From: an uncultured archaeon
GTDB taxonomy: Archaea; Altiarchaeota; Altiarchaeia; JAFGQM01
NCBI GenBank assembly: GCA_964391885.1
Contig: CAYMNU010000082.1
Coordinates: 1-52,334 of the forward strand
DNA: 52,334 nt
Direction of reading: 5' to 3'
Shown: one piece after another, positions 1 through 52,334 of the stretch
Layout: every line of letters starts with the position of its first letter
How positions within the stretch are numbered: the stretch's first letter is position 1
The notes under the pieces: model-generated
Database searches by the model: none
The model's input: the letters and a program-made list of their open reading frames with translations, nothing else
What the model was told of the DNA's origin: nothing
Made by a program: the position numbers and the translations under genes

Positions 1-282
1 CTAATCATGTGGCAACCCATAGATTAAATCGTGATGAGCCACTCTGACATATCTGACGTAATCCCCTTCTATCCTAAAGGTTATCACAAAGGGGTCCACA
101 TGTGCTGCTTTGTATCTCTGCAAGGGACGCTTTAGATTCTTGTAAAGCTCAGGCATGCCAAGAATCTGGAGAATCTTCTTATCCAACCGTTGCTGCAAGC
201 CCTTATCTTTCTTCACTAGCGAGACATAATCCTTCTCGAAATACTTGGACCGCTTTGGTTTGTATTTCTTATCACCAATCAT
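1..282 (-). CDS. RelE/ParE-superfamily toxin
   Basis: 93 aa, basic. C-terminal pattern 'YKAAHVDPFVITFRIEGDYVRYVRVAHHDLIY' is typical of RelE/StbE mRNA interferases. Overlaps the upstream antitoxin by 4 nt. Confidence 0.8.
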   Translation of the reverse strand: MIGDKKYKPKRSKYFEKDYVSLVKKDKGLQQRLDKKILQILGMPELYKNLKRPLQRYKAAHVDPFVITFRIEGDYVRYVRVAHHDLIYGLPHD

Positions 283-530
283 TTCTCTGCGGCTTTATGG
301 AGATCTTTGAGCATTTCCTCTCCTGTTTTGTACTCTTTGTATCCGCTAGCTTCAGCAACTCTTATAGACTGGACAAAGTCGGGATTTATCTGGCTTTGCA
401 TGTCTATCTCATTTCTAATCCCGCTGCGAACCATCTCTGAAAAAGAGCCATATGCGCCCTTATCTACTAAAACTTTGGCCTGTTTGTACATCCCTGCAGG
501 AAAGGAGATGTTGACTTTCAGTGTATCCAT
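279..530 (-). CDS. Ribbon-helix-helix antitoxin (RelB/ParD-like)
   Basis: N-terminal RHH signature 'KVNISFP...GAYGSFSEMVRSGIR', acidic tail, directly upstream of the toxin. Confidence 0.75.
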   Translation of the reverse strand: MDTLKVNISFPAGMYKQAKVLVDKGAYGSFSEMVRSGIRNEIDMQSQINPDFVQSIRVAEASGYKEYKTGEEMLKDLHKAAEK

Positions 531-551
531 AGTGTATCTAGATGCTTTGTA

Positions 552-607
552 AATAAAAACGTTTTTCTTGTTAGTCTCCTCAATCTAACAGGTGTTCAAA
601 ATGGTCA
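552..607 (-). promoter_or_regulatory. Upstream region of TA operon 1 (BRE/TATA plus a conserved 17-mer), duplicated at 1509-1559
   Basis: 552-573 matches 1509-1530 at 20/22 nt. GGTGTTCAAAATGGTCA (591-607) matches 1543-1559 at 16/17 nt. Confidence 0.65.
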
Positions 608-638
608 AGTCTCAGAGAACCGTAGACAGAGAACCCTT

Positions 639-772
639 TGAAGACTCAAGACAGCAGACCCAAAACCTGGCCGAAGGCCAAACTCATCCGGGAGGCAGGA
701 TTGTTTACAGTCTTCAGTTTTCGGTCTTCCTGGCCGCCGGCCGGTTAAGACTGTGGACTCAGGACTGAAAAT
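639..772. repeat. GTC/GAC heptamer tandem repeats in alternating orientation with GGCC hairpins
   Basis: tgaagac-tcaagac-agcagac-ccaaaac (639-666), gtcttca-gttttcg-gtcttcc (710-730), ttaagac-tgtggac-tcaggac (745-765). TGGCC-GAA-GGCCA hairpin at 668-680. Confidence 0.65.
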
Positions 773-1054
773 CTATTTTCGTTTGTAAGCATCATCATGA
801 TGCTCAAGTTTTAGGAATTCTATGCGATTCGCTTCTTCATGAACCTTGAAGACCAAAACAAAACTCTTCATGATGTGGACTCTTCTCTTGCCAGAGTAAT
901 CATATTTGAGGGGCTTGTAGTGTAAAGGGTCCTCAATAACTTCCTGCATCTTGTTCATTAAGGCTTTCTTAAATTCAGAATTCTTCTTGCAAAGCTTCCG
1001 AATTGTCTTCTTACAGGAGGGCTTGATGGAAGCGGAGTAGTACATCTTATTCAA
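773..1054 (-). CDS. RelE/YafQ-like toxin
   Basis: 'YKPLKYDYSGKRRVHIMKSFVLVFKV...IEFLKLEHHDDAY' RelE-family pattern, downstream of an antitoxin. Confidence 0.85.
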   Translation of the reverse strand: MNKMYYSASIKPSCKKTIRKLCKKNSEFKKALMNKMQEVIEDPLHYKPLKYDYSGKRRVHIMKSFVLVFKVHEEANRIEFLKLEHHDDAYKRK

Positions 1055-1334
1055 ATAATTCCGATAAATCGTTTATTGGAATCCCTTCCTCTTTCTCGGC
1101 CTCTATTATGCTCTTTATGAATTCTTCTTTTAAGGGGAGCCAATCCACAGGATGCCAATCTATCTTCTCGCAATATTCGCTGTCTTCCTTAGATAACTTT
1201 CGGGTTTTCATGAACCCCTCAAATATCCTTCTCTTGGCACACGCTTCCTGAGCCACATATGACCAGTTAACCCAGCCAAAATGATCCATTCTCTCCCTTA
1301 CACTGTCTTCCAAAGGTACAATTAGGCTTGCCAT
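1047..1334 (-). CDS. Antitoxin (archaeal RHH-type N-terminus, RelB-like acidic tail)
   Basis: 'VPLEDSVRERMDHFGWVNWSYVAQEA' and tail 'EEFIKSIIEAEKEEGIPINDLSELFE'; overlaps the toxin start. Confidence 0.7.
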   Translation of the reverse strand: MASLIVPLEDSVRERMDHFGWVNWSYVAQEACAKRRIFEGFMKTRKLSKEDSEYCEKIDWHPVDWLPLKEEFIKSIIEAEKEEGIPINDLSELFE

Positions 1335-1465
1335 TCTCCGAATCTCTCCAATTCTTTTAACCGTTTATCTATTGCATTCGCTACGACCATTGGCCAATTT
1401 ATCTCGGGAAATTGGTCAAGTTTCTTCTTCTGTCCCTCGGGTATAGAAAATGTAGTTCTTTTCAT
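1322..1465 (-). CDS. 47-aa RHH-type microprotein (not in ORF track)
   Basis: Manual translation MKRTTFSIPEGQKKKLDQFPEINWPMVVANAIDKRLKELERFGEWQA*. Overlaps the next gene start; TATA and a palindrome (ACAATTGT) lie upstream. Confidence 0.75.
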   Translation of the reverse strand: MKRTTFSIPEGQKKKLDQFPEINWPMVVANAIDKRLKELERFGEWQA

Positions 1466-1508
1466 CTTGGTGTTTAATTATACAATTGTGTATTATTACA
1501 CGACAATC

Positions 1509-1559
1509 AATAAAAAAGTTTTTCTTATTACCCTAAGTTTTTGGTGTTCAAAAGGGTCA
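1509..1559 (-). promoter_or_regulatory. Upstream region of TA operon 2, paralogous to 552-607
   Basis: AATAAAAAAGTTTTTCTTATTA followed by GGTGTTCAAAAGGGTCA. Confidence 0.65.
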
Positions 1560-1728
1560 TGTCCAATAGGAATGTAGACTAAACACCGATTTGAGCGCTG
1601 GCCTTAGATAACCACACTTTTCCAGATTTTGTAGCCACCTATTTTTGTAGATGCGCTTATATTACTCTAGAACCAGCTCGATCATGACTCCTCCCATTTT
1701 TCTTTCCCAAATCTAATATTCACCCAAG

Positions 1729-1950
1729 ATGGGACAATGGATACAGGCCATAGACGCGCCGGCCGGCACGTCTACCTGGCTTAATTTAGAAAAAGCAGTG
1801 AGCATCGAGGTCGCAGTCTCCAGAACTGCTGGCAACGAGCTGTTTTATGTAAAGGCCAAGGTAGTCGAAGGGGGCCATGAGCTGATTTATTCGCTCGGCA
1901 AGTTCAAGACGGTTAAGGATGCGGAAGGCTTTATAAAAAAACTGGTATAG
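1729..1950 (+). CDS. Hypothetical protein (73 aa)
   Basis: Protein-like composition with no competing gene; no family recognised. Confidence 0.6.
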   Translation: MGQWIQAIDAPAGTSTWLNLEKAVSIEVAVSRTAGNELFYVKAKVVEGGHELIYSLGKFKTVKDAEGFIKKLV

Positions 1951-1956
1951 CCAAGG

Positions 1957-2151
1957 TCAGCATTTGGCAGCGCCCTTCATGATTGCAGTCATGGGAATGC
2001 AGACTGAATTCAAATAGTCGAATTTGCCCCTGAGGCAAATGTCGTTTATCTCTATCTTCAAATCCACCCGCTTGTCCCTGTCCGCTTCTCTGACCATGAT
2101 GGCAAAAAGGCTTCTTGCTTCGTCAATTAGTGTTTGGTTTATTTCATTCAT
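1957..2151 (-). CDS. Hypothetical protein (64 aa)
   Basis: Convergent with 1729-1950 and fills the gap; no family recognised. Confidence 0.5.
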   Translation of the reverse strand: MNEINQTLIDEARSLFAIMVREADRDKRVDLKIEINDICLRGKFDYLNSVCIPMTAIMKGAAKC

Positions 2152-2245
2152 GTTGGCCGCCTGTTTAGAATCAGCCCATATTTAGATGTTTGGAGCATAA
2201 AGATGGCTATATGGCGTTTACCTTGACTTAGGTTCTAAATACGCG

Positions 2246-2383
2246 ATGGAAAGCAAAAAATACATATGCTCAAATTGCTGCAAGCCTGTGGATTACATGG
2301 CTAAGGGCAGCGCCCTCTGCGAGACCTGCAAGAAGAACCTTCCGACTGCGAAGTTCAACAGCAGAATCAAGAAGAAGGAATAA
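2246..2383 (+). CDS. 45-aa Zn-ribbon microprotein (not in ORF track)
   Basis: MESKKYICSNCCKPVDYMAKGSALCETCKKNLPTAKFNSRIKKKE*; CxxC-x12-CxxC. Confidence 0.6.
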   Translation: MESKKYICSNCCKPVDYMAKGSALCETCKKNLPTAKFNSRIKKKE

Positions 2384-2418
2384 TGCAGTTTGAAGTGAAA
2401 TCGTCACAAGATTAGTAT

Positions 2419-4176
2419 TTACTCAATCTTCTCTGCTATAAAGAAGCGCTTCAGCTTCCAGCCCAGTTTCTTGCCAATGCCGGGCTCCTTGGTCTCCTCG
2501 ATGAAGTCTATTTCCTCAGGCGTCAAACTCTCTTTCCATTCCTTCATCTCTTTCTCATGGATGGCCTGGGGACCCTGCAAGGCCTCCTGATCCTGCGGCT
2601 CAGCCATCTGCGATACGGCCTTTTTTGCCTGCTCCTGCCGAATCTCTGTGTCGGTGCCGACTATCCTGGTCTTAAGCGCGCCGATTATGCCCTTATTGCT
2701 CTCGATGCGGTTGCCGAGCATGGGCACTCTTGAGCTGGATTGCTTTGTCTTGACGAGGTCGACTGCAACCCCCCCGTGCTTAGAGCGCCTGACCCTGACG
2801 TTGGTAAGAACCGGCCTTTCGAGCGTCTCGCTTGTTATAAGGGCAGTGCCCATCGAGAGGTTTTTCATCACGTCTTCAAGGTCGGGGCTGAAATTCTCAA
2901 GGCTCTTCGAGATGGCGTTGATGTCGTTGGGGTTGGTAACTTTCAGTATTATCTGTGTATTGGCCTGTGAAAGCACGTTCTTGTCCACTTTTGCAGGCCT
3001 CTGCGTGACTATGCCAAGGCCCATGCCAAACTTTCTGCCTTCGGCCGCAACGGTCCTCAGTATGCCAAGCGACATCGCAGTCCCCACGCCCCGCTCAGGG
3101 CAGAAGCGATGCGCCTCTTCGACAAGGAAGAAGAAAGCAGGAATCTTGTTCTGCTTTCTAGCCTCGAAGAGGTCGTACGAGAGCTTCGAGACTACAAGCT
3201 CCTGCATCTCGGGTTTTATTCCTTTGAGGTTGATTATCGTCATCTGGCCTTTTTTGGCTATCTCCTCGAGCTTGATGCCCTCTGTGGAAAAGATGTTGGT
3301 ATCAAGAAGCGCCTGGAGGCCTGCCACAAGCCCCCACTTGGCATTGGTGTCCGAGAGCTGAAGGTGCTGGATTATGTATTCGAGGGTGTAATCCCCGCTG
3401 CCCTTCAGCTCGTTTATCGCCTGGTAGAGAAGCGCCTGCTGGCCGCCGGTGAGGGAGGTGGGCAGGATGTCAATAATGTCTTTGGCATCCATGTTCTTGT
3501 CGCTCAGCTTGAACTCATGGTCTGCCGTAGGATTGATCGACTTATTGGGTGTGTATTCCACCACATTCTGAAAGGCCTTCGGGCTCACCTGGTACTTGAC
3601 GAACTTCTCGTAGTCTGCGGGAGAGTCGTTGGCTATCTTGAGCGTGTAGTACTCACCGTGCGGGTCGATTATGACGCAGGGAACCTCCTTGTCTGCCAGC
3701 TCTTCCAGAAGCACGCCCACCGTGTAGGACTTGCCTGCACCCGTCTTGGCTAAAACACTCAGGTGCTTTTGGATTAATTTATTTGCGTCAAGGTATACCT
3801 TTATGCCATTCTCCCCTTCAAGGGTACCTACATAAAGGCCCGCATTGCCTGGCATCTCCAGGCCGAGTATGCTTCTGATAAGGGTCTGGTGAGCCTTGAA
3901 TACCCTCTCTTCCGGCTTGAAGGGTGTCTTGGGAAGCTTAATCAGGCCCTGGGCGTCCTTGTAACCGATGACCCGAATCTTGGCAAGCATCCTCTCGGTG
4001 CCCTTCCTGTCATCCCACTGCCTGCGGACATGGGATATCTGGCCGAGTACCCATCCATACATCTCATGGTGTATCTTGATGTATGTGCCACCTTCGGCAA
4101 GCTGCCTGTTCTCTACGAGTATCTCAAAGGATGTGGGTTTGACCTCTCCGTAGACATAGCCTACTATTTCGGGCAT
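2419..4176 (-). CDS. herA: HerA/DUF87-family ATPase with N-terminal HAS barrel
   Basis: Walker A 'AKTGAGKS', Walker B 'LVEEAHRF', 'EGRKFG..TQRPA' motif, HAS-barrel-like N-terminus. Confidence 0.85.
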   Translation of the reverse strand: MPEIVGYVYGEVKPTSFEILVENRQLAEGGTYIKIHHEMYGWVLGQISHVRRQWDDRKGTERMLAKIRVIGYKDAQGLIKLPKTPFKPEERVFKAHQTLIRSILGLEMPGNAGLYVGTLEGENGIKVYLDANKLIQKHLSVLAKTGAGKSYTVGVLLEELADKEVPCVIIDPHGEYYTLKIANDSPADYEKFVKYQVSPKAFQNVVEYTPNKSINPTADHEFKLSDKNMDAKDIIDILPTSLTGGQQALLYQAINELKGSGDYTLEYIIQHLQLSDTNAKWGLVAGLQALLDTNIFSTEGIKLEEIAKKGQMTIINLKGIKPEMQELVVSKLSYDLFEARKQNKIPAFFFLVEEAHRFCPERGVGTAMSLGILRTVAAEGRKFGMGLGIVTQRPAKVDKNVLSQANTQIILKVTNPNDINAISKSLENFSPDLEDVMKNLSMGTALITSETLERPVLTNVRVRRSKHGGVAVDLVKTKQSSSRVPMLGNRIESNKGIIGALKTRIVGTDTEIRQEQAKKAVSQMAEPQDQEALQGPQAIHEKEMKEWKESLTPEEIDFIEETKEPGIGKKLGWKLKRFFIAEKIE

Positions 4177-4194
4177 GGATAATTTGCGTTTGCC

Positions 4195-4662
4195 TTAAGA
4201 AAAAGGATGAATGAGGCCGCGCTCGAGGAGGGTGTAGCTTATGGGTATGCCCTGAAGCGCGCCGATGACAAGGGGGAGCGCATAGTGGAAATCAAAACCC
4301 AGGATACCGAATGCAAATATCACCAGTATGAACATGAGCAATCCCATTATGTAAAAGGGGAACAGCACGCGCGAGTGCTTCTTATGCATCGCCAGGTCGT
4401 TCTTATGCGGCTTGAGTGCGCTTTCCTTGTAGAACCTTAAGTAAAACTCCCTTTCTTTCAGAAGGGCCCTTATCCAGTAGATATGGGTGAATGTCCCTAT
4501 CAGAAGGCCTAAGGAAAACGCTATTAGTATGTTTTCTACCAAAAGGCCGCCGAGCTCCGGCAGGGCAAGAGACAGGGCAAACGGTAGGGGGACAATCGCC
4601 AGCAGGACGCGAATTGCGTTCCTACTTCTTTGTGATCTCCGGCTCTTTTTTGCCTCTTTCAT
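4195..4662 (-). CDS. Hypothetical membrane protein (about 4 TM)
   Basis: Four hydrophobic stretches. The start is uncertain because it overlaps L44e by 41 nt. Confidence 0.65.
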   Translation of the reverse strand: MKEAKKSRRSQRSRNAIRVLLAIVPLPFALSLALPELGGLLVENILIAFSLGLLIGTFTHIYWIRALLKEREFYLRFYKESALKPHKNDLAMHKKHSRVLFPFYIMGLLMFILVIFAFGILGFDFHYALPLVIGALQGIPISYTLLERGLIHPFS

Positions 4663-4903
4663 AGGATCTGAGATGGCTGTAGTTGCATTCCGAGCAGGTC
4701 ATCCTGAAGTTCCCGCCCTTGTTGACCTTCATTACGTCTTTCTCGCCACGCCTCTTGCTGCCATGGCCTTTCTTCACGCGCTCGTACTGGCGCTGGCCCC
4801 AGCTCATGGGCGATGCCTTTCCTTTCTTGTCCTTCTTGACCTTGTGCTTGGTGTGCTTCTTGCACTTCTTGCAAAATGCCCCCACCTCTTCATCGATTTT
4901 CAT
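4622..4903 (-). CDS. rpl44e: 50S ribosomal protein L44e (eL42)
   Basis: 'FCKKCKKHTKHKV...WGQRQYERVKKGHG...CSEC'. Confidence 0.9.
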   Translation of the reverse strand: MKIDEEVGAFCKKCKKHTKHKVKKDKKGKASPMSWGQRQYERVKKGHGSKRRGEKDVMKVNKGGNFRMTCSECNYSHLRSYERGKKEPEITKK

Positions 4904-4914
4904 TTTCTGGTGCT

Positions 4915-5685
4915 TTATTCTTCTGCCAATTCAACAGCGTCGTTTTTCAGCAATATCTCGGCTATCTCATCATCCAGCTCGATTACCTGCCCCTCTTCAA
5001 AAGGCCCAAGCGAAGAGAGGTCCGGGCCGACGAATGCGGGCATGTTCCTCAGAAACCTGACCCTTGAAAGCGCTTTATTTTCAGTTTCGGCTTTAAAAAC
5101 CTCTTGTTTCTCTAGAGGGGCTGCTTCGGCAGGCTTTTCGGCAGGAGCCTGTGCATCGGCATCGCCGACCGAACAGCTAAGCGAGCCGTCCTTCTCCTCG
5201 CATAGCGCCTCTCTGCGAGCAGGCATTTTCACGTCTTCAGAGCCCTCGGAGTCTTTGGCCGCTCCATGCCCGGCTTTGGGCGCTTCAGGAGTCTCCTGAG
5301 CGCTCTGTTCTTCGTCCTGTGCTTCCTCCTGTACCTCTTCCTGCGACTCCTCTTCCACCTGCACTTCTTCCTCAGCTTCTTCTACATGGGTGCCTGCCCT
5401 CAGTGCCGCAAGCTCGCTTCGTATCGTTTTATACGCGGATTTCTCAGGAGGCAAAAGATTTTCCGGACCGTCGTTGCCGGATATCTCCCTAAGGCAGCCC
5501 ATGAGCATCTTGTGCTGGCGCATATGGACTATGTCATTGTAGAGATCCGTCGCCTTCTTGGCCTCATAGGGGTCCCCTTTGTGCATAAGAGCCTCGGAAT
5601 CGTTATAAAAATGGGGCGGCATCTTGGCAGGCTGCGAAGCGCTCTTCTCTGCCCTCCATAATTTCAAAAGCTCGGAAATGTCCAT
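4915..5685 (-). CDS. GINS15/GINS51-like DNA replication protein
   Basis: Helical N-domain, long acidic linker, C-terminal B domain 'RVRFLRNMPAFVGPDLSSLGPFEEGQVIELDDEIAEILLKNDAVE'. Confidence 0.8.
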   Translation of the reverse strand: MDISELLKLWRAEKSASQPAKMPPHFYNDSEALMHKGDPYEAKKATDLYNDIVHMRQHKMLMGCLREISGNDGPENLLPPEKSAYKTIRSELAALRAGTHVEEAEEEVQVEEESQEEVQEEAQDEEQSAQETPEAPKAGHGAAKDSEGSEDVKMPARREALCEEKDGSLSCSVGDADAQAPAEKPAEAAPLEKQEVFKAETENKALSRVRFLRNMPAFVGPDLSSLGPFEEGQVIELDDEIAEILLKNDAVELAEE

Positions 5686-5733
5686 AAGAATTCAGTATAT
5701 TTATTATTCAAAGAATAAAACTAGAAGAGAAAA

Positions 5734-6033
5734 ATGGCAACAGAACTAAGCGCGGAATCATTTCAAGGTTTCGTAAAGGAAAACGAAAAGTGCGTTATCG
5801 ACTTCTGGGCCCCCTGGTGCGGGCCCTGCAGAATGCTGGCGCCCAATATCGAGGCGGCGTGTGCAGAAACGGGCGTAGCTCTGGGGAAGGTCAATATAGA
5901 TGACAACCCAGGCCTGGCGCAGGAGTATGGCGTCATGTCCATACCCACGGTAATCAAAATCGTCAAGGGCGAGGAAGCGAATAGGAAAGTGGGGAACGTC
6001 TCGAAAGAGAGCCTTGTGGATTTCCTGGGCTGA
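5734..6033 (+). CDS. trxA: Thioredoxin
   Basis: 'DFWAPWCGPC' active site and 'VMSIPT'. Confidence 0.95.
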   Translation: MATELSAESFQGFVKENEKCVIDFWAPWCGPCRMLAPNIEAACAETGVALGKVNIDDNPGLAQEYGVMSIPTVIKIVKGEEANRKVGNVSKESLVDFLG

Positions 6034-6046
6034 TTGATGCCACAAG

Positions 6047-6793
6047 GTGGAACCAGTAGGTGCGATTCTGCTTTTTCTGCTGTGCCTGGCAGTGGGCGCG
6101 TTCAGCACTTATACGGGTGGGGGGAGCCTGATAACTATACCCGCCCTGATGCTACTTGGATTGCCGCCCCATATAGCTGTCGCGACTAACCGCCTGGGAG
6201 TCATGGGCATCATGATAGGCTCTTGGTACAAGTTCCACCGTATGAAGATGATGTCCTACAAGGTAGCTCTGCCATTGTCGGTTGCAATCCTAATCGGCTC
6301 GCTTATAGGAGCATCCTTGCTTATACAAGTTGACGAGGCCTTTCTTAAGACATTTGTGTCTATTGTGACGCTAGCCCTTCTGGCCTTATTGATAATCAAG
6401 CCGGAGATGGGCATAAAGGGCTTGGAACTGCATTCCTCGCCAAGAAGGCTGGCAACGGCGACAGTACTCACATTCTTACTTGGTATATACAGCGGATTCT
6501 ATGGTGCGGCCGGCGGGACATTTTTAGCGTATATAACAATACTCGTGCTGGGGCAGACCTTCATAGAAAGCGCGGCAGCTAGAAAGCCCATAATATTGGT
6601 AAGCTCAATCGCTGCTGCAGCAATCTTTGTCTTGCAGGGCTTAATCTATTATGATTATGCCGCAGTAGTTTTCATAGGTACGCTTGCAGGGAGCTATGCT
6701 GGGGCGCATTACTCAAAACGACTGGGCAACGTGTGGATTAAGAGAATGTTCATCGTTGCCGTGGCTGTGATGGCATTGAAGCTGTTGTTTTAG
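6047..6793 (+). CDS. Sulfite exporter TauE/SafE (DUF81) membrane protein
   Basis: 'GGGSLITIPALMLLGLPPHIAVATN', 'YSGFYGAAGGTF'; about 8 TM. Confidence 0.9.
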   Translation: MEPVGAILLFLLCLAVGAFSTYTGGGSLITIPALMLLGLPPHIAVATNRLGVMGIMIGSWYKFHRMKMMSYKVALPLSVAILIGSLIGASLLIQVDEAFLKTFVSIVTLALLALLIIKPEMGIKGLELHSSPRRLATATVLTFLLGIYSGFYGAAGGTFLAYITILVLGQTFIESAAARKPIILVSSIAAAAIFVLQGLIYYDYAAVVFIGTLAGSYAGAHYSKRLGNVWIKRMFIVAVAVMALKLLF

Positions 6794-6910
6794 GGCAGTT
6801 TACTGCGGGCAGGTGCCCCTCATACTCATGTGCAGGGCTTGCATTATCGCTAAGCTGTCGCTAAGCTAATACAAGAAAAAAGAAAAACAAGACTAGAGAC
6901 TGAATGCCTG

Positions 6911-7294
6911 TTACTCGACCATAATCAGCTTCCGGCCCATGGCCTCGAGCACCATGACCTCGCTGCCCTCTTCCAGCTTCGCGCCTTCGGGGACTGGCAG
7001 CTCGAAGGTCTCATAGCTCTCGACGTCCATGAGCTGCCCGATATTACCGCTTACCGACAGTACCTGGTGGGCGCGCCTCGTTATAATAGGCACATCCACC
7101 TTTCTATCGCCGTTGGTGAGCAGCTGCATCTTCTTGCCGTCGAATATGCTAGAGGCAATTATTCTGACCTTTGCGGCCCCGTGCTTGCCGGGCTTTGATG
7201 AAGAATAGTCCACTATCTTACATGGCTCCCCCTCTATGACAATATAACTGCCTTTCTTAAGATTCCTTACCTCTTCTATCTTGATGTCTGCCAT
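6911..7294 (-). CDS. eif5a: Translation factor aIF-5A
   Basis: Hypusine motif 'SSKPGKHGAAK'. Confidence 0.95.
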   Translation of the reverse strand: MADIKIEEVRNLKKGSYIVIEGEPCKIVDYSSSKPGKHGAAKVRIIASSIFDGKKMQLLTNGDRKVDVPIITRRAHQVLSVSGNIGQLMDVESYETFELPVPEGAKLEEGSEVMVLEAMGRKLIMVE

Positions 7295-7369
7295 TTTCTT
7301 TTATTGATTGTGATTGCCGCGAATGCGCTGTGGGTAGTTAAATGTGCGGTTAATAAAAAAGCAGTGGGC

Positions 7370-7606
7370 TTACTCATTAACCCTATAAAACGGCCAGCGC
7401 CTTTCCACGAGCCCGTGTCGCTGCGCCTCCCTCAGCTGGTTTTCCACCCATGTCGCCGAGCCCGCATTTAGCTCTCTAGAAAGCTTTGGAAAGTCCCTTT
7501 CGTGTATCTGGCTAAAGGGCCAGCGCCTGAGGTAGGTCACAACTATGGGTTCATGCGCCACATGGCGATTAGTCCGGGGTTTCCTTGGCATGTGTACAGG
7601 CGGCAT
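7370..7606 (-). CDS. Basic hypothetical protein, possible winged helix
   Basis: Arg/Pro-rich N-terminus; C-terminal 'WVENQLREAQRHGLVERR..YRV' resembles a wHTH; AT-rich TATA-like sequence upstream. Confidence 0.6.
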   Translation of the reverse strand: MPPVHMPRKPRTNRHVAHEPIVVTYLRRWPFSQIHERDFPKLSRELNAGSATWVENQLREAQRHGLVERRWPFYRVNE

Positions 7607-7714
7607 TTTGCTGTCGGTTTAATTTATAGTTTTGTTCTAATAAATAGTATATGCAGGGTACTAACGCCATTGTATTTTAATTCGTTCAACAATAAACAAT
7701 GAAACTGGTGTAAT

Positions 7715-8161
7715 ATGGTAAGGGTTCCGAAGCTTTCAGGCCTCAAAGGCCACAAGGAAAAGAAGATAGCCGTCTTTGTAGACGGCCCCAACCTGCTGCG
7801 CAAGGAGTTCAATGTAGACCTGCGCAAGCTGTCTACACAAATAGAAAGGATGGGGAAGATATCGATAGCCAAGGTCTTCCTTAACCAGTTCGCCCCCGAG
7901 AAGCTCATTGAGGCGATCTCTGCAGAGGGTATGGAATCTATGATAACTCCTGTGGACTGCGACGTCGCGCTTGCAACCGAGGTCATGGAAGCGGTTTATA
8001 ATCCTAATATAGACATTATATGCATTGTAACCCGCGACGGGGACTTCCAGCCCCCGATAATGAAGGCCAAAAAGCATGGCAAGGAGACGGTAGCGTTCGG
8101 CGTCAGGAAAAACCTCTCAGAAAGCCTTATTAACAGCGTGGATAGGTTTATAGAGATTTAA
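7715..8161 (+). CDS. NYN domain protein (LabA/DUF88 PIN-like)
   Basis: 'IAVFVDGPN', 'DCDVALA', 'VTRDGDFQP', 'SESLINSVDRFIEI'. Confidence 0.9.
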   Translation: MVRVPKLSGLKGHKEKKIAVFVDGPNLLRKEFNVDLRKLSTQIERMGKISIAKVFLNQFAPEKLIEAISAEGMESMITPVDCDVALATEVMEAVYNPNIDIICIVTRDGDFQPPIMKAKKHGKETVAFGVRKNLSESLINSVDRFIEI

Positions 8162-8167
8162 TTATAG

Positions 8168-8719
8168 ATGATGAATACTGCGACAGGCAAGCCCATAAAG
8201 GAAGGTATGAAAACCATAAGCGTTGATTTTCAAAGGCTTTTCCCCACACTGCGCGAGCATGGGCTCAACGGCTATGTGGCTCTTGACATAATGACCAATA
8301 ATGGGATAGAAGAAGCTGTGTTCCTTTTCAAGGGGGGTGAGATAATAGCCACAGATTACCGCTACCTTGCAAGAGAGCAGTCTGTGAAGGGTGAAGAGGC
8401 CCTGAAACTGGCAATGAGGGCATGTATGGGTGTGGGAACATTTGATATTTATGAATTGAGTGAGGAAGAAGTGATCGGTGCGCGCGAAGATAACCGAGAC
8501 GCGGTGCTTAAGTACAAGCCGACAGACAAAGAGCTTCTCGCGCTCCTGCCGGAAAGCTTTCAGGACATCAGCCTTGAGGAGAAAAGGGCTGCAACCATAA
8601 AGGCAGAGGCCCTTCGGGCGAAGGGAGGGGTATCAAGGGAAGAGGTATTAAGGAAATATGGCATAAACCATCCGGACGAAAGAATGGTCGACGTTTTATT
8701 AAACAACATGACAAACTGA
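8168..8719 (+). CDS. DUF2226-like protein
   Basis: 'LNGYVAL...EEAVFLFKGGEII...GEEALK...FDIYELSEEEV' pattern; C-terminal 'SREEVLRKYGI..PDE'; linked to minD. Confidence 0.7.
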   Translation: MMNTATGKPIKEGMKTISVDFQRLFPTLREHGLNGYVALDIMTNNGIEEAVFLFKGGEIIATDYRYLAREQSVKGEEALKLAMRACMGVGTFDIYELSEEEVIGAREDNRDAVLKYKPTDKELLALLPESFQDISLEEKRAATIKAEALRAKGGVSREEVLRKYGINHPDERMVDVLLNNMTN

Positions 8720-8723
8720 GAGA

Positions 8724-9173
8724 ATGGAATTTTTTAGATTCGGCACAAGGGAAGATCCCGCGAGGAAGGAGCGGCTGATTAGAATACGGAGGGATATACA
8801 GGCAAGCGTCAGGTTTGAGGAAGAAGCCATGTCGAAGCCGGTGAATGCGAGCACGCTAAAGAGGATTTATAACATAGACTCGCTCTGGATAGTCGGGCAT
8901 GGTGAGACCAAGCAATTGGGCTCTGCAAATTATGCGCCTGAGATATCGGCATTCCGGGAGCTGAAGGAAAGGTTTGGGAACCTGGGTTCAATAAGGCTGC
9001 AAAAGGGCGGTGACAAATATCACGTCGTCGAGCGAATGGGTAAGATATATGCGTTTTCCACCCCGTTAGATCTAGCAAGCGGGGATGTTTTGATGATGCT
9101 ACACGAGATTGAGGAGTCGCTGGAGAAGAAAAGGATTTTTTTAAGCAGTGATGCAAACATATCATTAAAATGA
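8724..9173 (+). CDS. Hypothetical protein, possible Roadblock/LC7-like domain
   Basis: C-terminal beta-beta-alpha pattern 'YHVVERMGKIYAFSTPLDLASGDVLMMLHEIEE'; coupled to minD. The fold is inferred. Confidence 0.55.
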   Translation: MEFFRFGTREDPARKERLIRIRRDIQASVRFEEEAMSKPVNASTLKRIYNIDSLWIVGHGETKQLGSANYAPEISAFRELKERFGNLGSIRLQKGGDKYHVVERMGKIYAFSTPLDLASGDVLMMLHEIEESLEKKRIFLSSDANISLK

Positions 9174-9928
9174 CTGCAAGAACTATCGCGATAGCGTCCG
9201 GCAAGGGCGGCGTGGGCAAAACCACTACCTGTGCCAACCTCGCAATCGCAATGGCCCAGCTCGGCAAGAAAGTGACCCTGCTCGACGCAGATTTGGCTAT
9301 GGCCAACCTGGGCATAACGCTCGGTATGGAGGAAACGCCGACCACACTTCACGAAGTTCTCGCCGGCGATGCTAACATAGAAGACGCGATATATGAGGGC
9401 CCTGCGGGCCTGAAGTTCATACCATCCGGCCTCTCGCTAGATACATTCCTAAGGATAGACGTCGAGAAGCTGAAGCCCGTTGTAGGCACGCTAATGGAAA
9501 ACACAGATATTCTTCTTATTGACGCTCCGGGAGGATTAGGGAAAAACGTTCTCGGCGCCATGATATCCGCGGCCGAGCTACTTATAGTAACAATGCCGGA
9601 CCCGTCTGCACTTGCTGACGCGCTCAAGACGAAGCTGGTCGGCAACAGGCTAAACATGGAAGTGCTCGGCGTCTGCCTGAACATGGTCAGGAGCGATAAG
9701 ACTGAAGTGACTCCTGAAGAGGTTTCAGTGCTGCTTGATTCGCCCATACTCCAGACAATACCCTATGACGACAACGTCAAGCGTGGCGCCGTCGAGGGCA
9801 AGCCCGTCATAATTAGGAACCCCGATAGCCCGGCGGCAAAGGCTTATAAGAAATTGGGGGCCATCATCGCAGGAGAAGAAGTCAAAGAGGAGAAAACAGG
9901 TTTCCTGCAGAAGCTCTTCAAGAAATAA
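9170..9928 (+). CDS. minD: MinD-family ATPase
   Basis: Deviant Walker A 'SGKGGVGKTT', 'DADLAMANL', C-terminal amphipathic 'GFLQKLFKK'. Confidence 0.93.
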   Translation: MTARTIAIASGKGGVGKTTTCANLAIAMAQLGKKVTLLDADLAMANLGITLGMEETPTTLHEVLAGDANIEDAIYEGPAGLKFIPSGLSLDTFLRIDVEKLKPVVGTLMENTDILLIDAPGGLGKNVLGAMISAAELLIVTMPDPSALADALKTKLVGNRLNMEVLGVCLNMVRSDKTEVTPEEVSVLLDSPILQTIPYDDNVKRGAVEGKPVIIRNPDSPAAKAYKKLGAIIAGEEVKEEKTGFLQKLFKK

Positions 9929-9955
9929 GGCTAATTTTTTATTTTTTGGTGAAAA

Positions 9956-10171
9956 ATGACAAAACCATTTGATTTATTGACAACCGCGTTGGGAAAGAAC
10001 ATATTGGTGAAGCTGAAGAACGGGATGGAGATCCGCGGCACGCTTGAAGCGTACGACCCGCACCTGAACCTTTCGATGAAGGGTGCAGAAGAGCTTGCCG
10101 ACGGTGAAGTGAAGAAGAAGCTCGGTGACCTTCTAGTGAGAGGGGACACTATAGTATATGTGTCGCCCTGA
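9956..10171 (+). CDS. Sm/Lsm archaeal protein (SmAP)
   Basis: Sm1 'GTLEAYDPHLNL' and Sm2 'LLVRGDTIVYVSP'; GGTGA SD upstream. Confidence 0.95.
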   Translation: MTKPFDLLTTALGKNILVKLKNGMEIRGTLEAYDPHLNLSMKGAEELADGEVKKKLGDLLVRGDTIVYVSP

Positions 10172-10173
10172 GT

Positions 10174-10273
10174 GTCCTGAGTCTTCAGTCTGCGGTCTTG
10201 GTTAAGGTTTTTCTAAGCGATAGTTCTAATTACTCGCTTCGGTCCTGAAGACCGGAGACTGCAGACCGCAGAC
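10174..10273. repeat. Inverted arrays of GTC/GAC heptamers (same family as 639-772)
   Basis: gtcctga-gtcttca-gtctgcg-gtcttgg (10174-10201) versus tgaagac-cggagac-tgcagac-cgcagac (10246-10273). Confidence 0.7.
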
Positions 10274-10279
10274 TTTCTT

Positions 10280-10413
10280 GGGCCCGTGGTCTAGCTCGGT
10301 TATGACGCCGCCTTTACAAGAACCCCTTTTCAGAAAAGGTGTTTCATCCCCAAAACGGGGTGAAGGGGTTTTAAATGAGGCGGAGATCGTTGGTTCAAAT
10401 CCTACCGGGCCCA
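10280..10413 (+). tRNA. tRNA-Val(UAC) with a 59-nt canonical intron (10319-10377)
   Basis: Acceptor GGGCCCG/CGGGCCC, anticodon stem CCGCC/GGCGG, TAC at 10315-10317, T-loop TTCAAAT. Perfect BHB (TTTA/TAAA helix, bulges CAA and TGA). No encoded CCA; one U-U mismatch in the T-stem. Confidence 0.95.
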
Positions 10414-10439
10414 CTTACCATATCCTAGCTTTAGCTCGT

Positions 10440-10651
10440 GGGCCCGTATCTCAAGGTCATTGGCAAAGAGGAAGTGTCCATCTTTCGATACCGGGCCCTG
10501 TGCACTTTAGCTCATGGGCCCTTACTTCGAGGTCATGTGCAGAGAGGCCGCATCCATCTCCCAATACCGGGCCCGTTTACCTATAGTTCAATGGGTCCGT
10601 ATCTCAAGGTCGTATGCCAAGGTTATGTTTCCACCCTTCGATACCGGGCCC
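10440..10651 (+). repeat. Three 59-nt hairpin units downstream of tRNA-Val (10440-10498, 10516-10574, 10593-10651)
   Basis: Ungapped alignment with 45/59 (unit 1 vs 2) and 47/59 (unit 1 vs 3) identity. Each unit ends in TACCGGGCCC, the tRNA 3' end. Confidence 0.9.
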
Positions 10652-10707
10652 GTTTGCCCCTAGCCTCGGTGCCCCTAAGCTTTTATAATCTCAGGCGTTA
10701 AGCTATC

Positions 10708-12597
10708 ATGTCCCTCGCAGACAAACTCGCGGATCTCTTCACCCTTGAGACCCTTGACAACATGTCTTGGAAGCTCTCCGACGGAGTCAAGCTTGGCGAT
10801 TTTTTCTATGACCGGGGCATACCCCCCCATATAATCTGGCTGCCTATAATCATAGCCGCAGTCCTAGCATACCTTTTTTTCTTTCCTGCCCCGCCGGACC
10901 TATGCGGCAACGGCATATGCGACCCGACGGAAAGCTGGATGACCTGCCCTCAGGACTGCCCGGCGCCCGACCCTACAGACATAAGTGTCAGGATAAGCGA
11001 AGATTTGCCGGCGGGAGAATACAGCGTGGGATTATATAATTCAGAGGGGCTTCCTATAACCGCCCTAACCGCATCGCCGGGCGAAAGCACGGACTTTGAG
11101 GGCTTCCGGGATACATCTGCAACATTGAAGGTCAACGGGCCGATGGGCGATGATTGGATCGCGGAGCTGGACTTAACACCGAGTGAAGACGCTTTTTTAG
11201 GGGATGATGAACCGGATAATGCAGAGAAACCTGATGAGAAGCCGGGTGAGAGCGGTTCAAGGATAATAGTGGAATTTCCCCAGGACTTTGAGAGAGAAAC
11301 AGGAGGCTCTGACGACCCGCTGACGGAGATTATAAGGGGGATGAGCGTAGGAGTCTGTCTAGGAGGTTACCTGAACAGCGAACCCACGCTCGAAGAAGCC
11401 TATCTCGCATATCTTATGGATATCCTGGACTCAATAAGCGTTACTGGAGTGCCCGCTCCAGATGCGGACACTAGATGCGCGGACATAAACAACGATGGAT
11501 ACCTAACAATCGAGGACCGTTTGTGTCTCTCGGGATCTATTGAAAATGAGTTCGCGAGCCTTGCTGAGTGTCCCAAATGCGTCCCCTTGCCTTTTGAAGT
11601 CTGCGGCGACGGCGTTGATAACAATTGTGACGGGCAGACTGATAGGGATGTCTATGATAACAAGAGGGAAGAGTTTTACCGCATAGGCGGCCAGATAGCA
11701 GATCTCTGCAGCTGCAACGAGCTCACACCCTGCGAGATGATGCGCGCAGACACTGGCCTGTTTAATATGCATTCAGAAGAGAACGTCAGCAGGTGCTCGT
11801 CGTTTGGCGGGGATTACCAATGGAGGCCCTATTCCGAATGGGCATGCGGCCCGAGCAAGGCGAATGAGGTGCTTACCTGCGGCGGGATGAGCTTCACCTG
11901 TGTCAATCACATGGGCGAATGGCTCTGGAACGGAAGCTGCATGCGCTACCCAGACATGAGCTACACCTGCGACTGCAATAATGATGGCTTCTGCGATTTG
12001 TGGGAAAATGCTACTAGCTGTGCGAACGACTGTCCCACCGCATTGTTTGATATGCTGTCAGCCCTTGAGACTGCCATATTAGAAGGGCGGGGTAAAGAGC
12101 CCGCAAACCTCTCTGCTGGCGAGTCGGTAAGCAGGGGTGAGATGCTCCTAAGGCTTGATTCTGTGCAGTTGTCCTTGGAATGCGATGCATCAGTGTGCTC
12201 CGGTATATCAGTATCTGGGGGTACTATATCGGCGGGGATGTATACTGAATTTCTTGCAGATGCAGTATGCGAGTTTGTGGCGGGAGAATATAGTTGTGTC
12301 TTGACAATAAGGGACCTGCTTTCCCAGCCCTCTGAAGACCTTGCCTCGCTGATAGAGAATGCATTGGATCATGGCACTTATAGCGGGACTATCTTCATGC
12401 CGGCGGGTGACGCCATAGAGGTGCTGCACATCGAGCACCTGCTAGGAATCTACCTAGATATTGGGTGTGAAGGTGATCCGTGCAGCAGCCTGAATTTAGA
12501 GGGAAGCAGTGCATCCGCCCTGGCCGATATAGTAGTTACTGCAGAAATATCCTGCACATCTGCTGCAATCCAGGTATGTGACGCCATTCTGAAGTAA
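10708..12597 (+). CDS. Membrane-anchored Cys-rich surface protein with dockerin-like and MopE-like motifs
   Basis: N-terminal TM, 'CGNGICDPTESWMTCPQDCP', Ca-loop 'DINNDGYLTIED', 'EVCGDGVDNNCDGQTD', acidic. Paralog of 19262-21730. Confidence 0.8.
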   Translation: MSLADKLADLFTLETLDNMSWKLSDGVKLGDFFYDRGIPPHIIWLPIIIAAVLAYLFFFPAPPDLCGNGICDPTESWMTCPQDCPAPDPTDISVRISEDLPAGEYSVGLYNSEGLPITALTASPGESTDFEGFRDTSATLKVNGPMGDDWIAELDLTPSEDAFLGDDEPDNAEKPDEKPGESGSRIIVEFPQDFERETGGSDDPLTEIIRGMSVGVCLGGYLNSEPTLEEAYLAYLMDILDSISVTGVPAPDADTRCADINNDGYLTIEDRLCLSGSIENEFASLAECPKCVPLPFEVCGDGVDNNCDGQTDRDVYDNKREEFYRIGGQIADLCSCNELTPCEMMRADTGLFNMHSEENVSRCSSFGGDYQWRPYSEWACGPSKANEVLTCGGMSFTCVNHMGEWLWNGSCMRYPDMSYTCDCNNDGFCDLWENATSCANDCPTALFDMLSALETAILEGRGKEPANLSAGESVSRGEMLLRLDSVQLSLECDASVCSGISVSGGTISAGMYTEFLADAVCEFVAGEYSCVLTIRDLLSQPSEDLASLIENALDHGTYSGTIFMPAGDAIEVLHIEHLLGIYLDIGCEGDPCSSLNLEGSSASALADIVVTAEISCTSAAIQVCDAILK

Positions 12598-12688
12598 TAT
12601 GTATAACTCTCACTAATTTTTTTTTGGAATTCTTTTTATATTATAGAAGCCAAATTCCTCGCTTGGACTAGACATAAGATTACTGAAA

Positions 12689-13897
12689 ATGGCACGTAAT
12701 ATCTCTGTGAGCAGTTTGTGTGGAAAGTATGTGGAAGACCTGGACGTTGAAATAGTCGAGAGAAAGGGCATAGGCCATCCCGACTCGATAAGCGACGGCG
12801 TGGCGGACGCCGTAAGCGTTGCATTGTGCAGGGAGTATATCAGGAGGTTCGGCGCAGTAATGCACCATAACACCGACCAAACGGAAGTCGTCGCAGGCCA
12901 GGCCCGTTCTAAATTTGGGGGCGGTGCGGTGCTCCAGCCCATCTACATGCTGCTTGTGGGCAGAGCCACAAATGACGTGGACGGGGAGAGTGTCCCAGTG
13001 CCCGAGATAGCGCTGGATGCAGCTAAAAAGTACATCAGGGACAACATAGTAAACCTTGACCCAGATTCACAAATGGCGATAGACTGCAAATACGGTTCGG
13101 GCTCTGCCGATCTCCAAAGCGTGTTCAAGAACAGGAAGGATATCCCCGGCGCTAATGACACGTCATTCGGTATAGGCTTCGCGCCGTTCTCGGAAGTGGA
13201 GAGGCTAACGCTTGCGTCAGAGGAATGGCTCAACTCCAAAGAGACAAAGAAAAGGCTCCCGGGCATCGGCGAGGACATCAAGGTGATGGGATTAAGGGAA
13301 AAAGACAAGATAACGCTCACCATATGCATCGCGCAAGTGGACAAGTATGTTGCCTCAGTGCATGATTATATGGAGAACATTGCCAAGGCGAAAGAGGGGC
13401 TCTCTGAGATAGCTGAAAAGACCACAGAGAGGAACGTGGAGATTATGATAAACACCGGCGACATACCCGATATGGGCGAGTCGGGATTGTTCCTGACAGT
13501 GACTGGGACTTCTGCTGAAAACGGCGACGACGGCTCAGTCGGCAGGGGCAACCGCGTATCAGGCCTGATAACTCCGGGCAGGCCCATGTCGATGGAGGCC
13601 GCTTCAGGCAAAAACCCGATAAACCACGTAGGGAAAATATACAACATCCTTTCCTTCAGAATCGCGGACAGGATAGTTGCGGAAGTCCCTGAAATAAAGC
13701 AGGCGGAGGTCCAGCTTCTAAGCCAGATAGGCTCGCCGATCGACGACCCGAGAATGTGCTATGTCAACATACTGACAGACAAGTGCGGGGACTTCCCCTC
13801 GGCGGTGAAGCAGGCGCAAGACATCGCGGACGACATGCTCGCCAAGGTTAAGCAGGTCACCGACGATGTCATAAACGGCAAGGTGAGGACCTTTTAA
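12689..13897 (+). CDS. mat: Archaeal S-adenosylmethionine synthetase
   Basis: 'EIVERKGIGHPDSI', 'HHNTD', 'ANDTSFG', 'GDDGSVGRGNR', 'GKNPINHVGKIYN'. Confidence 0.95.
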   Translation: MARNISVSSLCGKYVEDLDVEIVERKGIGHPDSISDGVADAVSVALCREYIRRFGAVMHHNTDQTEVVAGQARSKFGGGAVLQPIYMLLVGRATNDVDGESVPVPEIALDAAKKYIRDNIVNLDPDSQMAIDCKYGSGSADLQSVFKNRKDIPGANDTSFGIGFAPFSEVERLTLASEEWLNSKETKKRLPGIGEDIKVMGLREKDKITLTICIAQVDKYVASVHDYMENIAKAKEGLSEIAEKTTERNVEIMINTGDIPDMGESGLFLTVTGTSAENGDDGSVGRGNRVSGLITPGRPMSMEAASGKNPINHVGKIYNILSFRIADRIVAEVPEIKQAEVQLLSQIGSPIDDPRMCYVNILTDKCGDFPSAVKQAQDIADDMLAKVKQVTDDVINGKVRTF

Positions 13898-13927
13898 TGT
13901 TTTTCTTTCCCCTCGCTTAAGCTAGGC

Positions 13928-14584
13928 ATGAGAAAAAGCCTTTTGGTTTTGCTGTCCATAGTGTTTGCGGTAGCCTTGCTCAATCTTTATTATTATCCGC
14001 AGCTGCCCAAGCTCATGCCAAGCCACTGGAACGCCGCAGGCGAGGCGGACGCATACATGGGCAAGGAGCTTGCGCTCATGATAATGCCGGGCATCATGCT
14101 TTTCTTGGCTTTGCTCTTCCACATAATGCCGATAATAGACCCGCTCAAGAAAAACATTGAGGGATTCAGGAAATACTTTGACGCGTTCATTATACTCATA
14201 TTCCTCTTCCTGGCGTTCATCAATTTCCTCATGATAGCATGGGGCCTTGGAGAGGAATGGGACATAATAAGCGCGTTCTCCCTGTGGCTGGCCGTGATTT
14301 TTTTCTACGCGGGATTCATGGTGAAGAAATCCAAAAAGAACTGGTCTATCGGCATCAGGACGCCGTGGGCGATGCTCAGCGACAATATCTGGGAAAAGAC
14401 CAACAGGCGGGGTGGGCAGCTTTTCCAGGTGATAGGGATTGCGATGCTTTCAGGCCTGCTAATCGGCGAATGGCTTTTTTTGGTATTGGTAACGCTTCTG
14501 GCTGCGGCAGGGGTGTATATCACATACTACTCATACTCTGAGTACCAAAAAGAAATCAAAGCCAGGAAAAAGAACAATCAGTAG
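13928..14584 (+). CDS. SdpI/DUF1648 family membrane protein
   Basis: 'PSHWNAAGEAD', 'NWSIGIRTPWAMLSDNIWEKTNRRGG'. Confidence 0.9.
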   Translation: MRKSLLVLLSIVFAVALLNLYYYPQLPKLMPSHWNAAGEADAYMGKELALMIMPGIMLFLALLFHIMPIIDPLKKNIEGFRKYFDAFIILIFLFLAFINFLMIAWGLGEEWDIISAFSLWLAVIFFYAGFMVKKSKKNWSIGIRTPWAMLSDNIWEKTNRRGGQLFQVIGIAMLSGLLIGEWLFLVLVTLLAAAGVYITYYSYSEYQKEIKARKKNNQ

Positions 14585-14618
14585 CCACTGCTCACTGCTC
14601 ATTGGCCTGCATCAGCCC

Positions 14619-14626
14619 TTTTTATA
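14619..14626 (+). promoter_or_regulatory. TATA box upstream of the structured region
   Basis: TTTTTATA about 20 nt before the ATG at 14646, predicting a TSS near 14646-14652. Confidence 0.5.
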
Positions 14627-14716
14627 GCCTGCTTCTATCATAGCTATGGACGTATCAGAAAGATGCAGAATAATGTTCAGCAATAAGCACCAATCCGAAA
14701 GAGTTGTGGTAGCATC

Positions 14717-15031
14717 CGAAGAGAGCATCGTAGCGCTCTGCCCGCAGATATGCGCGATGCCTTCGTTTGCATTGGCTTAGGCGGCGTCTTGGGGGGCGCC
14801 GCCTTCGCAATCAACATACCGCGGCTATTATGCCGCGGTATGAACTTGCATGGCAAAGTCAAAAGGACTTTGCCAGTCTCGCACGATGAAATCGTGCGAT
14901 TGCAAGATAAAGTGTCTTGCAATACCTAGCTCTGCCCTGGTTGTGAGCTATCTTGCAATCAACCCCATCTTGGGGGCTCAAAAATAAAGCGGAGGGATAC
15001 CAAAAAACCTATATCATGGGGCGAAAGCCCC
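14717..15031. ncRNA. Unclassified highly structured element (about 9 consecutive hairpins)
   Basis: Stems at 14779-14804 (8 bp), 14815-14842 (11 bp), 14851-14875 (10 bp), 14879-14899 (9 bp), 14899-14923 (11 bp, one GU), 14927-14950, 14963-14975 and 15018-15031 (GAAA loop). Confidence 0.55.
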
Positions 15032-15041
15032 CTTCCCTATC

Positions 15042-16205
15042 ATGAACACTGTAGAAAAGCTGCAGATACTTGGCGAAGCCGCAAAGTACGACGTCTGCGC
15101 GAGCACCTCGTGCGGCGAGGGGGCAGTCAAAAATTCCAGAAAGGGCGAAAGCCGCATAGGCAGCCTCACGGGCCCGGGAATCTGCCACTCATTTGGGCCT
15201 GACGGAAGGTGCATATCCCTCTTCAAGGTGCTTATGAGCAACCGCTGCCAGGGCGACTGCAGGTACTGTACAAACAACTGCGAGACAGAGAGAAGGCGCG
15301 CCAGTTTTGAGCCCGATGAGTTGAGGGAAACCTTTTTAACGCTCTATCACCGCAACCTCGTAGAAGGCCTCTTCCTAAGCAGCGGCGTCGCAAAAAGCGC
15401 AGACGAGACTGAGCAGGGGCTTATAGAAATCGCAGAGAAGCTGCGCTCGAAAGATAATTTCCACGGCTACATCCACCTCAAAATAATGCCCGGAACATCG
15501 CGAAGCCTGGTAAGGCACGCAGCCGAAGTGGCGGACCGGGTCTCGCTGAACCTAGAGGCGCCCAACAGGCTGAGGTTCCAAGAGATTACAAGCACCAAAG
15601 ATTTCGGCATCGATTTGCTGAGGAGGATGCGCTGGGCGCAGAAGGCCGTCGACAAGCAAAAATCCGGCCAGACCACGCAGTTTGTGGTGGGGGCATGCGA
15701 CGAGAGCGACAGTGAGATACTCTCGACGGTAAGTGATGTTTACGACAAGCTGGAGCTGAAGCGCTCTTATTTCTCTGCCTTCATCCCGGTGTCGGGGACA
15801 AGGCTGGAAGGCCATGAGAAGACGCCGCTGATGCGCGAGCACCGCCTCTACCAGTGCGATTTCCTGATGCGCAAATACCACTTCCCTCTTGAAGAGCTCG
15901 TCTTTGGAGAGGGGGGCTGCCTGGAGCTTGGTAAAGACCCCAAGATGGCGATGGCCCTCGCAGATCCTGGCAGGTTTCCTGTGGAAATAAACGAAGCGGA
16001 TTATGGAGAGCTCCTGAGGGTTCCAGGATTGGGGCCCAACTGCGCATATCGCATAACCCAGGCGCGGGATGCCGGCCACAGGTTCAGGGACCTAAGCGAG
16101 CTCAGGAATCTGGGCGTGGTGCTCAAGCGTGCAAAGCCCTTCATCTCTGTCAACGGGGTCAGGCAGACAAGCCTGGCTTCATTCCAAAATGCTATCAGCG
16201 CATAA
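15042..16205 (+). CDS. Putative DNA modification/repair radical SAM protein (TIGR03916-like) with C-terminal HhH
   Basis: 'AAKYDVCAS', 'CQGDCRYC', 'EGLFLSSGV', 'REHRLYQCDFLMRKY', HhH 'LLRVPGLGP'. Confidence 0.9.
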   Translation: MNTVEKLQILGEAAKYDVCASTSCGEGAVKNSRKGESRIGSLTGPGICHSFGPDGRCISLFKVLMSNRCQGDCRYCTNNCETERRRASFEPDELRETFLTLYHRNLVEGLFLSSGVAKSADETEQGLIEIAEKLRSKDNFHGYIHLKIMPGTSRSLVRHAAEVADRVSLNLEAPNRLRFQEITSTKDFGIDLLRRMRWAQKAVDKQKSGQTTQFVVGACDESDSEILSTVSDVYDKLELKRSYFSAFIPVSGTRLEGHEKTPLMREHRLYQCDFLMRKYHFPLEELVFGEGGCLELGKDPKMAMALADPGRFPVEINEADYGELLRVPGLGPNCAYRITQARDAGHRFRDLSELRNLGVVLKRAKPFISVNGVRQTSLASFQNAISA

Positions 16206-16776
16206 AGAGCTGCAGCTGCGCCTGGAGTTCTATAAGAGGAGCAGGCATTTCAAGCCCCGTGTCGCAGAAAGGGTGCTCGCGCAGGCGAAAGACAAGGGCA
16301 TAGAATACGTACTTTCCAACGTTTCAAGCGAGGCGAGGGAGCTATATAAAGGTTCGCGCGAAGCCATCTGTGAAAGCCACAGGGCGAAGGGCTTCCTCAG
16401 ATTCAATGAAGCTGGCGGCATACTCGTGGCAAAGGCCGAGTTCGAACATGATATCATCGAGTGCCTGCTGCGGCATTTCATGGGCCGGTTTCCGCAAAAG
16501 AGAATAGTCATCATCTCAAACGGCGAGGCGAATATAGGAGAGAACGGTGAGATAAGCAAAGGGCCTGCAAACGAGTATCTATCCTCGGTTTACAACAAAG
16601 AAGCAAACGACGAGCTTTGGGACGCATTTTACAAGTCCCAATACATCGAGCCAAGGCGGAACCGCAAGCTTGCCATGAAAGCTGTGCCGAAGAAATACTG
16701 GAAGCGCTTCGGTATAAGGGAAGCTGTGAGTATAGACAAGGGCATCTTCGAAAAGACCTTGTTTGATTTTATATGA
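16189..16776 (+). CDS. DUF4130/TIGR03915-like DNA metabolism protein
   Basis: 'ESHRAKGFLRF', 'EHDII...HFMGRF', 'LWDAFYKSQYIEPRRN...PKKYWK'. Start reassigned to the in-frame ATG at 16189. Confidence 0.85.
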   Translation: MLSAHKELQLRLEFYKRSRHFKPRVAERVLAQAKDKGIEYVLSNVSSEARELYKGSREAICESHRAKGFLRFNEAGGILVAKAEFEHDIIECLLRHFMGRFPQKRIVIISNGEANIGENGEISKGPANEYLSSVYNKEANDELWDAFYKSQYIEPRRNRKLAMKAVPKKYWKRFGIREAVSIDKGIFEKTLFDFI

Positions 16777-16795
16777 GTTTTGTTTCTAATTCTAC

Positions 16796-18385
16796 GTGAT
16801 TTCTCTGGGCATAGAGGGTACTGCGCACACCCTTGGGATGGGCATAGTAGACGTCGAGGGCAATGTCCTGGCTAATGTCAATAAGACATATGTTCCAGAG
16901 GAAGGCGGCATCCACCCGAGAGAAGCATCTTGGTATATCGCAGACCAGTTCTCTTCCGCTTTGAAAGAGGCCCTTGAGGCAGCCAAGATGGGAAGGGAGG
17001 ACATAGACATTGTCTCCTTCTCAAAAGGCCCGGGCCTTGGTCCTTGTTTGACAAACACAGCAGTCGGTGCGCGCGCCCTTGCGCTCTCGCTGGGCAAGCC
17101 GCTTGTGGGAGTCAATCACTGCGTGGCGCATATTGAGGTGGGCAACATGATTGCGAGAAGGGAGTTCCCGGACTGGGGCCAGCCCCTGACGCTTTACGTC
17201 TCTGGCGCGAACACGCAGATAATAATGTTCAAGGACGGGAGGTATAGGGTCTTCGGGGAGACGCTGGACATAGGCCTCGGCAACATGTTAGACAAATTCG
17301 GGAGGCAGGCGGGGCTTGGGCACCCGGCAGGGCCGAAGATAGACAAGCTCGCCCAGGAGGGAAGAAACTACATAGATCTCCCTTATGTTGTGAAGGGCAA
17401 CGATTTGTCATACTCGGGCCTGCTCACCGAGGCAATCAAAAAGCTTCAGGGCAACAGGATGGAAGACGTCTGCTACTCGCTTCAGGAGACTGCGTTCGCC
17501 ATGACCATCGAAGCCGCGGAAAGGGCGCTCTGCCATTTGAAATCAGGCTCCCTGCTGCTTACGGGAGGAGTCGCCAACAACAGCAGGCTAAGGGAAATGG
17601 TCGGCATCATGGCAAAAGACAACGGCGTCATGTATTCGGTCCCAAAGGGCCTATGTGGTGACAACGGCGCCATGATAGCATGGACAGGTCTCGTGATGCA
17701 CGAGAACGGGGTGAGGACAGGCCTGGAAGAAAGTGCAATCGATCCGGGATACCGGACAGACCAAGTAGAGATAAGCTGGGCAAAACCCGGGAGCAGTATG
17801 GGAGCGCTTCCGCAGGGAATATGGAGAGGCGCCGAAGCAATTATAATGAGGGAAGGCGAACAAGTATCAAAGGAGCGCATGAAGAAAGAGTACCGGCTTG
17901 AGCAGATAGACGACCGCATAAGGAAGTCAAGGACTCGCAAAGAGCCCAAACTGCTCGCGGCAGCCCGCTCGGCGGGCATATCCACCCCGGAGGTGAAGAA
18001 GGTCATGGCAGAGGAATATAAGTTTTTCATGGAGTTCATAAGCGGCGAGCCGCTGTGCACTATCATTGAGGAAGAAGCGCACTATGCCGAAGACATGGGG
18101 CGCCTGGTCAGGAGGCTGCACGACGCCAACATAATACACGGGGACCTCACCACCTCAAACATCATAGTCAAAGACAGAAGGCTATTCTTCATAGACTTCG
18201 GGCTGGGCGGCATAAGCAGAAAAGCCGAGGACAAGGCGACAGACCTCCTTCTCCTGAAGAAGGCACTTAACGCCAACCATTCCTCAATGTTCAAGGAGCT
18301 TTGGGACGTTGTGATCTCTGCCTACGGCGAGTCCGAGGTCCTCGCGCGCCTGGAAACTGCGGAAAAGAGGGGGCGCTATTTATAG
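16796..18385 (+). CDS. kae1: Kae1-Bud32 fusion (KEOPS, t6A synthesis)
   Basis: 'LGIEGTAHT', 'GPGLGP', 'VNHCVAHIE', 'DNGAMIA'; kinase 'HGDLTTSN', 'IDFGLG'. Confidence 0.95.
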   Translation: MISLGIEGTAHTLGMGIVDVEGNVLANVNKTYVPEEGGIHPREASWYIADQFSSALKEALEAAKMGREDIDIVSFSKGPGLGPCLTNTAVGARALALSLGKPLVGVNHCVAHIEVGNMIARREFPDWGQPLTLYVSGANTQIIMFKDGRYRVFGETLDIGLGNMLDKFGRQAGLGHPAGPKIDKLAQEGRNYIDLPYVVKGNDLSYSGLLTEAIKKLQGNRMEDVCYSLQETAFAMTIEAAERALCHLKSGSLLLTGGVANNSRLREMVGIMAKDNGVMYSVPKGLCGDNGAMIAWTGLVMHENGVRTGLEESAIDPGYRTDQVEISWAKPGSSMGALPQGIWRGAEAIIMREGEQVSKERMKKEYRLEQIDDRIRKSRTRKEPKLLAAARSAGISTPEVKKVMAEEYKFFMEFISGEPLCTIIEEEAHYAEDMGRLVRRLHDANIIHGDLTTSNIIVKDRRLFFIDFGLGGISRKAEDKATDLLLLKKALNANHSSMFKELWDVVISAYGESEVLARLETAEKRGRYL

Positions 18386-18394
18386 GTAAGCAAT

Positions 18395-18949
18395 ATGGAG
18401 ATAATATTTGTGACTACGAACCCCGGCAAGATGGGCGAAGCCCGGGAAATCGGCGCGGAGTTTGGGATAGAATTTGTCCAAAATGGCTATGACACAAGAG
18501 AGCTGCAGTCTATGGACCCGTTGGAAATCGCAGAGGACAGTGCCAGGGACGCTTATGCAAAGCTGGGTAAGCCGCTGATAGTCGAAGACTCGGGGATGTT
18601 CATAGACGCGCTGAAGGGCTTCCCAGGCCCGTTTTCGGCATATGCGTACAAATGTATAGGGCTTGCCGGAATACTCAGGCTTATGGAAGGGGAGGATGAG
18701 CGAAGTGCAAGCATGAAGTCTGCGGTTGCCTATGTGGACGGTGACATTGTAAAGAGCTTTCTCGGGGAGGCCAGAGGCACGATGCCAGAGAGTGCCAGGG
18801 GCGAGCAGGGCTTCGGCTACGACCCGATATTCATCCCAGAAGGGCGTGAGAAGACATTCGCCGAAGACACAGAATACAAGAACATTGTCTCCCATCGCGC
18901 GCAGAGCCTGAGGGCATTCTGCGAGTGGTACCAAAAACGGTTTTTATAG
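18395..18949 (+). CDS. rdgB: RdgB/HAM1 non-canonical purine NTP pyrophosphatase
   Basis: 'FVTTNPGK', 'EDSGMFIDALKGFPGPFS', 'GFGYDPIF', 'SHR'. Confidence 0.95.
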   Translation: MEIIFVTTNPGKMGEAREIGAEFGIEFVQNGYDTRELQSMDPLEIAEDSARDAYAKLGKPLIVEDSGMFIDALKGFPGPFSAYAYKCIGLAGILRLMEGEDERSASMKSAVAYVDGDIVKSFLGEARGTMPESARGEQGFGYDPIFIPEGREKTFAEDTEYKNIVSHRAQSLRAFCEWYQKRFL

Positions 18950-18999
18950 GTATTATAGCAAATATCGCGCTGTCTTCCTTGAAGGCTGCGTATTGTTTT

Positions 19000-19072
19000 G
19001 CCCCAGTAGTGTAGTGGCCTATCATACAGCCCTGTCGAGGCTGTGACCCGGATTCGAATTCCGGCTGGGGCG
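19000..19072 (+). tRNA. tRNA-Asp(GUC)
   Basis: GCCCCAG/CTGGGGC acceptor, CAGCC-CTGTCGA-GGCTG anticodon arm, CCGGA-TTCGAAT-TCCGG T-arm, discriminator G. Confidence 0.97.
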
Positions 19073-19100
19073 TCCTACATGTCTTAGCGTAGCCTCGGCA

Positions 19101-19166
19101 CCACCAGCCTTGCGCCAAGATCATATGCCTAGTTGATGTATCCACCTTGTCGTTCCGGCTGGGGCG
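19101..19166 (+). repeat. Single unit downstream of tRNA-Asp, homologous to the tRNA-Val units
   Basis: Core 19116-19146 is 25/31 identical to 10605-10635. Ends in TTCCGGCTGGGGCG (19153-19166), identical to tRNA-Asp 19059-19072. Confidence 0.85.
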
Positions 19167-19261
19167 CTCATTTTACTTTGCTTAGCTTTGGCTTCGATTG
19201 ATAAACAAAACCAGTGCCTTTTCCATCTATTTTTTAACAATGCCCGATAATTCTAGCGTAT

Positions 19262-21730
19262 ATGGAAATACCTACCGCAGTGGACGACTTTTCTTGGTCG
19301 CTTGCAGATAAGCTCAAGGTAAGCGATTTCCTGGAAGACCATAGGATTCCGCCACTTGCGCTACTGTTGCTACTGCTCTTTCTTCTGTCCCTAGCTGCGT
19401 ATACAGCTATTTCATGGATTGCTGCCCCTCCCGGCTATATTTGCGGGGATGGCATATGCCAGCCGGGCGAGGAAATTAGCTGCTCCCAAGACTGTCCGGC
19501 AGCACCCTTTCAAGAATCCAAGACGGTGGTTGTTGAGGTATTGGGGGAGACACTGCCTTCAATAGAGGTTCGCCTAATGGACTCTGCAGGCGACTTGATA
19601 AGAAGCTCTAATGCGAATATTAGTGTTGGAGGAGTAGTCGCATATTCAGTGATTGCAAGTGTAAAAAACCTGGAGAACGGCGCCGTGGTGGATTCGGGCA
19701 TGGTGGTTTTAGAGGAAGATCCGACCGAGATACAGATTATATTGCCCCCATATTTTTTCAGCCCTGAATATACACCAGCGCCCGGGGGGCATACAAAGCT
19801 CTATCTGACTGTTTTAGAAAGAGATGCCCGAGAGCCTATTGAGTCCGTCGCCTCGTTATATATCCTAAGGGGTGAAAATCGAATTTTTGCCTCAAGAAAA
19901 GATGTTCGCGGGGATGCCGTTTTCAGCCTGCAGCCCAAAGAGCATTATGATATCGTGGCTATCGCTCCAGGTTACGCCCACAACTCCAGTACCATAATAA
20001 GCAACGAAGAAGATACTATGGCTTTGACTCTTCTATTGTCACGGCTCAACACCTCATCTCTTGCAGAGATAACCATATGTATTACTAATGAAAGTGGGGG
20101 TAGGGTCAATCAGGGATTTGTAGAAATTTATGATGTAATAGGTACTATGTTATCCCGGCAAAGCCTTGATGCAGATGGCTGTGCATTGTTCAATCTCACT
20201 GCAGGCATGACGATAACGGCGTCTGCAGTAAATCTCTCGGGCAACTGCGAAGACAAACACTCAAATGAGATTTACCTCGCGCCCGGCGAGAGTTTATTTT
20301 ACATAACAACTAAATGTGGATTAAGTCCGCGGGGATACGCAAGACTTAAAGTCTTGGGCAGCGAGGGAGAAGTACTCACCGAAGACGCAAGCATTACTGC
20401 ATGGTATAGCGAAGACGGGTCCCAGATTTACGGCAGGGGGCCCGGGCGCAGTTTGTCGGCAGAAGGAGAGTACAGCGAACTTATTGCAGTATACCCACAA
20501 ATGCCATTTTATTATATGGTGACCGGCCTCAGTGCATATCCGACACAGCAGAGTGGAGAGTATAGCGTCGACGGCGATGAAATTAGGGAAATCGATATAA
20601 CTTTGTCTCCTTATGTGATTACCGATCCAGAACCTGTGGATCCGCCCGAGCCTGTAGATCCCCCCGAGCCTGTGGATCCTCCAGAACCAGTAGACCCGCC
20701 TGAGCCGCCCCTTACTGACTTTAATTGCATTGGTATTCGTGGCGACTTGACTGGTGATGGTATAGTCGACGAATTTGACTTGCCGCACCTGAGAGATATT
20801 CTAGATGTAATCCAGGAGTACGGGTATTCGCAGAGGGGCGCAGAAAATATGATTTGCGTGGACGTCAATGCAGACGGCTATATTACAACCGATGATTACC
20901 GCTGCCTGGCCGGGCTTGTGAGTGGCGAATTTGAAACCTTTGCCGATTGCCCAAGATGTATACCTTCTTCAAATTTGGAGATTTGTGACGACGGGCTGGA
21001 CAATGACTGTTCCGGCCAAACAGACAGGGACACTTACAACAACACTGCGAGAGCATATTATGGGACGGTTGACAACTTAAAGGACCTCTGCGACTGTATT
21101 TACCTGACGCCCTGTCCTATGAAGAGATCCGCAGATGGTACACCAGGGGGAAGCGATTTTGAGTATTGTAGGGCAATCAGCTGGGAATCCGAGGATTACA
21201 ATTGGGTCGCGGAAAGCAAGAAGCTTGAACTGGAAAGCGACTCAAGCTGCACTTTTGCAAGAAGCTGCGAATGGTGGGCCTGCGGGGGCGCTAAGTGGAG
21301 CTGTTTTGGAAGATGGGTCAATACAGGATACAATTACAGTTCCTCACATGATTTTGGAAGCAACCCTCCGCATATCTGGGGGCATAACTGTGGGGGGACG
21401 TCTGAAGAGTCTAGGGCCGTGTCCATGCCATACGCTGCCAGCTATTTGATATATGCATTTGTGGAGCGGGGCCACCCGGGACAGTGCCAGGACAAGGAAG
21501 AGCTTTACATCATGACATCCGATGGGCAGGTGGGGCCTGTCGCAAGAGACGATCCAGACCCTTGTGAGCCAGAGGGAGTGCGCTTGGACTTCATGGGACA
21601 ATTCATGCTCGGGTCGGGGCAAAACATATTGAGGATAAGGCATGCGCACACCTGCGGCTCTGGGATTGACGAACCGAACAGTCTTGGCGTAGAGCGCCTT
21701 TGCTTCAGGCAGGCAGGGCCTGCTTCATGA
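19262..21730 (+). CDS. Membrane-anchored surface protein: Cys repeat, carboxypeptidase-regulatory/Ig-like domains, Pro linker, dockerin-like, MopE-like motif
   Basis: TM, 'CGDGICQPGEEISCSQDCP', (PVDPPE)x4, 'GDLTGDGIVDEFD...DVNADGYITTDD', 'EICDDGLDNDCSGQTD'. Confidence 0.8.
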   Translation: MEIPTAVDDFSWSLADKLKVSDFLEDHRIPPLALLLLLLFLLSLAAYTAISWIAAPPGYICGDGICQPGEEISCSQDCPAAPFQESKTVVVEVLGETLPSIEVRLMDSAGDLIRSSNANISVGGVVAYSVIASVKNLENGAVVDSGMVVLEEDPTEIQIILPPYFFSPEYTPAPGGHTKLYLTVLERDAREPIESVASLYILRGENRIFASRKDVRGDAVFSLQPKEHYDIVAIAPGYAHNSSTIISNEEDTMALTLLLSRLNTSSLAEITICITNESGGRVNQGFVEIYDVIGTMLSRQSLDADGCALFNLTAGMTITASAVNLSGNCEDKHSNEIYLAPGESLFYITTKCGLSPRGYARLKVLGSEGEVLTEDASITAWYSEDGSQIYGRGPGRSLSAEGEYSELIAVYPQMPFYYMVTGLSAYPTQQSGEYSVDGDEIREIDITLSPYVITDPEPVDPPEPVDPPEPVDPPEPVDPPEPPLTDFNCIGIRGDLTGDGIVDEFDLPHLRDILDVIQEYGYSQRGAENMICVDVNADGYITTDDYRCLAGLVSGEFETFADCPRCIPSSNLEICDDGLDNDCSGQTDRDTYNNTARAYYGTVDNLKDLCDCIYLTPCPMKRSADGTPGGSDFEYCRAISWESEDYNWVAESKKLELESDSSCTFARSCEWWACGGAKWSCFGRWVNTGYNYSSSHDFGSNPPHIWGHNCGGTSEESRAVSMPYAASYLIYAFVERGHPGQCQDKEELYIMTSDGQVGPVARDDPDPCEPEGVRLDFMGQFMLGSGQNILRIRHAHTCGSGIDEPNSLGVERLCFRQAGPAS
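20624..20710 (+). repeat. 18-bp coding repeat (PVDPPE x4)
   Basis: Identical peptide units with varied synonymous codons. Confidence 0.9.
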
Positions 21731-21786
21731 TATCTTGCCTTGTATTTTTGGCTGCATAGAGACAACAAAACACTAAAAATCCCCAA

Positions 21787-21803
21787 CCGAAAGCTTTTTA
21801 TAA
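21787..21803 (+). promoter_or_regulatory. BRE + TATA of tfb
   Basis: CCGAAAG-CT-TTTTATAA about 48 nt upstream of the ATG. Confidence 0.7.
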
Positions 21804-21851
21804 GGGTACTGAAAAATATAAGCCTTGCGCTTTATTGATTAATCCCCTAAA

Positions 21852-22808
21852 ATGACAGACGAATCCTCGAATAAAGAAGATAAAAATTGTTGTCCGGAAT
21901 GTAGCGGCCCCCTGATGAAAGACTATAAGCATGCGGAGATAGTCTGCTGCAAATGTGGCCTCGTGGTTGATGAAAGCATAGCCGACCTTGGTGCAGAGAC
22001 AAGGAGCTTCGACTCTGAATCCTGGCTTAAGAAAACCAGAACTGGTAGCCCCATGACTTACACAAAGCCCCACAAAGGCCTTACTACTGAAATTGACAAG
22101 TATGACAGGGATATACGCGGCGGCACGGTTTCTAAAGAGGCAAGGAAGCGCATGTACAGGATGAGAAAGTGGCAGAGAAGGATAAACGTTTCCTCATCTG
22201 TCGAGAAGGACATAATACCGGCTCTTAATGAAATCTCAAGGGAACTTTCTGAATTGGGCCTGCCCATATCAATGAAAGAAGACGCGGCCATCATGTACAG
22301 GAAGATCTGCAACAAAGGCCTCGTGCGCGGCAGGAGCATAGAAGCCATCATAGCTGCTATAACCTATATACTCTGCAGGGACCGCAATATACCGAGGACG
22401 CTTGGCGAGATATCAGACGTATCGGGCATAGACTCGAAGGACGTGGGAAAGACTTACAGGTACGTAGCAAGGCATCTCAAGCTCAAAGTGCCGCCGACGA
22501 CACCTTCTGACTATTTGCCGAAATTCGCAAACAAGGTAGCCTTGCCCAACTATGTCGTGGATAAGGCTGTTGAGATTATAACCGACGCCAAAAAGCTAGG
22601 CCTTACCAGTGGAAGGGCACCTGCCGGAGTCGCAGCAGCCGTCTTATACATAGCTGCAGACATATACAACATGCAGAAGACGCAGAAGGAGATAGCCGAC
22701 GCAGCAGGCGTTACCGAAGTAACGGTAAGGAATCGCCACAGGGAGCTCGAAGAGAGGATGGACCTCTACAAGTATAAGGAGGAAGTCCTGAAAGAGGCCA
22801 AGGAATAG
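21852..22808 (+). CDS. tfb: Transcription initiation factor IIB
   Basis: Zn ribbon 'CPECSG...CCKCGLV', B-reader 'RTGSP', two cyclin repeats, 'GVTEVTVRNR'. Confidence 0.97.
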   Translation: MTDESSNKEDKNCCPECSGPLMKDYKHAEIVCCKCGLVVDESIADLGAETRSFDSESWLKKTRTGSPMTYTKPHKGLTTEIDKYDRDIRGGTVSKEARKRMYRMRKWQRRINVSSSVEKDIIPALNEISRELSELGLPISMKEDAAIMYRKICNKGLVRGRSIEAIIAAITYILCRDRNIPRTLGEISDVSGIDSKDVGKTYRYVARHLKLKVPPTTPSDYLPKFANKVALPNYVVDKAVEIITDAKKLGLTSGRAPAGVAAAVLYIAADIYNMQKTQKEIADAAGVTEVTVRNRHRELEERMDLYKYKEEVLKEAKE

Positions 22809-22840
22809 GCCTTTTATCTTTTTAGGCTCAATAATTAATC

Positions 22841-23323
22841 ATGCCAGCCTATTACAGAGGAAAGGCAAGAGCCAAGAAAGAAGTAAGCAGGCCCGTAGCT
22901 GCTAGAGTCAGGAGACTTATGGCTGAATCTCTAAGAGCCAACGCCGACATTTTTCCCGGATTGGACAGGAGCATACGCCAGGCAGTCCAGGAGAGGCATC
23001 CGGAGGTAAGGACCTTAGAGGCTGCACTTGGGCGTATGGTGAGGTACGAAGGCTGGGAATTGGGCGGAATCAAAAAAGCAAATATAGTCTTGCAGCATCC
23101 TACTAATGAAAGAAGGCGTGCCCTTGTCGGCCGCGTTAGCTGGGATGCAGAAGGTGTGAGGACAGAGCCTACCCATGAGCAAGCCGTGTGGCCCATAGCA
23201 AGGCTTTTGGACCATGAGCCCAGGCAGGCGCCGATTCGCGGCTATCTTCCGGGGCTTGAGCCTTCGGCAAGGGAAATAAACAAGGCCTTTGAAATGAGCA
23301 GGATTAAGCGGGAAGAGCATTAG
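22841..23323 (+). CDS. Arg-rich hypothetical protein
   Basis: Fills the gap between tfb and the helicase; strongly basic N-terminus. Confidence 0.65.
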   Translation: MPAYYRGKARAKKEVSRPVAARVRRLMAESLRANADIFPGLDRSIRQAVQERHPEVRTLEAALGRMVRYEGWELGGIKKANIVLQHPTNERRRALVGRVSWDAEGVRTEPTHEQAVWPIARLLDHEPRQAPIRGYLPGLEPSAREINKAFEMSRIKREEH

Positions 23324-25215
23324 CCTTTGAAAAAAGTCTTTAGATACATGTCCGGCTTCTCGGTAACTATGAATTTCATATCTTCCGGGAAGCACCTGCG
23401 GTAGCGCGGCTGTTTGAACCGGTCATCCATGAGGATTATGGCGCCCCTGTCTTTTTCGCTTCTTATACAGCGCCCCGCAGCCTGCAAGGACCTGTTGATG
23501 GCAGGGTATATGTAGCCATAGTCCCAGCCCTTGTTGAATTTTGCATCATAATAATTTATCAGAGCCCCAGTCTCAAGGCTCGGCTTTTCAAGAGGGAGGC
23601 CCACTACAACCACACAATCCAGCATCTTGCCAGGGAAATCCATCCCTTCGCTGAAGCCGCCTGCCTGCACTGCAAAAAGGGCCGCGCCCCCGTTTTCTGA
23701 AAGTCCCCTCAGCTTTTCGTAAAGGGCATGCCTCTCTGCCTTGCCCATGTCGCGCCTTTCTAAAAGGGGCTCTTTGGATGAAAAGGATACCCTTTTGGAT
23801 ATTGTCTCCATTATACCGTATGAGGGGAAGAATACGGCCACATTTCCTGGGACTGAATCCAGTATACCCGCTATTGCAAGCGCCATCTTATTCCACATGT
23901 GCTCGCTCCTGAGAGTATATTTGGTGGTTATGCCGTGAGTCAAGAGAACCAGGCGATTCTCGGGTGGAAAAGGATTTGGGTACTGCCTGCTTATGGCATT
24001 TTCAAGCCCGAGGACATTTTCATACATTTGAGGGGGGACCAATGTGCCGGACATTAATATTGATGCGTGGGACCTGGATAAGACTTCAGAGCAATATAGC
24101 GCAGGGTCTAGGCATTTAATAGAGAGCTGCAGCCTTTTTCCGGACTGGGACAAGTATGTGTTCAGTATCCTCGCATAGGCTGACTCATCCCTTTCCTGGT
24201 CCAGCCAATCCCTGATGAAAGAAGATACGGAACTGCAATAGCTCCTGTAACGATTGGGGAGCTGCAGTATCTTCTCGGCGCAGGTTTCAAGGTCTTCTAC
24301 AAATGCGCTGGCAGGCATTCTCAACTCAGAGTCGAGAGTATCCAACAAGTCTTGCTTTCCTACAAACGCTTCGTCGCCCTTAAGCCGTTTTCCAAGGCCC
24401 AGCAAAATAGAATTAAGCCCCCTGAGATCAGTCTCTAGGTTTTTCTCCCGAAGGGCCTGGGCCTCTTTTATAGAATTGTCCAGGGTATATTCGCTCAGGC
24501 TCGAGCTCATCAGCCTGCGCACCCGTTCCGGAAGGTTGTGGGCTTCATCCACAATAACTATAAGGTCTTCCATTGCCTTTCCGGTTTTATTCAACAGAAC
24601 TTGGCGGACGTGAGGATGGAAAAGGTGGTAATAGTCCCCGATTATGACATTCGCCTTAGCTGCCAGCAAGGTGCTGAGCTCATATGCACAGAGCTCCCTG
24701 TCTTTGCATTCCCTGAAAAGCTCTTCTGCGTGGAGCGGGCCCTTTTTTTCAATCCGGGACATCAGCTTTTTTGCCTCTCGGGAAATCTCTTTGGACTTGG
24801 GTTCCACTACATTGTTGCAGAACCTGCAGCTCTCATTGCTGCGGTGAGATTGGCAAAAGTAGGTGAATTCAGAATGGTTAAGGCCTGAGGCAAGCTCGAA
24901 GAGACAGGTCCACTGCTTTCCTATTATATCGACGGCGCTTATATTTTTGACATGGCGCTCCCCGATTTTTTTTAATGTTTCGATTGCAAGGCGGTGCTGG
25001 CTGTGCTTTGGCGTGAGGAAGAATACGGTTTTACTGTTCTCGAGGGCATATGAGACCGCGGGCGCAAGCGAGGCTGCAGTCTTGCCAATCCCAGTGGGTG
25101 CACTTGCCAAAAGGGACCTGCCCTCGCTTATGGCCTTCACCGCGTCTTCAAGCATGTCCTTCTGCTGGTCGCGTATATGCGGGAAGGGGAACAAACTCTT
25201 TTCTAGAATATCCAT
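23320..25215 (-). CDS. xpd: XPD/Rad3/DinG-family Fe-S DNA helicase
   Basis: Q motif 'RDQQ', 'PTGIGKT', Fe-S cysteines, 'DEAHNL', 'SGTL', 'QAAGRCIR'. Confidence 0.9.
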   Translation of the reverse strand: MDILEKSLFPFPHIRDQQKDMLEDAVKAISEGRSLLASAPTGIGKTAASLAPAVSYALENSKTVFFLTPKHSQHRLAIETLKKIGERHVKNISAVDIIGKQWTCLFELASGLNHSEFTYFCQSHRSNESCRFCNNVVEPKSKEISREAKKLMSRIEKKGPLHAEELFRECKDRELCAYELSTLLAAKANVIIGDYYHLFHPHVRQVLLNKTGKAMEDLIVIVDEAHNLPERVRRLMSSSLSEYTLDNSIKEAQALREKNLETDLRGLNSILLGLGKRLKGDEAFVGKQDLLDTLDSELRMPASAFVEDLETCAEKILQLPNRYRSYCSSVSSFIRDWLDQERDESAYARILNTYLSQSGKRLQLSIKCLDPALYCSEVLSRSHASILMSGTLVPPQMYENVLGLENAISRQYPNPFPPENRLVLLTHGITTKYTLRSEHMWNKMALAIAGILDSVPGNVAVFFPSYGIMETISKRVSFSSKEPLLERRDMGKAERHALYEKLRGLSENGGAALFAVQAGGFSEGMDFPGKMLDCVVVVGLPLEKPSLETGALINYYDAKFNKGWDYGYIYPAINRSLQAAGRCIRSEKDRGAIILMDDRFKQPRYRRCFPEDMKFIVTEKPDMYLKTFFKG

Positions 25216-26849
25216 AGAAGTATCGTAAGGAAGATAAACATCAGGAGGAAGAGGACAGGTATGACACGGCTTAGTATTCTTACCATAGTCGCGAGCTCGT
25301 AATAGGCCTCGCCGAAAACACGGACGCCGCTAAGGAGGGACTCGCCGTAGTAGAACTTGGCCTCTTTTAGGTCTGAGATTGCTTCTGAGATTACCTGGCG
25401 TATGGCTGAAGGGGGCGTATCTGGTCTGTTTATGAGTGCCTTGAGTGGGAGCGAATGCGTATCCGTAGAAAAAGATATTACGCGATTGATGCCAAGCAGC
25501 TTGGCCTCTTTTTGGATGGCGTTTTGTTCCGCATCAGTGAGGCCGTTTGTATCCTCGATAAAATAAAGCGTCTTCTCACGCGCTTCGATTATCAAGGCAA
25601 AAAGGCTATAGTCGCCGTATTTGAGAATCGATGTCCCGATTTTAGCCTTCCTGAGCCGATCTTTAGAAAGGCGGTCGACAAGTTTTGATACGAGCCTGTC
25701 CAGGGCATATGCGTCCTTGCTGAAGGGCTGGACGTTGCTGCAGGTCTTCATGGGCGGGTTTGGATGGGAATCGATTATCATGATCTTTTTGCCCTTGTGT
25801 TTATTTCGTATTATCTCGATTGCCGCGGGGTCGTAGTCGTCGATGTGGTCGCATGAAAGGGAGATTAAGTAAAGGTCGTTGAGCCTTTGGCCCGTTGCCT
25901 TCATATCGCCCTCGCGGGTGTCAATGACCTGTGAGGCCATCAATAGCTGATATTTCCCTTCTGATATAGATTCAACAACCCGGGATTCCATTTTGCCTGC
26001 GGGATTGTATTCGTGGTTGGTGGGCATGTGGAAGAAATATGAATTCCCATAAGAATCATTCAGCTTTTCTATGCATCTGGAACTCAGATCACCGCCGCCC
26101 ACGCTCCTTATTGGGCCCGAGTGCAGCCAGGGGCCAATCAAAACATTCTTTTGATCCCCGGATTTGAACATCATATATTGCACCGGGACATCGATTTCAT
26201 CGCCAATGTCAAGCGACACGTCCTCGCCGCGTATACCTTTAAGGAACTTGCTCAGCTCAGCCATGCCTGACATGCCCACAAAAACCAGGGAGAATATATG
26301 CTCGTTGAAAAGGATTATCAGTGTCGAGACTGCAAGAGAGGCTAAAAGCAGGGAAGCATGTATTAGATCAAGCGAGAATGCTTCCAAGGACCAGGCAAGG
26401 AAGAGCCAGACGAGTGCAGGCTGAAGGAATGACAAGGAGATGCTGCGTGCACCTATTCTCAACGCGCCCAGTCCGTTAAGTGAGACCATCCATACAGTAT
26501 ATGAAAAAGCAGTCCAGAGAATCAGGGAGTCTAAAAAGCTTATCCTCGTAGAAAGCCTGAGCAAGGCAAGTACCGCTATAAACGCTATCTGGCTTATGAG
26601 TATTATCAGGTAGGACCATTTGGCTTTGAACTCAGGGGTGCCTTTATCTATAAGGGTGCCAGAACCCAGGTTGAGCAGTGTGAATAGCGCAGCAAAGAGT
26701 ATAGGGTTTATGGCGAGCCTCGGCTCGAGTATTGACTCGGAGGCCAATGCCAGAAGTGCGCCCGTAAGCAGTATAATAACCACTATCCCGAATATACCCG
26801 GGCCCTTGGCGCCAACAAATGAGAACTTCTTGAAATCCCTGGCATCCAT
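25203..26849 (-). CDS. DUF2070 family membrane protein
   Basis: Multi-TM N-half; 'HSGPIRSVGGG', 'H...HEYNP', 'IDSH', 'STDTH'; C-terminal TM. Confidence 0.8.
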   Translation of the reverse strand: MDARDFKKFSFVGAKGPGIFGIVVIILLTGALLALASESILEPRLAINPILFAALFTLLNLGSGTLIDKGTPEFKAKWSYLIILISQIAFIAVLALLRLSTRISFLDSLILWTAFSYTVWMVSLNGLGALRIGARSISLSFLQPALVWLFLAWSLEAFSLDLIHASLLLASLAVSTLIILFNEHIFSLVFVGMSGMAELSKFLKGIRGEDVSLDIGDEIDVPVQYMMFKSGDQKNVLIGPWLHSGPIRSVGGGDLSSRCIEKLNDSYGNSYFFHMPTNHEYNPAGKMESRVVESISEGKYQLLMASQVIDTREGDMKATGQRLNDLYLISLSCDHIDDYDPAAIEIIRNKHKGKKIMIIDSHPNPPMKTCSNVQPFSKDAYALDRLVSKLVDRLSKDRLRKAKIGTSILKYGDYSLFALIIEAREKTLYFIEDTNGLTDAEQNAIQKEAKLLGINRVISFSTDTHSLPLKALINRPDTPPSAIRQVISEAISDLKEAKFYYGESLLSGVRVFGEAYYELATMVRILSRVIPVLFLLMFIFLTILLWIF

Positions 26850-26917
26850 GCGCTAGTTTTGACGAAGATGGGATTTAAATGTGTGTTAGGGAAGAATAAT
26901 TAAGGAGGGTGGCTTAT

Positions 26918-27631
26918 TCAACGGGGACGCCTTTTCTTTTTGTTGAAGTCATGAGGTTCATGGGGCTCGTTCTCACGCATTTGCCTGGCGCGACTTTCCG
27001 AAGCAATTCTACCATACCTCCAGTTTTCGGAACCCCTACCATAAAAGGTTTCTCTACCCCTACGTATATCTCGAGAGGGAAGCTTATAAAGATCCCGAAG
27101 CATGGCTTCTGCGGCTTCCGGATTTCTGCGAGAAAGATTAGAAGTCCTGTTTAGTATATCCACGATTCGCTGAGACCTTGCAGTGCCTGCATTTTGGTGT
27201 ACCCACCGGCTGGATTCTAATTCAGCCAACTGGCCGGGACGTCTGGACAGAGTATCGACGACTGCAAATGCATTGTAGTTGGTGCCGGCTATCTCTCTTA
27301 TGGGTTCCCAGTGCTTGAGTACTGTAGGGCCAAGACGCCTAAGGCGCGGATGGCTCTCAAATGCCATGCGATCGTATCTGTGAAAATCTCCAGATCGCGC
27401 AGCCTCTACCATTCCAGGCACTCTCGCTTCTGCACGCATTGCTATCCTATGCGGCTGCAGATGTCTGTATAAGCCAACACCGCCCACACCCAATGCGCCT
27501 GCACCAATCAAAGCTCCAGCAACGACTGCGCGGCCTGTCGGCGTTAAAACACCCCTCGGTTTGCGCCTCTTTCCAGATTCCAGTATACCCTTCGGTAAAG
27601 ATGGGGCTTTGGGGGCTTTTCTTGGTTTCAT
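26918..27631 (-). CDS. Arg-rich hypothetical protein with a single TM
   Basis: Basic N-terminus, Gly/Ala hydrophobic segment 'AVVAGALIGAGALGVGGVGLY', basic tail. Confidence 0.7.
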   Translation of the reverse strand: MKPRKAPKAPSLPKGILESGKRRKPRGVLTPTGRAVVAGALIGAGALGVGGVGLYRHLQPHRIAMRAEARVPGMVEAARSGDFHRYDRMAFESHPRLRRLGPTVLKHWEPIREIAGTNYNAFAVVDTLSRRPGQLAELESSRWVHQNAGTARSQRIVDILNRTSNLSRRNPEAAEAMLRDLYKLPSRDIRRGRETFYGRGSENWRYGRIASESRARQMRENEPHEPHDFNKKKRRPR

Positions 27632-27719
27632 GGTTGGGATATACTATAAGCTAAAGGGTTAAAAATCCATTTAGAAGAGAATTAGGGTGCTGATTCGGAA
27701 AAAAAAGAAAAAAGGCGGA

Positions 27720-27860
27720 TTATCCGCCTATCTTGTACATGCCGGTTCCGCAATCGGGGCATGTGCCTTTCTTTGCTTTCTTTCCGTTCTTCATGGTGAC
27801 GTCCTCTGCACCGCTCATTTCCTTTTTTGCCTTGCATTTCACACAATAAGCTTCTGTCAT
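27720..27860 (-). CDS. DUF5679 Zn-ribbon microprotein (46 aa, not in ORF track)
   Basis: MTEAYCVKCKAKKEMSGAEDVTMKNGRKAKKGTCPDCGTGMYKIGG*; GGAG SD upstream. Confidence 0.88.
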   Translation of the reverse strand: MTEAYCVKCKAKKEMSGAEDVTMKNGKKAKKGTCPDCGTGMYKIGG

Positions 27861-28009
27861 TTTGGTTTCTCCATTGCTTTAAAAAGCCTTAATTTAAGGG
27901 TTGGATTTATAAAAACACCGCTCGCTGCGCTCGCGAGCTTTTATGGTATCGTATAGGTTATATTATCATAAAAACACGGATTTGCGGAGATTTCTGCAAA
28001 TCCTGCTTA

Positions 28010-28567
28010 CTATGCCCAGTCACCCAGCCAGATTTTGGCCTCCCGCTTCAGAAAGCTCTCTTTAGGCTTGGCTCTCTGTGTCGCTTGGGCCTGCCTTTGT
28101 GCCTGGCTTCTTTGCGCAGCCATCGCCCGCTCATAGGCCTGCCTTTGGTAGGCTTCCCTTTGGTAGGCTTCCCTCTGATAAGCTTCCTTTTGCGATCGAA
28201 GCTGTCGCATTCCTAAGCTCCCTTCCCTTGCTAGAGGGAGCCCACCATAACCGGGCCTCTCAATACCGGCTTGTGGAAACCTCTTTTGCGGGACGGGAAG
28301 GTATGACCTCGCATATCCGAAAGAAGGCGTAATAGCGGGACTCACAAAGCGAGGGGCCCTGGGATTCGCAATAGATTGCCTGCCAGGGGGTAAGCGCTCT
28401 TGGGGTGCTGCCCTCTTCCCAATCGGCAGGGGAAAGCCAAAAAGCGTGGGCTTCTTCTTGGACTTCTTCTCGCGAGCTTCCTTTATCTGGCGGGGATTCC
28501 TGGGTCGGCCTCTTGCCGAAACTGCAGCCCCCATATATAATGCCCCTCTCATAGCAGGTCCAACCAT
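28010..28567 (-). CDS. Arg/Pro/Gln-rich low-complexity hypothetical protein
   Basis: Basic; contains AYQRE pentapeptide repeats. Confidence 0.65.
   Translation of the reverse strand: MVGPAMRGALYMGAAVSARGRPRNPRQIKEAREKKSKKKPTLFGFPLPIGKRAAPQERLPPGRQSIANPRAPRFVSPAITPSFGYARSYLPVPQKRFPQAGIERPGYGGLPLAREGSLGMRQLRSQKEAYQREAYQREAYQRQAYERAMAAQRSQAQRQAQATQRAKPKESFLKREAKIWLGDWA
28141..28185. repeat. 15-bp coding tandem repeat x3 (AYQRE)
   Basis: gcctttggtaggctt / ccctttggtaggctt / ccctctgataagctt. Confidence 0.85.
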
Positions 28568-28642
28568 TGGCTATCGCTAAGTCTTGAGAAACAAGGAAGA
28601 AAAAGCAAAGAAAAAAAGAAAAAAAAGGAAAAGCAGGTGTCC

Positions 28643-31258
28643 CTACTTGTTCCTGATTGCGGCCTGTGCAGCGGAGAGCCTTGCTATAGGCACCCTGAAA
28701 GGCGAGCAGGACACGTAGTTGAGCCCTACCCTATGGCAGAAGTCCACAGAGCTCGGGTCGCCCCCCTGCTCACCGCAGATGCCCACCTTTAGGTCCTTGC
28801 GGGTAGCCCTGCCGCGCTCTACTGCTATTTTAATAAGCTCGCCAACGCCCTCCTGGTCCACAGCAGCGAAGGGATCCACTTCTAGAATCCCATTCTCCTT
28901 ATAGGCCCCCAAGAACTTGCCGGAGTCGTCCCTTGAGAATCCAAAGGTCGTCTGCGTCAGGTCGTTCGTGCCAAACGAGAAGAACTCGGCGCTCTCTGCT
29001 ATCTTGTCTGCAGTGAGAGCAGCCCTTGGCAGCTCTATCATAGTGCCTATCTTTATCGGTATGTCAGCCTTCTTCTCAGCCAGCACCTCTTTCGCAGTCT
29101 TTTCCACGACGCACCTCATGATCTCCATCTCCTTTGCCGCAGCAACGACAGGTATCATTACCTCGGGATCTACGTCAATGCCTTTCTTTTTGACATTTGC
29201 CGCAGCCTCGAATATCGCACGAGTCTGCATTTCTGCAATCTCGGGGTACACTATGGCAAGCCTGCAGCCCCTGAAACCAAGCATCGGGTTTATCTCATGG
29301 AGGCTATTAACTTTTTCCTCTACGAGAGCAACTGTCGTGTTCATCTGCTCGGCAACCTCCTTCATACCCTCTTTTGTCTGAGGCATAAACTCGTGGAGAG
29401 GGGGGTCCAATAGCCTTATAGTCACAGGCAGGCCTTTCATAATCTGGAAAAGCTCTTCGAAATCACCCCTCTGGTGCGGCAGGAGCTTTGCGAGAGCTTT
29501 CCTGCGCCCCTCTTCTGTATCTGAGAGGATCATCTCCCTGACTGCTACAATCCTGTCGCCCTCGAAGAACATGTGCTCGGTCCTGGCTAGCCCGATTCCC
29601 TCTGCGCCAAACCCTATTGCAACCTTGGTGTCGCGGGGAGTCTCGGCATTTGTCCTGACACCCAGCTTTCTCACTTCGTCGGCCCACTGCATAAGGGTTC
29701 CAAACTCGCCCTTCATCTCTGGGTCGATTACCGGAGCCTTTCCAAGGATTATCTCCCCAGTAGAGCCGTTAAGGGAGATATAATCGCCTTCCCTTACTAC
29801 GGTATCGCCCACCTTGAGCTCTTTGGTCTTATGGCTTATCCTAAGGGCTTCTGCACCGGCTACGCAGCACTTGCCCATGCCCCTGGCGACAACGGCAGCA
29901 TGCGATGTCATACCTCCTTTGGCAGTTAGTATTCCCTGCGCCACAGCCATGCCGTGTATGTCCTCAGGAGAAGTCTCGTTCCTGACCAGGATTACTTTCT
30001 CGCCTTTATCGTTGACCCATTCCTCGGCGTCGTTGGCTGTGAAGACAGCCTTTCCTACCGCGGCACCGGGGGATGCGGGAAGGCCTTTTGCAATTATGTT
30101 CATCTCGGCCTTGGTGTCTATCTGCTTGTGCAGAAGCTGATTTAGGGAATTCGGCTCGACCCTTAGCAGGGCGGTTTCCTTGTCAATCATCCCTTCTTCC
30201 ACCATCTCGACTGCAATTCTCACAGCAGCATGGGCAGTCCTCTTGCCATTCCTTGTCTGGAGTATGTAAAGCTTGCCCTCCTGTATGGTGAACTCCATGT
30301 CCTGCATGTCCTTGTAATGCTGCTCCATCTTGGACATAAAGCCTACCAACTCTTTATATATCTCGGGCATCTCCTCTTTCATGTCGTCCATGTGCTTCGG
30401 AGTCCTGATTCCGGCGACGACGTCTTCACCCTGTGCGTTTACAAGGTACTCGCCATAGAAGACTTTTTCTCCGGTCGACGGGTCCCTTGTGAAGCACACG
30501 CCTGTTGCAGAGCTGTCGCCCATGTTTCCGAACACCATGGTCTGGACATTGACTGCCGTACCTATGAGGCCGACAATTTCATGAATAGACCTGTATTTGA
30601 TGGCACGGGGATTGTTCCATGAGCCGAAGACAGCGTCCACAGACATCTGCAGCTGCTTCATTGGGTCTTCCGGGAAGCTCTCATTCGTATCCCTCTTTAT
30701 TATCGCCTTGTATTGTTTGATTAGTTCCCTGAGGTCTGCCGCATCGAGGTCAGTGTCCAACTTTACGCCTTTTGCCTCTTTGAGTGCGTGGAGCGCCTCC
30801 TCGAAGTGGTCGTGCTCGACACCCATGACAACATCACCGAACATCTGTATGAATCGCCTGTAGGAGTCCATGGAAAACCTTTCGTTGCCGGTAAGCTCTG
30901 CAAGCCCCTCTGCGACCTTGTCGTTAAGGCCAAGGTTGAGGACCGTGTCCATCATGCCAGGCATTGAGACAGCAGCCCCAGAGCGCACTGAAACGAGAAG
31001 GGGGTTCTTCGGGTCACCCATCTTCTTGCCCATCTTTGCTTCCAGTTTTTCAACTGCCTTTTTTATATCTTCATTGAAGCCTTCCGGGTATTTCTTTCCG
31101 TTCTTGTAGTAGAAGTCGCAGACCTCGGTAGTGATCGTGAATCCCGGAGGTACGGGGACTCCTAAATTCGTCATCTCAGCCAGGTTGGCGCCTTTGCCAC
31201 CCAGCAGCTCTTTCATTCCTTTATTTCCTTCTTCGAAGGAGTATATGTACTTATTCAT
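28643..31258 (-). CDS. ppdK: Pyruvate, phosphate dikinase
   Basis: 'LLGGKGANLAEM', 'SVRSGA..SMPGMM', phospho-His 'GGMTSHAAVVARG', 'FSFGTNDLTQ', 'YVSCSPFRVP'. Confidence 0.98.
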   Translation of the reverse strand: MNKYIYSFEEGNKGMKELLGGKGANLAEMTNLGVPVPPGFTITTEVCDFYYKNGKKYPEGFNEDIKKAVEKLEAKMGKKMGDPKNPLLVSVRSGAAVSMPGMMDTVLNLGLNDKVAEGLAELTGNERFSMDSYRRFIQMFGDVVMGVEHDHFEEALHALKEAKGVKLDTDLDAADLRELIKQYKAIIKRDTNESFPEDPMKQLQMSVDAVFGSWNNPRAIKYRSIHEIVGLIGTAVNVQTMVFGNMGDSSATGVCFTRDPSTGEKVFYGEYLVNAQGEDVVAGIRTPKHMDDMKEEMPEIYKELVGFMSKMEQHYKDMQDMEFTIQEGKLYILQTRNGKRTAHAAVRIAVEMVEEGMIDKETALLRVEPNSLNQLLHKQIDTKAEMNIIAKGLPASPGAAVGKAVFTANDAEEWVNDKGEKVILVRNETSPEDIHGMAVAQGILTAKGGMTSHAAVVARGMGKCCVAGAEALRISHKTKELKVGDTVVREGDYISLNGSTGEIILGKAPVIDPEMKGEFGTLMQWADEVRKLGVRTNAETPRDTKVAIGFGAEGIGLARTEHMFFEGDRIVAVREMILSDTEEGRRKALAKLLPHQRGDFEELFQIMKGLPVTIRLLDPPLHEFMPQTKEGMKEVAEQMNTTVALVEEKVNSLHEINPMLGFRGCRLAIVYPEIAEMQTRAIFEAAANVKKKGIDVDPEVMIPVVAAAKEMEIMRCVVEKTAKEVLAEKKADIPIKIGTMIELPRAALTADKIAESAEFFSFGTNDLTQTTFGFSRDDSGKFLGAYKENGILEVDPFAAVDQEGVGELIKIAVERGRATRKDLKVGICGEQGGDPSSVDFCHRVGLNYVSCSPFRVPIARLSAAQAAIRNK

Positions 31259-31371
31259 TTTTACCTATTCTACAATCTTTCGATTAGCTTGTTTAGTATG
31301 ACTCGTTGATTCTGAGCACCCCTCGCGCTCTGGGGCTCTATTTAGAACAAAACAGCTTAAAAACATTAGCT

Positions 31372-31830
31372 TTAATATGGCCTTGGATTGCTGGCGAGCC
31401 ACTCAGAGAAAAGGCTCTTGCAGTCGCCTGCTCGTATACTTTTTTTTATCCGGATTCCGCTGCCGCCGAGTTTCTTCATTTCTTCATTGGAAACTGGCAG
31501 CTCGTTGAATCCCGCCCGTCTCGCGTCGGATATCGATGCGCCGTATACTATCTCACCTATCCTGGCCCAGTGAATTGCAGAGAAGCACATGGGGCAAGGC
31601 TCGGTCGTGGAATATATCGTGCAGCCTGAAAGGTCGATAGTCCCAAGGCTTTTGCAGGCCTGCCTTATGGCATTAATCTCTGCATGGGCCGTGGGGTCAC
31701 TGTCTTTCCAGACTGTGTTGTGGGCGCATGCAATGACCTCATCGCCTTTGGCTATGCAAGCCCCGAAGGGGGTCTGGCCCTTCTTTATGCCTTCGCGCGT
31801 CTTATCTATGGCTTTTTGCATAAAGTCCAT
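31372..31830 (-). CDS. Zn-dependent nucleoside/guanine deaminase (cytidine deaminase fold)
   Basis: 'PFGACI', 'HAEINAIR', 'EPCPMC'. Start reassigned to ATG 31830 (MDFMQKAI). Confidence 0.9.
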   Translation of the reverse strand: MDFMQKAIDKTREGIKKGQTPFGACIAKGDEVIACAHNTVWKDSDPTAHAEINAIRQACKSLGTIDLSGCTIYSTTEPCPMCFSAIHWARIGEIVYGASISDARRAGFNELPVSNEEMKKLGGSGIRIKKSIRAGDCKSLFSEWLASNPRPY

Positions 31831-31921
31831 GACGAAATTGAAGAATCCAGGATAAAAAGAAAGGGGATGAAATAAGCTATCAACTTTTAATCTAATGCCC
31901 CGTAATAATATCGGTTTAAAA

Positions 31922-33028
31922 ATGAAATATCTCGCCTTGTTGTGCGTGGTTGCACTGGCAATGGGTGCTTCGGCAGAGTACTCTTTTGACATTATAAGCT
32001 CTGGGACAGACAATGTAATATTTGAGTACGCATGCAGCAGAAACAGCGACTGTATGTCCCCGGGAGAAGAATTCTGCGGCAAGGGGAATGTTAAAACGGT
32101 ATTATGCAGGTCTTTTGAAGGCAGGTGCGAGGTTAGTTGTGATCCCTTGCAGCGCCGAGATGCAGAAGAAAAAGGCATTTATGACGCTAACATAATAATC
32201 ACGCCTAGCCAGCCAAGCGAGCGGCGAGAGGGAAGGGAAATCAGCGTTCTGGTAAAGGACACTAGAGACGACCCTTTTATGAACTGGGGTGTCGATGTCT
32301 ATTGCGGCGGCCGCTGGGATACCGAGGTAGTCGAAGGCTCCACATACAGGGGGCAATTGGTAATAAGGGGTTTTATGGAGAGCTTCTATGTAGACGGCGA
32401 GCTGGAAGAAAGCCTCTACACGGACAGGCAGGGTAAAACCTCATTCACGCCCGATAAGCCGGGATTTTATGTAATATATTCAGCTGACAAGTACCTGAGC
32501 TTTTATGTCGCAGACGAGAGCGGCGAGATAATGGAATGTGGAAACGGGATTTGCGAGAGAAATTTAGGCGAGGATGAAAAGGTTTGCCCGGAGGATTGTG
32601 CAGCTACTGGGCCGGCCATAACAGCACCTGAGACTGGCGACACTACGGATACTGGCGAAACGCCCGAGCCTGTAGATCCTGAGCCTGTCGTCCAGGTACC
32701 TGAGTCTACGCAGCCCTCAGAATCTGGCGTCGGACCTGTTGCCCAGGGGGTACAAACCCCGCAAGAGGACAACCGCATGCTGCTGTTGATAATAATTATA
32801 ATAGCTACTGGAGCAGTGGTGGCAGTCCTGCTCATTGTTTACATGAAGAAGGGCAAGGGCCCGAAAGGTTCGGCAGTTGCGGCAGCGCAGGCTGCCCCCC
32901 TTGCGCAGACCCAAGCAAGTGCACCCAGCCAAGCGGCAACCCCGGTAGAGATAACATGCCCCAAATGCGGCGCCAAAAACCCAGGCGGCAGCACCTTCTG
33001 CATCAAATGCGGCGAGAGGCTGAAATAG
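31922..33028 (+). CDS. Secreted/membrane protein with Cys repeat, Pro linker, TM and cytoplasmic double zinc ribbon
   Basis: Signal peptide MKYLALLCVVALAMGASA, 'CGNGICERNLGEDEKVCPEDC', TM, 'CPKCGAKNPGGSTFCIKCGERL'. Confidence 0.8.
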   Translation: MKYLALLCVVALAMGASAEYSFDIISSGTDNVIFEYACSRNSDCMSPGEEFCGKGNVKTVLCRSFEGRCEVSCDPLQRRDAEEKGIYDANIIITPSQPSERREGREISVLVKDTRDDPFMNWGVDVYCGGRWDTEVVEGSTYRGQLVIRGFMESFYVDGELEESLYTDRQGKTSFTPDKPGFYVIYSADKYLSFYVADESGEIMECGNGICERNLGEDEKVCPEDCAATGPAITAPETGDTTDTGETPEPVDPEPVVQVPESTQPSESGVGPVAQGVQTPQEDNRMLLLIIIIIATGAVVAVLLIVYMKKGKGPKGSAVAAAQAAPLAQTQASAPSQAATPVEITCPKCGAKNPGGSTFCIKCGERLK

Positions 33029-33086
33029 TCCTTGCCTTTTTTATGTTTTATTTTTCTATTTTTAAAGGAGCTGCGATAAGATTACC

Positions 33087-33443
33087 ATGGGCCTGTTCGA
33101 AGACCTGCACCTGCTGATATGCCTCATATCCTTCCTATACTTGTTCAGGAAGGTCAAGGAGTCCACCCAGTCGAGGATGCTCGGAGTAGTCGTCTCGGGC
33201 TTTGTGATATTCTTCATATTCTTCCAACACGTATGGATAGCCTTTTTGTTCTTCTTCATAATGTTCGGCTATCTCTTCATCGGCGGTCTGACCTCCGGTA
33301 TCGTAGAGGGCCAGATGACGCGCGCTTACATGGGCTTCCTAGGTGGCATGGGCCGCGGCGGGGCACCCAACAACATGATAATGCCATTCCCGCAGCCATC
33401 GGGTGGTACGAGTAGCTGGATAACCCCGGGCGGAAAAGCTTAA
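33087..33443 (+). CDS. Small membrane protein with Gly/Met-rich tail
   Basis: About 3 TM followed by a low-complexity tail. Confidence 0.75.
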   Translation: MGLFEDLHLLICLISFLYLFRKVKESTQSRMLGVVVSGFVIFFIFFQHVWIAFLFFFIMFGYLFIGGLTSGIVEGQMTRAYMGFLGGMGRGGAPNNMIMPFPQPSGGTSSWITPGGKA

Positions 33444-33450
33444 TTGAAAG

Positions 33451-33789
33451 ATGGACTCCTCCACCTTCCTCCTTTTCCTTATCCTGATGGGCCTAGCTTT
33501 CACCTCAGGCAACCAGACGCTCCTATACATGGGCATTGGCGTGGGTGCGATATTCTTAATACTTATGGGCGGCGCGCACCACATAATAGTCGCGATAGTG
33601 TCGCTGGCTATACTGGGTGTGGGCTATATGATGTCGCAGGAGGGTGACACCCAATACATGCTTTATGCGCTCTTGATTTCTGGCGCCTTATTCATGATAT
33701 TCGTCCTGCACGGCAAGGACGAGGCTGCAGGAGGCGGTATGGACCCATATGGGGGCATGGGCGGTCTTGGGCTTCCAATGGGCTATTGA
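33451..33789 (+). CDS. Small membrane protein (about 4 TM) with Gly/Met tail
   Basis: Hydrophobic hairpins; 'AAGGGMDPYGGMGGLGLPMGY'. Confidence 0.75.
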   Translation: MDSSTFLLFLILMGLAFTSGNQTLLYMGIGVGAIFLILMGGAHHIIVAIVSLAILGVGYMMSQEGDTQYMLYALLISGALFMIFVLHGKDEAAGGGMDPYGGMGGLGLPMGY

Positions 33790-33817
33790 CTTTTAAACTA
33801 AAACCCCTTAACCTAGC

Positions 33818-35065
33818 ATGGCCGAATATTTCTCAGGGAGCGCAAGGCTTAATAAGACCCCCATAAAGTGGACTTCTGTTTTCCCGAAAGGATTTACACA
33901 TAACTGTGAGAGATGCGGGCTTTGCTGTACCCTAGTGCATGTCAACCAGAAGGACTTGCAGAGGCTAAATGCCTCGGGCTCGAGCAGCCTAGTTACCGAG
34001 CAAGTGCTTGGAGGCACGCCAAGGAAGGTGATGAAGACCAGGGAAAACGGAACCTGTGCTGCCCTCAATAAAGACTGGCTCTGCGACATATATGAAGCAA
34101 GGCCCATGATATGCCGCTCTTACCCCTTCCTGGTAAACCCAGGGATGGATGGTAAGCTGGTCATCGATATTTCTATGGGCTGCCCCTATGTGGGGCTCTT
34201 CGCGGATAAAAAGATTGAGAGCAGGGATTTAAAAGATGCAGTGGGGATTACAATTGATCACATCCCGGAAACCTTGAGGTCGTCGATGTCTTACAGAAAA
34301 ACGCTTGCCGACCATCTAAGGGCTGCTTTCCCGCCCGCATTCCTTTCGGAAAGTGAAAGACTGGAATTCATGGATGCTGCTATATCATATCTAGTGGGTT
34401 TGGAGGATCCGTGTAACATTATCTCTGAATCCGAAGCATGGGGCAGGGGCATTGCAGGCTATTGCAGGAGTAAGCTCAGTGAGGGGGGCAATTTCAATCC
34501 CAGTGAACTCAAAGGCGCCCTGTCTCTGGGAGGCAATGTAGAGAAACCTTCAAAAAAGCGCTGTAAGTTAGTCTTTGGGGATATTGGAAACAGGATTTTC
34601 TTTTTGGGCGAGAATGGTGTCGAGTTCAGCAATATCAGTGCCGGCTTCCTGGGAGTGCGTATAGGCGGGACTAGAATACCTTGGCGCAGCTTCGAAAAGA
34701 TGGCCTACTCCAAAGCTGCGATTGAAGAGCTTGCATCCTATATGAAAATCTGCATTCGCAGACCCGGCTTCCAGGTGACCTCGGCCAAAATCGCGAATTA
34801 CCTGGTGGATTATGAGGGAGTTGGGGCCATGGATCATGAGATAAGCTCTGTTCTCTTGTCTCGCGCCCTTGTCAGGCATTTTGATCCCATTGCCCGCAGC
34901 ATATCAGGCATGAGAGGGGACGAAAAAATAAGCGGCGAAGACGCAAGGCTGGCCATATGCAATATGGATAATATATTCTTAACTGCCCTTATGAGCGGAA
35001 GCCTGGCAAATGACTTCGTAAGAAGAATCAGGTCGGGAGAATTAACTAGCGTACCATCCCTATGA
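33818..35065 (+). CDS. YkgJ/FliB-like cysteine-cluster protein
   Basis: 'CERCGLCC', 'CAAL..DWLCDIYEARPMICRSYPF', 'CPY'. Confidence 0.85.
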   Translation: MAEYFSGSARLNKTPIKWTSVFPKGFTHNCERCGLCCTLVHVNQKDLQRLNASGSSSLVTEQVLGGTPRKVMKTRENGTCAALNKDWLCDIYEARPMICRSYPFLVNPGMDGKLVIDISMGCPYVGLFADKKIESRDLKDAVGITIDHIPETLRSSMSYRKTLADHLRAAFPPAFLSESERLEFMDAAISYLVGLEDPCNIISESEAWGRGIAGYCRSKLSEGGNFNPSELKGALSLGGNVEKPSKKRCKLVFGDIGNRIFFLGENGVEFSNISAGFLGVRIGGTRIPWRSFEKMAYSKAAIEELASYMKICIRRPGFQVTSAKIANYLVDYEGVGAMDHEISSVLLSRALVRHFDPIARSISGMRGDEKISGEDARLAICNMDNIFLTALMSGSLANDFVRRIRSGELTSVPSL

Positions 35066-35351
35066 TGCGGCCGGCGGAAGTCCCCCAGTGGTCTGCCATC
35101 TCTTCCCACCAGTTGTTGCCGTCCCACTTGGGCTGGTATTTGACACGCAGCATCTGCTCTTTCATGCCTTCTGAAGCAGGACCTATGTCAGGTGAGGGGT
35201 AAAACATCTTGTTCTGGTTCTTTGATGCGCCAGACTCGCTTGTAGAAACGAGAACCATGAGGACTCCGATGCCCAGCGCAACCCAAACCATTCCTTCCTT
35301 AAGGGCGAAGATTACAAGCACGAGCATTACCAAAACCAATACCATATTCAT
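35046..35351 (-). CDS. Small TM-hairpin protein, paralog A
   Basis: Shares 'GMVWVALGI', 'FYP', 'SEGM.EQM.R.KYQ..W.G' with 35391-35702. Confidence 0.8.
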   Translation of the reverse strand: MNMVLVLVMLVLVIFALKEGMVWVALGIGVLMVLVSTSESGASKNQNKMFYPSPDIGPASEGMKEQMLRVKYQPKWDGNNWWEEMADHWGTSAGRIIGMVR

Positions 35352-35390
35352 TTTGCGTTAATTTAATCGGGAAAGCTTAATAAACCTTTG

Positions 35391-35702
35391 TCATTGCAAA
35401 AGCCCTAATCCGCGGCCTAAGCCTGGCCCGAGCTCTTCGCCAATTGCGTTATGCATCTCATGGTCGTCCTCGTGACCCGTCCAATCACTCTGGTATTTTA
35501 TCCTAACCATCTGCTCCTGCATGCCTTCAGATACTGGCTTGAGGCGCTCCGGGGGATAAAAAAAGGGCGTTCGTGAAGGCTTCTTTTCACCCATTGCTAT
35601 GACTGCCATGAGCAGGCATATGCCCAATGCAACCCAGACCATTCCAGAGCTGATACCATAGAAAACCAGCAAAAGCATCACGAGCATAACTACTAGGTTC
35701 AT
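35391..35702 (-). CDS. Small TM-hairpin protein, paralog B
   Basis: Start reassigned to ATG 35702 (MNLVVML) by alignment with paralog A. Confidence 0.8.
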   Translation of the reverse strand: MNLVVMLVMLLLVFYGISSGMVWVALGICLLMAVIAMGEKKPSRTPFFYPPERLKPVSEGMQEQMVRIKYQSDWTGHEDDHEMHNAIGEELGPGLGRGLGLLQ

Positions 35703-35706
35703 TTTG

Positions 35707-36117
35707 TCATAATCCGAACGGGCTTCCCATATCCTGTTCAAGCCTCGCCCGCTTGGCATTAGTCTTGTGGCTGTATTTGAGGTTGATGAAGCGTTCCAGC
35801 TCGTCTGCGACAGGGAGCGGTATATTCAGCATGTCGCCGTCTAGGTGAGGCGACTTGTGAGTACCCAGAGTGTCCTCGCGTGGGTCCACCTCTCCGGGAT
35901 CTTTAAGGTCCCAGTTGAAGCCTTGCCCGCCCTTGGCAAGGGCATATGCCTGTGGCTGCGGATAGGGCTGGAAGCCCGCAGGTGCAGTGGGGCCTTTTCT
36001 GTTCAAGGAATACGCCACCGCACCCACGGCTATGAGAGCTATACCCATCCAGCCTGCGCCCGGGGCCAGCAATAGCGCCGCGCCCAGTATCATGATTATG
36101 GCTGTGCTGTCCATCAT
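35707..36117 (-). CDS. Small TM-hairpin protein C
   Basis: N-terminal double TM, Pro/Gln linker, soluble tail. Confidence 0.75.
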   Translation of the reverse strand: MMDSTAIIMILGAALLLAPGAGWMGIALIAVGAVAYSLNRKGPTAPAGFQPYPQPQAYALAKGGQGFNWDLKDPGEVDPREDTLGTHKSPHLDGDMLNIPLPVADELERFINLKYSHKTNAKRARLEQDMGSPFGL

Positions 36118-36722
36118 TCTTTTGCCCAGTCGTCAAAGCCTGTCTTGACCGTTTCAAAGGTAGGTTCAAGGCACTTGGTCTTGAGTATGGGCTTGCTTGT
36201 GCGGAAGTGGGAAGTTATCAAGTTTGTGAAGACCTTAACGCCATCAACGGGATTCTGTTCATCCATGAAAGGCATGTTCAGCCTCAGGTCATCTTTTACC
36301 CTGACTCTTGCCATGGGATTTTCTTTATCTTGTGGTCCAGTAGCATAAAAGCTGAAGGTCCCTGTTCTTTTTCCAACTGAGGCTATTCCACCTGTGAGAT
36401 CATATTCAGGGCTTCCCTTTTCAGGACCTATTGACCCAATATCAGCTATACCGTCCGGTGGCATCGTCGGCTTGAAGTGCATGGGGTCGTTCACAGAGCC
36501 CCAGATTTCTTTTTTCTTGGCAGGCTTGCCCTGCGACATCATTGGCCTCGCCTGTGCCATAGCAGGACGGGGCACCATCACAGGACTTTGCTCGCCGCCC
36601 AAAGCCATAGCTAATGAGAGCATTATAGTAGCTATACCCAGCCACCACCAGGTGCCTCCTAGGAAGAGTATGAAAAACCCCAGTGCCAGTAGGCCCAGCA
36701 GCGTCGTGGTGCCAATAGCCAT
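36114..36722 (-). CDS. TM-hairpin protein D
   Basis: N-terminal double TM with 'WWWLGI', Pro/Met-rich linker, soluble C-domain. Confidence 0.75.
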   Translation of the reverse strand: MAIGTTTLLGLLALGFFILFLGGTWWWLGIATIMLSLAMALGGEQSPVMVPRPAMAQARPMMSQGKPAKKKEIWGSVNDPMHFKPTMPPDGIADIGSIGPEKGSPEYDLTGGIASVGKRTGTFSFYATGPQDKENPMARVRVKDDLRLNMPFMDEQNPVDGVKVFTNLITSHFRTSKPILKTKCLEPTFETVKTGFDDWAKE

Positions 36723-36727
36723 GCCGT

Positions 36728-37861
36728 CTATTTCTTCTCCAGGACCTCGACCATCTTGATATTGAGTTCCCTGATAGTGTCAAGGAGCTCTTTTAACTGC
36801 CCAAGTTCGGTCTCGATCGCATCCATTTTGTCCGTAAGCTGTTTTGCAGTTTCCGCATCCAATTTTTCTTCCTCCTCTTGTGTCAGTTCCTTGTTTGAGA
36901 ATTTATCTTGTAATGTGTCACCCGAGTCACCGAGCGCCTTGGCAGTTTCTTTTTTCGGTGCGGGAGCGACGGGCTTTGAAATCGCTTCCTTGATTAAGCT
37001 AAGCCTCTTCATCTTAGCCTGGGTAAGGCTGTCTTCAGATACCTTATCTTTCTTTTCCTTTTTGCCGTCTTTCTTGTCCTTTGTGGCTTTTTTATCTGGA
37101 GATTCTTTAGAGGATGATGAAGTCATGGCAGCCAGCTTAGAAAGCCGGTCATCGCCCTTTGCAGCAGGGCTTGCCTGTTTTTCGGCTTCGGAGAGATTTG
37201 CTTGTTCAGCATCTTTTTTCTTCTTGCCGAATAGTCCAAAGAAGCCCTTACCTTCTTTTGAGGATTTCTGCTCTTTTGCCTTAGGGGCTTTTTCCGGGGT
37301 CTTTTCTGGGATTTCCTTGCTTGTGGTGGTGTCTAGGGGCTTAAAAATATCGGCAAGGGGGTCTTTTTCAGGAAGCACTTTACCTGCGTCAGGGGGAAGT
37401 ACATTAGAAGCGGAAGGAGCTATGGAAGGCTCTGCAAGCGGCGCTTGCTGCTGCACTTTGGTTACTGCATTGGCTTGTTGGGGGTCTTTTTTCTTCTTGC
37501 CGAATAATCCTAGGAATCCTTTGCCCTCCTGAGAGGGTTTAGGCTCTTTTGCCTCGGGGGCTTTTTCCGGAGTCTTTTCCGGGATTTTATCATCAGTTGC
37601 GCTCTCTTGCTTGCCTGCAGCTTTATCCTGTGTGCCTTCGGATTTTTCCTCGCCCTTGGAATCGGCTTTTGCTTTTGCAATCTCTTTTTGAAGCTCCTTT
37701 GCCTTTTTTATGAGATGGTGCACCTCCCTTCCGCTAAGCCCAAAATCTACTAATTGTGTTTTGACTTCGTCGTCGCTCATGCCTTCTTCATATAATTTGG
37801 CGACCAATTCTTCAGGTTTGGAGCTACTCATCTTTTTAATCAGATGGCTATAATTATGCAT
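36728..37861 (-). CDS. Low-complexity Lys/Glu-rich protein with an internal duplication and C-terminal coiled coil
   Basis: Duplicated 38-aa block containing GF(L/F)GLFGKKKK; heptad-like C-terminus. True start is probably 37831. Confidence 0.8.
   Translation of the reverse strand: MHNYSHLIKKMSSSKPEELVAKLYEEGMSDDEVKTQLVDFGLSGREVHHLIKKAKELQKEIAKAKADSKGEEKSEGTQDKAAGKQESATDDKIPEKTPEKAPEAKEPKPSQEGKGFLGLFGKKKKDPQQANAVTKVQQQAPLAEPSIAPSASNVLPPDAGKVLPEKDPLADIFKPLDTTTSKEIPEKTPEKAPKAKEQKSSKEGKGFFGLFGKKKKDAEQANLSEAEKQASPAAKGDDRLSKLAAMTSSSSKESPDKKATKDKKDGKKEKKDKVSEDSLTQAKMKRLSLIKEAISKPVAPAPKKETAKALGDSGDTLQDKFSNKELTQEEEEKLDAETAKQLTDKMDAIETELGQLKELLDTIRELNIKMVEVLEKK
37200..37587. repeat. 115-bp internal duplication (37200-37314 / 37473-37587)
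   Basis: Ungapped similar blocks encoding IPEKTPEKAP.AKE.K.S.EGKGF.GLFGKKKKD..QA. Confidence 0.9.
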
Positions 37862-37892
37862 TGTTTAATTAAAATGCTGTTTGCATGCAAAT

Positions 37893-39398
37893 ATGGCTTC
37901 TAAAAGTGTTTGGAATCTGCCCGGGGGACCCTGGGAAAGGGTATTCGCAGGGGTGTGGAACAATTTCAATGTAGCAGTCTATGAGAACTCTGAAAAAGTC
38001 CTTCTGACCACCATATTCCCGAAAACAGGAGAAGTCAACTGGATTATGATAAGGGTAGACAAGATACTACTGGTGCCCAAGGGATTCGAAAAGATCGAGG
38101 CGGAACTCCAACAAAAGAACATTCAGATACTCAAGCAGAGAATTCCCGAAAGGCATATGGATTATATCATATTGCTGACACCCCCGACCACGGTGGAATT
38201 CGGCAGCAAGGAGATAGGCTCGAGCGTATTCCAAAAAACGCTGGCACTCGGTAAAGAGGTCGAAGAGATAAAAGCTCTGGCGAGCAAAAAGGGTGTTGAG
38301 GTAATAGACTTAAAGGACGCACCATATAAAGAGGCTGCAAATGTTATGGGGAATCCGACGCTGTTGCTAGGTTTACTAAGTGTGGCGCCCGAGGGGGAAG
38401 AGCCAAAGAAGGAGCGTCTTACTCAAATAACATTAGGAGAAACTGTAGATGGTTTGTTCGGCATAGATGAAAGTTTCTTTCGCTCCTTCAGCTCGATAAA
38501 AAGAGGTAGCGAGGAGGAACGAAATTATCTTGCGCAGGCTATAATGGAAAGTGCCATAATAGATGCATCCCCAATGCCGATAATCTTCAATTTTAGCCAA
38601 TCCCACTTAAAGCTTTCCCAAGCAAACCCCTACCCCTATGATTATTCGCGCTATGGGTTCGAGTCACACAATATAGGATTCAGGCTTGAAAGCTATGACG
38701 CCTCATCCAATGAATGTCCACTAAAGATTAATCTTAACCAAGCGAGTCCACAATTCCTCTGGAAGCTTTTCGGGCTTGGGACCGACGAAGCTTCTACTGC
38801 CATACTTTCTGCGGCAAATAAGCTGCAGCAGTCCAATTCTATAAACACTATAGAAGACCTAAAAAATGAGATCTGCAAAACAGCTCCGGGGAATGATAAG
38901 GAGCGAGGCATCCAGTCCAATGCCCTCAGGATATTGGGCACTATCGATTTGGCTTACGGCGACATATTCTCTTCAAGCTGTGATTTCTGTGCAGTGTTGA
39001 AAAATTGGATTGGGAAGAATGCGACAGTCCATATAGACTTAGCGGGACTTGATAAAAGGCCCAGACTAGCCTTCCTGCTTTATGTACTTGACAGTGCGGA
39101 GGTGATGCGCCTCTCAGGAAACTCGTCAGACATAGAAACTAAACGGCTAGAACAGGTTTACTTTGGCTTGGTAAACCTTGCTTGGTTTGGAACAGGCATA
39201 CTACAAGAGGAAATAATAAATAAGATCATAGAAAGCAAGTCCGGCGGGCTTTTTGTAAACGAGGGAGACCTGCCTATGAAAATTGAGAGCAGAGTTGTAA
39301 ACAAATTCAGTATTACCGGGCCAGGCAAAGCCAAATTATACCGAGGGGGGCGAGGAGCCGAATTCACAATAAGGCCGCTTCTGAGCTGTCCACCCTAA
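37893..39398 (+). CDS. Degenerate HerA/VirB4-like (DUF87-type) ATPase-fold protein
   Basis: Motif order follows HerA (LG...H/R-x-I-x-G, PxIIFD-like, helical insert, IDL, C-terminal RP). Walker A reads 'RGSEEERN' and Walker B has no acidic pair. The fold is inferred. Confidence 0.6.
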   Translation: MASKSVWNLPGGPWERVFAGVWNNFNVAVYENSEKVLLTTIFPKTGEVNWIMIRVDKILLVPKGFEKIEAELQQKNIQILKQRIPERHMDYIILLTPPTTVEFGSKEIGSSVFQKTLALGKEVEEIKALASKKGVEVIDLKDAPYKEAANVMGNPTLLLGLLSVAPEGEEPKKERLTQITLGETVDGLFGIDESFFRSFSSIKRGSEEERNYLAQAIMESAIIDASPMPIIFNFSQSHLKLSQANPYPYDYSRYGFESHNIGFRLESYDASSNECPLKINLNQASPQFLWKLFGLGTDEASTAILSAANKLQQSNSINTIEDLKNEICKTAPGNDKERGIQSNALRILGTIDLAYGDIFSSSCDFCAVLKNWIGKNATVHIDLAGLDKRPRLAFLLYVLDSAEVMRLSGNSSDIETKRLEQVYFGLVNLAWFGTGILQEEIINKIIESKSGGLFVNEGDLPMKIESRVVNKFSITGPGKAKLYRGGRGAEFTIRPLLSCPP

Positions 39399-39484
39399 TC
39401 GGATAAATGGTTTCCAGGACAATAAAACCGTTTGGAAAAAGTTGCGGGTTTTAATGTTTTTATACGCAGTCGCTATAACTTCAC

Positions 39485-39574
39485 ATGGCCACTTGTCCTG
39501 AATGCGGAAGCAAAATCGCACATGAGGGAGGCTGCATGACTTGCTATAGTTGCGGTTGGGCTGCTTGCAGCTGA
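39485..39574 (+). CDS. 29-aa stand-alone Zn-ribbon microprotein (not in ORF track)
   Basis: MATCPECGSKIAHEGGCMTCYSCGWAACS*; TTTTTATA about 20-25 nt upstream. Confidence 0.75.
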   Translation: MATCPECGSKIAHEGGCMTCYSCGWAACS

Positions 39575-39658
39575 TTTCTTATTTTTGCAATATATCTAGA
39601 TCGTGTGAAGCTTATATATTTAGCAAATGCTAGACTAGAAAAAAATAGGATTAAAAAA

Positions 39659-43468
<3,810 letters not shown>

Positions 43469-43472
<4 letters not shown>

Positions 43473-46400
43473 TTTTTCTTGTCCTCTGTCATTATCAGGG
43501 TCGATACGCACATTGACTTTATCTCATCCAGTAACAGCTTAAACGCATGAGGTACCTGAACGAGAACCGGGCTCACTTCCCCGCATACAGGGCAGCCGTA
43601 TTTGCCGGACGCCGAGTCGCGGACGGCCTCTTCGCCGCATTCCGGACAAACTATAAGGTCCGACCTGTCTGACTCCTCGACTAGCCTTTCCCTTAAGAGG
43701 AGTGATGCACCGTGGCCTATTAGGCAGTCCCGCTCCATCTCCCCGAACCTGAGGCCGCCCTCATTGGCGCGCCCTTCGGTCGGCTGGTGCGTAAGCAGGG
43801 TCACAGGCCCTCTTGACCTTGCATGCATCTTGCCGGCAACCATGTGGTGCAGCTTTTGATAGTAAATTGGTGTTATATAGATTTCACAATCAAACTTCTT
43901 GCCTGTCTTGCCGTCGTACATCACCTCAGTACCGCTATCACGGAAGCCCAGCTTTTTTAGTGATGCCCTTAGGTCCACTTCTTTCTCACCCTTGAAGACT
44001 GTGCCGTCGATTCTGCGCCCTTCCATGGCACCGACCTTGCCCCCTATCATCTCTAAAAGGTGGCCTACAGTCATTCTTGAAGGTATGGCGTGAGGGTTTA
44101 TTATAAGGTCGGGAACTACGCCCCTTTCGGTGAAAGGCATATCCTCATGGCGAACCATAAGGCCGACTACTCCTTTCTGCCCGTGCCTGGACGCAAACTT
44201 GTCGCCCAGCTCCGGATATCTCGGCTTTCTAACCCTGATTTTTACAAGGCGGTTGCCGTTGTCAAGTACGCTCATGACCACCTGGTCAACAGTCCCGGAT
44301 TCCCTGGGCCTTACGCACATCGAAGACTCCCTTCTTTTGTCGCCCAGTAATCCAAACTCGCCAATCTCCTCCAAGAATCTCGGGGGCGATGTTTTTCCTA
44401 CTAAAACGTCGGAAGAGCCTATAGGCGTGCCCGGGTCTACAGTCCCGCCTTCGTCGAGAAGCCTATATGCCTCCAGCTCCCTAAAGCCTTCTATCTCCTC
44501 GCCGGGCAGCTCTATCTTATCCTTTTGGCCTCCTGGATATCGCTTCTCTTCAGTCTCATAGGTCCTGAAGAAAGTGGATACACCCAGGCCGCGGTCGACT
44601 GAAGAGCGATTAAATATAAGCGCGTCTTCAAGGTTATAGCCGTGGTAGCTCATGATGGCCACTACAAAGTTCTGCCCGCTGGGCAGCTTCTCGTACTCTG
44701 ATATCTTGAAGCCGTGTGTGGACACCATTGGCATTTGCGCGTAATGCAAGAGGTTTGCCCGCGTGTCGTTTCTTGAGACGAAGTTGGTGACATAATAGCC
44801 TAGCGACTGCTTGCTCATTGCCGCTCCCATTGTAATCCTCGGGGAAGAATTATACTCGGAGTAGGGTATAATCGAAGCCCCTATGCCGACAATGAGAGAT
44901 GGGTCCAGCTCTAGATGAGTGTGTTCGGGCGTTACTTCTGCCAACTCCATTGCAGTATAGGCATTCTCTTCTTCAAGAGAGTCTATATATTCGACTTTGC
45001 CCTCTTCGACGAACTTGTCGATGCCCAGCTCTCCTTTCTTGACCTTCTCTAGCTCGGCCTTGCTGACTAAGGGCTTTCCAGCCTCGACTATCGCCACGGG
45101 ACGCTGCACCCTGCCCTTGTCGGTAAATAAGTGTATCTCTTTGTTTTCTTCAAATACGCCCACGTTAACATCCGAGGGTAGCTTGCCCTGCCGCCTTAGT
45201 GTCTTAATCTTCTTTGTGACTTTGTTGGGCTGGTCCACTGAGCCCACTATCTTTCCGTTGACCTCTATTACGTATTTACCGGAATCTGAATTGAACTCCT
45301 TGAGCGCCTCTTCTACTGGCTTATGATCCTGCTCCCTGGTGATTTTTGCAGATAGTGCAAGGTTTTTCACCAGGCCGCAGTTCTGGCCTTCCGGAGTCTC
45401 ACAGGGGCAGAACCGGCCCCAGTGAGTGCCGTGTAAATCACGGGCCTCGAAATGAGGGTGAGTCCTTGAAAGAGTGGATGTAACACGCCTCAGGTGGGCC
45501 AGCACGGATATGTAATTAGTCCTGTCGAGTATCTGCGAGATACCTGTTCGCCCGCCCGGCCAGTTACCTGTAGCGAGTGAATACATAACACGCTTGGTGA
45601 ATACCTCAGGCCTCACTGCACGCCTTAGGTCGATCTTCTTGCGCCTTGCGTAGTTCTTCTCGGTTTGATACTTAATATCTTTAGTAAGGGCTCCGAATGC
45701 AGTCCTGAAGAGCTCTTCCATCATGTCGCCCGCAATCTTAAGCCTCTTGTTCATGTAGTGGTCCTTGTCGTCCACTTCCCTCGTACCGAGGTCTATCTCT
45801 ATCGCCCTCTTAGCCATCCTCGCAAGGAACATGCCCTTGCGCCGCCTCAGATCAGCCTCGTTGCCGACGTGCGGTAGCAAGAACAAATCAAGAACCTGCT
45901 GGGCGCGAGTAACCTGAATCTCCTTCCTCTGGCCTATTGCCACCCTGGCTCCGATATACTTAAGGGCCTCTTCCTGGTCAGGCACCTTGCAGAGTTCCAA
46001 GTTCACCTTCATCTCGGGCTTCTCTTCATCTTCGAAGAGTTCGAGTATCTCATCGTCGTTGAGGCCTAGTGCCCTGAGAACTACAGAAAGCGAAAGTATT
46101 CTGGGAAGCCCGGGGAATGAGACATACAGCGTCTCGCCGGTCCTCATTTCCTTTCTGGTGACGGCTATTCTGCTTCTGAACCCCTGGCGGGTTGAGAAAA
46201 CCTTTACGGTGATGTTGTCTTTCCCGGCCACCTCGTCAATGCTTGTGATTATAGTGTTGGGCGCAAGGTCTTCCAATATGATGACCACGCGCTCCCTGCC
46301 GTTGATAATGAAATACCCGCCGAAGTCCATCGGGTCTTCGCCGAGCTCTGCGAGCTCCTTTCGCTCCAACCCATTCAGCCAGCAGTAGTCGCTCTTCACC

Positions 46401-46720
46401 ATGATCGGGAATTCACCGATGACTGCGTTTATGGGCGGCCTTTCTATGCCATCCTGTACTGCAATAATCTCAAGGACCAGCTTTCCGGCATATGTCATGT
46501 TCCTTATGCGGGCGTCCTGCGGCGTTATCTGATGGACCGTGGAATCCATCTCCTTCGCGTCGGGCTTCTTGAGCGAAAGCTTGCCGAACTTAATCTGCAG
46601 GTTGGGTATGCGCGTCTCAAGTACGCCCACTTCGTCAACTATACCCTGCATAACATCGTTTATGAAATCGTTGTATGAATTCAGCTGGTGCTTTATGAGG
46701 TCGTCTCTGGTTATCTGCAT
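43469..46720 (-). CDS. rpoB: RNA polymerase subunit B (Rpo2, unsplit)
   Basis: 'GGYFIINGRERV', 'GDKFASRHGQKG', 'GGLRFGEMERD', C-terminal Zn site; single ORF. Confidence 0.98.
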
Positions 46721-46729
46721 TTTTTCACC

Positions 46730-47011
46730 TTATTCAATGACCACCCTGAAGTAGGGTGCTGTGCCCGCTGTCTGCGAAGCCCGTGTAATCTTTATAACAT
46801 CGCCTATTTTGGCCCCTTCCGGAAGGGCGGGGTCCCCCTTAAGTATCTTGGGGAGCTTGGACCTGTCAACGCCGTATTCCATCAATATGGACTTGGCGTC
46901 ATCCTCGCTTAGTATTTCGTGCGCGGGAACGATAGAATGGGTTAGTATTTCAGAGCTCAATTTTTTCACCTCTACACACATATCGGCGCAGCGGGAGACG
47001 CATGGAGCCAA
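46730..47011 (-). CDS. rpoH: RNA polymerase subunit H (Rpo5)
   Basis: 'HSIVPAHEIL', 'LPKILKGDP', 'DVIKITRAS.TAG...FRVV'. Confidence 0.95.
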   Translation of the reverse strand: MAPCVSRCADMCVEVKKLSSEILTHSIVPAHEILSEDDAKSILMEYGVDRSKLPKILKGDPALPEGAKIGDVIKITRASQTAGTAPYFRVVIE

Positions 47012-47045
47012 ATAGCGTGAAAATGCGGTACTTTAGAAGAATCGC

Positions 47046-47062
47046 TTTAAAAAGCTTTTCGG
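47046..47062 (-). promoter_or_regulatory. BRE + TATA of the RNAP operon
   Basis: Minus strand CCGAAAAG-C-TTTTTAAA, nearly identical to the tfb promoter. Confidence 0.75.
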
Positions 47063-47070
47063 TTTTTGAG
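47060..47070 (+). repeat. Left target-site duplication CGGTTTTTGAG
   Basis: Identical 11-mer at 52242-52252; each copy abuts a TIR. Confidence 0.9.
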
Positions 47071-47100
47071 GCTTTGTAGATAAAGTACATGAATCAGTCG

Positions 47101-47135
47101 ACTTTTTCTACACATGGGGCACTTTATCTACAGAA
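47101..47135 (+). repeat. Left subterminal repeat pair ACTTTTTCTACA-N8-ACTTTATCTACAGAA
   Basis: Same arrangement, with the same 8-nt spacing, at 52188-52222. Confidence 0.9.
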
Positions 47136-47138
47136 CCA

Positions 47139-48275
47139 CTAACGAGCCATTATCTCCTTGACATCAGATAAGACATCTCCAACTTCCTTCTCAACACGGT
47201 TTTTGGTTTTATAATATGGGGCCAATCCAGAATCATTGTTGCTTTCCATATTCCTAGTTATGGTCTTAGTCTCTGTCCTCTCGTTAATAAGTCGATCAAC
47301 ACGTAATTGGTTATAAACTTGCACTGCGCTTCCATTAGTAAGTGATGAATCTAAATTAAGTCCTGAATTTTTAATAGTGCCTAGTTGATAAGCCCCGTAA
47401 TCTTCAATATTGAAGTACCTGAGCTTCTCATAAATTAGTTTACCACCACCCCAAATAACTCCACTAGTGCTGTCTATACCATAAGCAGGAATTAGTAATT
47501 CAGTTATTGGGGCAACTTCATTGCTCGTTTTTTTATTTGGAGGTACATCAAATATATGTAAGAAATATTGTTTATCAATATCTTCTCCAACTTTACTCTT
47601 AATCTTTAATCGACTTCGGATTAAGTACACTGTAGTTCGTATTAAGGCGCGATCTAAGGGGGAACTTGAAAAATCAACTGCAAAGAATCGGATGCCGTCT
47701 TTGATATAAGTGTCTATCATTTCAGGCAAAATTCTAAATTCCGCAGTTCGAGGAATATATCCAACTATCTCTTTATTATTTGAAGTTTGGTTATCAATTT
47801 TGGTTCTCTTGTATACCTGTCTAAAGACATTAATACTCTTTAATCCTGTTGGAAGTGGTGGTATGATGAGATCACATCCGGCATCACGTTGTGTGGATAG
47901 TAAGTTTATAGTCTGTATTTCACTAACCTTTTCTACCGGCACTGTTATCTCACCAACCTTATGTTGGTGGGGTATTCTTGTAAATACCAAGTTAATTTTG
48001 CCCTTAATAGTCTTGTTACTAAGTCGCTTAAGTAATCCATCTCTAGATAACCTATTATTTTCTAGTCCAGAGAATGTTAAATAATTCAAGGATTCCCCAG
48101 CTACAACCAGATTTGTTTTGTCAATTTCCTTCCTACATCCCAACGCCTCAGCAATGTCTAAATCTCTTTTAGTTATTGCATGAGTTGGGGTGGTTATCTC
48201 AATACCATTAATTTTGAGAGTTGTTGCATGGGCGAGAGTATTCATCGCTTCTTCTGCAAACCAATCTATATCCAT
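47139..48275 (-). CDS. TGT-like (tRNA-guanine transglycosylase-related) TIM-barrel protein, function unknown
   Basis: N-terminal 'TLKINGIEITTP', then 'DLIIPP', 'IVGYIP', 'FAVDF', 'LHIF', 'AYGIDS' in TGT order; no Zn-binding Cys motif. The fold is inferred. Confidence 0.55.
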   Translation of the reverse strand: MDIDWFAEEAMNTLAHATTLKINGIEITTPTHAITKRDLDIAEALGCRKEIDKTNLVVAGESLNYLTFSGLENNRLSRDGLLKRLSNKTIKGKINLVFTRIPHQHKVGEITVPVEKVSEIQTINLLSTQRDAGCDLIIPPLPTGLKSINVFRQVYKRTKIDNQTSNNKEIVGYIPRTAEFRILPEMIDTYIKDGIRFFAVDFSSSPLDRALIRTTVYLIRSRLKIKSKVGEDIDKQYFLHIFDVPPNKKTSNEVAPITELLIPAYGIDSTSGVIWGGGKLIYEKLRYFNIEDYGAYQLGTIKNSGLNLDSSLTNGSAVQVYNQLRVDRLINERTETKTITRNMESNNDSGLAPYYKTKNRVEKEVGDVLSDVKEIMAR

Positions 48276-48326
48276 TTTACGAAGTTGTTTTCACCTCGTA
48301 ATTTTAGATGTTATGGGTATAAAAAC

Positions 48327-48470
48327 CTATCGTTGGTTCCTTTGAATCTCTCGAAGAAGCGCAGTCTCAGCAAAATCACTTATTTTTAGATTATGGTCTA
48401 ATGCGCTTCTTTTCACCTGCATCCATATATCGGGCTCTATCCTCATACTTATGGTAATTTTTTGTTCCAT
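48327..48470 (-). CDS. 47-aa RHH regulator (not in ORF track)
   Basis: MEQKITISMRIEPDIWMQVKRSALDHNLKISDFAETALLREIQRNQR*. Confidence 0.8.
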   Translation of the reverse strand: MEQKITISMRIEPDIWMQVKRSALDHNLKISDFAETALLREIQRNQR

Positions 48471-48482
48471 TTTGGTTAAAAT

Positions 48483-48535
48483 GTAATAATTATTACCTCG
48501 TTATTACAAAAAACTTTGTAATAATGTAATAATTA
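48483..48535. promoter_or_regulatory. Operator-like array of GTAATAA half-sites
   Basis: Perfect palindrome GTAATAATTATTAC (48483-48496), IR TTATTACAAA/TTTGTAATAA (48501-48524), and ATGTAATAATTA repeated twice. Confidence 0.65.
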
Positions 48536-48568
48536 ATATTTTCTCATACGTATATAAAAATGGAAGGT

Positions 48569-49795
48569 TTAATAAAAATCAATTTCGAACTCAAACATAC
48601 TCTGAATCAAAACACAAATATTATGGCATAGTATCTTGCAGAGTACCTCGTTCATCTGCGCCACTTTCGTCTTACTCCTCACAGAATCCCCAAACTTCGA
48701 CTTTATCATGTGAAACGTAGTCTCCACGTTGCTTCTCTTGTGGTAGTGCTGCATGAATTGATCATTATTCAGTTGAAAGTAATGGTACATCTTCTTCCAA
48801 ATCTCATGGCCTGACCTATTCGTAGTCCTAATCCTTGCCGGATTTGTTGAAACGTTCGTCTTGAACGGAATGTATGGTGTAGCTCCAAGATCGTCCACAA
48901 GCTTTAGGTTCATCTTGGATGAGTAGGCCTTGTCTGCGCTTACCTCACTTATCCGAAAGTTTTCAGCGGTTTTCTTGACAAGAGGCTCAAACTGCGGCGA
49001 GTCGCTGCCGTAGGCGTCTGTGAGCTCGACCCCAGTCACGATGTTTGTCCTTACTCCGCACATTAAGTGCGTTTTGATCCAAATACGCTCAACACGTTCA
49101 CGCCCGTACTTGTAATCAAACCAGCGATCGAACCTACCTGTTGAAAACCCGCTGGAATCAACGGCAAAGTCTCTTTCTATTCCTTTTAGCGGCAGACTGC
49201 TCCTAACTATTAACTCCTTAAGTATTAGTGTTAAGTCTTCATCCATTAAGTAGTTTGAAACGGATGTGTAGTGGGGAACCTTACTTATAAGCCCCTTTTC
49301 CTTGGCTGTTTTCATATCGCTGGTAAATCTTCTGTGTGAGTATCCAGAGTAAACCTTGAACGCAGAGCAGAATACCATATCTGCCTTAGAAAGTTTTGGT
49401 CTGCCAAATGTATATTTCTCGTTTGGAATACTCTGACAGAGTTCGCCTAGCAACTCCAAGAACATCTCCCTTTCCTTTGTTTGAGCCTTGTCGTAGTTTG
49501 GCCAATCTTGGCCATAAGTTATCTTGACTGTCTTTGTGATAGTCTTTCTGCCTTCCTTGTCAACCGCCTTCTTGAGCAGATATTCTACAGCCCAAATATG
49601 CTTGCACTTGACGTCCCTCGTCTGGCAATCTGGACAGGAGCAAGTCGGATGATGGTCATCCAGCTTGACCTTGTATCTGCTTGGCCCGCCCTGTGCCGGG
49701 ACGAGAAAGGAGTTCGGCGAAACCTGCGTTATGCGGCTGGTGTTCGCAATCTCCAACCCTCTCAGTTGTCTTCCTTCTGTAGTTCTCATTTCCAT
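48569..49795 (-). CDS. DDE transposase (DDE_Tnp_1, IS4/IS5-superfamily-like) with N-terminal SWIM Zn finger
   Basis: SWIM 'CSCPDCQTRDVKCKH'; triad 'AVDSSGF', 'SADKAY', 'YHKRSNVET'; ORF intact. Confidence 0.92.
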   Translation of the reverse strand: MEMRTTEGRQLRGLEIANTSRITQVSPNSFLVPAQGGPSRYKVKLDDHHPTCSCPDCQTRDVKCKHIWAVEYLLKKAVDKEGRKTITKTVKITYGQDWPNYDKAQTKEREMFLELLGELCQSIPNEKYTFGRPKLSKADMVFCSAFKVYSGYSHRRFTSDMKTAKEKGLISKVPHYTSVSNYLMDEDLTLILKELIVRSSLPLKGIERDFAVDSSGFSTGRFDRWFDYKYGRERVERIWIKTHLMCGVRTNIVTGVELTDAYGSDSPQFEPLVKKTAENFRISEVSADKAYSSKMNLKLVDDLGATPYIPFKTNVSTNPARIRTTNRSGHEIWKKMYHYFQLNNDQFMQHYHKRSNVETTFHMIKSKFGDSVRSKTKVAQMNEVLCKILCHNICVLIQSMFEFEIDFY

Positions 49796-49882
49796 TCTTT
49801 GTAAATATTTGTATATATTTTAGAAGTTACTCCTATAAAAACCTTTACAAAGATTTATATAGGGAGAACTTCTAGATTAGGT

Positions 49883-50035
49883 ATGGAAAAAAGCACTAAG
49901 TTCGTAAAAGAAGTCATCGAGCTTACTAAACCCCCATATGTGACCCTTGCGGTCTCCATACCCTCAAAAGACGCCAAAAAGCTAGGGCTGAAGAAAGGTT
50001 CAAAGGTCATGGTTACCATCAATAAGTTTGAATAG
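49883..50035 (+). CDS. 50-aa AbrB/MazE/SpoVT-like regulator (not in ORF track)
   Basis: MEKSTKFVKEVIELTKPPYVTLAVSIPSKDAKKLGLKKGSKVMVTINKFE*; stops 6 nt before the MTase. Confidence 0.8.
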   Translation: MEKSTKFVKEVIELTKPPYVTLAVSIPSKDAKKLGLKKGSKVMVTINKFE

Positions 50036-50041
50036 TCTACA

Positions 50042-51049
50042 ATGGGGGATCGGGAAAGGTATACGGTAATTGAGCTCTTTGCAGGGGCAGGTGGGCTTGC
50101 ACTAGGCTTTGAAAGTGCTGGTTTTGAGTCAAAGCTTCTTGTTGAGATAGATAGGTATTGTGTGGAGACACTAAAGCTCAACAGGCCTAATTGGAATGTA
50201 TTACATAAGGACATAAAAGAGATTGACTTCAAGGGTATGACTGCCGATGTTGTAACCGGTGGCTTTCCATGCCAGGCATTTAGCCATGCAGGCAAGAAAC
50301 TAGGTTTTGAGGACACCCGTGGAACTTTATTTTTTGACTTTGCACGTTGTGTAAAGGAAGTCCAACCTAGGATATTTGTTGGTGAGAATGTGGAGGGGCT
50401 AGCACGACATGACGGAGGGAAAACCCTTAAGACAATACTCAGCGTCCTTAAGTCGTTTGGCTACAATGTGCAGTATAAGGTATTGAATGCCTTAGATTAT
50501 GGGGTCGCCCAGAAAAGGAAACGTATAGTCATAGTGGGAACAAAAGATGGGATCTCCTTCTCCTTCCCACATCCAAATAGCAATAGAATTACATTAAGGG
50601 AGGCTCTGAAGGATGCCCCCCCATCAGATGGTGTCAAATATCCAGAGAAACGAAAGAAGGTATTGGATTTAGTGCCCCCTGGAGGGTGTTGGGTTAACTT
50701 ACCTGAAGATGTAAAAAAGGAGTACATGGGCGCTAGCTATTATTCAGGTGGTGGCCGGAGGGGTATGGCAAGACGGCTATCTTGGGATGAGCCTTGCTTA
50801 ACCCTAACTACATCACCTTACCAAAAGTTTACCGAAAGGTGCCATCCAGAAGAGACTAGACCATTTACAGTCAGGGAATATGCAAGAATACAATCATTCC
50901 CGGATGAATGGGAATTTGTCGGGGGCATTGGTGCACAGTATAAGCAAATAGGCAATGCTGTGCCAGTGAAGCTTGCTGAAGCAGTTGGCAAGTCAGTAAT
51001 GGCAGCTTTAAAGGGCAAGTCTAAAAACCCATTATATGGAAGCAATTAA
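50042..51049 (+). CDS. DNA (cytosine-5) methyltransferase
   Basis: Motifs I 'FAGAGG', IV 'GGFPCQ', VI 'ENV', VIII 'QKRKR', IX 'TVREYARIQSFPD', X 'QIGNAVP'. Confidence 0.97.
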   Translation: MGDRERYTVIELFAGAGGLALGFESAGFESKLLVEIDRYCVETLKLNRPNWNVLHKDIKEIDFKGMTADVVTGGFPCQAFSHAGKKLGFEDTRGTLFFDFARCVKEVQPRIFVGENVEGLARHDGGKTLKTILSVLKSFGYNVQYKVLNALDYGVAQKRKRIVIVGTKDGISFSFPHPNSNRITLREALKDAPPSDGVKYPEKRKKVLDLVPPGGCWVNLPEDVKKEYMGASYYSGGGRRGMARRLSWDEPCLTLTTSPYQKFTERCHPEETRPFTVREYARIQSFPDEWEFVGGIGAQYKQIGNAVPVKLAEAVGKSVMAALKGKSKNPLYGSN

Positions 51050-51738
51050 AATGCAGCTTGGAGGAAATGGCTCAAGAGTTGCTTATCTCCCTCTGTAAAC
51101 TCAACACCGACCCCTACAACCTCCATAATCGCCTTAGGCAAGGCAACAGCAAGTTCATCTAAGGCATTTGGATTTCCAGTTACTAACGTATATACATCCT
51201 TACCAAATACCTTATAAAGTCGGGGTGTGGTAACACCTAGATATTTAAAGGGTATTGTCCCTGATTTGCCGCTCTTTGTTATGATAAACGCATAATAGGC
51301 CTTTGCATTTGGGTATTTTTCTAAAACCCTAGCTAATTTATTCCTAGTTCCTTCCATAGCTGCAGAGTTAACTGTATTATGTTTGTTTTTCAGTTCAATG
51401 AAGATAGTATTGTCCTCCTTCTTTAGGTCAACCTCACACTTGTCTCCCACACCAAGATCGACCCAACCCTCAACACCTCCCAAAAGTCTTTGGTGGAAGT
51501 TCCCAGTTGCATTGTTTATTGTCTTGTCATTTTGCCTGATTACTTCATCTCTAGTCCACGCTTCAACACCAACCCCTTTAATACAACAATCAAAAAGAAC
51601 CTTGAATGGGTCAACAGTATTTTTTTCTATGCCTCTAGTTTCAGGCGGACCTTCTGGATCAGGATATACTGAGGTTACCTCCTTGATACATTGCAAGAGA
51701 TGGGCATCAGATATGTACTTGAGGTATTTATTGGACAT
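51046..51738 (-). CDS. Type II restriction endonuclease, Eco47II/Sau96I-like
   Basis: 'DKTINNATGNFHQ', 'VDL...FIELKNKHNTVNS'; convergent with the MTase. Confidence 0.85.
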   Translation of the reverse strand: MSNKYLKYISDAHLLQCIKEVTSVYPDPEGPPETRGIEKNTVDPFKVLFDCCIKGVGVEAWTRDEVIRQNDKTINNATGNFHQRLLGGVEGWVDLGVGDKCEVDLKKEDNTIFIELKNKHNTVNSAAMEGTRNKLARVLEKYPNAKAYYAFIITKSGKSGTIPFKYLGVTTPRLYKVFGKDVYTLVTGNPNALDELAVALPKAIMEVVGVGVEFTEGDKQLLSHFLQAAF

Positions 51739-51780
51739 TTTCCTAGGCTGAAACTTAATAATCGGATTAATAAAAACAAC

Positions 51781-52185
51781 ATGGTCGATAAATTTGATAA
51801 AGAGACTAGAAGTAGGATAATGTCGAGGATACGTTCAGAGGATACCACCATAGAAGTTAACTTCAGAAAAGCCCTATGGGCAGAGGGCTTACACTACAGG
51901 ACACATTATAAGACTAGTGTCGGGAAACCCGATATTGTTTTCCCCGGGAAGAAGGTTGTAATCTTTGTTGATGGGGATTTCTGGCATGGATATAATTGGA
52001 AGAAGTTAGGGAAAGTACCACCAAGGGGGTTCTGGCAAGAGAAAATAGAGCGCAATATGGCTAGGGATAAAATGCAGACACGACAGCTCAGAAGGGATGG
52101 CTGGACTGTCCTACGCTTCTGGGAACATGAACTTAAGGAAAATATGGATTCATGTGTTAAGAAAGTCAATAAGACGCTCGAATAG
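51781..52185 (+). CDS. vsr: Very short patch repair endonuclease
   Basis: 'RSRIMSRIRSEDT', 'GKPDIVF', 'FVDGDFWHG', 'FWQEKIERNMARD', 'GWTVLRFWEH'. Start at ATG 51781. Confidence 0.95.
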   Translation: MVDKFDKETRSRIMSRIRSEDTTIEVNFRKALWAEGLHYRTHYKTSVGKPDIVFPGKKVVIFVDGDFWHGYNWKKLGKVPPRGFWQEKIERNMARDKMQTRQLRRDGWTVLRFWEHELKENMDSCVKKVNKTLE

Positions 52186-52187
52186 TA

Positions 52188-52241
52188 ACTTTTTCTACAA
52201 AATCCCGACTTTATCTACAGAAGGAACTTTTTCTACAAAGC
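52188..52241 (+). repeat. Right end: three ACTTT(T/A)TCTACA copies, the last forming the TIR
   Basis: Copies at 52188-52199, 52208-52219 and 52226-52237. Confidence 0.9.
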
Positions 52242-52252
52242 CGGTTTTTGAG
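52242..52252 (+). repeat. Right target-site duplication CGGTTTTTGAG
   Basis: Identical to 47060-47070. Confidence 0.9.
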
Positions 52253-52262
52253 CAGTTCCAAA

Positions 52263-52334
52263 TCACTTCCAAGTCGAGAAAGTGACTTCTCTGGTAACCC
52301 TTGTGGTGGGGTATATCCTCTCGCTGAGTTCGTC
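52263..52334 (-). CDS. Possible 3' end of a host gene running off the window
   Basis: Open frame ...DELSERIYPTTRVTREVTFSTWK*; too short to identify. Confidence 0.3.
   Translation of the reverse strand, partial: DELSERIYPTTRVTREVTFSTWK

Follow-up and report, generated by a model that had tools for sequence, protein, structure and literature searches.

The tRNA-Val(TAC) gene of an uncultured archaeon is followed by three ungapped units of 59 nt, each of which ends like the tRNA itself, and this raises the question of what such units are and how they came to carry a piece of the tRNA. The locus lies in a stretch of 52,334 nt, referred to here as the window, and the population it comes from is present in lake-sediment communities (JGI samples 3300077317, 3300077319, 3300077522-3300077525, 3300077562-3300077567, 3300077993, 3300078755 and 3300001533; run SRR2989655). 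An earlier note had described the units as mimics of the tRNA acceptor with a period of 76–77 nt. Their coordinates and letters were confirmed, and the sequence also bore out the common start GGG(C/T)CC(G/T)TA, the common end TACCGGGCCC of tRNA-Val and the TAG(C/T)TC motif common to the spacers. The array observation is real, and it is larger than first noted. The two periods are 76 and 77 nt, and TRF reports a period of 76 with 75% matches and a score of 194. The sequence ATACCGGGCCC occurs exactly three times, in addition to CTACCGGGCCC in tRNA-Val, against an expectation of 0.76; four occurrences were reached in 2 of 100 shuffles. The features of the array, and of a second module-bearing tRNA gene in the window, are as follows.

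10174..10273, no strand assigned: 7-nt repeat blocks upstream of tRNA-Val, GTCTTCN-type and then NNAGACN-type (from the sequence)
10280-10413, + strand: whole tRNA-Val(TAC) gene, interrupted by a canonical intron of 60 nt (Rfam tRNA model, 49.7 bits)
10280..10318, + strand: exon 1 of tRNA-Val(TAC) (Rfam RF00005, 49.7 bits; ARAGORN with introns allowed)
10319..10378, + strand: tRNA-Val intron of 60 nt at the canonical position, a conserved two-hairpin intron module (Rfam, ARAGORN)
10379..10413, + strand: exon 2 of tRNA-Val (Rfam)
10414..10439, + strand: trailer G1 number 1 (CTTACCATATCCTAGCTTTAGCTCGT), which fits the family consensus
10440..10498, + strand: unit 1, 59 nt (covariance model R1, 64.6 bits; nhmmer E = 2.3e-12)
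10499..10515, + strand: trailer G1 number 2, shortened (TGTGCACTTTAGCTCAT)
10516..10574, + strand: unit 2, 59 nt (R1, 52.1 bits), with G14-C45 against A14-U45 in units 1 and 3
10575..10592, + strand: trailer G1 number 3 (GTTTACCTATAGTTCAAT)
10593..10651, + strand: unit 3, 59 nt (R1, 51.3 bits), with the 5′ arm GGGTCCGTA
10652..10675, + strand: terminal trailer-like remnant (GTTTGCCCCTAGCCTCGGTGCCCC) with no unit behind it, ahead of the TTTTATAA box that belongs to the gene at 10708
19000..19072, + strand: tRNA-Asp(GTC), the second module-bearing tRNA in the window (ARAGORN)
19073..19100, + strand: trailer G1 behind tRNA-Asp (..CCTACATGTCTTAGCGTAGCCTCGGCA), from the first base past the discriminator
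19101..19166, + strand: Asp-tailored unit (R1, 64.2 bits)

ARAGORN detected the tRNA-Val gene only when introns were allowed. Each unit copies the 10 nt that precede the discriminator A of this tRNA (10403-10412, TACCGGGCCC). Unit 1 consists of a 5′ arm, GGGCCCGTA, which is an inverted copy of the tRNA tail, a hairpin core at about 10449-10488 and the 3′ arm TACCGGGCCC, the direct copy; in unit 3, the 5′ arm GGGTCCGTA gives a U·G pair at helix position 4. The trailer-only ending of the array is also present in other arrays. Behind tRNA-Asp, the end of the unit (TTCCGGCTGGGGCG, 19153-19166) is a 14/14 copy of tRNA-Asp positions 60-73 (19059-19072).

A covariance-model search of related genomes, of the kind that the earlier note had proposed, shows that the Val array is no local oddity. 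At least 63 units were found in seven genomes of the family; a tRNA gene lies upstream on the same strand for 56 of the 63, at distances that cluster at 27–39, 107–133 and 158–265 nt, and about 17 different tRNA specificities are represented. The genome of the window itself (G000, a 1.1-Mb archaeal MAG) holds 18–19 units, with modules behind most of its tRNA genes. Among the genomes compared, all of them incomplete MAGs (63–87% complete), modules occur in all eight of this uncultured archaeal family and in none of the 53 others of the phylum, which here equals the class. A pattern scan of genome contigs for the element outside the phylum gave, among the matches listed, apparently unrelated ones, mostly from cyanobacteria and other bacteria. 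In Rfam, a cmscan of 9800-11200 with E values up to 10 returned the tRNA and chance matches only, with no family for the units, and no description of such modules was found in the literature. The modules, of about 75–90 bases, are an undescribed family confined to one archaeal family.

Each module has four parts. It begins by directly repeating the adjoining tRNA gene from T-loop position 59/60 through the discriminator, often together with 1–12 nt of pyrimidine-rich trailer. The remaining trailer, G1 (cTTACTT..CTTAGCnTAGCTCG), is followed by S1, the “acceptor 5′ strand”, a 9–12-nt inverted copy of tRNA positions 64–73. Finally, CTTAT and a conserved hairpin (CAAGGTCAT...TCCACCTTG) lead to an end in ..GCCA that stands directly against the next “T60”. 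The direct repeat begins at the “AT” or “T” of the T-loop and may extend into the trailer, reaching 25 nt at tRNA-Ile(GAT). The interior of the units is a single hairpin common to all specificities, in which a 10-bp stem and a conserved loop take the place of the T-loop, and the hairpin is followed by a pyrimidine-/U-rich tract, as is the tRNA itself. The units are always co-oriented with the tRNA and directly downstream of it.

The outer parts of the modules are tailored to the adjoining tRNA. For 11 of the 23 tRNAs of the own genome, positions 60–73 of the tail recur as a perfect 14/14 copy starting 71–136 nt downstream, whereas none of 413 non-cognate tail comparisons reaches 12/14. Likewise, a complementarity score of at least 7 between S1 and the tail was found for 74% of units with the cognate tRNA versus 8% with non-cognate ones. 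Wobble pairs of the tRNA reveal from which strand S1 derives: at these positions, S1 carries the Watson-Crick complement of the 3′ strand in nine cases, the 5′-strand base in one and another base in four. What S1 repeats, in inverted form, is the 3′ strand of the tRNA and not its 5′ end. It also takes in post-discriminator trailer bases and has no complement of CCA. In first units, the tail of the tRNA itself is the better match to S1 in 25 cases and the tail copy of the unit in 3, while the two tie in 10. A general tie of S1 to the preceding rather than the following tail was considered and rejected: later units score 5 versus 5, against 25 versus 3 in first units, and since the preference is limited to first units, it probably reflects decay of the distal copy. 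These results qualify the acceptor-like closing of the units that had been noted earlier. Their ends are tailored to the adjoining tRNA and at least 8 of 10 positions of the outer helix pair in 43 of 62 units, but the 5′ arm is the inverted copy of the 3′ strand, pyrimidine-pyrimidine mismatches are frequent in the outer arm (notably at helix positions 2–3 in the copies inspected), the G3·U70 pair is lost in Ala units, and there is no T-loop.

The inner stem of the hairpin shows strong compensatory change. The full 17-pair structure, comprising the 10-bp inner stem and the apical stem, contains 96 double-change cells compared with 36.9 ± 4.5 in shuffles (0 of 500 shuffles reached this value), so that covariation among homologs, the absence of which the earlier note would have counted against its proposal, is present. 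The structure is 80.5% paired, versus 28–41% in slid registers. Over 61 copies, conservation reaches at least 90% in sixteen core columns, while the copies are only about 65% identical overall and cluster neither by genome nor by tRNA. The inner stem that had been drawn earlier (27–32 with 39–45, including A27-U45/G27-C45) can be formed in the three Val units and is unsupported family-wide: in 61 family members it is 61.2% paired versus 60.2% in shuffles, with similar values in slid registers. Genuine covariation links unit positions 14 and 45, which form A-U in units 1 and 3 but G-C in unit 2; this pair belongs to the strongly supported 10-bp stem CAAGGT/ACCTTG.

The kind of substitution in the two stems bears on whether the constraint acts on RNA. 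An RNA under selection would usually show more G·U than A·C pairs. The inner stem, the source of the covariation, has 15 G·U versus 19 A·C, and this lack of a G·U excess is in line with a constraint, or a copying process, that treats the two DNA strands alike. The apical part is G·U-rich on the sense strand (110 G·U versus 23 A·C), which hints at a sense-strand RNA. An apical core stem was, however, tried and rejected as a supported structure, its consensus pairs (71.7%) being no better than in shuffles; because it has no covariation support of its own, the apical excess is only weak evidence for RNA. As for the 16 conserved positions, purifying selection on each copy, for a function that is possibly one of RNA, suits them at least as well as selfish spread. 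The modules also persist. Units stand at the same tRNAs in G000 and the related genome G001, although other intergenic DNA of the two can no longer be aligned, and site-specific conservation together with compensatory change persists across four genera in which neutral spacer DNA is saturated.

Units undergo birth, death and exchange between arrays. In G007, a Gly-type segment (tail, G1, S1 and core) sits inside a Thr/Met-type array with its junctions at the core/T60 boundary, and its core shares 97% identity with a core of the Gly array. Near-identical tandem units lie behind Val(GAC) in G002; elsewhere, units are decayed or truncated, and some tRNAs have none. In the window, two strain haplotypes differ at 22 positions in 2.6 kb, 9 of which fall in G1 number 1 (10414..10439). 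Inversion of G1 between the inverted arms was rejected as the cause of this patch, as the two G1 versions are not reverse complements. A filled-versus-empty allele of a single unit was sought among 16–18 population contigs per locus and none was found, so that insertion is inferred rather than seen.

The best explanation of the three Val units is that they are old, partly decayed members of a family of tRNA-anchored foldback modules specific to this archaeal family. For their origin, we tentatively favor, with a probability of roughly 45%, a DNA-level insertion or duplication module that copies the tRNA tail at the T-loop junction, keeps the tRNA intact and is probably co-transcribed with it. 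This reading is close to the serial mini-insertions at the tRNA 3′ end that had been offered earlier as one option, the option that best matches the anatomy; taken as a whole, the earlier interpretation is partly supported. Duplicative insertion or recombination would take place at T-loop 59/60, either in the tRNA gene or in an earlier module, with the copying presumably occurring at the DNA level. Since the start of the inserted piece would restore the displaced tRNA tail, the gene would stay intact and the event would be harmless. Arrays would grow by repeated events and by tandem duplication, would swap segments with the arrays of other tRNAs via the shared hairpin, and would then decay. 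A TTTTATA-type promoter box is absent from the units and trailers, and the units always share the orientation of the tRNA; hence, they are most likely transcribed within the tRNA 3′ trailer, where S1, core and tail copy would fold as one long hairpin.

This proposal must be weighed against other accounts of the same data. That the units are processed tRNA-like small RNAs, the main idea of the earlier note, is possible, though on balance unlikely. The array would be co-transcribed, the S1-core-tail hairpin would mimic the stack of acceptor and T-arm, and RNase P and tRNase Z would cut out RNAs that are perhaps CCA-tagged; the function would reside in the 59–65-nt RNA or in the processing itself (punctuation, termination or insulation of a strong tRNA transcript), and the conserved core would be a protein-binding site. 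Such processing agrees with the invariable position of the units on the tRNA strand directly downstream, with the 43 of 62 outer helices that pair at 8 or more of 10 positions, with the conservation and compensatory change that outlast saturated spacers across four genera, with the G·U richness of the apical part on the sense strand only, and with the tRNA-like pyrimidine-/U-rich tract behind the hairpin. RNase P RNA is encoded in the own genome (G000:C43:5040-5354, 111.6 bits) and in six of the eight family genomes, and as the trailers have no TTTTATA-type box, transcription has no evident source other than read-through from the tRNA promoter. Yet the units have neither T-loop nor elbow, and a search of the Val array with the Rfam tRNA model gave no match on them. 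The mismatches at helix positions 2–3 of the copies inspected and the lost G3·U70 pair of Ala units are awkward for an acceptor mimic, as are the 15 G·U versus 19 A·C of the co-varying stem and the apical stem without covariation for an RNA. Several units are decaying or truncated and some tRNAs have none, so any function would be dispensable at each locus, and processing leaves unexplained how about 17 tRNAs each gained a tailored copy. Neutral tandem duplication behind tRNA-Val, without wider meaning, would account for three alike units of equal length in tandem, and a tandem duplication is also seen at Val(GAC) of G002, but the same core with matched ends stands behind about 17 other tRNAs in eight genomes; this refutes it as a full explanation, and compensatory change and invariant positions leave it hardly any probability.

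Two further accounts start from the T-loop junction. Integrases that cross over in the T-loop reportedly make repeats from the T-loop to the tRNA end, as Williams is said to have described in 2002, and the direct repeat of the modules has this very extent; the tail copies could accordingly be att sites of tyrosine-integrase scars or miniature remnants, with trailer and hairpin as a retained attP arm. Some strains of this population do carry an element with a 421-aa PF00589 integrase integrated in tRNA-Asp, where identity with the window ends one base past the discriminator, at ...GGCTGGGGCGT; the tail copy behind tRNA-Thr(TGT) may or may not be followed directly by a 1.2-kb cargo gene, and partial tRNA copies of integrating elements are common in archaea (PMC9897764, PMC3293823). 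We nevertheless consider this improbable: only about 60 nt without an ORF lie between the tail copies, these are homologous at about 17 tRNAs, and integration would yield no inverted tail copy. The end of the tRNA-Asp element shares nothing with G1 or core (the far end, attR, was reached on no contig). Furthermore, PF00589 was detected in only four of the eight family genomes and not in G000, G001, G004 or G006. The other account, to which we give a very low probability, treats the stretch that begins at the first T60 and extends through the hairpin as an intron at T-loop 59/60 with a duplicated 3′ exon; the tRNA could mature in two ways, through 3′ cleavage at its first tail or through the joining of A59 to the following tail copy by splicing. 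The junction is placed precisely at A59/T60, presumably a non-canonical archaeal tRNA intron site, and real T-loop insertions as well as two-hairpin “B” cassettes occur at 59/60-type junctions in the family. By inspection, however, no BHB can be drawn, as TTCRAA on the 5′ side of the T-loop has no 4-bp partner at the core 3′ end (..ACCTTGCCA) and a three-way junction results. Splicing would also be unnecessary because the first tail already completes the tRNA, and three-unit arrays and trailer-only endings would be left unexplained. Finally, and with little probability in our judgment, the modules may belong to an undescribed system that reads and writes tRNA-gene tails, in which a hairpin scaffold would be joined to the last 14 nt of the host tRNA and their mirror image. 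It could serve as a guide or decoy that recognizes the T-loop-class att sequences required of integrating viruses and plasmids, or competes for them, or it could be the substrate of a new hairpin-directed, target-copying insertion enzyme able to enter any tRNA gene at 59/60 without damage to it.

Tail copying at the T-loop junction, the reading preferred here, faces the objection that, to our knowledge, no enzyme or mechanism places a direct and also an inverted copy of a target beside a fixed cassette, nor did this analysis identify one. Known routes were considered and set aside. Retro-copying finds no reverse transcriptase, as RVT_1 was detected in none of the eight family genomes, and S1 contains post-discriminator bases and no CCA complement. 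Y1_Tnp is present in four of the eight family genomes; the sole copy in G000 (C35:22775-23207) belongs to an ordinary IS200, the end hairpins of which (CCCCGACTT../CCCCGGACT..) show no relation to the core, and a link to IS200/IS605 or RAYT was rejected. The module ends, CTTAC.. on the left and ..TTGCCAT on the right, are not inverted repeats, and the direct repeat varies from 10 to at least 25 nt; a MITE or IS-derived element was discarded for want of terminal inverted repeats and a fixed-length target-site duplication. A tRNA pseudogene does not fit either, there being no tRNA-model match and no cloverleaf remnants around the single shared hairpin.

Among known systems, the E. coli tRNA-linked repeats, namely the 178-bp tyrT/tyrV repeats with the rtT RNA (Rfam RF00391), whose function is poorly understood, come to mind. 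The analogy, drawn earlier, is a fair one in organization: both consist of tandem units directly behind a tRNA gene, each ending in a copy of the tRNA 3′ end and co-oriented with it. However, the modules give no RF00391 match (E up to 10), measure 59–66 nt rather than 178 bp, contain an inverted tail copy and a co-varying hairpin, have no CCA, and stand behind most tRNAs instead of in one operon. Processing has been demonstrated for plant mitochondrial t-elements and the MALAT1 mascRNA, which retain a T-arm or a cloverleaf-like fold. By analogy, the acceptor-like helix of the modules could, within a longer transcript, attract RNase P and tRNase Z, and the genome does contain an RNase P RNA; the units, by contrast, have no T-loop and their acceptor-like helix is often mismatched.

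On the DNA side, REP/BIME palindromes and IS200/IS605-type hairpin ends are handled by Y1 (HUH) transposases or RAYTs. With these, the modules share short imperfect palindromes with invariant bases and compensatory changes in many dispersed copies, and a TTAC-like motif (CTTAC/CTTAT) adjoining the hairpin arms; they differ in that their outer arms are copied from the adjoining tRNA and that the copies are strictly tRNA-linked. Integrating viruses, plasmids and islands of archaea leave partial tRNA genes as attR-type fragments (PMC9897764; PMC3293823). The modules are likewise a direct repeat of the tRNA 3′ part that starts at the T-loop, downstream of an intact gene, but attR-type repeats (e.g., 44 bp) flank 9–23 kb of foreign DNA including an integrase gene (PMC9897764; PMC3293823), whereas here 10–25-nt repeats surround a conserved non-coding cassette of about 60 nt at about 17 tRNAs, together with the inverted copy. 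Non-canonical archaeal BHB introns have been proposed to transpose between tRNA genes (PMC4090602; PMC3218864). The T-loop 59/60 junction recalls them, and the family is rich in intron-bearing tRNAs and mobile-looking intron modules; inspection of the consensus, however, reveals no BHB or relaxed hBH at the module junctions, and unlike BHB introns, the modules need no splicing because their 3′ exon is duplicated.

The modules matter under either kind of reading. tRNA genes are classic landing sites of mobile DNA, and archaeal ones are often split, permuted or laden with introns for reasons that are debated. If the modules arise by insertion, they record a target-copying DNA transaction that no known enzyme accounts for and would suggest concretely how tRNA fragments, T-loop introns and split tRNA pieces can come about. 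If they act as RNA, they constitute a new class of structured RNA tethered to tRNAs, with ends that take on the identity of the adjoining tRNA. Either way, they provide annotators with a rule on pseudo-acceptor hairpins, and a defined 48-nt conserved core is now available to experimenters for protein pull-downs.

A few minor observations concern the same loci. An orphan tail array lies on contig C35, and the 5′ partner that a split-tRNA idea would call for was not found in the 84%-complete genome. Within the tRNA-Val intron, positions 10332-10355 have 24-nt matches, 100% identical, in other families of the class. Upstream of tRNA-Val, the heptamer blocks at 10174..10273 can pair mutually around a TTCTAAnTAnnCGCTT motif, and their heptamers recur at other tRNA loci of the own genome, where they are located upstream, downstream and inside introns.

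Inspection of the 300 nt downstream of every ARAGORN tRNA in the window's own genome (G000, a 1.13-Mb MAG that is 84% complete and includes the window as contig C82) revealed that most of its tRNAs share the downstream architecture of the tRNA-Val locus. Each module runs from a trailer, G1 (consensus cTTACTT..CTTAGCnTAGCTCG), through S1, a segment complementary to the 3′ end of that tRNA, and CTTAT with a conserved hairpin core (CAAGGTCATATGCC..AGAGG..GTGTCCACCTTG), to a copy of its own tRNA's tail; S1, core and tail copy are together called a unit. In the window, the following features are concerned:

10280–10413, gene for tRNA-Val(TAC) (49.7 bits with the Rfam tRNA model), interrupted at the canonical position by a 60-nt intron
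10440–10498, 10516–10574 and 10593–10651, Val units 1, 2 and 3, each 59 nt and ungapped, downstream of tRNA-Val
19073–19166, Asp module behind tRNA-Asp(GTC), the window's second tRNA: G1 trailer, then unit 19101–19166, the last 14 nt of which are a 14/14 copy of tRNA-Asp positions 60–73

ARAGORN found tRNA-Val(TAC) only with introns allowed; the intron-containing gene shows the genome to be archaeal. The letters of the Val array were rechecked and are as the earlier note had given them: the units start with GGG(C/T)CC(G/T)TA, all three end with ATACCGGGCCC, and the spacers have TAG(C/T)TC in common. This 11-mer has exactly three occurrences, plus one with a single mismatch inside tRNA-Val (0.76 expected), and TRF reports the array with a period of 76, 75% matches and a score of 194. 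The Val units retain just 10 nt of the tRNA tail and rank among the more decayed copies.

The intron of tRNA-Val (10319–10378) contains a two-hairpin module, CCCTTTTC..GAAAAGG followed by TTCAYCCCCAAAA..GGGGTG, which Arg, Thr, Trp and Ala tRNAs also have in their introns. Other families of the class have 24 nt of it with 100% identity, and three copies spaced 108 nt apart lie at G036:C37:7584–7834; the intron module looks like a mobile intron family. In addition, blocks of 7-nt repeats, NNAGACN before tRNAs and the complement GTCTNNN after arrays, are found in the window (10174–10273), at many tRNA loci of G000 and within several of its tRNA introns. Pairing between leader and trailer blocks could produce long stems.

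In G000, 18 significant copies were detected with a core profile and 19 with R1, a covariance model of the unit family. Units are present in all eight genomes of the GTDB family (four genera; 1–19 per genome) and in 0 of the 53 remaining genomes of the class, which is the entire phylum as sampled. The array noticed at tRNA-Val is confirmed and belongs to a system that spans the genome. Approximately 17 tRNA specificities carry units, and a same-strand tRNA lies upstream of 56 of the 63 units in G000 and the fetched loci, with distances from tRNA end to core clustering at 27–39, 107–133 and 158–265 nt, corresponding to first, second, and third or interrupted units. For the other seven, no tRNA was detected; they are located at contig ends, beside N runs, beside multi-intron tRNAs missed by the detectors, or in a single orphan array.

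The 3′ arm of the unit is a direct repeat of the tRNA from the last one or two T-loop bases (A59/T60) through the 3′ strands of the T-stem and acceptor stem to the discriminator, and it often extends into the trailer (25 nt at tRNA-Ile(GAT)). Perfect 14/14 copies of positions 60–73, starting 71–136 nt downstream, follow 11 of the 23 G000 tRNAs, and copies of at least 12/14 follow 13 of the 23; a match of at least 12/14 was found in 0 of 413 non-cognate comparisons. S1, the 5′ arm, complements tRNA positions 64–73, with a local score of at least 7 for 74% of cognate versus 8% of non-cognate pairs, and the outer helix has at least eight of ten positions paired in 43 of 62 units. Its mismatches are mainly pyrimidine–pyrimidine and, in the inspected copies, often fall at helix positions 2–3. 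At wobble pairs of the acceptor stem, S1 carries the Watson–Crick complement of the 3′ strand in nine cases, the 5′-strand base in one and another base in four, indicating that the supposed acceptor 5′ strand is an inverted duplicate of the tail and not a copy of the tRNA 5′ end. In 25 first units, S1 matches the tRNA's own tail, with 1–3 trailer bases, more closely than it matches the tail copy of the unit; in three the match is poorer, and in ten it is a tie. Later units show no such preference (5, 5 and 7), so that the bias in first units is probably due to decay of the distal copy. In the Ala units (G000:C8, G000:C76, L045, L047, L054 and L065, the last four being fetched loci), the G3·U70 pair is never kept, position 3 being A, C or T; those of G000 have a different core, and their two "stem" halves are direct instead of inverted repeats.

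An alignment of 61 cores from seven genomes comprises 48 positions, 16 of which are at least 90% conserved (AGGTCAT, GC and TCCACCT). A 17-pair structure, formed by a 10-bp inner stem and an apical stem, is 80.5% paired, versus 28–41% for slid registers, and has 96 double-change cells versus 36.9 ± 4.5 in shuffles (0/500); the inner stem is the source of this covariation. The compensatory change reported in the earlier note is real, but its true location is the pair of unit positions 14 and 45 in the 10-bp stem: the stem proposed there, 27–32 with 39–45, is 61.2% paired across the family versus 60.2% in shuffles. The apical stem pairs in the consensus, yet not above shuffles. G·U cells outnumber A·C cells in the whole structure (125 versus 42), but this excess is confined to the unsupported apical part (110 versus 23), the co-varying inner stem having 15 and 19. 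The covariation is proof either that the hairpin is under constraint or that one arm is copied from the other, and it fits RNA and folded or cruciform DNA alike. Overall, the interpretation offered in the earlier note holds in part.

Core identity averages ~65% regardless of whether the cores compared come from one genome or from different ones, and from the same tRNA or from different tRNAs; neither a recent burst nor a clean orthology signal is seen among cores. G000 and its family member G001 keep units at the same tRNAs, and their remaining intergenic DNA is unalignable. Near-identical tandem units (97%) occur at Val-GAC of G002, and truncated or decayed units at Glu, Val-GAC and Arg-TCT of G000 and at Gly of G004. 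The array of a Thr/Met-type tRNA in G007 contains a Gly-type segment (tail, G1, S1 and core), with junctions exactly at the core/T60 boundaries and a core 97% identical to one of the Gly array; this indicates that arrays at different tRNAs swap material at the core/T60 junction or via the shared core. The Val locus has three units in every population contig copy. Over 2644 aligned columns, its two haplotypes have 22 differences, nine of them within the 24 nt of the first G1 (10414–10437); such clustering suggests replacement or conversion of a patch and not point mutation. One further difference, T/C at 10481, restores the core consensus.

RNase P RNA was found in six of the eight family genomes (in G000 at C43:5040–5354), an RVT_1 reverse transcriptase in none of the eight, and a PF00589 integrase in only four, G000 not included. 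In some strains of the same population, tRNA-Asp carries an integrated element that encodes a tyrosine integrase (PF00589) of 421 aa (L217:10556–12430, from JGI 3300077319; also L218, L219, L203 and L204): the Asp unit is displaced, and identity with the window stops one base past the discriminator (...GGCTGGGGCGT). These contigs end ~430–485 nt past the integrase gene in all assemblies, short of the far end, and no sequence common to the element and the modules was found. Four of the eight genomes have a Y1 (IS200-type) transposase, which was rejected as the module source because the hairpins at its ends bear no relation to the core:

G000:C35:22775–23207, minus strand, ordinary IS200-type element, with the Y1 transposase between hairpins CCCCGACTT..AAGTCGGGG and CCCCGGACT..GTCCGGGG

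The trailers lack the TTTTATA-type box seen before this organism's genes and tRNAs, so any transcription of units must be read-through from the tRNA. The units are probably transcribed together with the tRNA and folded into the long hairpin noticed earlier.

Three facts have to be explained: homologous cassettes behind ~17 different tRNAs, direct and inverted copies of each tRNA's own tail, and a junction always at T-loop 59/60. Purely local tandem duplication at Val is refuted as a full explanation. Since point mutation cannot give 9–12 matched bases per locus, the target tail must have been copied as the modules arose. We favor, with a probability of roughly 0.45, a module acting by duplicative insertion or recombination at the DNA level at the 59/60 junction. 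The insertion would begin with the same tail that it displaces, leaving the tRNA intact, and could be followed by tandem duplication, ectopic exchange and decay. The main weakness of this reading is that no single-unit filled or empty site was caught among the population contigs.

A processed tRNA-like RNA, one of the two hypotheses in the earlier note, seems rather unlikely. Site-specific conservation across long divergence and the co-orientation of units with the tRNA speak for it; however, the T-loop is missing, the acceptor-like helix is mismatched, the co-varying stem shows no G·U excess, individual units are dispensable, and the same account of origin would still be required. It is improbable that the repeats are att scars of an integrase, as no element lies between them and the inverted copy would be unexplained. 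Fainter still is the prospect of a T-loop intron with a duplicated exon, for which the BHB motif is missing.

The tyrT/rtT repeats of E. coli are tandem tRNA-linked repeats with copies of the tRNA tail. They are the closest organizational analogue, alike in this layout, but differ from the present modules in sequence, size, the inverted copy and the genome-wide spread. Partial tRNA genes are also left behind by integrating elements (PMC9897764, PMC3293823) and have only the direct repeat in common with the modules. Literature searches found no published description of such modules; the modules represent a variant of tRNA-linked repeat elements with copying of the target.

Other cassettes and fragments were observed at tRNA loci. 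A "B" cassette (CACG, a GGTTCRC hairpin, GTGCACA, a second hairpin and CGTG) shares the A59/T60 junction, on partial T-arm copies, and also occurs inside units and introns, including a tRNA-Gly intron. G000 has ~25 B-type hairpins (C8:15936–16043, C5 behind tRNA-Pro, C23, C85, C86 and C69) and the window none. In G006, an insertion lies within the T-loop of at least one real tRNA; a module array belonging to a multi-intron tRNA with a T-loop insertion is followed ~170 nt downstream by an archaeal SRP RNA gene (L061:80–347, G006:C39; 103.9 bits). The orphan array at G000:C35:30600–30900 (minus strand) consists of four tail copies AATCCCAGCCTCAGCG, two units and a mini-hairpin, without a complete tRNA. 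A heptamer-repeat block immediately precedes the first of these tail copies, as expected for the 3′ piece of a split tRNA, and no 5′ partner was found in the incomplete G000. At tRNA-Ser genes (G000:C69:26760–26900, C5 and L039), upstream copies of the tRNA's first 8–10 nt (GCCGAGGT / GCCGAGGTGG) are fused to small hairpins; thus, fragment-plus-hairpin pieces also surround some tRNA genes on their 5′ side. Finally, G000 and L224, but not L223, have a 1.2-kb segment (G000:C8 ~15960–17200) that contains a gene of 374 aa for which no Pfam hit is recorded. Behind tRNA-Thr(TGT), this segment directly follows the tail copy of a B-type unit, and the unit flanking it shows ~12% strain difference versus ~4% nearby.

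Follow-up and report, generated by a model that had tools for sequence, protein, structure and literature searches.

A hairpin run upstream of an archaeal radical SAM gene is probably a composite of a conserved small-gene locus and an inserted repeat

Introduction

What accounts for a dense run of hairpins that ends immediately upstream of a radical SAM gene? The question is raised by a 52,334-nt stretch of DNA from an uncultured archaeon of the Altiarchaeota, referred to throughout as the window, whose assembly amounts to 1.13 Mb in 86 contigs and is 84% complete. The run occupies a 457-nt gap between a membrane-protein gene with SdpI/DUF1648 domains (13928-14584) and the following gene:

15042-16205, + strand: radical SAM gene (NCBIfam TIGR03916, 384 bits)

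A sequence-only reading of the window had put 14646-15031 forward as a candidate for a single novel ncRNA or a long leader of the radical SAM operon, with a non-autonomous element as one alternative. Here the interval is compared with related loci, with the rest of its own genome and with wider sequence collections.

Results

Hairpins of the interval

It is clear that the consecutive hairpins are real. Perfect inverted repeats are present at 14779-86/14797-804 (8 bp), 14815-25/14832-42 (11 bp), 14851-60/14866-75 (10 bp), 14879-87/14891-99 (9 bp) and 14899-907/14915-23 (9 bp), the last of these having an alternative long-range pair, 14898-909/14949-60 (12 bp). Two 5-bp GC stems lie further 3′: CCCCA/TGGGG at 14963-75, and GGGGC-GAAA-GCCCC at 15018-31, which is the GNRA hairpin that had been placed at the end of the run, 10 nt before the ATG. 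The 457-nt intergenic RNA has a minimum free energy of -185 kcal/mol, and against dinucleotide shuffles folds with z = -8.7 on the + strand and z = -5.4 on the opposite strand. Genome-wide, 293 perfect hairpins (stem of at least 8, loop of 3-8) were counted in 1.126 Mb, or 0.26 per kb; compared with this, five perfect stems of 8-12 bp in about 200 nt of the window are a strong local excess. The stems within the 44-codon open reading frame (about 14700-14775) are imperfect and are probably incidental to the coding sequence. The sequence-only reading had recognised no RNase P, SRP or riboswitch motif, and the Rfam check agrees: no family matches the window region, even at an E-value of up to 10. 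At permissive thresholds, nothing came near a gathering score among the window region, the other copies of the repeat described below and six related loci, where the best matches were of 16.5 and 15.6 bits with E-values above 1.

The 44-codon gene and its promoter

The TATA box and the reading frame that had been noted at the start of the run are both present, and what had been treated only as an open reading frame turns out to be conserved:

14585-14601, + strand: upstream promoter motif CCACTGCTCACTGCTCA, a direct repeat of CTGCTCA, with conserved spacing to the TATA box in all related small-gene loci
14619-14626, + strand: TATA box CCCTTTTTATAG of the small gene, conserved in every homologous locus
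14646-14780, + strand: protein-coding gene of 44 aa, MDVSERCRIMFSNKHQSERVVVASEESIVALCPQICAMPSFALA, identified by conservation in the family and by codon-position pattern

Searched with a profile of two peptides, seven of the eight genomes in this Altiarchaeota family each gave exactly one copy of the gene, and the other 53 genomes of the class gave none. Among five of the genes compared pairwise, differences at codon positions 1, 2 and 3 numbered 107, 108 and 210 respectively, the third position changing about twice as frequently as either of the others. An exhaustive search of 1.84 billion proteins returned three representatives, each of 44 aa, and in a genome of another genus (G002) a homologous 44-codon frame of equal length lies upstream of the radical SAM orthologue. 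Because it is found in single copy across the family, changes preferentially at third positions and keeps a constant length of 44 aa, the frame is, on this comparative evidence, a real gene. Profile searches that included PDB and Pfam gave no Pfam, NCBIfam or PDB match to the protein; AlphaFold, given the single sequence, produced a low-confidence model (pLDDT 64) that was not used.

The TATA box looks functional, CCCTTTTWATA being conserved 20-27 nt upstream of the small-gene ATG in every homologous locus, and its position predicts a leaderless transcript that would start from the ATG at 14646 or nearby. Together, the upstream motif and the TATA box would act as a strong archaeal promoter which drives the leaderless 44-aa gene, 3′ of which lie the conserved non-coding blocks described below. 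The motif CCACTGCTCACTGCTCA is also found 5′ of a TATA-like box at three other sites in the genome, on contigs C5, C6 and C57.

In metagenomic contigs with the small gene, this gene comes after SAM synthetase and before either the radical SAM gene or Kae1. Kae1 directly follows the locus in G001, G004, G006 and L043; the radical SAM orthologue is missing from G001, G003 and G004, all of which keep the small gene. Judged by gene content and order, the radical SAM gene is a neighbour of the small-gene locus and not its constant partner.

Conserved blocks downstream of the small gene

Downstream of the small gene, five blocks, B1-B5, are common to the related loci, and B4 has been lost in the window:

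14779-14804, + strand: B1, GC-rich hairpin with a G-rich loop, directly 3′ of the stop codon, in all 9 loci
14963-14975, + strand: B2, small hairpin CCCCA-TCT-TGGGG, native to the small-gene locus
14980-14998, + strand: B3, A-rich block and then GGAGG, AAAAATAAAGCGGAGGGAT, conserved across the 9 loci
15010-15016, + strand: TATATCA, resembling a TATA box and 26-32 nt 5′ of the ATG of the radical SAM gene, from a reading of the sequence only
15018-15031, + strand: B5, GGGGC-GAAA-GCCCC hairpin with a pyrimidine-rich tail, the last hairpin of the small-gene locus, in all 9 loci

B1 and B5 fold in the same place in 9 of 9 loci with differing stem sequences. For B1 this conserved form is a hairpin with a run of G in its loop, and the G-U pairs that it contains in G001, G004 and G007 work only on the + strand. 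For B5 it is a GC hairpin with a T/C-rich tail on its 3′ side; in 6 of the 9 loci the loop has four bases and is mostly of GNRA type, and the inner stems vary between loci (C/G, TTC/GAA, CTT/AAG). B5 is present whether the radical SAM gene or Kae1 comes next. We infer that B1 and B5 are + strand RNA hairpins which would end or stabilise the small-gene transcript.

The remaining blocks are less uniform. B2, whose stem sequence also differs between loci, is found as GCCC..GGGC just 3′ of TTCACTATCAA in 8 of the 9 loci compared, G004 having diverged there, and the block that holds it reads TTCACTATCAAGCCC..GGGC in the related loci. In G004, GGGGGG replaces the GGAGG of B3; no open reading frame lies 3′ of B3, and on the minus strand B3 would seem to resemble the BRE/TATA of the small-gene promoter. 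B4 is GACCTGGGCG in the relatives, and the window has the TATATCA block instead. A small open reading frame across B4/B5 was considered and rejected by inspection, since most loci have no start codon there and the indels are not in frame.

TATATCA is a candidate promoter, in which case a near-leaderless radical SAM mRNA would start after B5. Alternatively, the radical SAM gene may be read through from the small gene, with the repeat described next as an operon spacer. Any effect of the interval on radical SAM expression is one that we infer.

Copies and structure of element E

The strongest hairpins of the run belong to a dispersed repeat, here called E, whose copies have either orientation with respect to neighbouring genes. 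A count of genomic copies had been called for in the sequence-only reading; a search of the window's own assembly, with alignment, gave three further copies of the stretch at about 14809-14909, making four of this core, and nhmmer found none beyond the four:

14809-14812, + strand: AATC, conserved tetranucleotide immediately 5′ of the insert, presumably its target or left cleavage motif
14813-14960, + strand: element E, window copy, a non-coding dispersed repeat of 148 nt, diverged and internally shortened
14815-14842, + strand: hairpin P1 of the window copy, inverted repeat
14851-14875, + strand: hairpin P2, inverted repeat
14879-14899, + strand: hairpin P3, inverted repeat
14898-14909 with 14949-14960, + strand: helix P4, with an alternative local hairpin at 14899-14923
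C10:51759-51970, + strand: E copy
C75:40071-40339, - strand: E copy
C27:844-1056, - strand: E copy

The copies are 148-269 nt long, share sharp 5′ and 3′ boundaries, have unrelated flanks and contain no conserved open reading frame. E starts with AACATACC and ends with CTTGTAATC; each of the four copies follows (A)AATC and has TAATC as its 3′ end, with neither terminal inverted repeats nor a variable target duplication. Every copy lies between co-directional genes, just past the 3′ end of a gene, two of them being oriented along the flanking genes and two opposite to them.

In the long copies the 5′ hairpin P1 is CATACCCC..GGGGTATG, and P4 is a long-range helix of 12-16 bp whose 3′ arm is the terminus of the element; P2 and P3 are identical in all four copies. 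Inside P4 of the long copies is a module closed by CCCCGGCT/AGCCGGGG-TATG, which holds two hairpins. The C75 copy has a second two-hairpin module, located inside the P1 loop, and the window copy has lost the module inside P4, which is its right-end hairpin. On the alignment of the four copies 94.6% of cells are paired, against 31-38% with slid partners, and four pairs have changed on both sides (two in P1 and two in P4), a number reached by 8 of 500 shuffles in a test that rests on only four sequences. Compensatory changes in P1 and P4 have preserved the pairing of the stems. In the C75 copy, P1 contains one G-U pair that can form only in the + strand of E.

The window copy is the most diverged, with 85% identity as compared to 86-96% among the other three. 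The alternative pairing of 14898-909 is peculiar to it, the other copies having two central mismatches there. Since it is the most diverged copy and has lost its right-end hairpin, the window copy is probably an immobile relic.

E as an insertion

E is positioned exactly within the conserved TATCAA|GCCC, between B1 and B2. Eight related loci are continuous across TATCAAGCCC where the window has E, one, G004, being too diverged to read there, and the AATC that flanks the insert is in these relatives part of the unbroken TATCAAGCCC. Without E, the window is collinear with 8 related loci in an alignment across TTC(A/G)C(T/A)ATCAA|(G/C)CCC. The sequence-only reading had pointed to a 9-nt direct repeat; this repeat, GCAATCAAC, is perfect and brackets the insert at 14807-15 and 14955-63. 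It arises because the native site stands on the left, and the terminus of E followed by the resumed native sequence stands on the right. That reading had also proposed collecting homologues upstream of radical SAM genes, and in G002 and L044 there is no E in front of the radical SAM orthologue. On these alignments E is very probably the insertion of a dispersed repeat, and the interval as a whole is probably a composite of two unrelated things, the conserved small-gene locus and E inserted in it.

A BLAST search with one full E copy, which covered 40 relatives, gave matches in this genome alone. Exact-pattern scans of genome, metagenome and viral contigs for the invariant core of E gave none, as did a scan of metagenome contigs for the junction of B1 with the insertion site. 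Since no E was found outside this genome in the collections scanned, there is no within-species polymorphism of presence and absence, and no direct sign of recent movement. The protein flanking the C75 copy is 35% identical to that of G001, nominally of the same genus, and is too divergent for an empty-site comparison.

The resident IS200-type element

The genome encodes a Y1 (HUH) transposase, TnpA, at C35:22825-23175, which scores 126.5 bits with PF01797 and 136.7 bits with the IS200/IS605 model NF033573; with the RAYT model it scores 46.8 bits, below the cut-off of 80. The insertion sequence (IS) is multi-copy: contigs C33 and C71 each carry an identical left end at an edge, and C70 carries a right end. 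G006 and G007 have homologous copies, and the one in G007 lies a short way 3′ of its small-gene locus. No TnpB-type protein (PF07282) is found in the genome, and an omega-RNA reading of E was dropped on that account.

Comparison of copies gives the ends of the IS as AAATG|AC..CCCC-hairpin-GGGGTATC ... CCCC-hairpin-GGGGTAY-N17-TGTAATG|, and those of E are AAATC|AACATACCCC-hairpin-GGGGTATG ... CCCCGGCT..AGCCGGGGTATG-N9-TGTAATC|. Both the full E copies and the IS have a conserved AAAT[C/G] on the left flank and a right terminus TGTAAT[C/G], without terminal inverted repeats; the three long E copies and the IS each have a subterminal CCCC...GGGG-TAT hairpin at each end, both on one strand. The layout, order and strand are equal, and the last base of the tetranucleotide, AATC in E and AATG in the IS, changes at both ends together. 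The pattern GGGGTAY-N6-22-TGTAAT[CG], which was derived after both elements had been seen, has 4 matches in the genome against 0.5 in shuffles, and all four are right ends of the IS or of E. In a family-wide scan without the final [CG], the other matches were IS right ends or were at the level of a reversed-pattern control.

Other features of the two elements correspond less closely. In Smith-Waterman alignment against shuffles the ends of E and of the IS give p = 0.02-0.2, which is marginal, and the two have no common internal sequence; therefore E is not a simple deletion derivative of the IS. The left hairpin of E is only 2-3 nt from the presumed cleavage site, a distance that is 7 nt for the resident IS and 19 nt for IS608, and the tnpA gene of the IS is on the strand opposite to that with the TAM-like asymmetry. 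Inspection for complementarity between the cleavage site and a four-base guide 5′ of the hairpin foot found none that was convincing in either IS or E. One might speculate that the 5′ arm of P4 (GATT...), which pairs with the right terminus (...AATC), is an extended equivalent of such guide pairing. The likeness between the ends is one of architecture, and because their alignment is only marginal we regard the link between E and the IS as moderate and not proven; that E is of IS200/IS605 type has, in our estimate, chances a little better than even.

Elements of the IS200/IS605 group have subterminal palindromes on one strand and insert 3′ of a fixed tetranucleotide without duplication (PMC3201880), and gene-less derivatives, of which PATEs are an example, are mobilised in trans in Geobacillus (PMC10055086). 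By analogy, E would be a PATE-like non-autonomous element inserted immediately 3′ of AATC. Such elements move as single-stranded DNA, which the Y1 (HUH) TnpA cuts and rejoins after recognising their end hairpins in folded form. For E, this would account for the preservation of its stems through compensatory changes.

D dimers

The pair of hairpins inside E is part of a larger set, the D dimers, about 17 of which are found in the genome. They have the form CRCG-hairpin-GYGCRC-hairpin-CGYG and are dyad-symmetric, with units in alternating orientation. Each D stem is different yet perfectly paired, and a dimer is usually capped by a copy-specific outer stem. D modules, with such outer stems, are nested in the end hairpins of E in 3 of its 4 copies. 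Five of the family's eight genomes contain the junction motif of D; it is absent from the other 53 of the class and from the viral contigs scanned.

Discussion

The best reading of 14813-14960 is the one that had been offered only as an alternative, a non-autonomous element. The core of the run is a multi-copy element unrelated to the downstream genes, as the sequence-only reading had foreseen as an outcome adverse to its main proposal. Several other explanations of the same hairpins have nevertheless to be weighed.

The four copies of E might be paralogous genes for a structured ncRNA with a cellular function, their likeness to IS200 ends being coincidental. The compensatory changes that keep P1 and P4 paired, together with the identity of P2 and P3 in the four copies, are what such a family would show; the G-U pair in P1 of the C75 copy, which works on one strand only, and an orientation independent of the neighbouring genes, which fits stand-alone genes, point the same way. 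However, there is no common promoter-like sequence upstream of the four copies and no Rfam match, and E is found in none of the 40 relatives or of the collections scanned, although functional ncRNAs are usually conserved across a family. Furthermore, the window copy lacks a whole module and the C75 copy carries an additional one in its P1 loop, which is how decaying or nested repeats behave. We consider a family of ncRNA genes unlikely.

It is also possible, and in our view similarly improbable, that E and D together are REP/BIME-like palindromes retained by the host, as stabilisers of 3′ ends, terminators or DNA-structure elements, and spread by recombination or by a RAYT-like activity. The alternating orientation of the units in some 17 D dimers is as in BIMEs, the D junction motif is restricted to this family, D modules are present in most E copies, and all E copies lie just past the 3′ ends of genes. 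On the other side, the only Y1 transposase in the genome is IS200-type, falls short of the RAYT cut-off, is multi-copy and is flanked by its own end hairpins and not by units of E or D; moreover, 4 copies of E and about 17 of D, in a genome that is 84% complete, are far below typical REP populations.

A broader proposal is that E and D may form one self-propagating population of single-stranded-DNA palindromes, an archaeal counterpart of REPINs and BIMEs driven by the IS200-type TnpA, whose modules nest in each other's loops. Some would have been co-opted beside the 44-aa gene, and B1 and B5 may descend from them. We put this proposal forward as a doubtful one.

The remaining two explanations fare far worse. 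That E is a conventional MITE of a DDE transposase, with GCAATCAAC as its 9-bp target-site duplication, would account for the perfect 9-nt direct repeat that brackets the insert and would suit a lineage whose Altiarchaeum genomes are reported to be MITE-rich (PMC11602168), but E has no terminal inverted repeats, in all four copies the supposed duplication comes down to an identical AATC(A) and does not vary with the site, and its right-hand repeat is in part the conserved terminus of E itself, paired in P4; we regard this as very improbable. Equally hard to credit is that the whole of 14646-15031 is one regulatory leader, riboswitch or attenuator of the radical SAM operon: the interval is co-directional with the operon, the ATG is only 10 nt past the last hairpin and the ability of 14898-909 to pair with either 14915-23 or 14949-60 is attenuator-like, but the first third is the conserved protein-coding gene, the middle is the repeat that the radical SAM orthologues of G002 and L044 do not have in front of them, the remainder is equally conserved where Kae1 comes next, following the 44-aa gene and not the radical SAM gene, and the alternative pairing is peculiar to the degenerate window copy. 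The comparative data largely refute a leader, and they do not support a single novel ncRNA that serves the operon. What may survive of that idea is a transcribed and structured 3′ region of the small gene, with B1 at its start and the GNRA-capped B5 at its end as conserved elements; E, or the interval as a whole, may also be transcribed and act as RNA.

Taking the interval as a composite, the locus illustrates that a repeat inserted next to conserved native hairpins can give the appearance of a long structured leader. E provides a boundary-resolved example of a hairpin-rich non-autonomous element without terminal inverted repeats in Altiarchaeota, and its proposed link to the IS can be tested with oligonucleotides and one purified protein. 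The family-restricted 44-aa gene, previously undescribed, has a conserved promoter motif and a conserved structured region downstream, and lies between the genes for SAM synthetase and Kae1; it may be of greater interest than E. This gene and the population of D and E hairpins are the parts worth a further look.

Comparison with known systems

B1 and B5 resemble bacterial intrinsic terminators, or the stem-loops that stabilise mRNA 3′ ends, in being GC hairpins after a gene, often with a GNRA-type loop and a T/C-rich tail, and in keeping their position while the stems covary. They differ from bacterial terminators in that the tails in the window are C-rich, and a simple promoter/terminator scan detected no terminator, this being a bacterial-type scan that is not applicable to an archaeon. 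Termination in archaea is generally credited to T-tracts, not to hairpins.

Genomes of Ca. Altiarchaeum hold 146 MITEs per Mb, the highest density among archaea (PMC11602168). The phylum is shared, and these genomes too are dense in small intergenic non-autonomous repeats. The elements of that census are bounded by terminal inverted repeats, unlike E, a distinction drawn from their published description.

With the REP, BIME and REPIN elements and their RAYT transposases (PMC2817692, PMC3116915), E and D have in common that they are clustered, short, extragenic palindromes in alternating orientation, restricted to a lineage and accompanied by a Y1 HUH transposase. Here, however, the transposase is IS200-type by NCBIfam and multi-copy, the repeats number in the tens and not the hundreds, no tag of the GTAG/CGTC type was seen, and the host is an archaeon.

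As to PATEs, the resident IS shares with E the architecture of the ends and not their sequence, with AATG in place of AATC; the left hairpin of E abuts the presumed cleavage site, its right terminus is sequestered in the 12-16 bp helix P4, its genome has no TnpB or omega-RNA partner, and its mobilisation is a proposal. On the other hand, PATEs are, like E, short, non-coding and present in several copies, with hairpins near both ends on one strand. In them too, a fixed tetranucleotide flanks the left end and is found again at the right terminus, with neither inverted termini nor a variable duplication, and, as with PATEs, an IS200/IS605 TnpA gene is found in the same genome as E.

Small-gene locus

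The small gene encodes a 44-aa protein whose family has the consensus ME..xKCxITFxNKHQSExVVVGSEExIV..SPEIxVVPSF; the family is confined to one Altiarchaeota family, and no relatives were found in Pfam, NCBIfam or the PDB. The features considered here are:

Window 14646-14780 (+): 44-aa protein gene, with homologues at loci L037-L046
Window 13928-14584: SdpI/DUF1648 membrane-protein gene
Window 14585-14601; this genome's contigs C5:~13761(-), C6:~14801(+) and C57:~11233(-): motif CACTGCTCACTGCTC
Window 14980-14998: block B3, A-rich/GGAGG, conserved
L011:38-90 (relative G005): tandem repeat CATCAAATCACAAGTTT, ~17 nt, ~3 copies, upstream of the radical SAM orthologue

The small gene is flanked on one side by the SAM synthetase gene and on the other by the Kae1 gene (or the radical SAM gene). 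The SAM synthetase gene directly precedes it in loci L043 and L044; only in this genome is the SdpI/DUF1648 gene interposed between the two. In G005 the stretch preceding the radical SAM gene has the tandem repeat in place of the hairpins.

Motif CACTGCTCACTGCTC is kept in the small-gene promoters of all relatives, two of which (G004 and G006) carry two copies. This genome has it at four sites, each followed about 15-20 nt downstream by a TATA-like box, and it may serve a small regulon as an operator or an upstream promoter element. On the minus strand, B3 reads CCTCCGCTTTATTTTTG, which is similar to the BRE/TATA of the small-gene promoter; B3 could drive an antisense transcript across blocks B2 and B1 and the small gene.

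Hairpin modules and arrays

Elsewhere in this genome, dyad-symmetric two-hairpin modules (n = ~17, 45-60 nt) follow the pattern CRCG-hairpin-GYGCRC-hairpin-CGYG; their junction motif is seen only in genomes of this Altiarchaeota family.

Two-hairpin modules: C5:5844-5952, C8:15967-16018, C14:13498-13553, C23:12571-12626, C27:4169-4460, C34:5439-5548, C44:4722-4777, C69:20617-20668 and 27110-27218, C74:39040-39089, C85:975-1026
Hairpin arrays next to minus-strand tRNA genes: C27:4123-4696, C14:13366-13713

The stem sequences of the modules all differ, and pairing is perfect in each. A copy-specific outer stem often encloses the module, as if it had been inserted into a hairpin loop. The arrays adjoining tRNA genes comprise up to 11 hairpins in succession, and long hairpin-containing introns appear to be present in the C14 tRNA and in a window tRNA-Val (about 10281-10413); the sole tRNA called in the window by ARAGORN is tRNA-Asp.

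An IS200-type insertion sequence

A multi-copy insertion sequence of ~670 bp, with tnpA as its sole gene, is also present, and the assembly is broken at its copies.

C35:22683-23353: IS200-type insertion sequence
C33:82-96, C71:82-96, C70:3903-3930: its ends
Relatives: G006 L027 and L030; G007 L040

The G007 copy lies just 3' of the small-gene locus. AAATG is always found on the preceding flank and the terminus is TGTAATG; the target-motif asymmetry is on one strand and tnpA on the opposite strand.

Follow-up and report, generated by a model that had tools for sequence, protein, structure and literature searches.

A hairpin module with a shared core and tRNA-matched arms lies behind most tRNA genes in an archaeal family

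In Escherichia coli, tRNA-linked repeats (TLRs), among them the 178-bp repeats of tyrT/tyrV and the elements rrA, rrB and rrF, lie directly 3' of a tRNA or rRNA gene and in the same orientation (PMC8144298). Over its last 18-19 bp a TLR exactly matches the end of the gene that precedes it, and the repeats are often in tandem, one to five per locus, with 22 TLRs at 10 loci (PMC8144298). RrA, RrB and RrF are read-through products that are subsequently processed; most TLRs are without known function, and the repeated end is thought to direct a 3' processing of the parent-RNA type (PMC8144298). The units described here, from the genome of an uncultured archaeon and its relatives, resemble TLRs in that they lie downstream of a tRNA gene, in the same orientation, and end in a copy of the 3' end of that gene. 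In contrast to the 18-19 bp of E. coli, the archaeal copy is 10-16 nt long and lacks CCA. The archaeal units also have an inverted copy and an acceptor-like hairpin, neither of which is described for TLRs, and most tRNA genes here carry a unit with a shared 44-nt core. The relation to TLRs that we propose is an analogy of layout only. Neither Rfam nor a full-text literature search yielded a description of this layout, which appears to be undescribed, the bacterial TLRs being the nearest documented phenomenon. The original prediction, made from sequence alone, had called the arrangement undescribed: this holds for Rfam and the literature searched, but the copied 3' end is a feature shared with the E. 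coli repeats (PMC8144298).

Other known systems share parts of this architecture. The att-site direct repeats that integrative elements leave in archaeal and bacterial tRNA genes, like our units, duplicate the 3' part of a tRNA gene from in or near the T-loop, and in the genome studied here repeats of the same copied tRNA end (hereafter X) bound an insert carrying a Fic-domain gene and mark the edge of an island. Unlike att repeats, the units are 60-95 nt long and non-coding, contain an inverted copy of X (X'), and share one core behind about 20 tRNAs; moreover, unlike the case of att elements, most genomes of the family are without a detectable tyrosine recombinase. With the attC sites of integrons the units have in common imperfect inverted repeats, a single-strand fold, a conserved structure, recurrent mismatch positions and an arrangement in arrays. 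Integrons need the IntI tyrosine recombinase and an attI site and carry ORF cassettes, whereas the units come without IntI, attI or ORF cassettes. Finally, mascRNA from MALAT1 and the dicistronic tRNA-snoRNAs are tRNA-like or tRNA-adjacent RNAs freed by RNase P or RNase Z. Such a release from a longer transcript is the point of likeness, and is only proposed for the units; unlike them, mascRNA and the tRNA-snoRNAs are cloverleaf-like or of the box C/D type and are not matched to a neighbouring tRNA.

The window, that is the whole stretch of 52,334 nt that was analysed, is contig C82 of a 1.13-Mb assembly (G000; 86 contigs, 49% G+C, about 84% complete by estimate). All features described in it lie on the forward strand. 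The tRNA-Asp(GUC) gene occupies positions 19000-19072 (Rfam RF00005, 59.3 bits; also found by ARAGORN), with the discriminator G at 19072 and no encoded CCA. [quoted passage not shown] This 14-mer occurs exactly twice in the window (0 copies expected from 100 shuffles), the second copy forming the 3' arm of the unit at 19153-19166. Between the gene and the unit lies the trailer TCCTACATGTCTTAGCGTAGCCTCG (19073-19097), an unpaired spacer according to the alignment of 29 trailers and RNAalifold. The 5' arm X', GCaCCaCCAGCC (19098-19109), is the complement of the 3' arm in the folds and in our table of arm registers, and the conserved core extends from 19111 to 19154 (covariance model R1, 49.8 bits, E 5e-11), where it is also supported by covariation. 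The segment 19098-19167 folds as a hairpin in which GCaCCaCCAGCC pairs with GGCTGGGGcGC to form the outer helix; the pairing takes in the discriminator and part of the T-stem strand and is interrupted by a single bulge and a single mismatch. Inside, the core forms a 9-bp helix (GCGcCAAGa/cCTTGtCGt); enclosed by this helix are a variable tip and the conserved internal loop, TCATATGC / (G)TATCCA. A second trailer-like copy, CTCATTTTACTTTGCTTAGCTTTGGCTTCG, follows the unit at 19167-19196, with no hairpin beyond it; such a trailer-like copy without a further hairpin is also seen behind many other last units.

The second locus of the window is that of tRNA-Val(UAC), at 10280-10413 (Rfam, 49.7 bits; ARAGORN run with introns), whose anticodon loop is interrupted by a 59-nt intron. 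Introns are found in many tRNA genes of this genome. The trailer CTTACCATATCCTAGCTTTAGCTCGT (10414-10439) is followed by three successive units. Unit 1 (10440-10498; R1, 54.8 bits; fold z = -2.66) consists of the arm GGGCCCG, the core and then ACCGGGCCC, a copy of the tRNA-Val end; unit 2 lies at 10516-10574 (R1, 44.6 bits) and unit 3, which has a G.U at acceptor pair 4, at 10593-10651 (R1, 48.8 bits). The local observations of the original prediction were borne out when both loci were compared. Part of the Asp core (19116-19146) is, as it had stated, identical to Val unit 3 (10605-10635) at 25 of 31 positions, against 21/31 and 20/31 for Val units 1 and 2. The two trailers are alike, with CTTAGC..TAGC(C)TCG in common, and the Asp unit exceeds the 59-nt Val units by about 6 nt, again in agreement with what had been noticed. 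The 14-nt copy of the tRNA-Asp end and its complementary 5' arm had likewise been described, and the copy proved exact and the arms paired in the folds. Rather than repeating the 5' end of the tRNA, the 5' arm complements the 3' arm, and this complementarity takes in the position facing the discriminator and 2-4 bp of the T-stem.

We then looked at the whole genome. A downstream scan of the 29 tRNAs found by ARAGORN gave the same layout behind most of them, that is, a pyrimidine-rich trailer of about 25 nt and then a hairpin of about 60-65 nt, in which a 3' arm copying the last 10-16 nt of the host tRNA pairs with a complementary 5' arm. For 17 tRNAs the last 11 nt are copied with at most one mismatch, and more diverged copies of X are found at Val-GAC, Arg-UCU (contig C11) and Ala-UGC. 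Successive hairpins are separated by spacers of 17-30 nt. A loose regular expression for the core returned 1100 chance matches, and an nhmmer profile and the covariance model were used instead. With R1, 17 genomic sites score 44.6-63.8 bits (E 1e-9 to 1e-15), which is far more than chance would give. The nhmmer profile also gives 17 matches at E<0.05, each located 34-191 nt 3' of a tRNA on the same strand with one exception, and its weaker matches are noise within coding sequence. The exception (C35:30687-30722) belongs to an array of four units with the common arm TCCCAGCCTCAGCG and no detectable tRNA upstream. Other interiors occur in the same frame, in particular a palindromic 'type-2' module (CACGA-hairpin-TGTGCACAG-hairpin-CTCGTG), an Ala-specific one and plain hairpins. 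The RNase P RNA was also found in the analysis.

According to the arm register table, the outer helix pairs the discriminator, often position 74, the seven acceptor bases and two to four bases of the T-stem 3' strand. In structural terms it imitates the coaxial acceptor/T-stem 'minihelix' of the tRNA, a small internal loop and the core taking the place of the T-loop. It contains about 1.4 non-Watson-Crick pairs per unit, with a peak at acceptor pairs 3:70 and 4:69. The core has the consensus tatG.CaAGGTCATatGCc...GtgTCCACCTtg.CaTC; its loop sequences are kept across the family and its tip is saturated with changes. When 56 cores were aligned to R1, 90.7% of the cells were paired, against 26-49% in slid controls; 8 of 11 pairs showed double changes, and 72 cells carried compensatory changes, a number reached in none of 500 shuffles. 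This alignment was fitted to R1, so these counts lean somewhat towards structure. An alignment independent of R1 (MAFFT and RNAalifold, 25 trailer-plus-unit sequences) recovered both helices, with compensatory change at 10 of 14 pairs, and revealed no conserved pairing of the trailer with the core or the arms. The trailers themselves have a family consensus (29 units) of CTTAC, a T-rich run and then CTTAGC-TTAG-CTCG, which is a motif in sequence and not in structure.

All units are co-oriented with their tRNA. Which strand folds can be read mainly from one pair, 17:45, where 31 copies have G.U and another 20 have G-C, as fits the tRNA-sense strand; folded sense-strand DNA fits equally well. 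Mispairs of the G.U and A.C types are about equally frequent in the main inner helix and number 14 and 15, respectively, in the arms. Several known classes were considered for the unit and set aside. ARAGORN and Rfam RF00005 match only the true tRNAs and not the units, which are therefore neither tRNAs nor tRNA pseudogenes by these models. Rfam searches of the window and of seven relatives' loci, at gathering thresholds and at permissive E-values, gave only tRNAs and sub-threshold noise, and the weak mascRNA matches, below threshold, fall on the tRNAs themselves. A box C/D or H/ACA guide sRNA was rejected, no boxes being visible by eye and the sR30 match being antisense and of 11.9 bits against a threshold of 38 bits; an antisense k-turn is contradicted by the G.U at pair 17:45. 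The type-2 module and the 'X-T-X'-core' segment (T being the trailer) were inspected by eye as candidate bulge-helix-bulge introns, and no such motif is present at the junctions. Genuine tRNA promoters in this genome have the form TTTTTATA and lie 55-70 nt upstream of the gene. A promoter function of the trailer was rejected for most units, since a box of this type is found in only two trailers, where it is too near the hairpin.

The core is restricted to one archaeal family. R1 finds it in seven of eight genomes of this family, which span three genera, at 3-17 copies each, and in none of 53 genomes from the eight other families of the class. The flanks of 40 core sites in the relatives were fetched and inspected: almost every core follows a tRNA and has arms that copy that tRNA, the hosts including Ile, Val, Ala, Gly, Ser, Thr, Arg, Lys, Trp, Glu, Phe, Cys, His, Asp and Pro, and about 20 tRNA species have units. 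At four of the 40 sites five cores have no tRNA upstream. One of these cores lies where its contig ends, another is preceded by masked sequence, a third stands behind a lone X without a tRNA body, a fourth is a weak match without arms, and the fifth is behind a tRNA-Met-like gene with an insert in the T-loop that is missed by tRNA finders. The arms also track the tRNA substitutions that separate genera; for Ser(GGA), CCCAA/GGTT in G000 and G002 becomes CCCAG/GGCT in G007. Both expectations of the original prediction, that cores found genome-wide would be linked to tRNAs and that their arms would covary with the acceptor and T-stem of the neighbour, are in agreement with these data: the 17 sites of G000 are all linked, one array being without a detectable tRNA upstream, and the arms covary within this genome and across the three genera.

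We then asked how the units are inherited. Between genomes, the inner parts of units behind the same tRNA have an identity of 0.76 (n=13); for units behind different tRNAs it is 0.64 when they share a genome (n=85) and 0.63 when they do not (n=424). The cores therefore group by tRNA and not by genome, meaning that the units are old and have been inherited vertically with their tRNA since before the genera split; the same comparison gives no sign of a recent spread or of within-genome homogenisation of the cores. The arrays change locally: Val-GAC of G002 has two near-identical units of 93 nt, and partial remnants of X' are seen behind some last units. One genome of the family, G003 (genus g3, 0.8 Mb), has no units behind its 23 tRNAs except one degenerate chimeric unit, and the module is thus dispensable. 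Five metagenome contigs share the 3' half of the tRNA-Asp gene; a type-1 unit is present on one of them and a different repeat of X plus trailer on another, and the other three are empty. An exact-pattern scan of GTDB genome contigs was dominated by matches to a coding sequence of cyanobacteria and Chloroflexi, and among its matches there was a single archaeal locus, L076, which corresponds to Ser-UGA of G001.

X is prone to recombination. Contig C69 carries a 1.45-kb insert that contains a Fic-domain gene (Pfam E 8e-21) and lies between direct repeats, each made of the tRNA-Ser end and some 28 nt more, and the four-unit array of contig C35 adjoins an island in which methylase-like genes are found. 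Found away from tRNAs as well, the type-2 module is always placed immediately 5' of X, with no target-site duplication; at the Ile-UAU unit it is present in G000 and absent in G005 and G006. Genes that could move such sequences were sought in the eight family genomes, which are 64-87% complete. The reverse transcriptase domain RVT_1 (PF00078) and the IS110 DEDD domain (PF01548) were found in none of the eight, and the tyrosine recombinase domain PF00589 was not detected in six (G000, G001, G003, G004, G005 and G006), four of which are rich in units. It is unlikely that PF00589 is missing from all six by chance. The core was not found on IMG/VR viral contigs either, the three matches being chance ones in coding sequence, and near-identical cores at different tRNAs were not found. 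A MITE or a palindrome derived from IS200/IS605 was rejected because the arms vary with the tRNA, there are no copies off tRNAs, and the first bases of the trailer vary (TTAC, TCAC, TCAT, TTAA). A scar left at att sites by one element family fits only in part: repeats of the tRNA end are present, but one core lies behind about 20 different X sequences.

The anatomy of the units, their linkage to tRNAs, the tracking of the tRNA by the arms, the covariation, the vertical inheritance and the restriction to one family are established by these comparisons. In our opinion there is an even chance that the unit is a family-specific structured RNA module that is co-transcribed with the tRNA, mimics its acceptor/T-stem helix and is excised by the tRNA end-processing enzymes, and this is the reading that we favour. 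By analogy, the module would be an archaeal hairpin variant of the tRNA-linked repeats. The original prediction had offered, as one possibility, a conserved processing module tailored to each tRNA, which comes close to what we propose. In this scenario, read-through would include the module in the primary transcript of the tRNA, where it would fold as a helix mimicking the stacked acceptor/T-stem minihelix of its own tRNA. With such a helix, and with a trailer behind it like that of the tRNA, the hairpin could then be released by the enzymes of the tRNA itself, RNase P cutting at its 5' end and tRNase Z behind the copy of the discriminator; a comparable course is proposed for RrA, RrB and RrF of E. 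coli (PMC8144298). The core (GGUCAU..GC / G.GUCCACC) would bind a common, putative partner. Because X is repeated, slippage between units, from one X copy to another, may make and remove tandem copies. The compensatory changes, together with the conserved loop beside a saturated tip, the common orientation and the vertical inheritance, indicate selection on the folded sense strand, which would most simply be an RNA arising by read-through from the tRNA. Only 14% of the trailers between X and the next unit contain a run of at least five T, and most trailers are without a promoter of the TTTTTATA type, so read-through is possible as judged from the sequence. Since the pairing usually involves the discriminator and often position 74, and the outer helix has its 1.4 mismatches per unit, the hairpin is not an ideal substrate for RNase P or tRNase Z. 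The main weakness of the RNA module that we favour is that a processing signal needs no exact copy of the 3' end of the neighbour, and an exact copy of X looks like a footprint of recombination or duplication. The exact X, the arrays and the larger inserts bounded by X fit an origin by DNA recombination. Both views are compatible, with a recombinational origin and a later constraint at the RNA level.

Other explanations must be weighed against this one. The resemblance of both unit ends to tRNA ends, and the 5' half of the T-arm that is kept in some other units of the family (Thr-UGU, Leu-UAG and Asp unit 1 of G007), might recall decayed tandem duplicates of tRNA genes; however, no tRNA model matches the units, and one homologous core behind about 20 different tRNAs refutes such pseudo-tRNAs for type-1 units, so that we can hardly credit this origin. 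Simple tRNA duplication had been dismissed in the original prediction too, and the core distribution upholds that view. The same prediction had offered, as its other possibility, a tiny tRNA-targeting element with target-matched arms, which can be compared to mobile elements such as those with an IS110 bridge RNA, group II introns or IS200/IS605. A constant core with arms complementary to the tRNA end is what such an element would show, and many trailers start with TTAC, which we take to resemble the IS608 target. The data nevertheless make it very improbable: no RT or IS110 gene co-occurs in the eight genomes, no integrase was found in six of them, the cores cluster by tRNA with no young identical copies, viral contigs of IMG/VR lack the core, the first trailer bases vary, and a unit holds both the 'guide' and the copy of the target. 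A serious rival, although we think it rather unlikely, is a DNA-level recombination cassette, in which X would be an att-like hot spot and the units miniature non-coding inserts or scars. In its favour, the 3' arm is an exact copy while the 5' arm drifts, and there are tandem arrays, including the near-identical 93-nt duplicate of G002, and decayed partial units at array ends. The Fic-gene insert of 1.45 kb between direct repeats of the tRNA-Ser end, the tRNA-less array at the edge of the island with methylase-like genes, the second palindromic module placed directly 5' of X without target-site duplication, and the near absence of units in G003 point the same way; when folded in silico, the 5' strand of the tRNA finds as good a partner in the distal X as in its own. 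On this account, X' would be kept either because recombination acts on a single strand in its folded form, as at the attC sites of integrons, or because X' hides an extra X that could otherwise compete with the true 3' strand during folding of the tRNA. Yet site-specific recombination at a single att cannot yield one core behind about 20 X sequences, PF00589 was not detected in six of eight family genomes and no RT or IS110 gene was found, and there is no sign of recent movement, identity between cores of different tRNAs being the same within genomes as between them. The conserved loop beside the saturated tip, without ongoing mobility, argues for a function in the host.

The unit may also act in trans, as an RNA partner of its own tRNA or of the enzymes that act on tRNAs, with the genome-wide set of minihelices, one per tRNA species, recruiting one protein through the core and using the arms as mimic, decoy or guide for the matching tRNA end; we consider this improbable. 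Possible roles would be to titrate processing, CCA-adding or charging enzymes, or to mark surveillance substrates. By the same improbable token, one could imagine a second, parallel set of small RNAs, made of unchargeable acceptor/T-stem minihelix mimics fused to a common protein-binding stem-loop and acting in trans on tRNA metabolism, whether by regulating RNase P, tRNase Z, the CCA-adding enzyme or aminoacyl-tRNA synthetases, by serving as decoys for them, or as the RNA part of a putative complex that recognises tRNA ends. About one module per tRNA species, for most species, has been kept through the lifetime of the family with a conserved core sequence, and the arms contain the discriminator together with the identity-bearing pairs of the acceptor stem. 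Furthermore, the mismatches cluster at pairs 2:71-4:69 and the Ala units are without G3:U70, a pattern that could block charging of the hairpins by aminoacyl-tRNA synthetases. All this is purely inferential, however, and the partner protein is putative; where the X of a unit differs from that of the tRNA, X' sometimes compensates within the unit, as in unit 2 of Arg-UCU in G000, and genus g3 does without units.

The covariance model R1 can be used to annotate loci that tRNA finders and Rfam miss. Whichever reading is correct, the units are an archaeal counterpart to the 45-year-old puzzle of the tRNA-linked repeats, with a richer comparative signal in the form of 56 aligned copies and their covariation. 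If they are products of recombination, the tRNA gene ends of this family collect and keep hairpin cassettes without a resident integrase, which would bear on the way tRNA genes become integration hot spots. If they are expressed, as in the RNA module that we favour, they would form a new class of archaeal non-coding RNA in which one core is combined with arms rewritten for about 20 tRNAs, and they would provide a handle on how RNAs other than tRNAs exploit or regulate the end-processing enzymes of archaeal tRNAs.

The hairpin units are accompanied by a second repeat family, which occupies the same tRNA-linked frame with a different interior. This type-2 module reads CACGA-[8-9-bp hairpin]-TGTGC(A/G)CAG-[hairpin]-CTCGTG, a near-palindrome with covariation in its hairpin stems. 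In the genome that holds the window (G000) we found it on contigs C69 (positions 1585-1705 of the fetched locus L001), C85 (975-1030), C14, C23, C86, C27, C30 and C44. Within tRNA-linked units the module lies in every case directly 5' of the copied tRNA end, and no target duplication accompanies it there. It is also found away from tRNAs, within other inverted repeats.

The same locus, L001, carries a 1.45-kb insert with direct repeats of the tRNA-Ser(GGA) 3' end and about 28 nt of flank at both edges (1540-1585 and 3000-3044). Inside it lies a Fic/DOC-family gene on the minus strand (1886-2821; Pfam E-value 7.9e-21), and no integrase is present within the insert. In the family to which G000 belongs, the Phage_integrase domain (PF00589) was not detected in genomes G000, G001, G003, G004, G005 and G006. 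Most other genomes of the class give a match of about 150 bits, presumably a Xer-type recombinase. The family may either be devoid of such a recombinase or possess a very divergent one.

On contig C35 of G000, four units sharing the arm TCCCAGCCTCAGCG form an array on the minus strand (about 30560-30850, with upstream sequence reaching the contig end). No tRNA was detectable upstream of this array, which comes directly after heptamer repeats and genes that, judged by eye, resemble DNA methyltransferases. The array probably marks the right end of an island, and the tRNA gene into which the island inserted would lie past the end of the contig.

In G003, the only unit-like hairpin (locus L175) lies downstream of tRNA-Ala(GGC). 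The 5' arm is similar to the end of tRNA-Ala, but the 3' arm and the flank beyond it belong to tRNA-Gly. Recombination through the TCCCGGC segment common to both appears to have produced this hairpin. In G006, a tRNA-Met-like gene on the minus strand of contig C39 (locus L158, about 300-700), found by neither ARAGORN nor Rfam, bears an insert of about 37 nt in its T-loop, directly 5' of the ATCCCACCCCCGCTA end, at the very position that modules take within units. The gene could contain a T-loop intron or be disrupted.

Many tRNA genes in G000 (for example Ala-GGC on C8, Ala-UGC on C76, Val-GAC on C11 and Cys on C10) are preceded at 10-35 nt by a conserved leader motif, AAATAAGCC(G), which follows the TTTTTATA promoter box. 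In addition, period-7 repeats of GAAGACC/GGAGAC lie just 5' of several tRNA genes and adjoin copied tRNA ends that lack a tRNA body (window 10225-10275; L001 2920-2998; C85 of G000, after the Ile-UAU unit; loci L211 and L213 of genome G029). Their complement, GGTCTTC, follows tRNAs or the last unit. For these repeats, a role as a leader or trailer element, as a site of protein binding or as a terminator is possible. They are present also in another family of the same class, and are therefore older than the hairpin units.

Follow-up and report, generated by a model that had tools for sequence, protein, structure and literature searches.

The stretch from 47070 to 52242 is very probably an autonomous, non-composite DNA transposon of a large IS903-related clade of the IS5 family, carrying restriction-modification (R-M) genes and an RHH-like/TGT-fold gene pair and inserted at the edge of a promoter. 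The element (5,173 bp, with a single transposase gene) lies in a 52,334-nt contig of an Altiarchaeota-like archaeon, referred to below as the window, and its GC content is 40.6% versus 50.2% in the remainder of the contig.

Borders and gene content of the element

A repeat search of the window found an inverted pair of 17 nt (47070-47086 and 52226-52242) that is 94% complementary, i.e. matches at 16 of 17 positions. Both termini start with GGCTTTG and have an exact 9-bp direct repeat outside. When the flanks were shuffled 300 times, no terminal inverted repeat (TIR) adjoining an exact 9-bp direct repeat matched at more than 11 of 17 positions; the terminal repeats are genuine and far beyond chance. 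The first-pass annotation had divided the same bases into 16-bp TIRs (GCTTTGTAGATAAAGT at 47071-47086 and ACTTTTTCTACAAAGC at 52226-52241) and an 11-bp target-site duplication (TSD; CGGTTTTTGAG at both 47060-47070 and 52242-52252). These repeats are located exactly where it placed them, but the partition is wrong: the 44 bounded relatives described below end in GGCTTTG with a 9-bp duplication and therefore the TIR here is 17 bp and the TSD is the 9-bp GGTTTTTGA. The 11-bp repeat consists of this TSD plus one base per side, namely the G or C at the outer tip of the TIR and a chance-matching flank base (C...G).

Table 1. Features of the element and its borders (window coordinates)
Feature	Position	Strand	Evidence and remarks
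rpoH core promoter, intact	47045..47060	-	GAAAAG, BRE-like (47060-47055), then CTTTTTAAAG, TATA-like (47054-47045)
TSD, left copy GGTTTTTGA	47061..47069	.	Sequence and family comparison
TIR of end B GGCTTTGTAGATAAAGT	47070..47086	+	Inverted-repeat pair; family-wide terminus GGCTTTG
End B, two subterminal 12-mers	47101-47112, 47121-47132	+	Orientation opposite to terminal copy; layout family-conserved
378-aa cargo protein, tRNA-guanine-transglycosylase (TGT)-like TIM-barrel fold (predicted)	47139..48275	-	AlphaFold2 and Foldseek
RHH-like small protein, 47 aa	48327..48470	-	ORF list; partner of TGT-like gene
Transposase, 408 aa	48569..49795	-	N-terminal SWIM zinc finger and IS903-type DDE domain
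Divergent control region between transposase and AbrB-like gene, nested palindromes TCTTTGTAAA...TTTACAAAGA	49796..49882	.	Repeat search
AbrB/SpoVT-like protein, 50 aa	49883..50035	+	Small-gene slot divergent from transposase; weak sub-cut-off HMM matches
C5 cytosine DNA methyltransferase	50042..51049	+	PF00145 (4.8e-86); TIGR00675; PADLOC MTase_II
Eco47II-family type II restriction endonuclease	51046..51738	-	PF09553 (1.9e-47); PADLOC REase_II
Vsr very-short-patch repair endonuclease	51781..52185	+	PF03852 (1.6e-29); TIGR00632; PADLOC Vsr
End A, two subterminal 12-mers	52188-52199, 52208-52219	+	Orientation same as terminal copy; layout family-conserved
TIR of end A ACTTTTTCTACAAAGCC	52226..52242	+	Sequence; inverted-repeat pair; family terminus
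TSD, right copy GGTTTTTGA	52243..52251	.	Sequence; ndk stop codon ~15 nt beyond; sequence continues in contig C6

With one transposase gene, which is single-copy in the genome (MAG), and a single pair of TIRs around the passenger genes and a TSD outside them, the element has the structure of a unit transposon or transporter IS, as had been proposed from its central transposase with cargo on both sides. Profile and structure searches bore out the earlier reading of that cargo as AbrB-like, C5-MTase, Eco47II-type endonuclease and Vsr genes on one side of the transposase and RHH-like and TGT-fold genes on the other. The methyltransferase, the RE_Eco47II endonuclease and Vsr are encoded together as a complete Eco47II-type type II R-M system, which probably recognises GGNCC; the observed/expected ratio of this site in the genome is 0.83. 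Vsr was taken as 134 aa from an internal ATG (the longest ORF begins at 51691), the length annotated in two related loci (L095 and L102). The AbrB-like protein occupies an unchanged position in L004 (96% identity) and L003 (78% identity), and 39 of the 44 bounded elements have a small gene at this place, divergent from the transposase.

No Pfam, NCBIfam or PADLOC match and no PDB sequence match was found for the 378-aa cargo protein. Its AlphaFold2 model (pLDDT 92) gave Foldseek matches of which the top 50 were all TGT, QTRT (including QTRT2) or ArcTGT, with E-values down to 2e-9 and TM-scores of 0.44-0.60; the matches to TGT, QTRT2 and ArcTGT at E 2e-9 had TM-scores of 0.55-0.6. The modelled protein appears to share the TGT/DpdA superfamily fold and not sequence-profile membership. 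It has 46 homologs; no cysteine is invariant across 35 homologs, and no zinc-binding Cys/His cluster can be recognized. The RHH-like protein had no HMM match; its gene is paired with the TGT-like gene also in L096, L097 and L099. Six other loci encode a homolog of the RHH-like protein in the slot that lies upstream of the transposase and is divergent from it.

A family of cargo-carrying relatives

Homologous transposases were compared in 84 loci, 44 of which are bounded, i.e. the transposase lies within a GGCTTTG TIR pair flanked by an exact 9-bp TSD. The bounded copies range from 1.8 to 11.4 kb (median 5.2 kb, n = 44). Every one of them has cargo, for the most part R-M genes; there is no bare IS among the 44. 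This is what the first-pass annotation had said should be sought, homologous transposases with the same TIR motif at distant flanks and variable defence cargo. Among 149 cargo ORFs, the Pfam tally included N6_Mtase (14), Eco57I (11), N6_N4_Mtase (7), MmeI_Mtase (5) and C5 MTase (4), as well as HsdS/HsdR, PD-(D/E)XK, Vsr and Mrr. The closest relatives, at 71-75% DNA identity, have only the AbrB-transposase core in common with the element and carry different R-M systems.

The family is not confined to this type of archaeon: its hosts are methanogens and DPANN archaea as well as members of several bacterial phyla. Its description as a new family holds in part: the transposition module is known (IS5 family, IS903 group), whereas our literature search found no paper on a SWIM-bearing, cargo-carrying IS903-related clade. 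Such a clade is apparently widespread and undescribed.

Insertion at the promoter edge

The element separates the ndk stop codon from the rpoH-rpoB operon. Its TSD lies directly upstream of the rpoH BRE/TATA element, so that the host promoter, a stretch conserved in family-level relatives, stays intact. The TSD abuts a BRE/TATA element in 21 of the 27 archaeal copies (78%), this one included, the TATA-like motif lying at +5 to +8 relative to the TSD (mode +6). The null expectation for such a motif at that register is 2.2-3.3% (P ~1e-26), the upper value being that for positions outside long ORFs. None of the 17 bacterial elements shows the promoter-edge motif. The common site of most archaeal members suggests a safe-harbour strategy in compact genomes.

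How the site is chosen is a separate matter, and we lean slightly towards an intrinsic flank preference inherited from an IS903-like ancestor, combined with selection against gene insertions, over recognition of the promoter or of a factor bound to it. The IS903 target motif, WTTYA-N9-TRAAW, has A/T-rich flanks about the 9-bp duplication, and the base flanks of the elements read YTTTY-N9-RAAAR; moreover, several elements adjoin the CAAAGCC end of another element, and the bacterial members use GC-rich palindromes instead. Against this, the flank match is mostly one-sided and continues across the TATA box in constant register, and the 78% observed far exceeds the 3.3% null. A flank preference of this kind would bear on the targeting mechanism and not on the identity of the element.

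Mobility and possible fixation

In four related genomes (G003, G004, G005 and G007), rpoH and ndk are adjacent without the full element and the promoter-side flank is conserved; G005 retains only a solo IR-like remnant. These genomes are only 65-70% identical and therefore show that the element is missing from the locus without providing an empty site that matches base for base. In locus L095 a copy that is 99.92% identical has a different, promoter-like flank at end A. The mismatched flanks of L095 could be an assembly chimera.

Six further assemblies, from several samples, have a 100% identical copy inserted at the same site, and the element is single-copy in its MAG; it could therefore be fixed and no longer moving. 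Such a relic would be a transposon by descent only, with its transposase kept for another role (e.g. regulation), or the element would simply be too young for decay. We regard this as unlikely: the catalytic and zinc-binding residues (see below) are all intact, the TIRs match at 16 of 17 positions around a perfect TSD, the GC content is 10 points under that of the host, L095 provides a second flank, and related genomes contain several diverged copies. These features favour an autonomous transposon that may still be active.

The transposase and its kinship with IS903

The proposed fusion of SWIM and DDE domains in the transposase was confirmed by profile searches that found both. The SWIM profile matched weakly (20.4 bits versus a cut-off of 19.6) over residues 41-74, with C52, C54, C64 and H66 as zinc ligands, and the catalytic domain is DDE_Tnp_1 (PF01609, 7.3e-25). 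The DDE triad (D213, D288, E358) and the YREK signature (Y351-R354-E358-K365) are made up of residues that are invariant among 26 homologs. Residues 79-392 align to the IS903B transposase at ~23% identity, with the DDE and Y-x2-R-x3-E-x6-K motifs in register. The IS903B inverted repeat is GGCTTTGTTGAATAAATC, with a 9-bp direct repeat (compare end B in Table 1). The element thus combines the features of the IS903 group, a DDE and YREK signature, a 9-bp TSD and TIRs of ~17-18 bp beginning with GGCTTTG. Some of the transposase homologs are named 'IS5 family transposase' by NCBI, and the NCBIfam IS5_2 model (NF033579) gave 133.9 bits, just under its cut-off of 140, so that the IS5 equivalog model was not passed. 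The transposition module is of a known kind, that of the IS903 group of the IS5 family, with an added N-terminal SWIM finger.

A Mutator-like (MULE/IS256-related) SWIM transposase was considered and rejected: the protein has a DDE_Tnp_1 catalytic domain, with the SWIM finger on its N-terminal and not its C-terminal side, and there was no MULE match.

The first-pass annotation had ascribed the 11-bp duplication to IS4-like chemistry. An 11-bp direct repeat is literally present and the DDE_Tnp_1 domain is common to the IS4 and IS5 families, yet an IS4-family element is very improbable: the family duplication is 9 bp and the terminus GG, whereas IS4-type ends are CT/CA and the IS4 and IS231 groups duplicate 10-13 bp. 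The IS4_1 model (NF033592) has a cut-off of 115 bits and gave 36.8, and the best annotated relatives in tblastn were IS903B transposases. The ends, the TSD length and the catalytic core all fit IS903.

Repeats at the ends and in the control region

The window has six occurrences of the 12-mer ACTTTWTCTACA, against 0.4 expected. All lie at the two ends of the element, and the complete 1.13-Mb assembly has no others. Each end has three copies in an asymmetric layout, and this 3+3 layout is conserved across the family. The subterminal 12-mers are presumed to be transposase-binding sites. A palindrome equivalent to that in the divergent control region is present in L004, and a 28-nt TATA-containing block of this region recurs upstream of the TGT-like gene, at 48301-48328.

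The AbrB-transposase core, the sole part common to the relatives at the DNA level and with palindromes directly upstream of the transposase gene, could itself be taken for an ordinary small IS with its own adjacent ends in a defence island, the outer repeats being coincidental or foreign, but this can be set aside: no GGCTTTG-type end or 12-mer lies beside the core, all six 12-mers being at the outer ends, the outer TIRs and TSD are far beyond chance, and 44 relatives have cargo within the same outer frame. A simple IS has ~1 kb, one ORF of ~300-320 aa and no passengers; here a 408-aa transposase is accompanied by six further genes in 5,173 bp.

Proposed mechanism

We infer that the transposase binds the 12-mers, three at each end. 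It would then pair both GGCTTTG termini and excise the element and join it to target DNA cut with a 9-bp stagger; the 9-bp duplication would arise when this cut is repaired. The AbrB-like small gene probably regulates the transposase, the R-M genes or both. The R-M module probably stabilises the element through post-segregational killing and provides defence to the host.

Comparison with known systems

IS903 is 1,057 bp long and has one gene. IS903 and IS903B, the enterobacterial IS that flank Tn903, have the same GGCTTTG-start TIRs of ~17-18 bp and 9-bp TSD as the present element and a seemingly similar preference for A/T-rich flanks around the duplication; the catalytic motifs align over nearly the whole IS903B protein. 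Unlike IS903, the present transposase has ~80 extra N-terminal residues with a SWIM finger and is only distantly similar, each end has three 12-mer sites in asymmetric array, a divergent small DNA-binding gene is present, every bounded copy carries 0.5-10 kb of cargo, and in archaea the insertion is at the BRE/TATA edge.

Transporter IS and mobile insertion cassettes, such as the IS231-derived MIC231, also hold passenger genes between IS-type ends. They belong to other IS families and their passengers are occasional, whereas passengers are the rule in the present family. The yeast retroelement Ty3 uses TFIIIB (TBP plus Brf1, a TFB homolog) to integrate at Pol III start sites. As a functional analogy only, it too takes up a set position with respect to a TBP/TFB-type promoter complex, which spares genes; it differs in being a eukaryotic LTR retroelement with an integrase.

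The Aloposons described in Heimdallarchaeia (Wu et al. 2022, cited in PMC11529989) are likewise archaeal transposons with cargo genes, though elements of another kind. Tn7-like transposons that carry defence genes (Benler et al. 2021, PMC8649781), for which an archaeal family is known (bioRxiv 10.1101/2025.07.27.667033), resemble the present family in their defence-dominated cargo, tight target control and multiple asymmetric transposase-binding sites (putative here) at the ends. They differ in using TnsA/B/C and target selectors, with a 5-bp duplication and unrelated ends, instead of a single IS903-type transposase. R-M units within imperfect inverted repeats and a short target duplication have been described in bacteria (Furuta, Abe and Kobayashi 2010, PMC2853133); those are isolated cases, most without a transposase of their own and none assigned to a family, whereas the element described here represents an autonomous, family-wide vehicle.

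Boundaries, gene content and host

The element inserted between rpoH (left side, end B) and ndk (right side, end A) is bounded by a terminal inverted pair of 17 nt, 94% complementary, recovered by a repeat search of the window. The first-pass annotation had described a cargo transposon framed by terminal inverted repeats (TIR) and a target-site duplication (TSD). That reading of the element is correct, and the repeat sequences that it quoted are found in the window as stated. The TSD, given there as 11 bp, comes to 9 bp in the frame of the family described below; of the extra bases, one is the outermost base of the TIR and the other, across the repeat, a base of the flank that matches. When the flanks were shuffled 300 times, no inverted repeat beside an exact 9-bp direct repeat exceeded 11/17, compared with 16/17 in the real element. 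The reconstructed empty insertion site reads ...AAAAAGCTTTTC GGTTTTTGA GCAGTTCC...

The window has six copies of the 12-mer ACTTTWTCTACA (0.4 expected), and the entire assembly (1.13 Mb, 86 contigs) likewise has six, all of them at the two element ends. The repeat search and this confinement to the outer ends throughout the assembly led us to reject IS ends hidden beside the transposase. The GC content of the element is 40.6% versus 50.2% in the remainder of the contig, and the genome carries a single copy of the transposase gene.

Features of the transposon in the window
Feature	Position	Strand	Remarks
Element	47070-52242		5,173 bp (family rule)
TIR	47070-47086 / 52226-52242		GGCTTTGTAGATAAAGT / ACTTTTTCTACAAAGCC (family rule)
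TSD			GGTTTTTGA, 9 bp (family rule)
378-aa protein (TGT-like)	47139-48275	-	no HMM match
47-aa RHH-like protein	48327-48470	-	
408-aa transposase	48569-49795	-	DDE_Tnp_1 7.3e-25; SWIM 20.4 bits, barely over the cut-off
50-aa AbrB-like protein	49883-50035	+	HMM matches below the cut-off
C5-MTase	50042-51049	+	
Eco47II-family REase	51046-51738	-	
Vsr	51781-52185	+	

A TATA-containing block of 28 nt, 82% identical between its two copies, lies upstream of the TGT-like gene (48301-48328) and of the transposase gene (49817-49844); since a similar block precedes both, the two genes may share a promoter type. GGNCC, the Eco47II-type site, is mildly scarce in the host genome (observed/expected ratio 0.83; control palindromes, 0.96-0.97), and the element has three such sites versus 7.8 expected.

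The left flank contains rpoH and rpoB, and the right flank contains ndk, trpA and trpB. The latter genes are on the adjoining contig C6. The window takes in all of contig C82, and its final 99 nt (52236-52334) are identical to the first 99 nt of C6, so that the contigs can be joined and the right flank continues in C6. The encoded RpoB shares 82% identity with a partial 'Candidatus Altiarchaeota' protein and 53-55% with proteins of other Altiarchaeota/Altiarchaeales; therefore, the host is an Altiarchaeota-like archaeon.

Kinship of the transposase with IS903

IS903B has the same GGCTTTGTTGAATAAATC ends and 9-bp direct repeat (PMC10569121), as also seen directly in a plasmid copy. Residues 79-392 of the transposase align to nearly all of the IS903B transposase (23% identity, E 2e-14), with D213, D288 and E358 and the residues Y351-R354-E358-K365 in register. 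Among 26 homologs, these DDE/YREK residues and the SWIM-finger residues C52, C54, C64 and H66 are invariant. The nearest NCBIfam profile is IS5_2 (133.9 bits, short of its cut-off of 140), with IS4 far behind (36.8 bits; cut-off 115). Taken together, the ends, the 9-bp repeat, the alignment and the profile scores identify the module as a divergent relative of the IS903 group with a zinc finger added N-terminally. The transposition module of the window element is not IS4-like, contrary to what the first-pass annotation had suggested. Homologs of the window transposase number more than 7,400; some, in DPANN archaea, Halobacteriota and bacteria, carry the name 'IS5 family transposase'.

Anatomy of the family

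We fetched 83 loci with homologs, three by exact look-up and 80 from species-representative genomes, which made 84 with the window. An element was taken as bounded when the transposase lay between inverted repeats matching at 12/17 or more, with an exact 9-bp direct repeat adjoining them. Bounded elements were found in 44 of the 84 loci, window included; their length is 1.8-11.4 kb (median 5.2 kb; n = 44), and every one has the terminus GGCTTTG(T/C)...AAGT. The search of SWIM-DDE homologs that the first-pass annotation had suggested thus found, in these loci, GGCTTTG ends at distant flanks and differing cargo.

The layout of three 12-mers at each end is conserved in the family. At one end they stand at +6, +24 and +44 in one common sense; at the other, the subterminal pair points opposite to the terminal copy, which is itself inverted. 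A minority of elements have the mirror image of this layout with respect to the transposase gene. A small gene divergent from the transposase gene is present in 39 of the 44 elements and encodes a product of RHH, AbrB, zinc-ribbon or HTH type; homologs of the 47-aa protein of the window element fill this slot in other elements. In about a dozen elements, the transposase gene ends 69-105 bp from one terminus and the cargo lies wholly upstream; in others, as in the window element, cargo flanks the transposase on both sides.

In one close relative (L004), a search for GGCTTTG ends found none. The 28-nt inverted repeat at the edges of its contig was rejected as the element ends: it probably comes from flanking copies of another IS, because it follows the C-terminus of what seems, from sequence alone, to be an unrelated transposase of IS1595 type.

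Cargo genes

When 149 cargo ORFs (100 aa or longer, from 43 elements) were scanned with Pfam, restriction-modification (R-M) components proved dominant: N6_Mtase (14), Eco57I (11), N6_N4_Mtase (7), MmeI_Mtase (5) and C5 methylase (4), as well as HsdS, HsdR N-terminal domains, PD-(D/E)XK, ResIII, Vsr, Mrr and TaqI_C. TOTE AEP, SocA/Panacea, IrrE and ClpP occurred once each. In the three nearest relatives, whose transposases are 74-77% identical to that of the window, the cargo consists of an HpaII-type R-M system with Vsr (L004), a different C5-MTase set with ClpP (L002) or unknown genes (L003). Their likeness to the window element at the DNA level is confined to the AbrB-transposase core, which indicates that cargo is exchanged on a conserved core.

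Profile searches with the 378-aa protein gave no match. The 50 best structural matches to its predicted model (pLDDT 92) are without exception tRNA-guanine transglycosylases (TGT; E down to 2e-9, TM 0.44-0.60), and a conserved cysteine cluster is absent among its homologs. Identification as DpdA was rejected, there being no PADLOC DpdA match and no zinc site; we therefore label the protein as TGT fold only. Another element (L096; 4,395 bp, TSD CTCCGGCAG), which carries a BglII-type R-M system, has the TGT-like gene with a 47/48-aa partner downstream of the transposase. The gene is also found outside transposons, in one case without the partner gene (L098:7001-8143) and in another with a 48-aa partner and followed by a 186-aa gene (L099:6826-8690). 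Such occurrence suggests that the TGT-fold gene is a self-contained module, and with its RHH-like partner it is a candidate for a new nucleic-acid-modification or defence module.

The rpoH-ndk locus and mobility

Four family-level relatives (G003, G004, G005 and G007) have rpoH beside ndk with no 5-kb insert, and the promoter-side flank (...TAAAAAGCTTTTCGGT) is conserved in all of them. In G005, which belongs to another genus, a solo inverted repeat-like GGCTTTGTGGCATTAAAC lies right after CGGTTTTGAG in the rpoH-ndk spacer (L087, ~1620-1650; the homologous window positions are 47050-47070) and may be what is left of an older or independent insertion there. The same genome has at least four further, fragmented family copies. 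In a genome of the same genus as the host (G001), the spacer is occupied by an unrelated 277-aa gene, with no transposon there (L092:2166-2999); hence the rpoH-ndk spacer is a variable spot.

An identical element is found at the same site in six other assemblies. A further copy (L095), 99.92% identical, differs from the window element at four positions, all G-to-A and all in one 19-nt stretch of the TGT-like gene (window 47501-47519). This copy has the rpoH flank at end B and a different flank at end A, which reads outward GATAGCACC | GAAAAGCTTTTTATAG; the 9-mers flanking the two ends are unequal. On this alternative flank (L095:1-1060), which is absent from the MAG that contains the window, lie a 92-aa ORF and the N-terminal part of a protein resembling a P-loop ATPase/helicase, so named solely from a GSAGTGKT motif. 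Whether recombinant or assembly chimera, L095 implies a second insertion site that is again promoter-like; the promoter-like motif at that site is rare, with five matches in the host genome. An exact-pattern scan of metagenome contigs for the end-B junction and the alternative flank gave 0 matches, near-identical records possibly lying outside the scan, and exact look-up of the relatives' flank proteins and the 92-aa flank gene returned no record.

Five other assemblies (L102, L103, L105 and L106 among the loci) break 61-120 nt outside end A, and these recurrent breaks hint that the junction is polymorphic in the population. The break between the window contig and C6 does not fit a simple branch point between filled and empty sites, as the 99-nt overlap begins 6 nt inside the element. 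In L103 (5357-5358), from an assembly of the same population, 28 nt are missing in the rpoH region and rpoH is called as 50 aa; the cause is a genuine indel or a misassembly.

Target choice

Toward rpoH, the TSD of the window element is followed by GAAAAG CTTTTTAAAG, a BRE/TATA-like core promoter. Of 27 archaeal elements, 21 have a TATA-like motif beginning +5 to +8 from the TSD (mode +6) in at least one flank, compared with 2.2% of random sites in the same loci and 3.3% of sites outside long ORFs, hence P ~1e-26. None of 17 bacterial elements has a TATA-like motif in this register. Bacterial members are often centred in a GC-rich palindrome, CCCTCTCC...GGAGAGGG, which suggests hairpin, REP or terminator targeting. 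Elements from Dehalococcoidia, Chloroflexi, a deltaproteobacterium and Pirellulales (L029, L055, L060, L069 and L079) sit centrally in a similar palindrome, CCCTCTCC-N-GGAGAGGG, with the TSD as its loop. At five other loci (L070, L081, L075, L047 and L014), the element adjoins the end of another member (...CAAAGCC | 9 bp | GGCTTTG...), the two ends being exactly one TSD length apart, as would be seen if element ends were preferred targets or if tandem arrays formed.

The IS903 target motif, WTTYA-N9-TRAAW (PMC2577343), resembles the bases adjoining the TSD in the family, so that targeting may be an elaboration of an inherited IS903 sequence preference. A bolder alternative is recognition of DNA bound by TBP and TFB. 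We regard it as rather unlikely, albeit worth stating, that the SWIM-bearing IS903-like clade is the first prokaryotic DNA transposon lineage to use the archaeal pre-initiation complex as an integration landmark. The landmark would then be TBP and TFB on TATA and BRE, or the shape that these proteins give to the DNA. The staggered cut would fall precisely on the upstream edge of the BRE, with recognition through the SWIM finger or the asymmetric ends. Placement at the BRE/TATA edge can be tested directly and could yield a promoter-directed, gene-sparing integration tool for archaea.

Comparison with known systems

The first-pass annotation had taken the family to be undescribed. This agrees, for the clade as a whole, with a literature search that found no paper describing these SWIM-bearing, cargo-carrying elements, and fails for the transposition module, given its IS903 kinship. 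According to a 2019 survey, no passenger-carrying DNA transposons had until then been detected in archaea (PMC6563490); those reported since comprise only aloposons (as cited in PMC11529989) and Tn7-family elements (bioRxiv 10.1101/2025.07.27.667033). In bacteria, transposon-like R-M units of unassigned family were described in 2010 (PMC2853133). It has long been asked how R-M systems pass from genome to genome, and a single-protein transposon family appears to move them routinely in both archaea and bacteria. The conserved asymmetric three-plus-three ends, together with the N-terminal SWIM finger, provide a simple model of how an IS903-type enzyme acquired new DNA recognition. If the pre-initiation complex does serve as the landmark, the clade would be a dedicated cross-domain R-M vehicle that spares genes in very compact genomes, and a prokaryotic analogue of Ty3/TFIIIB targeting.
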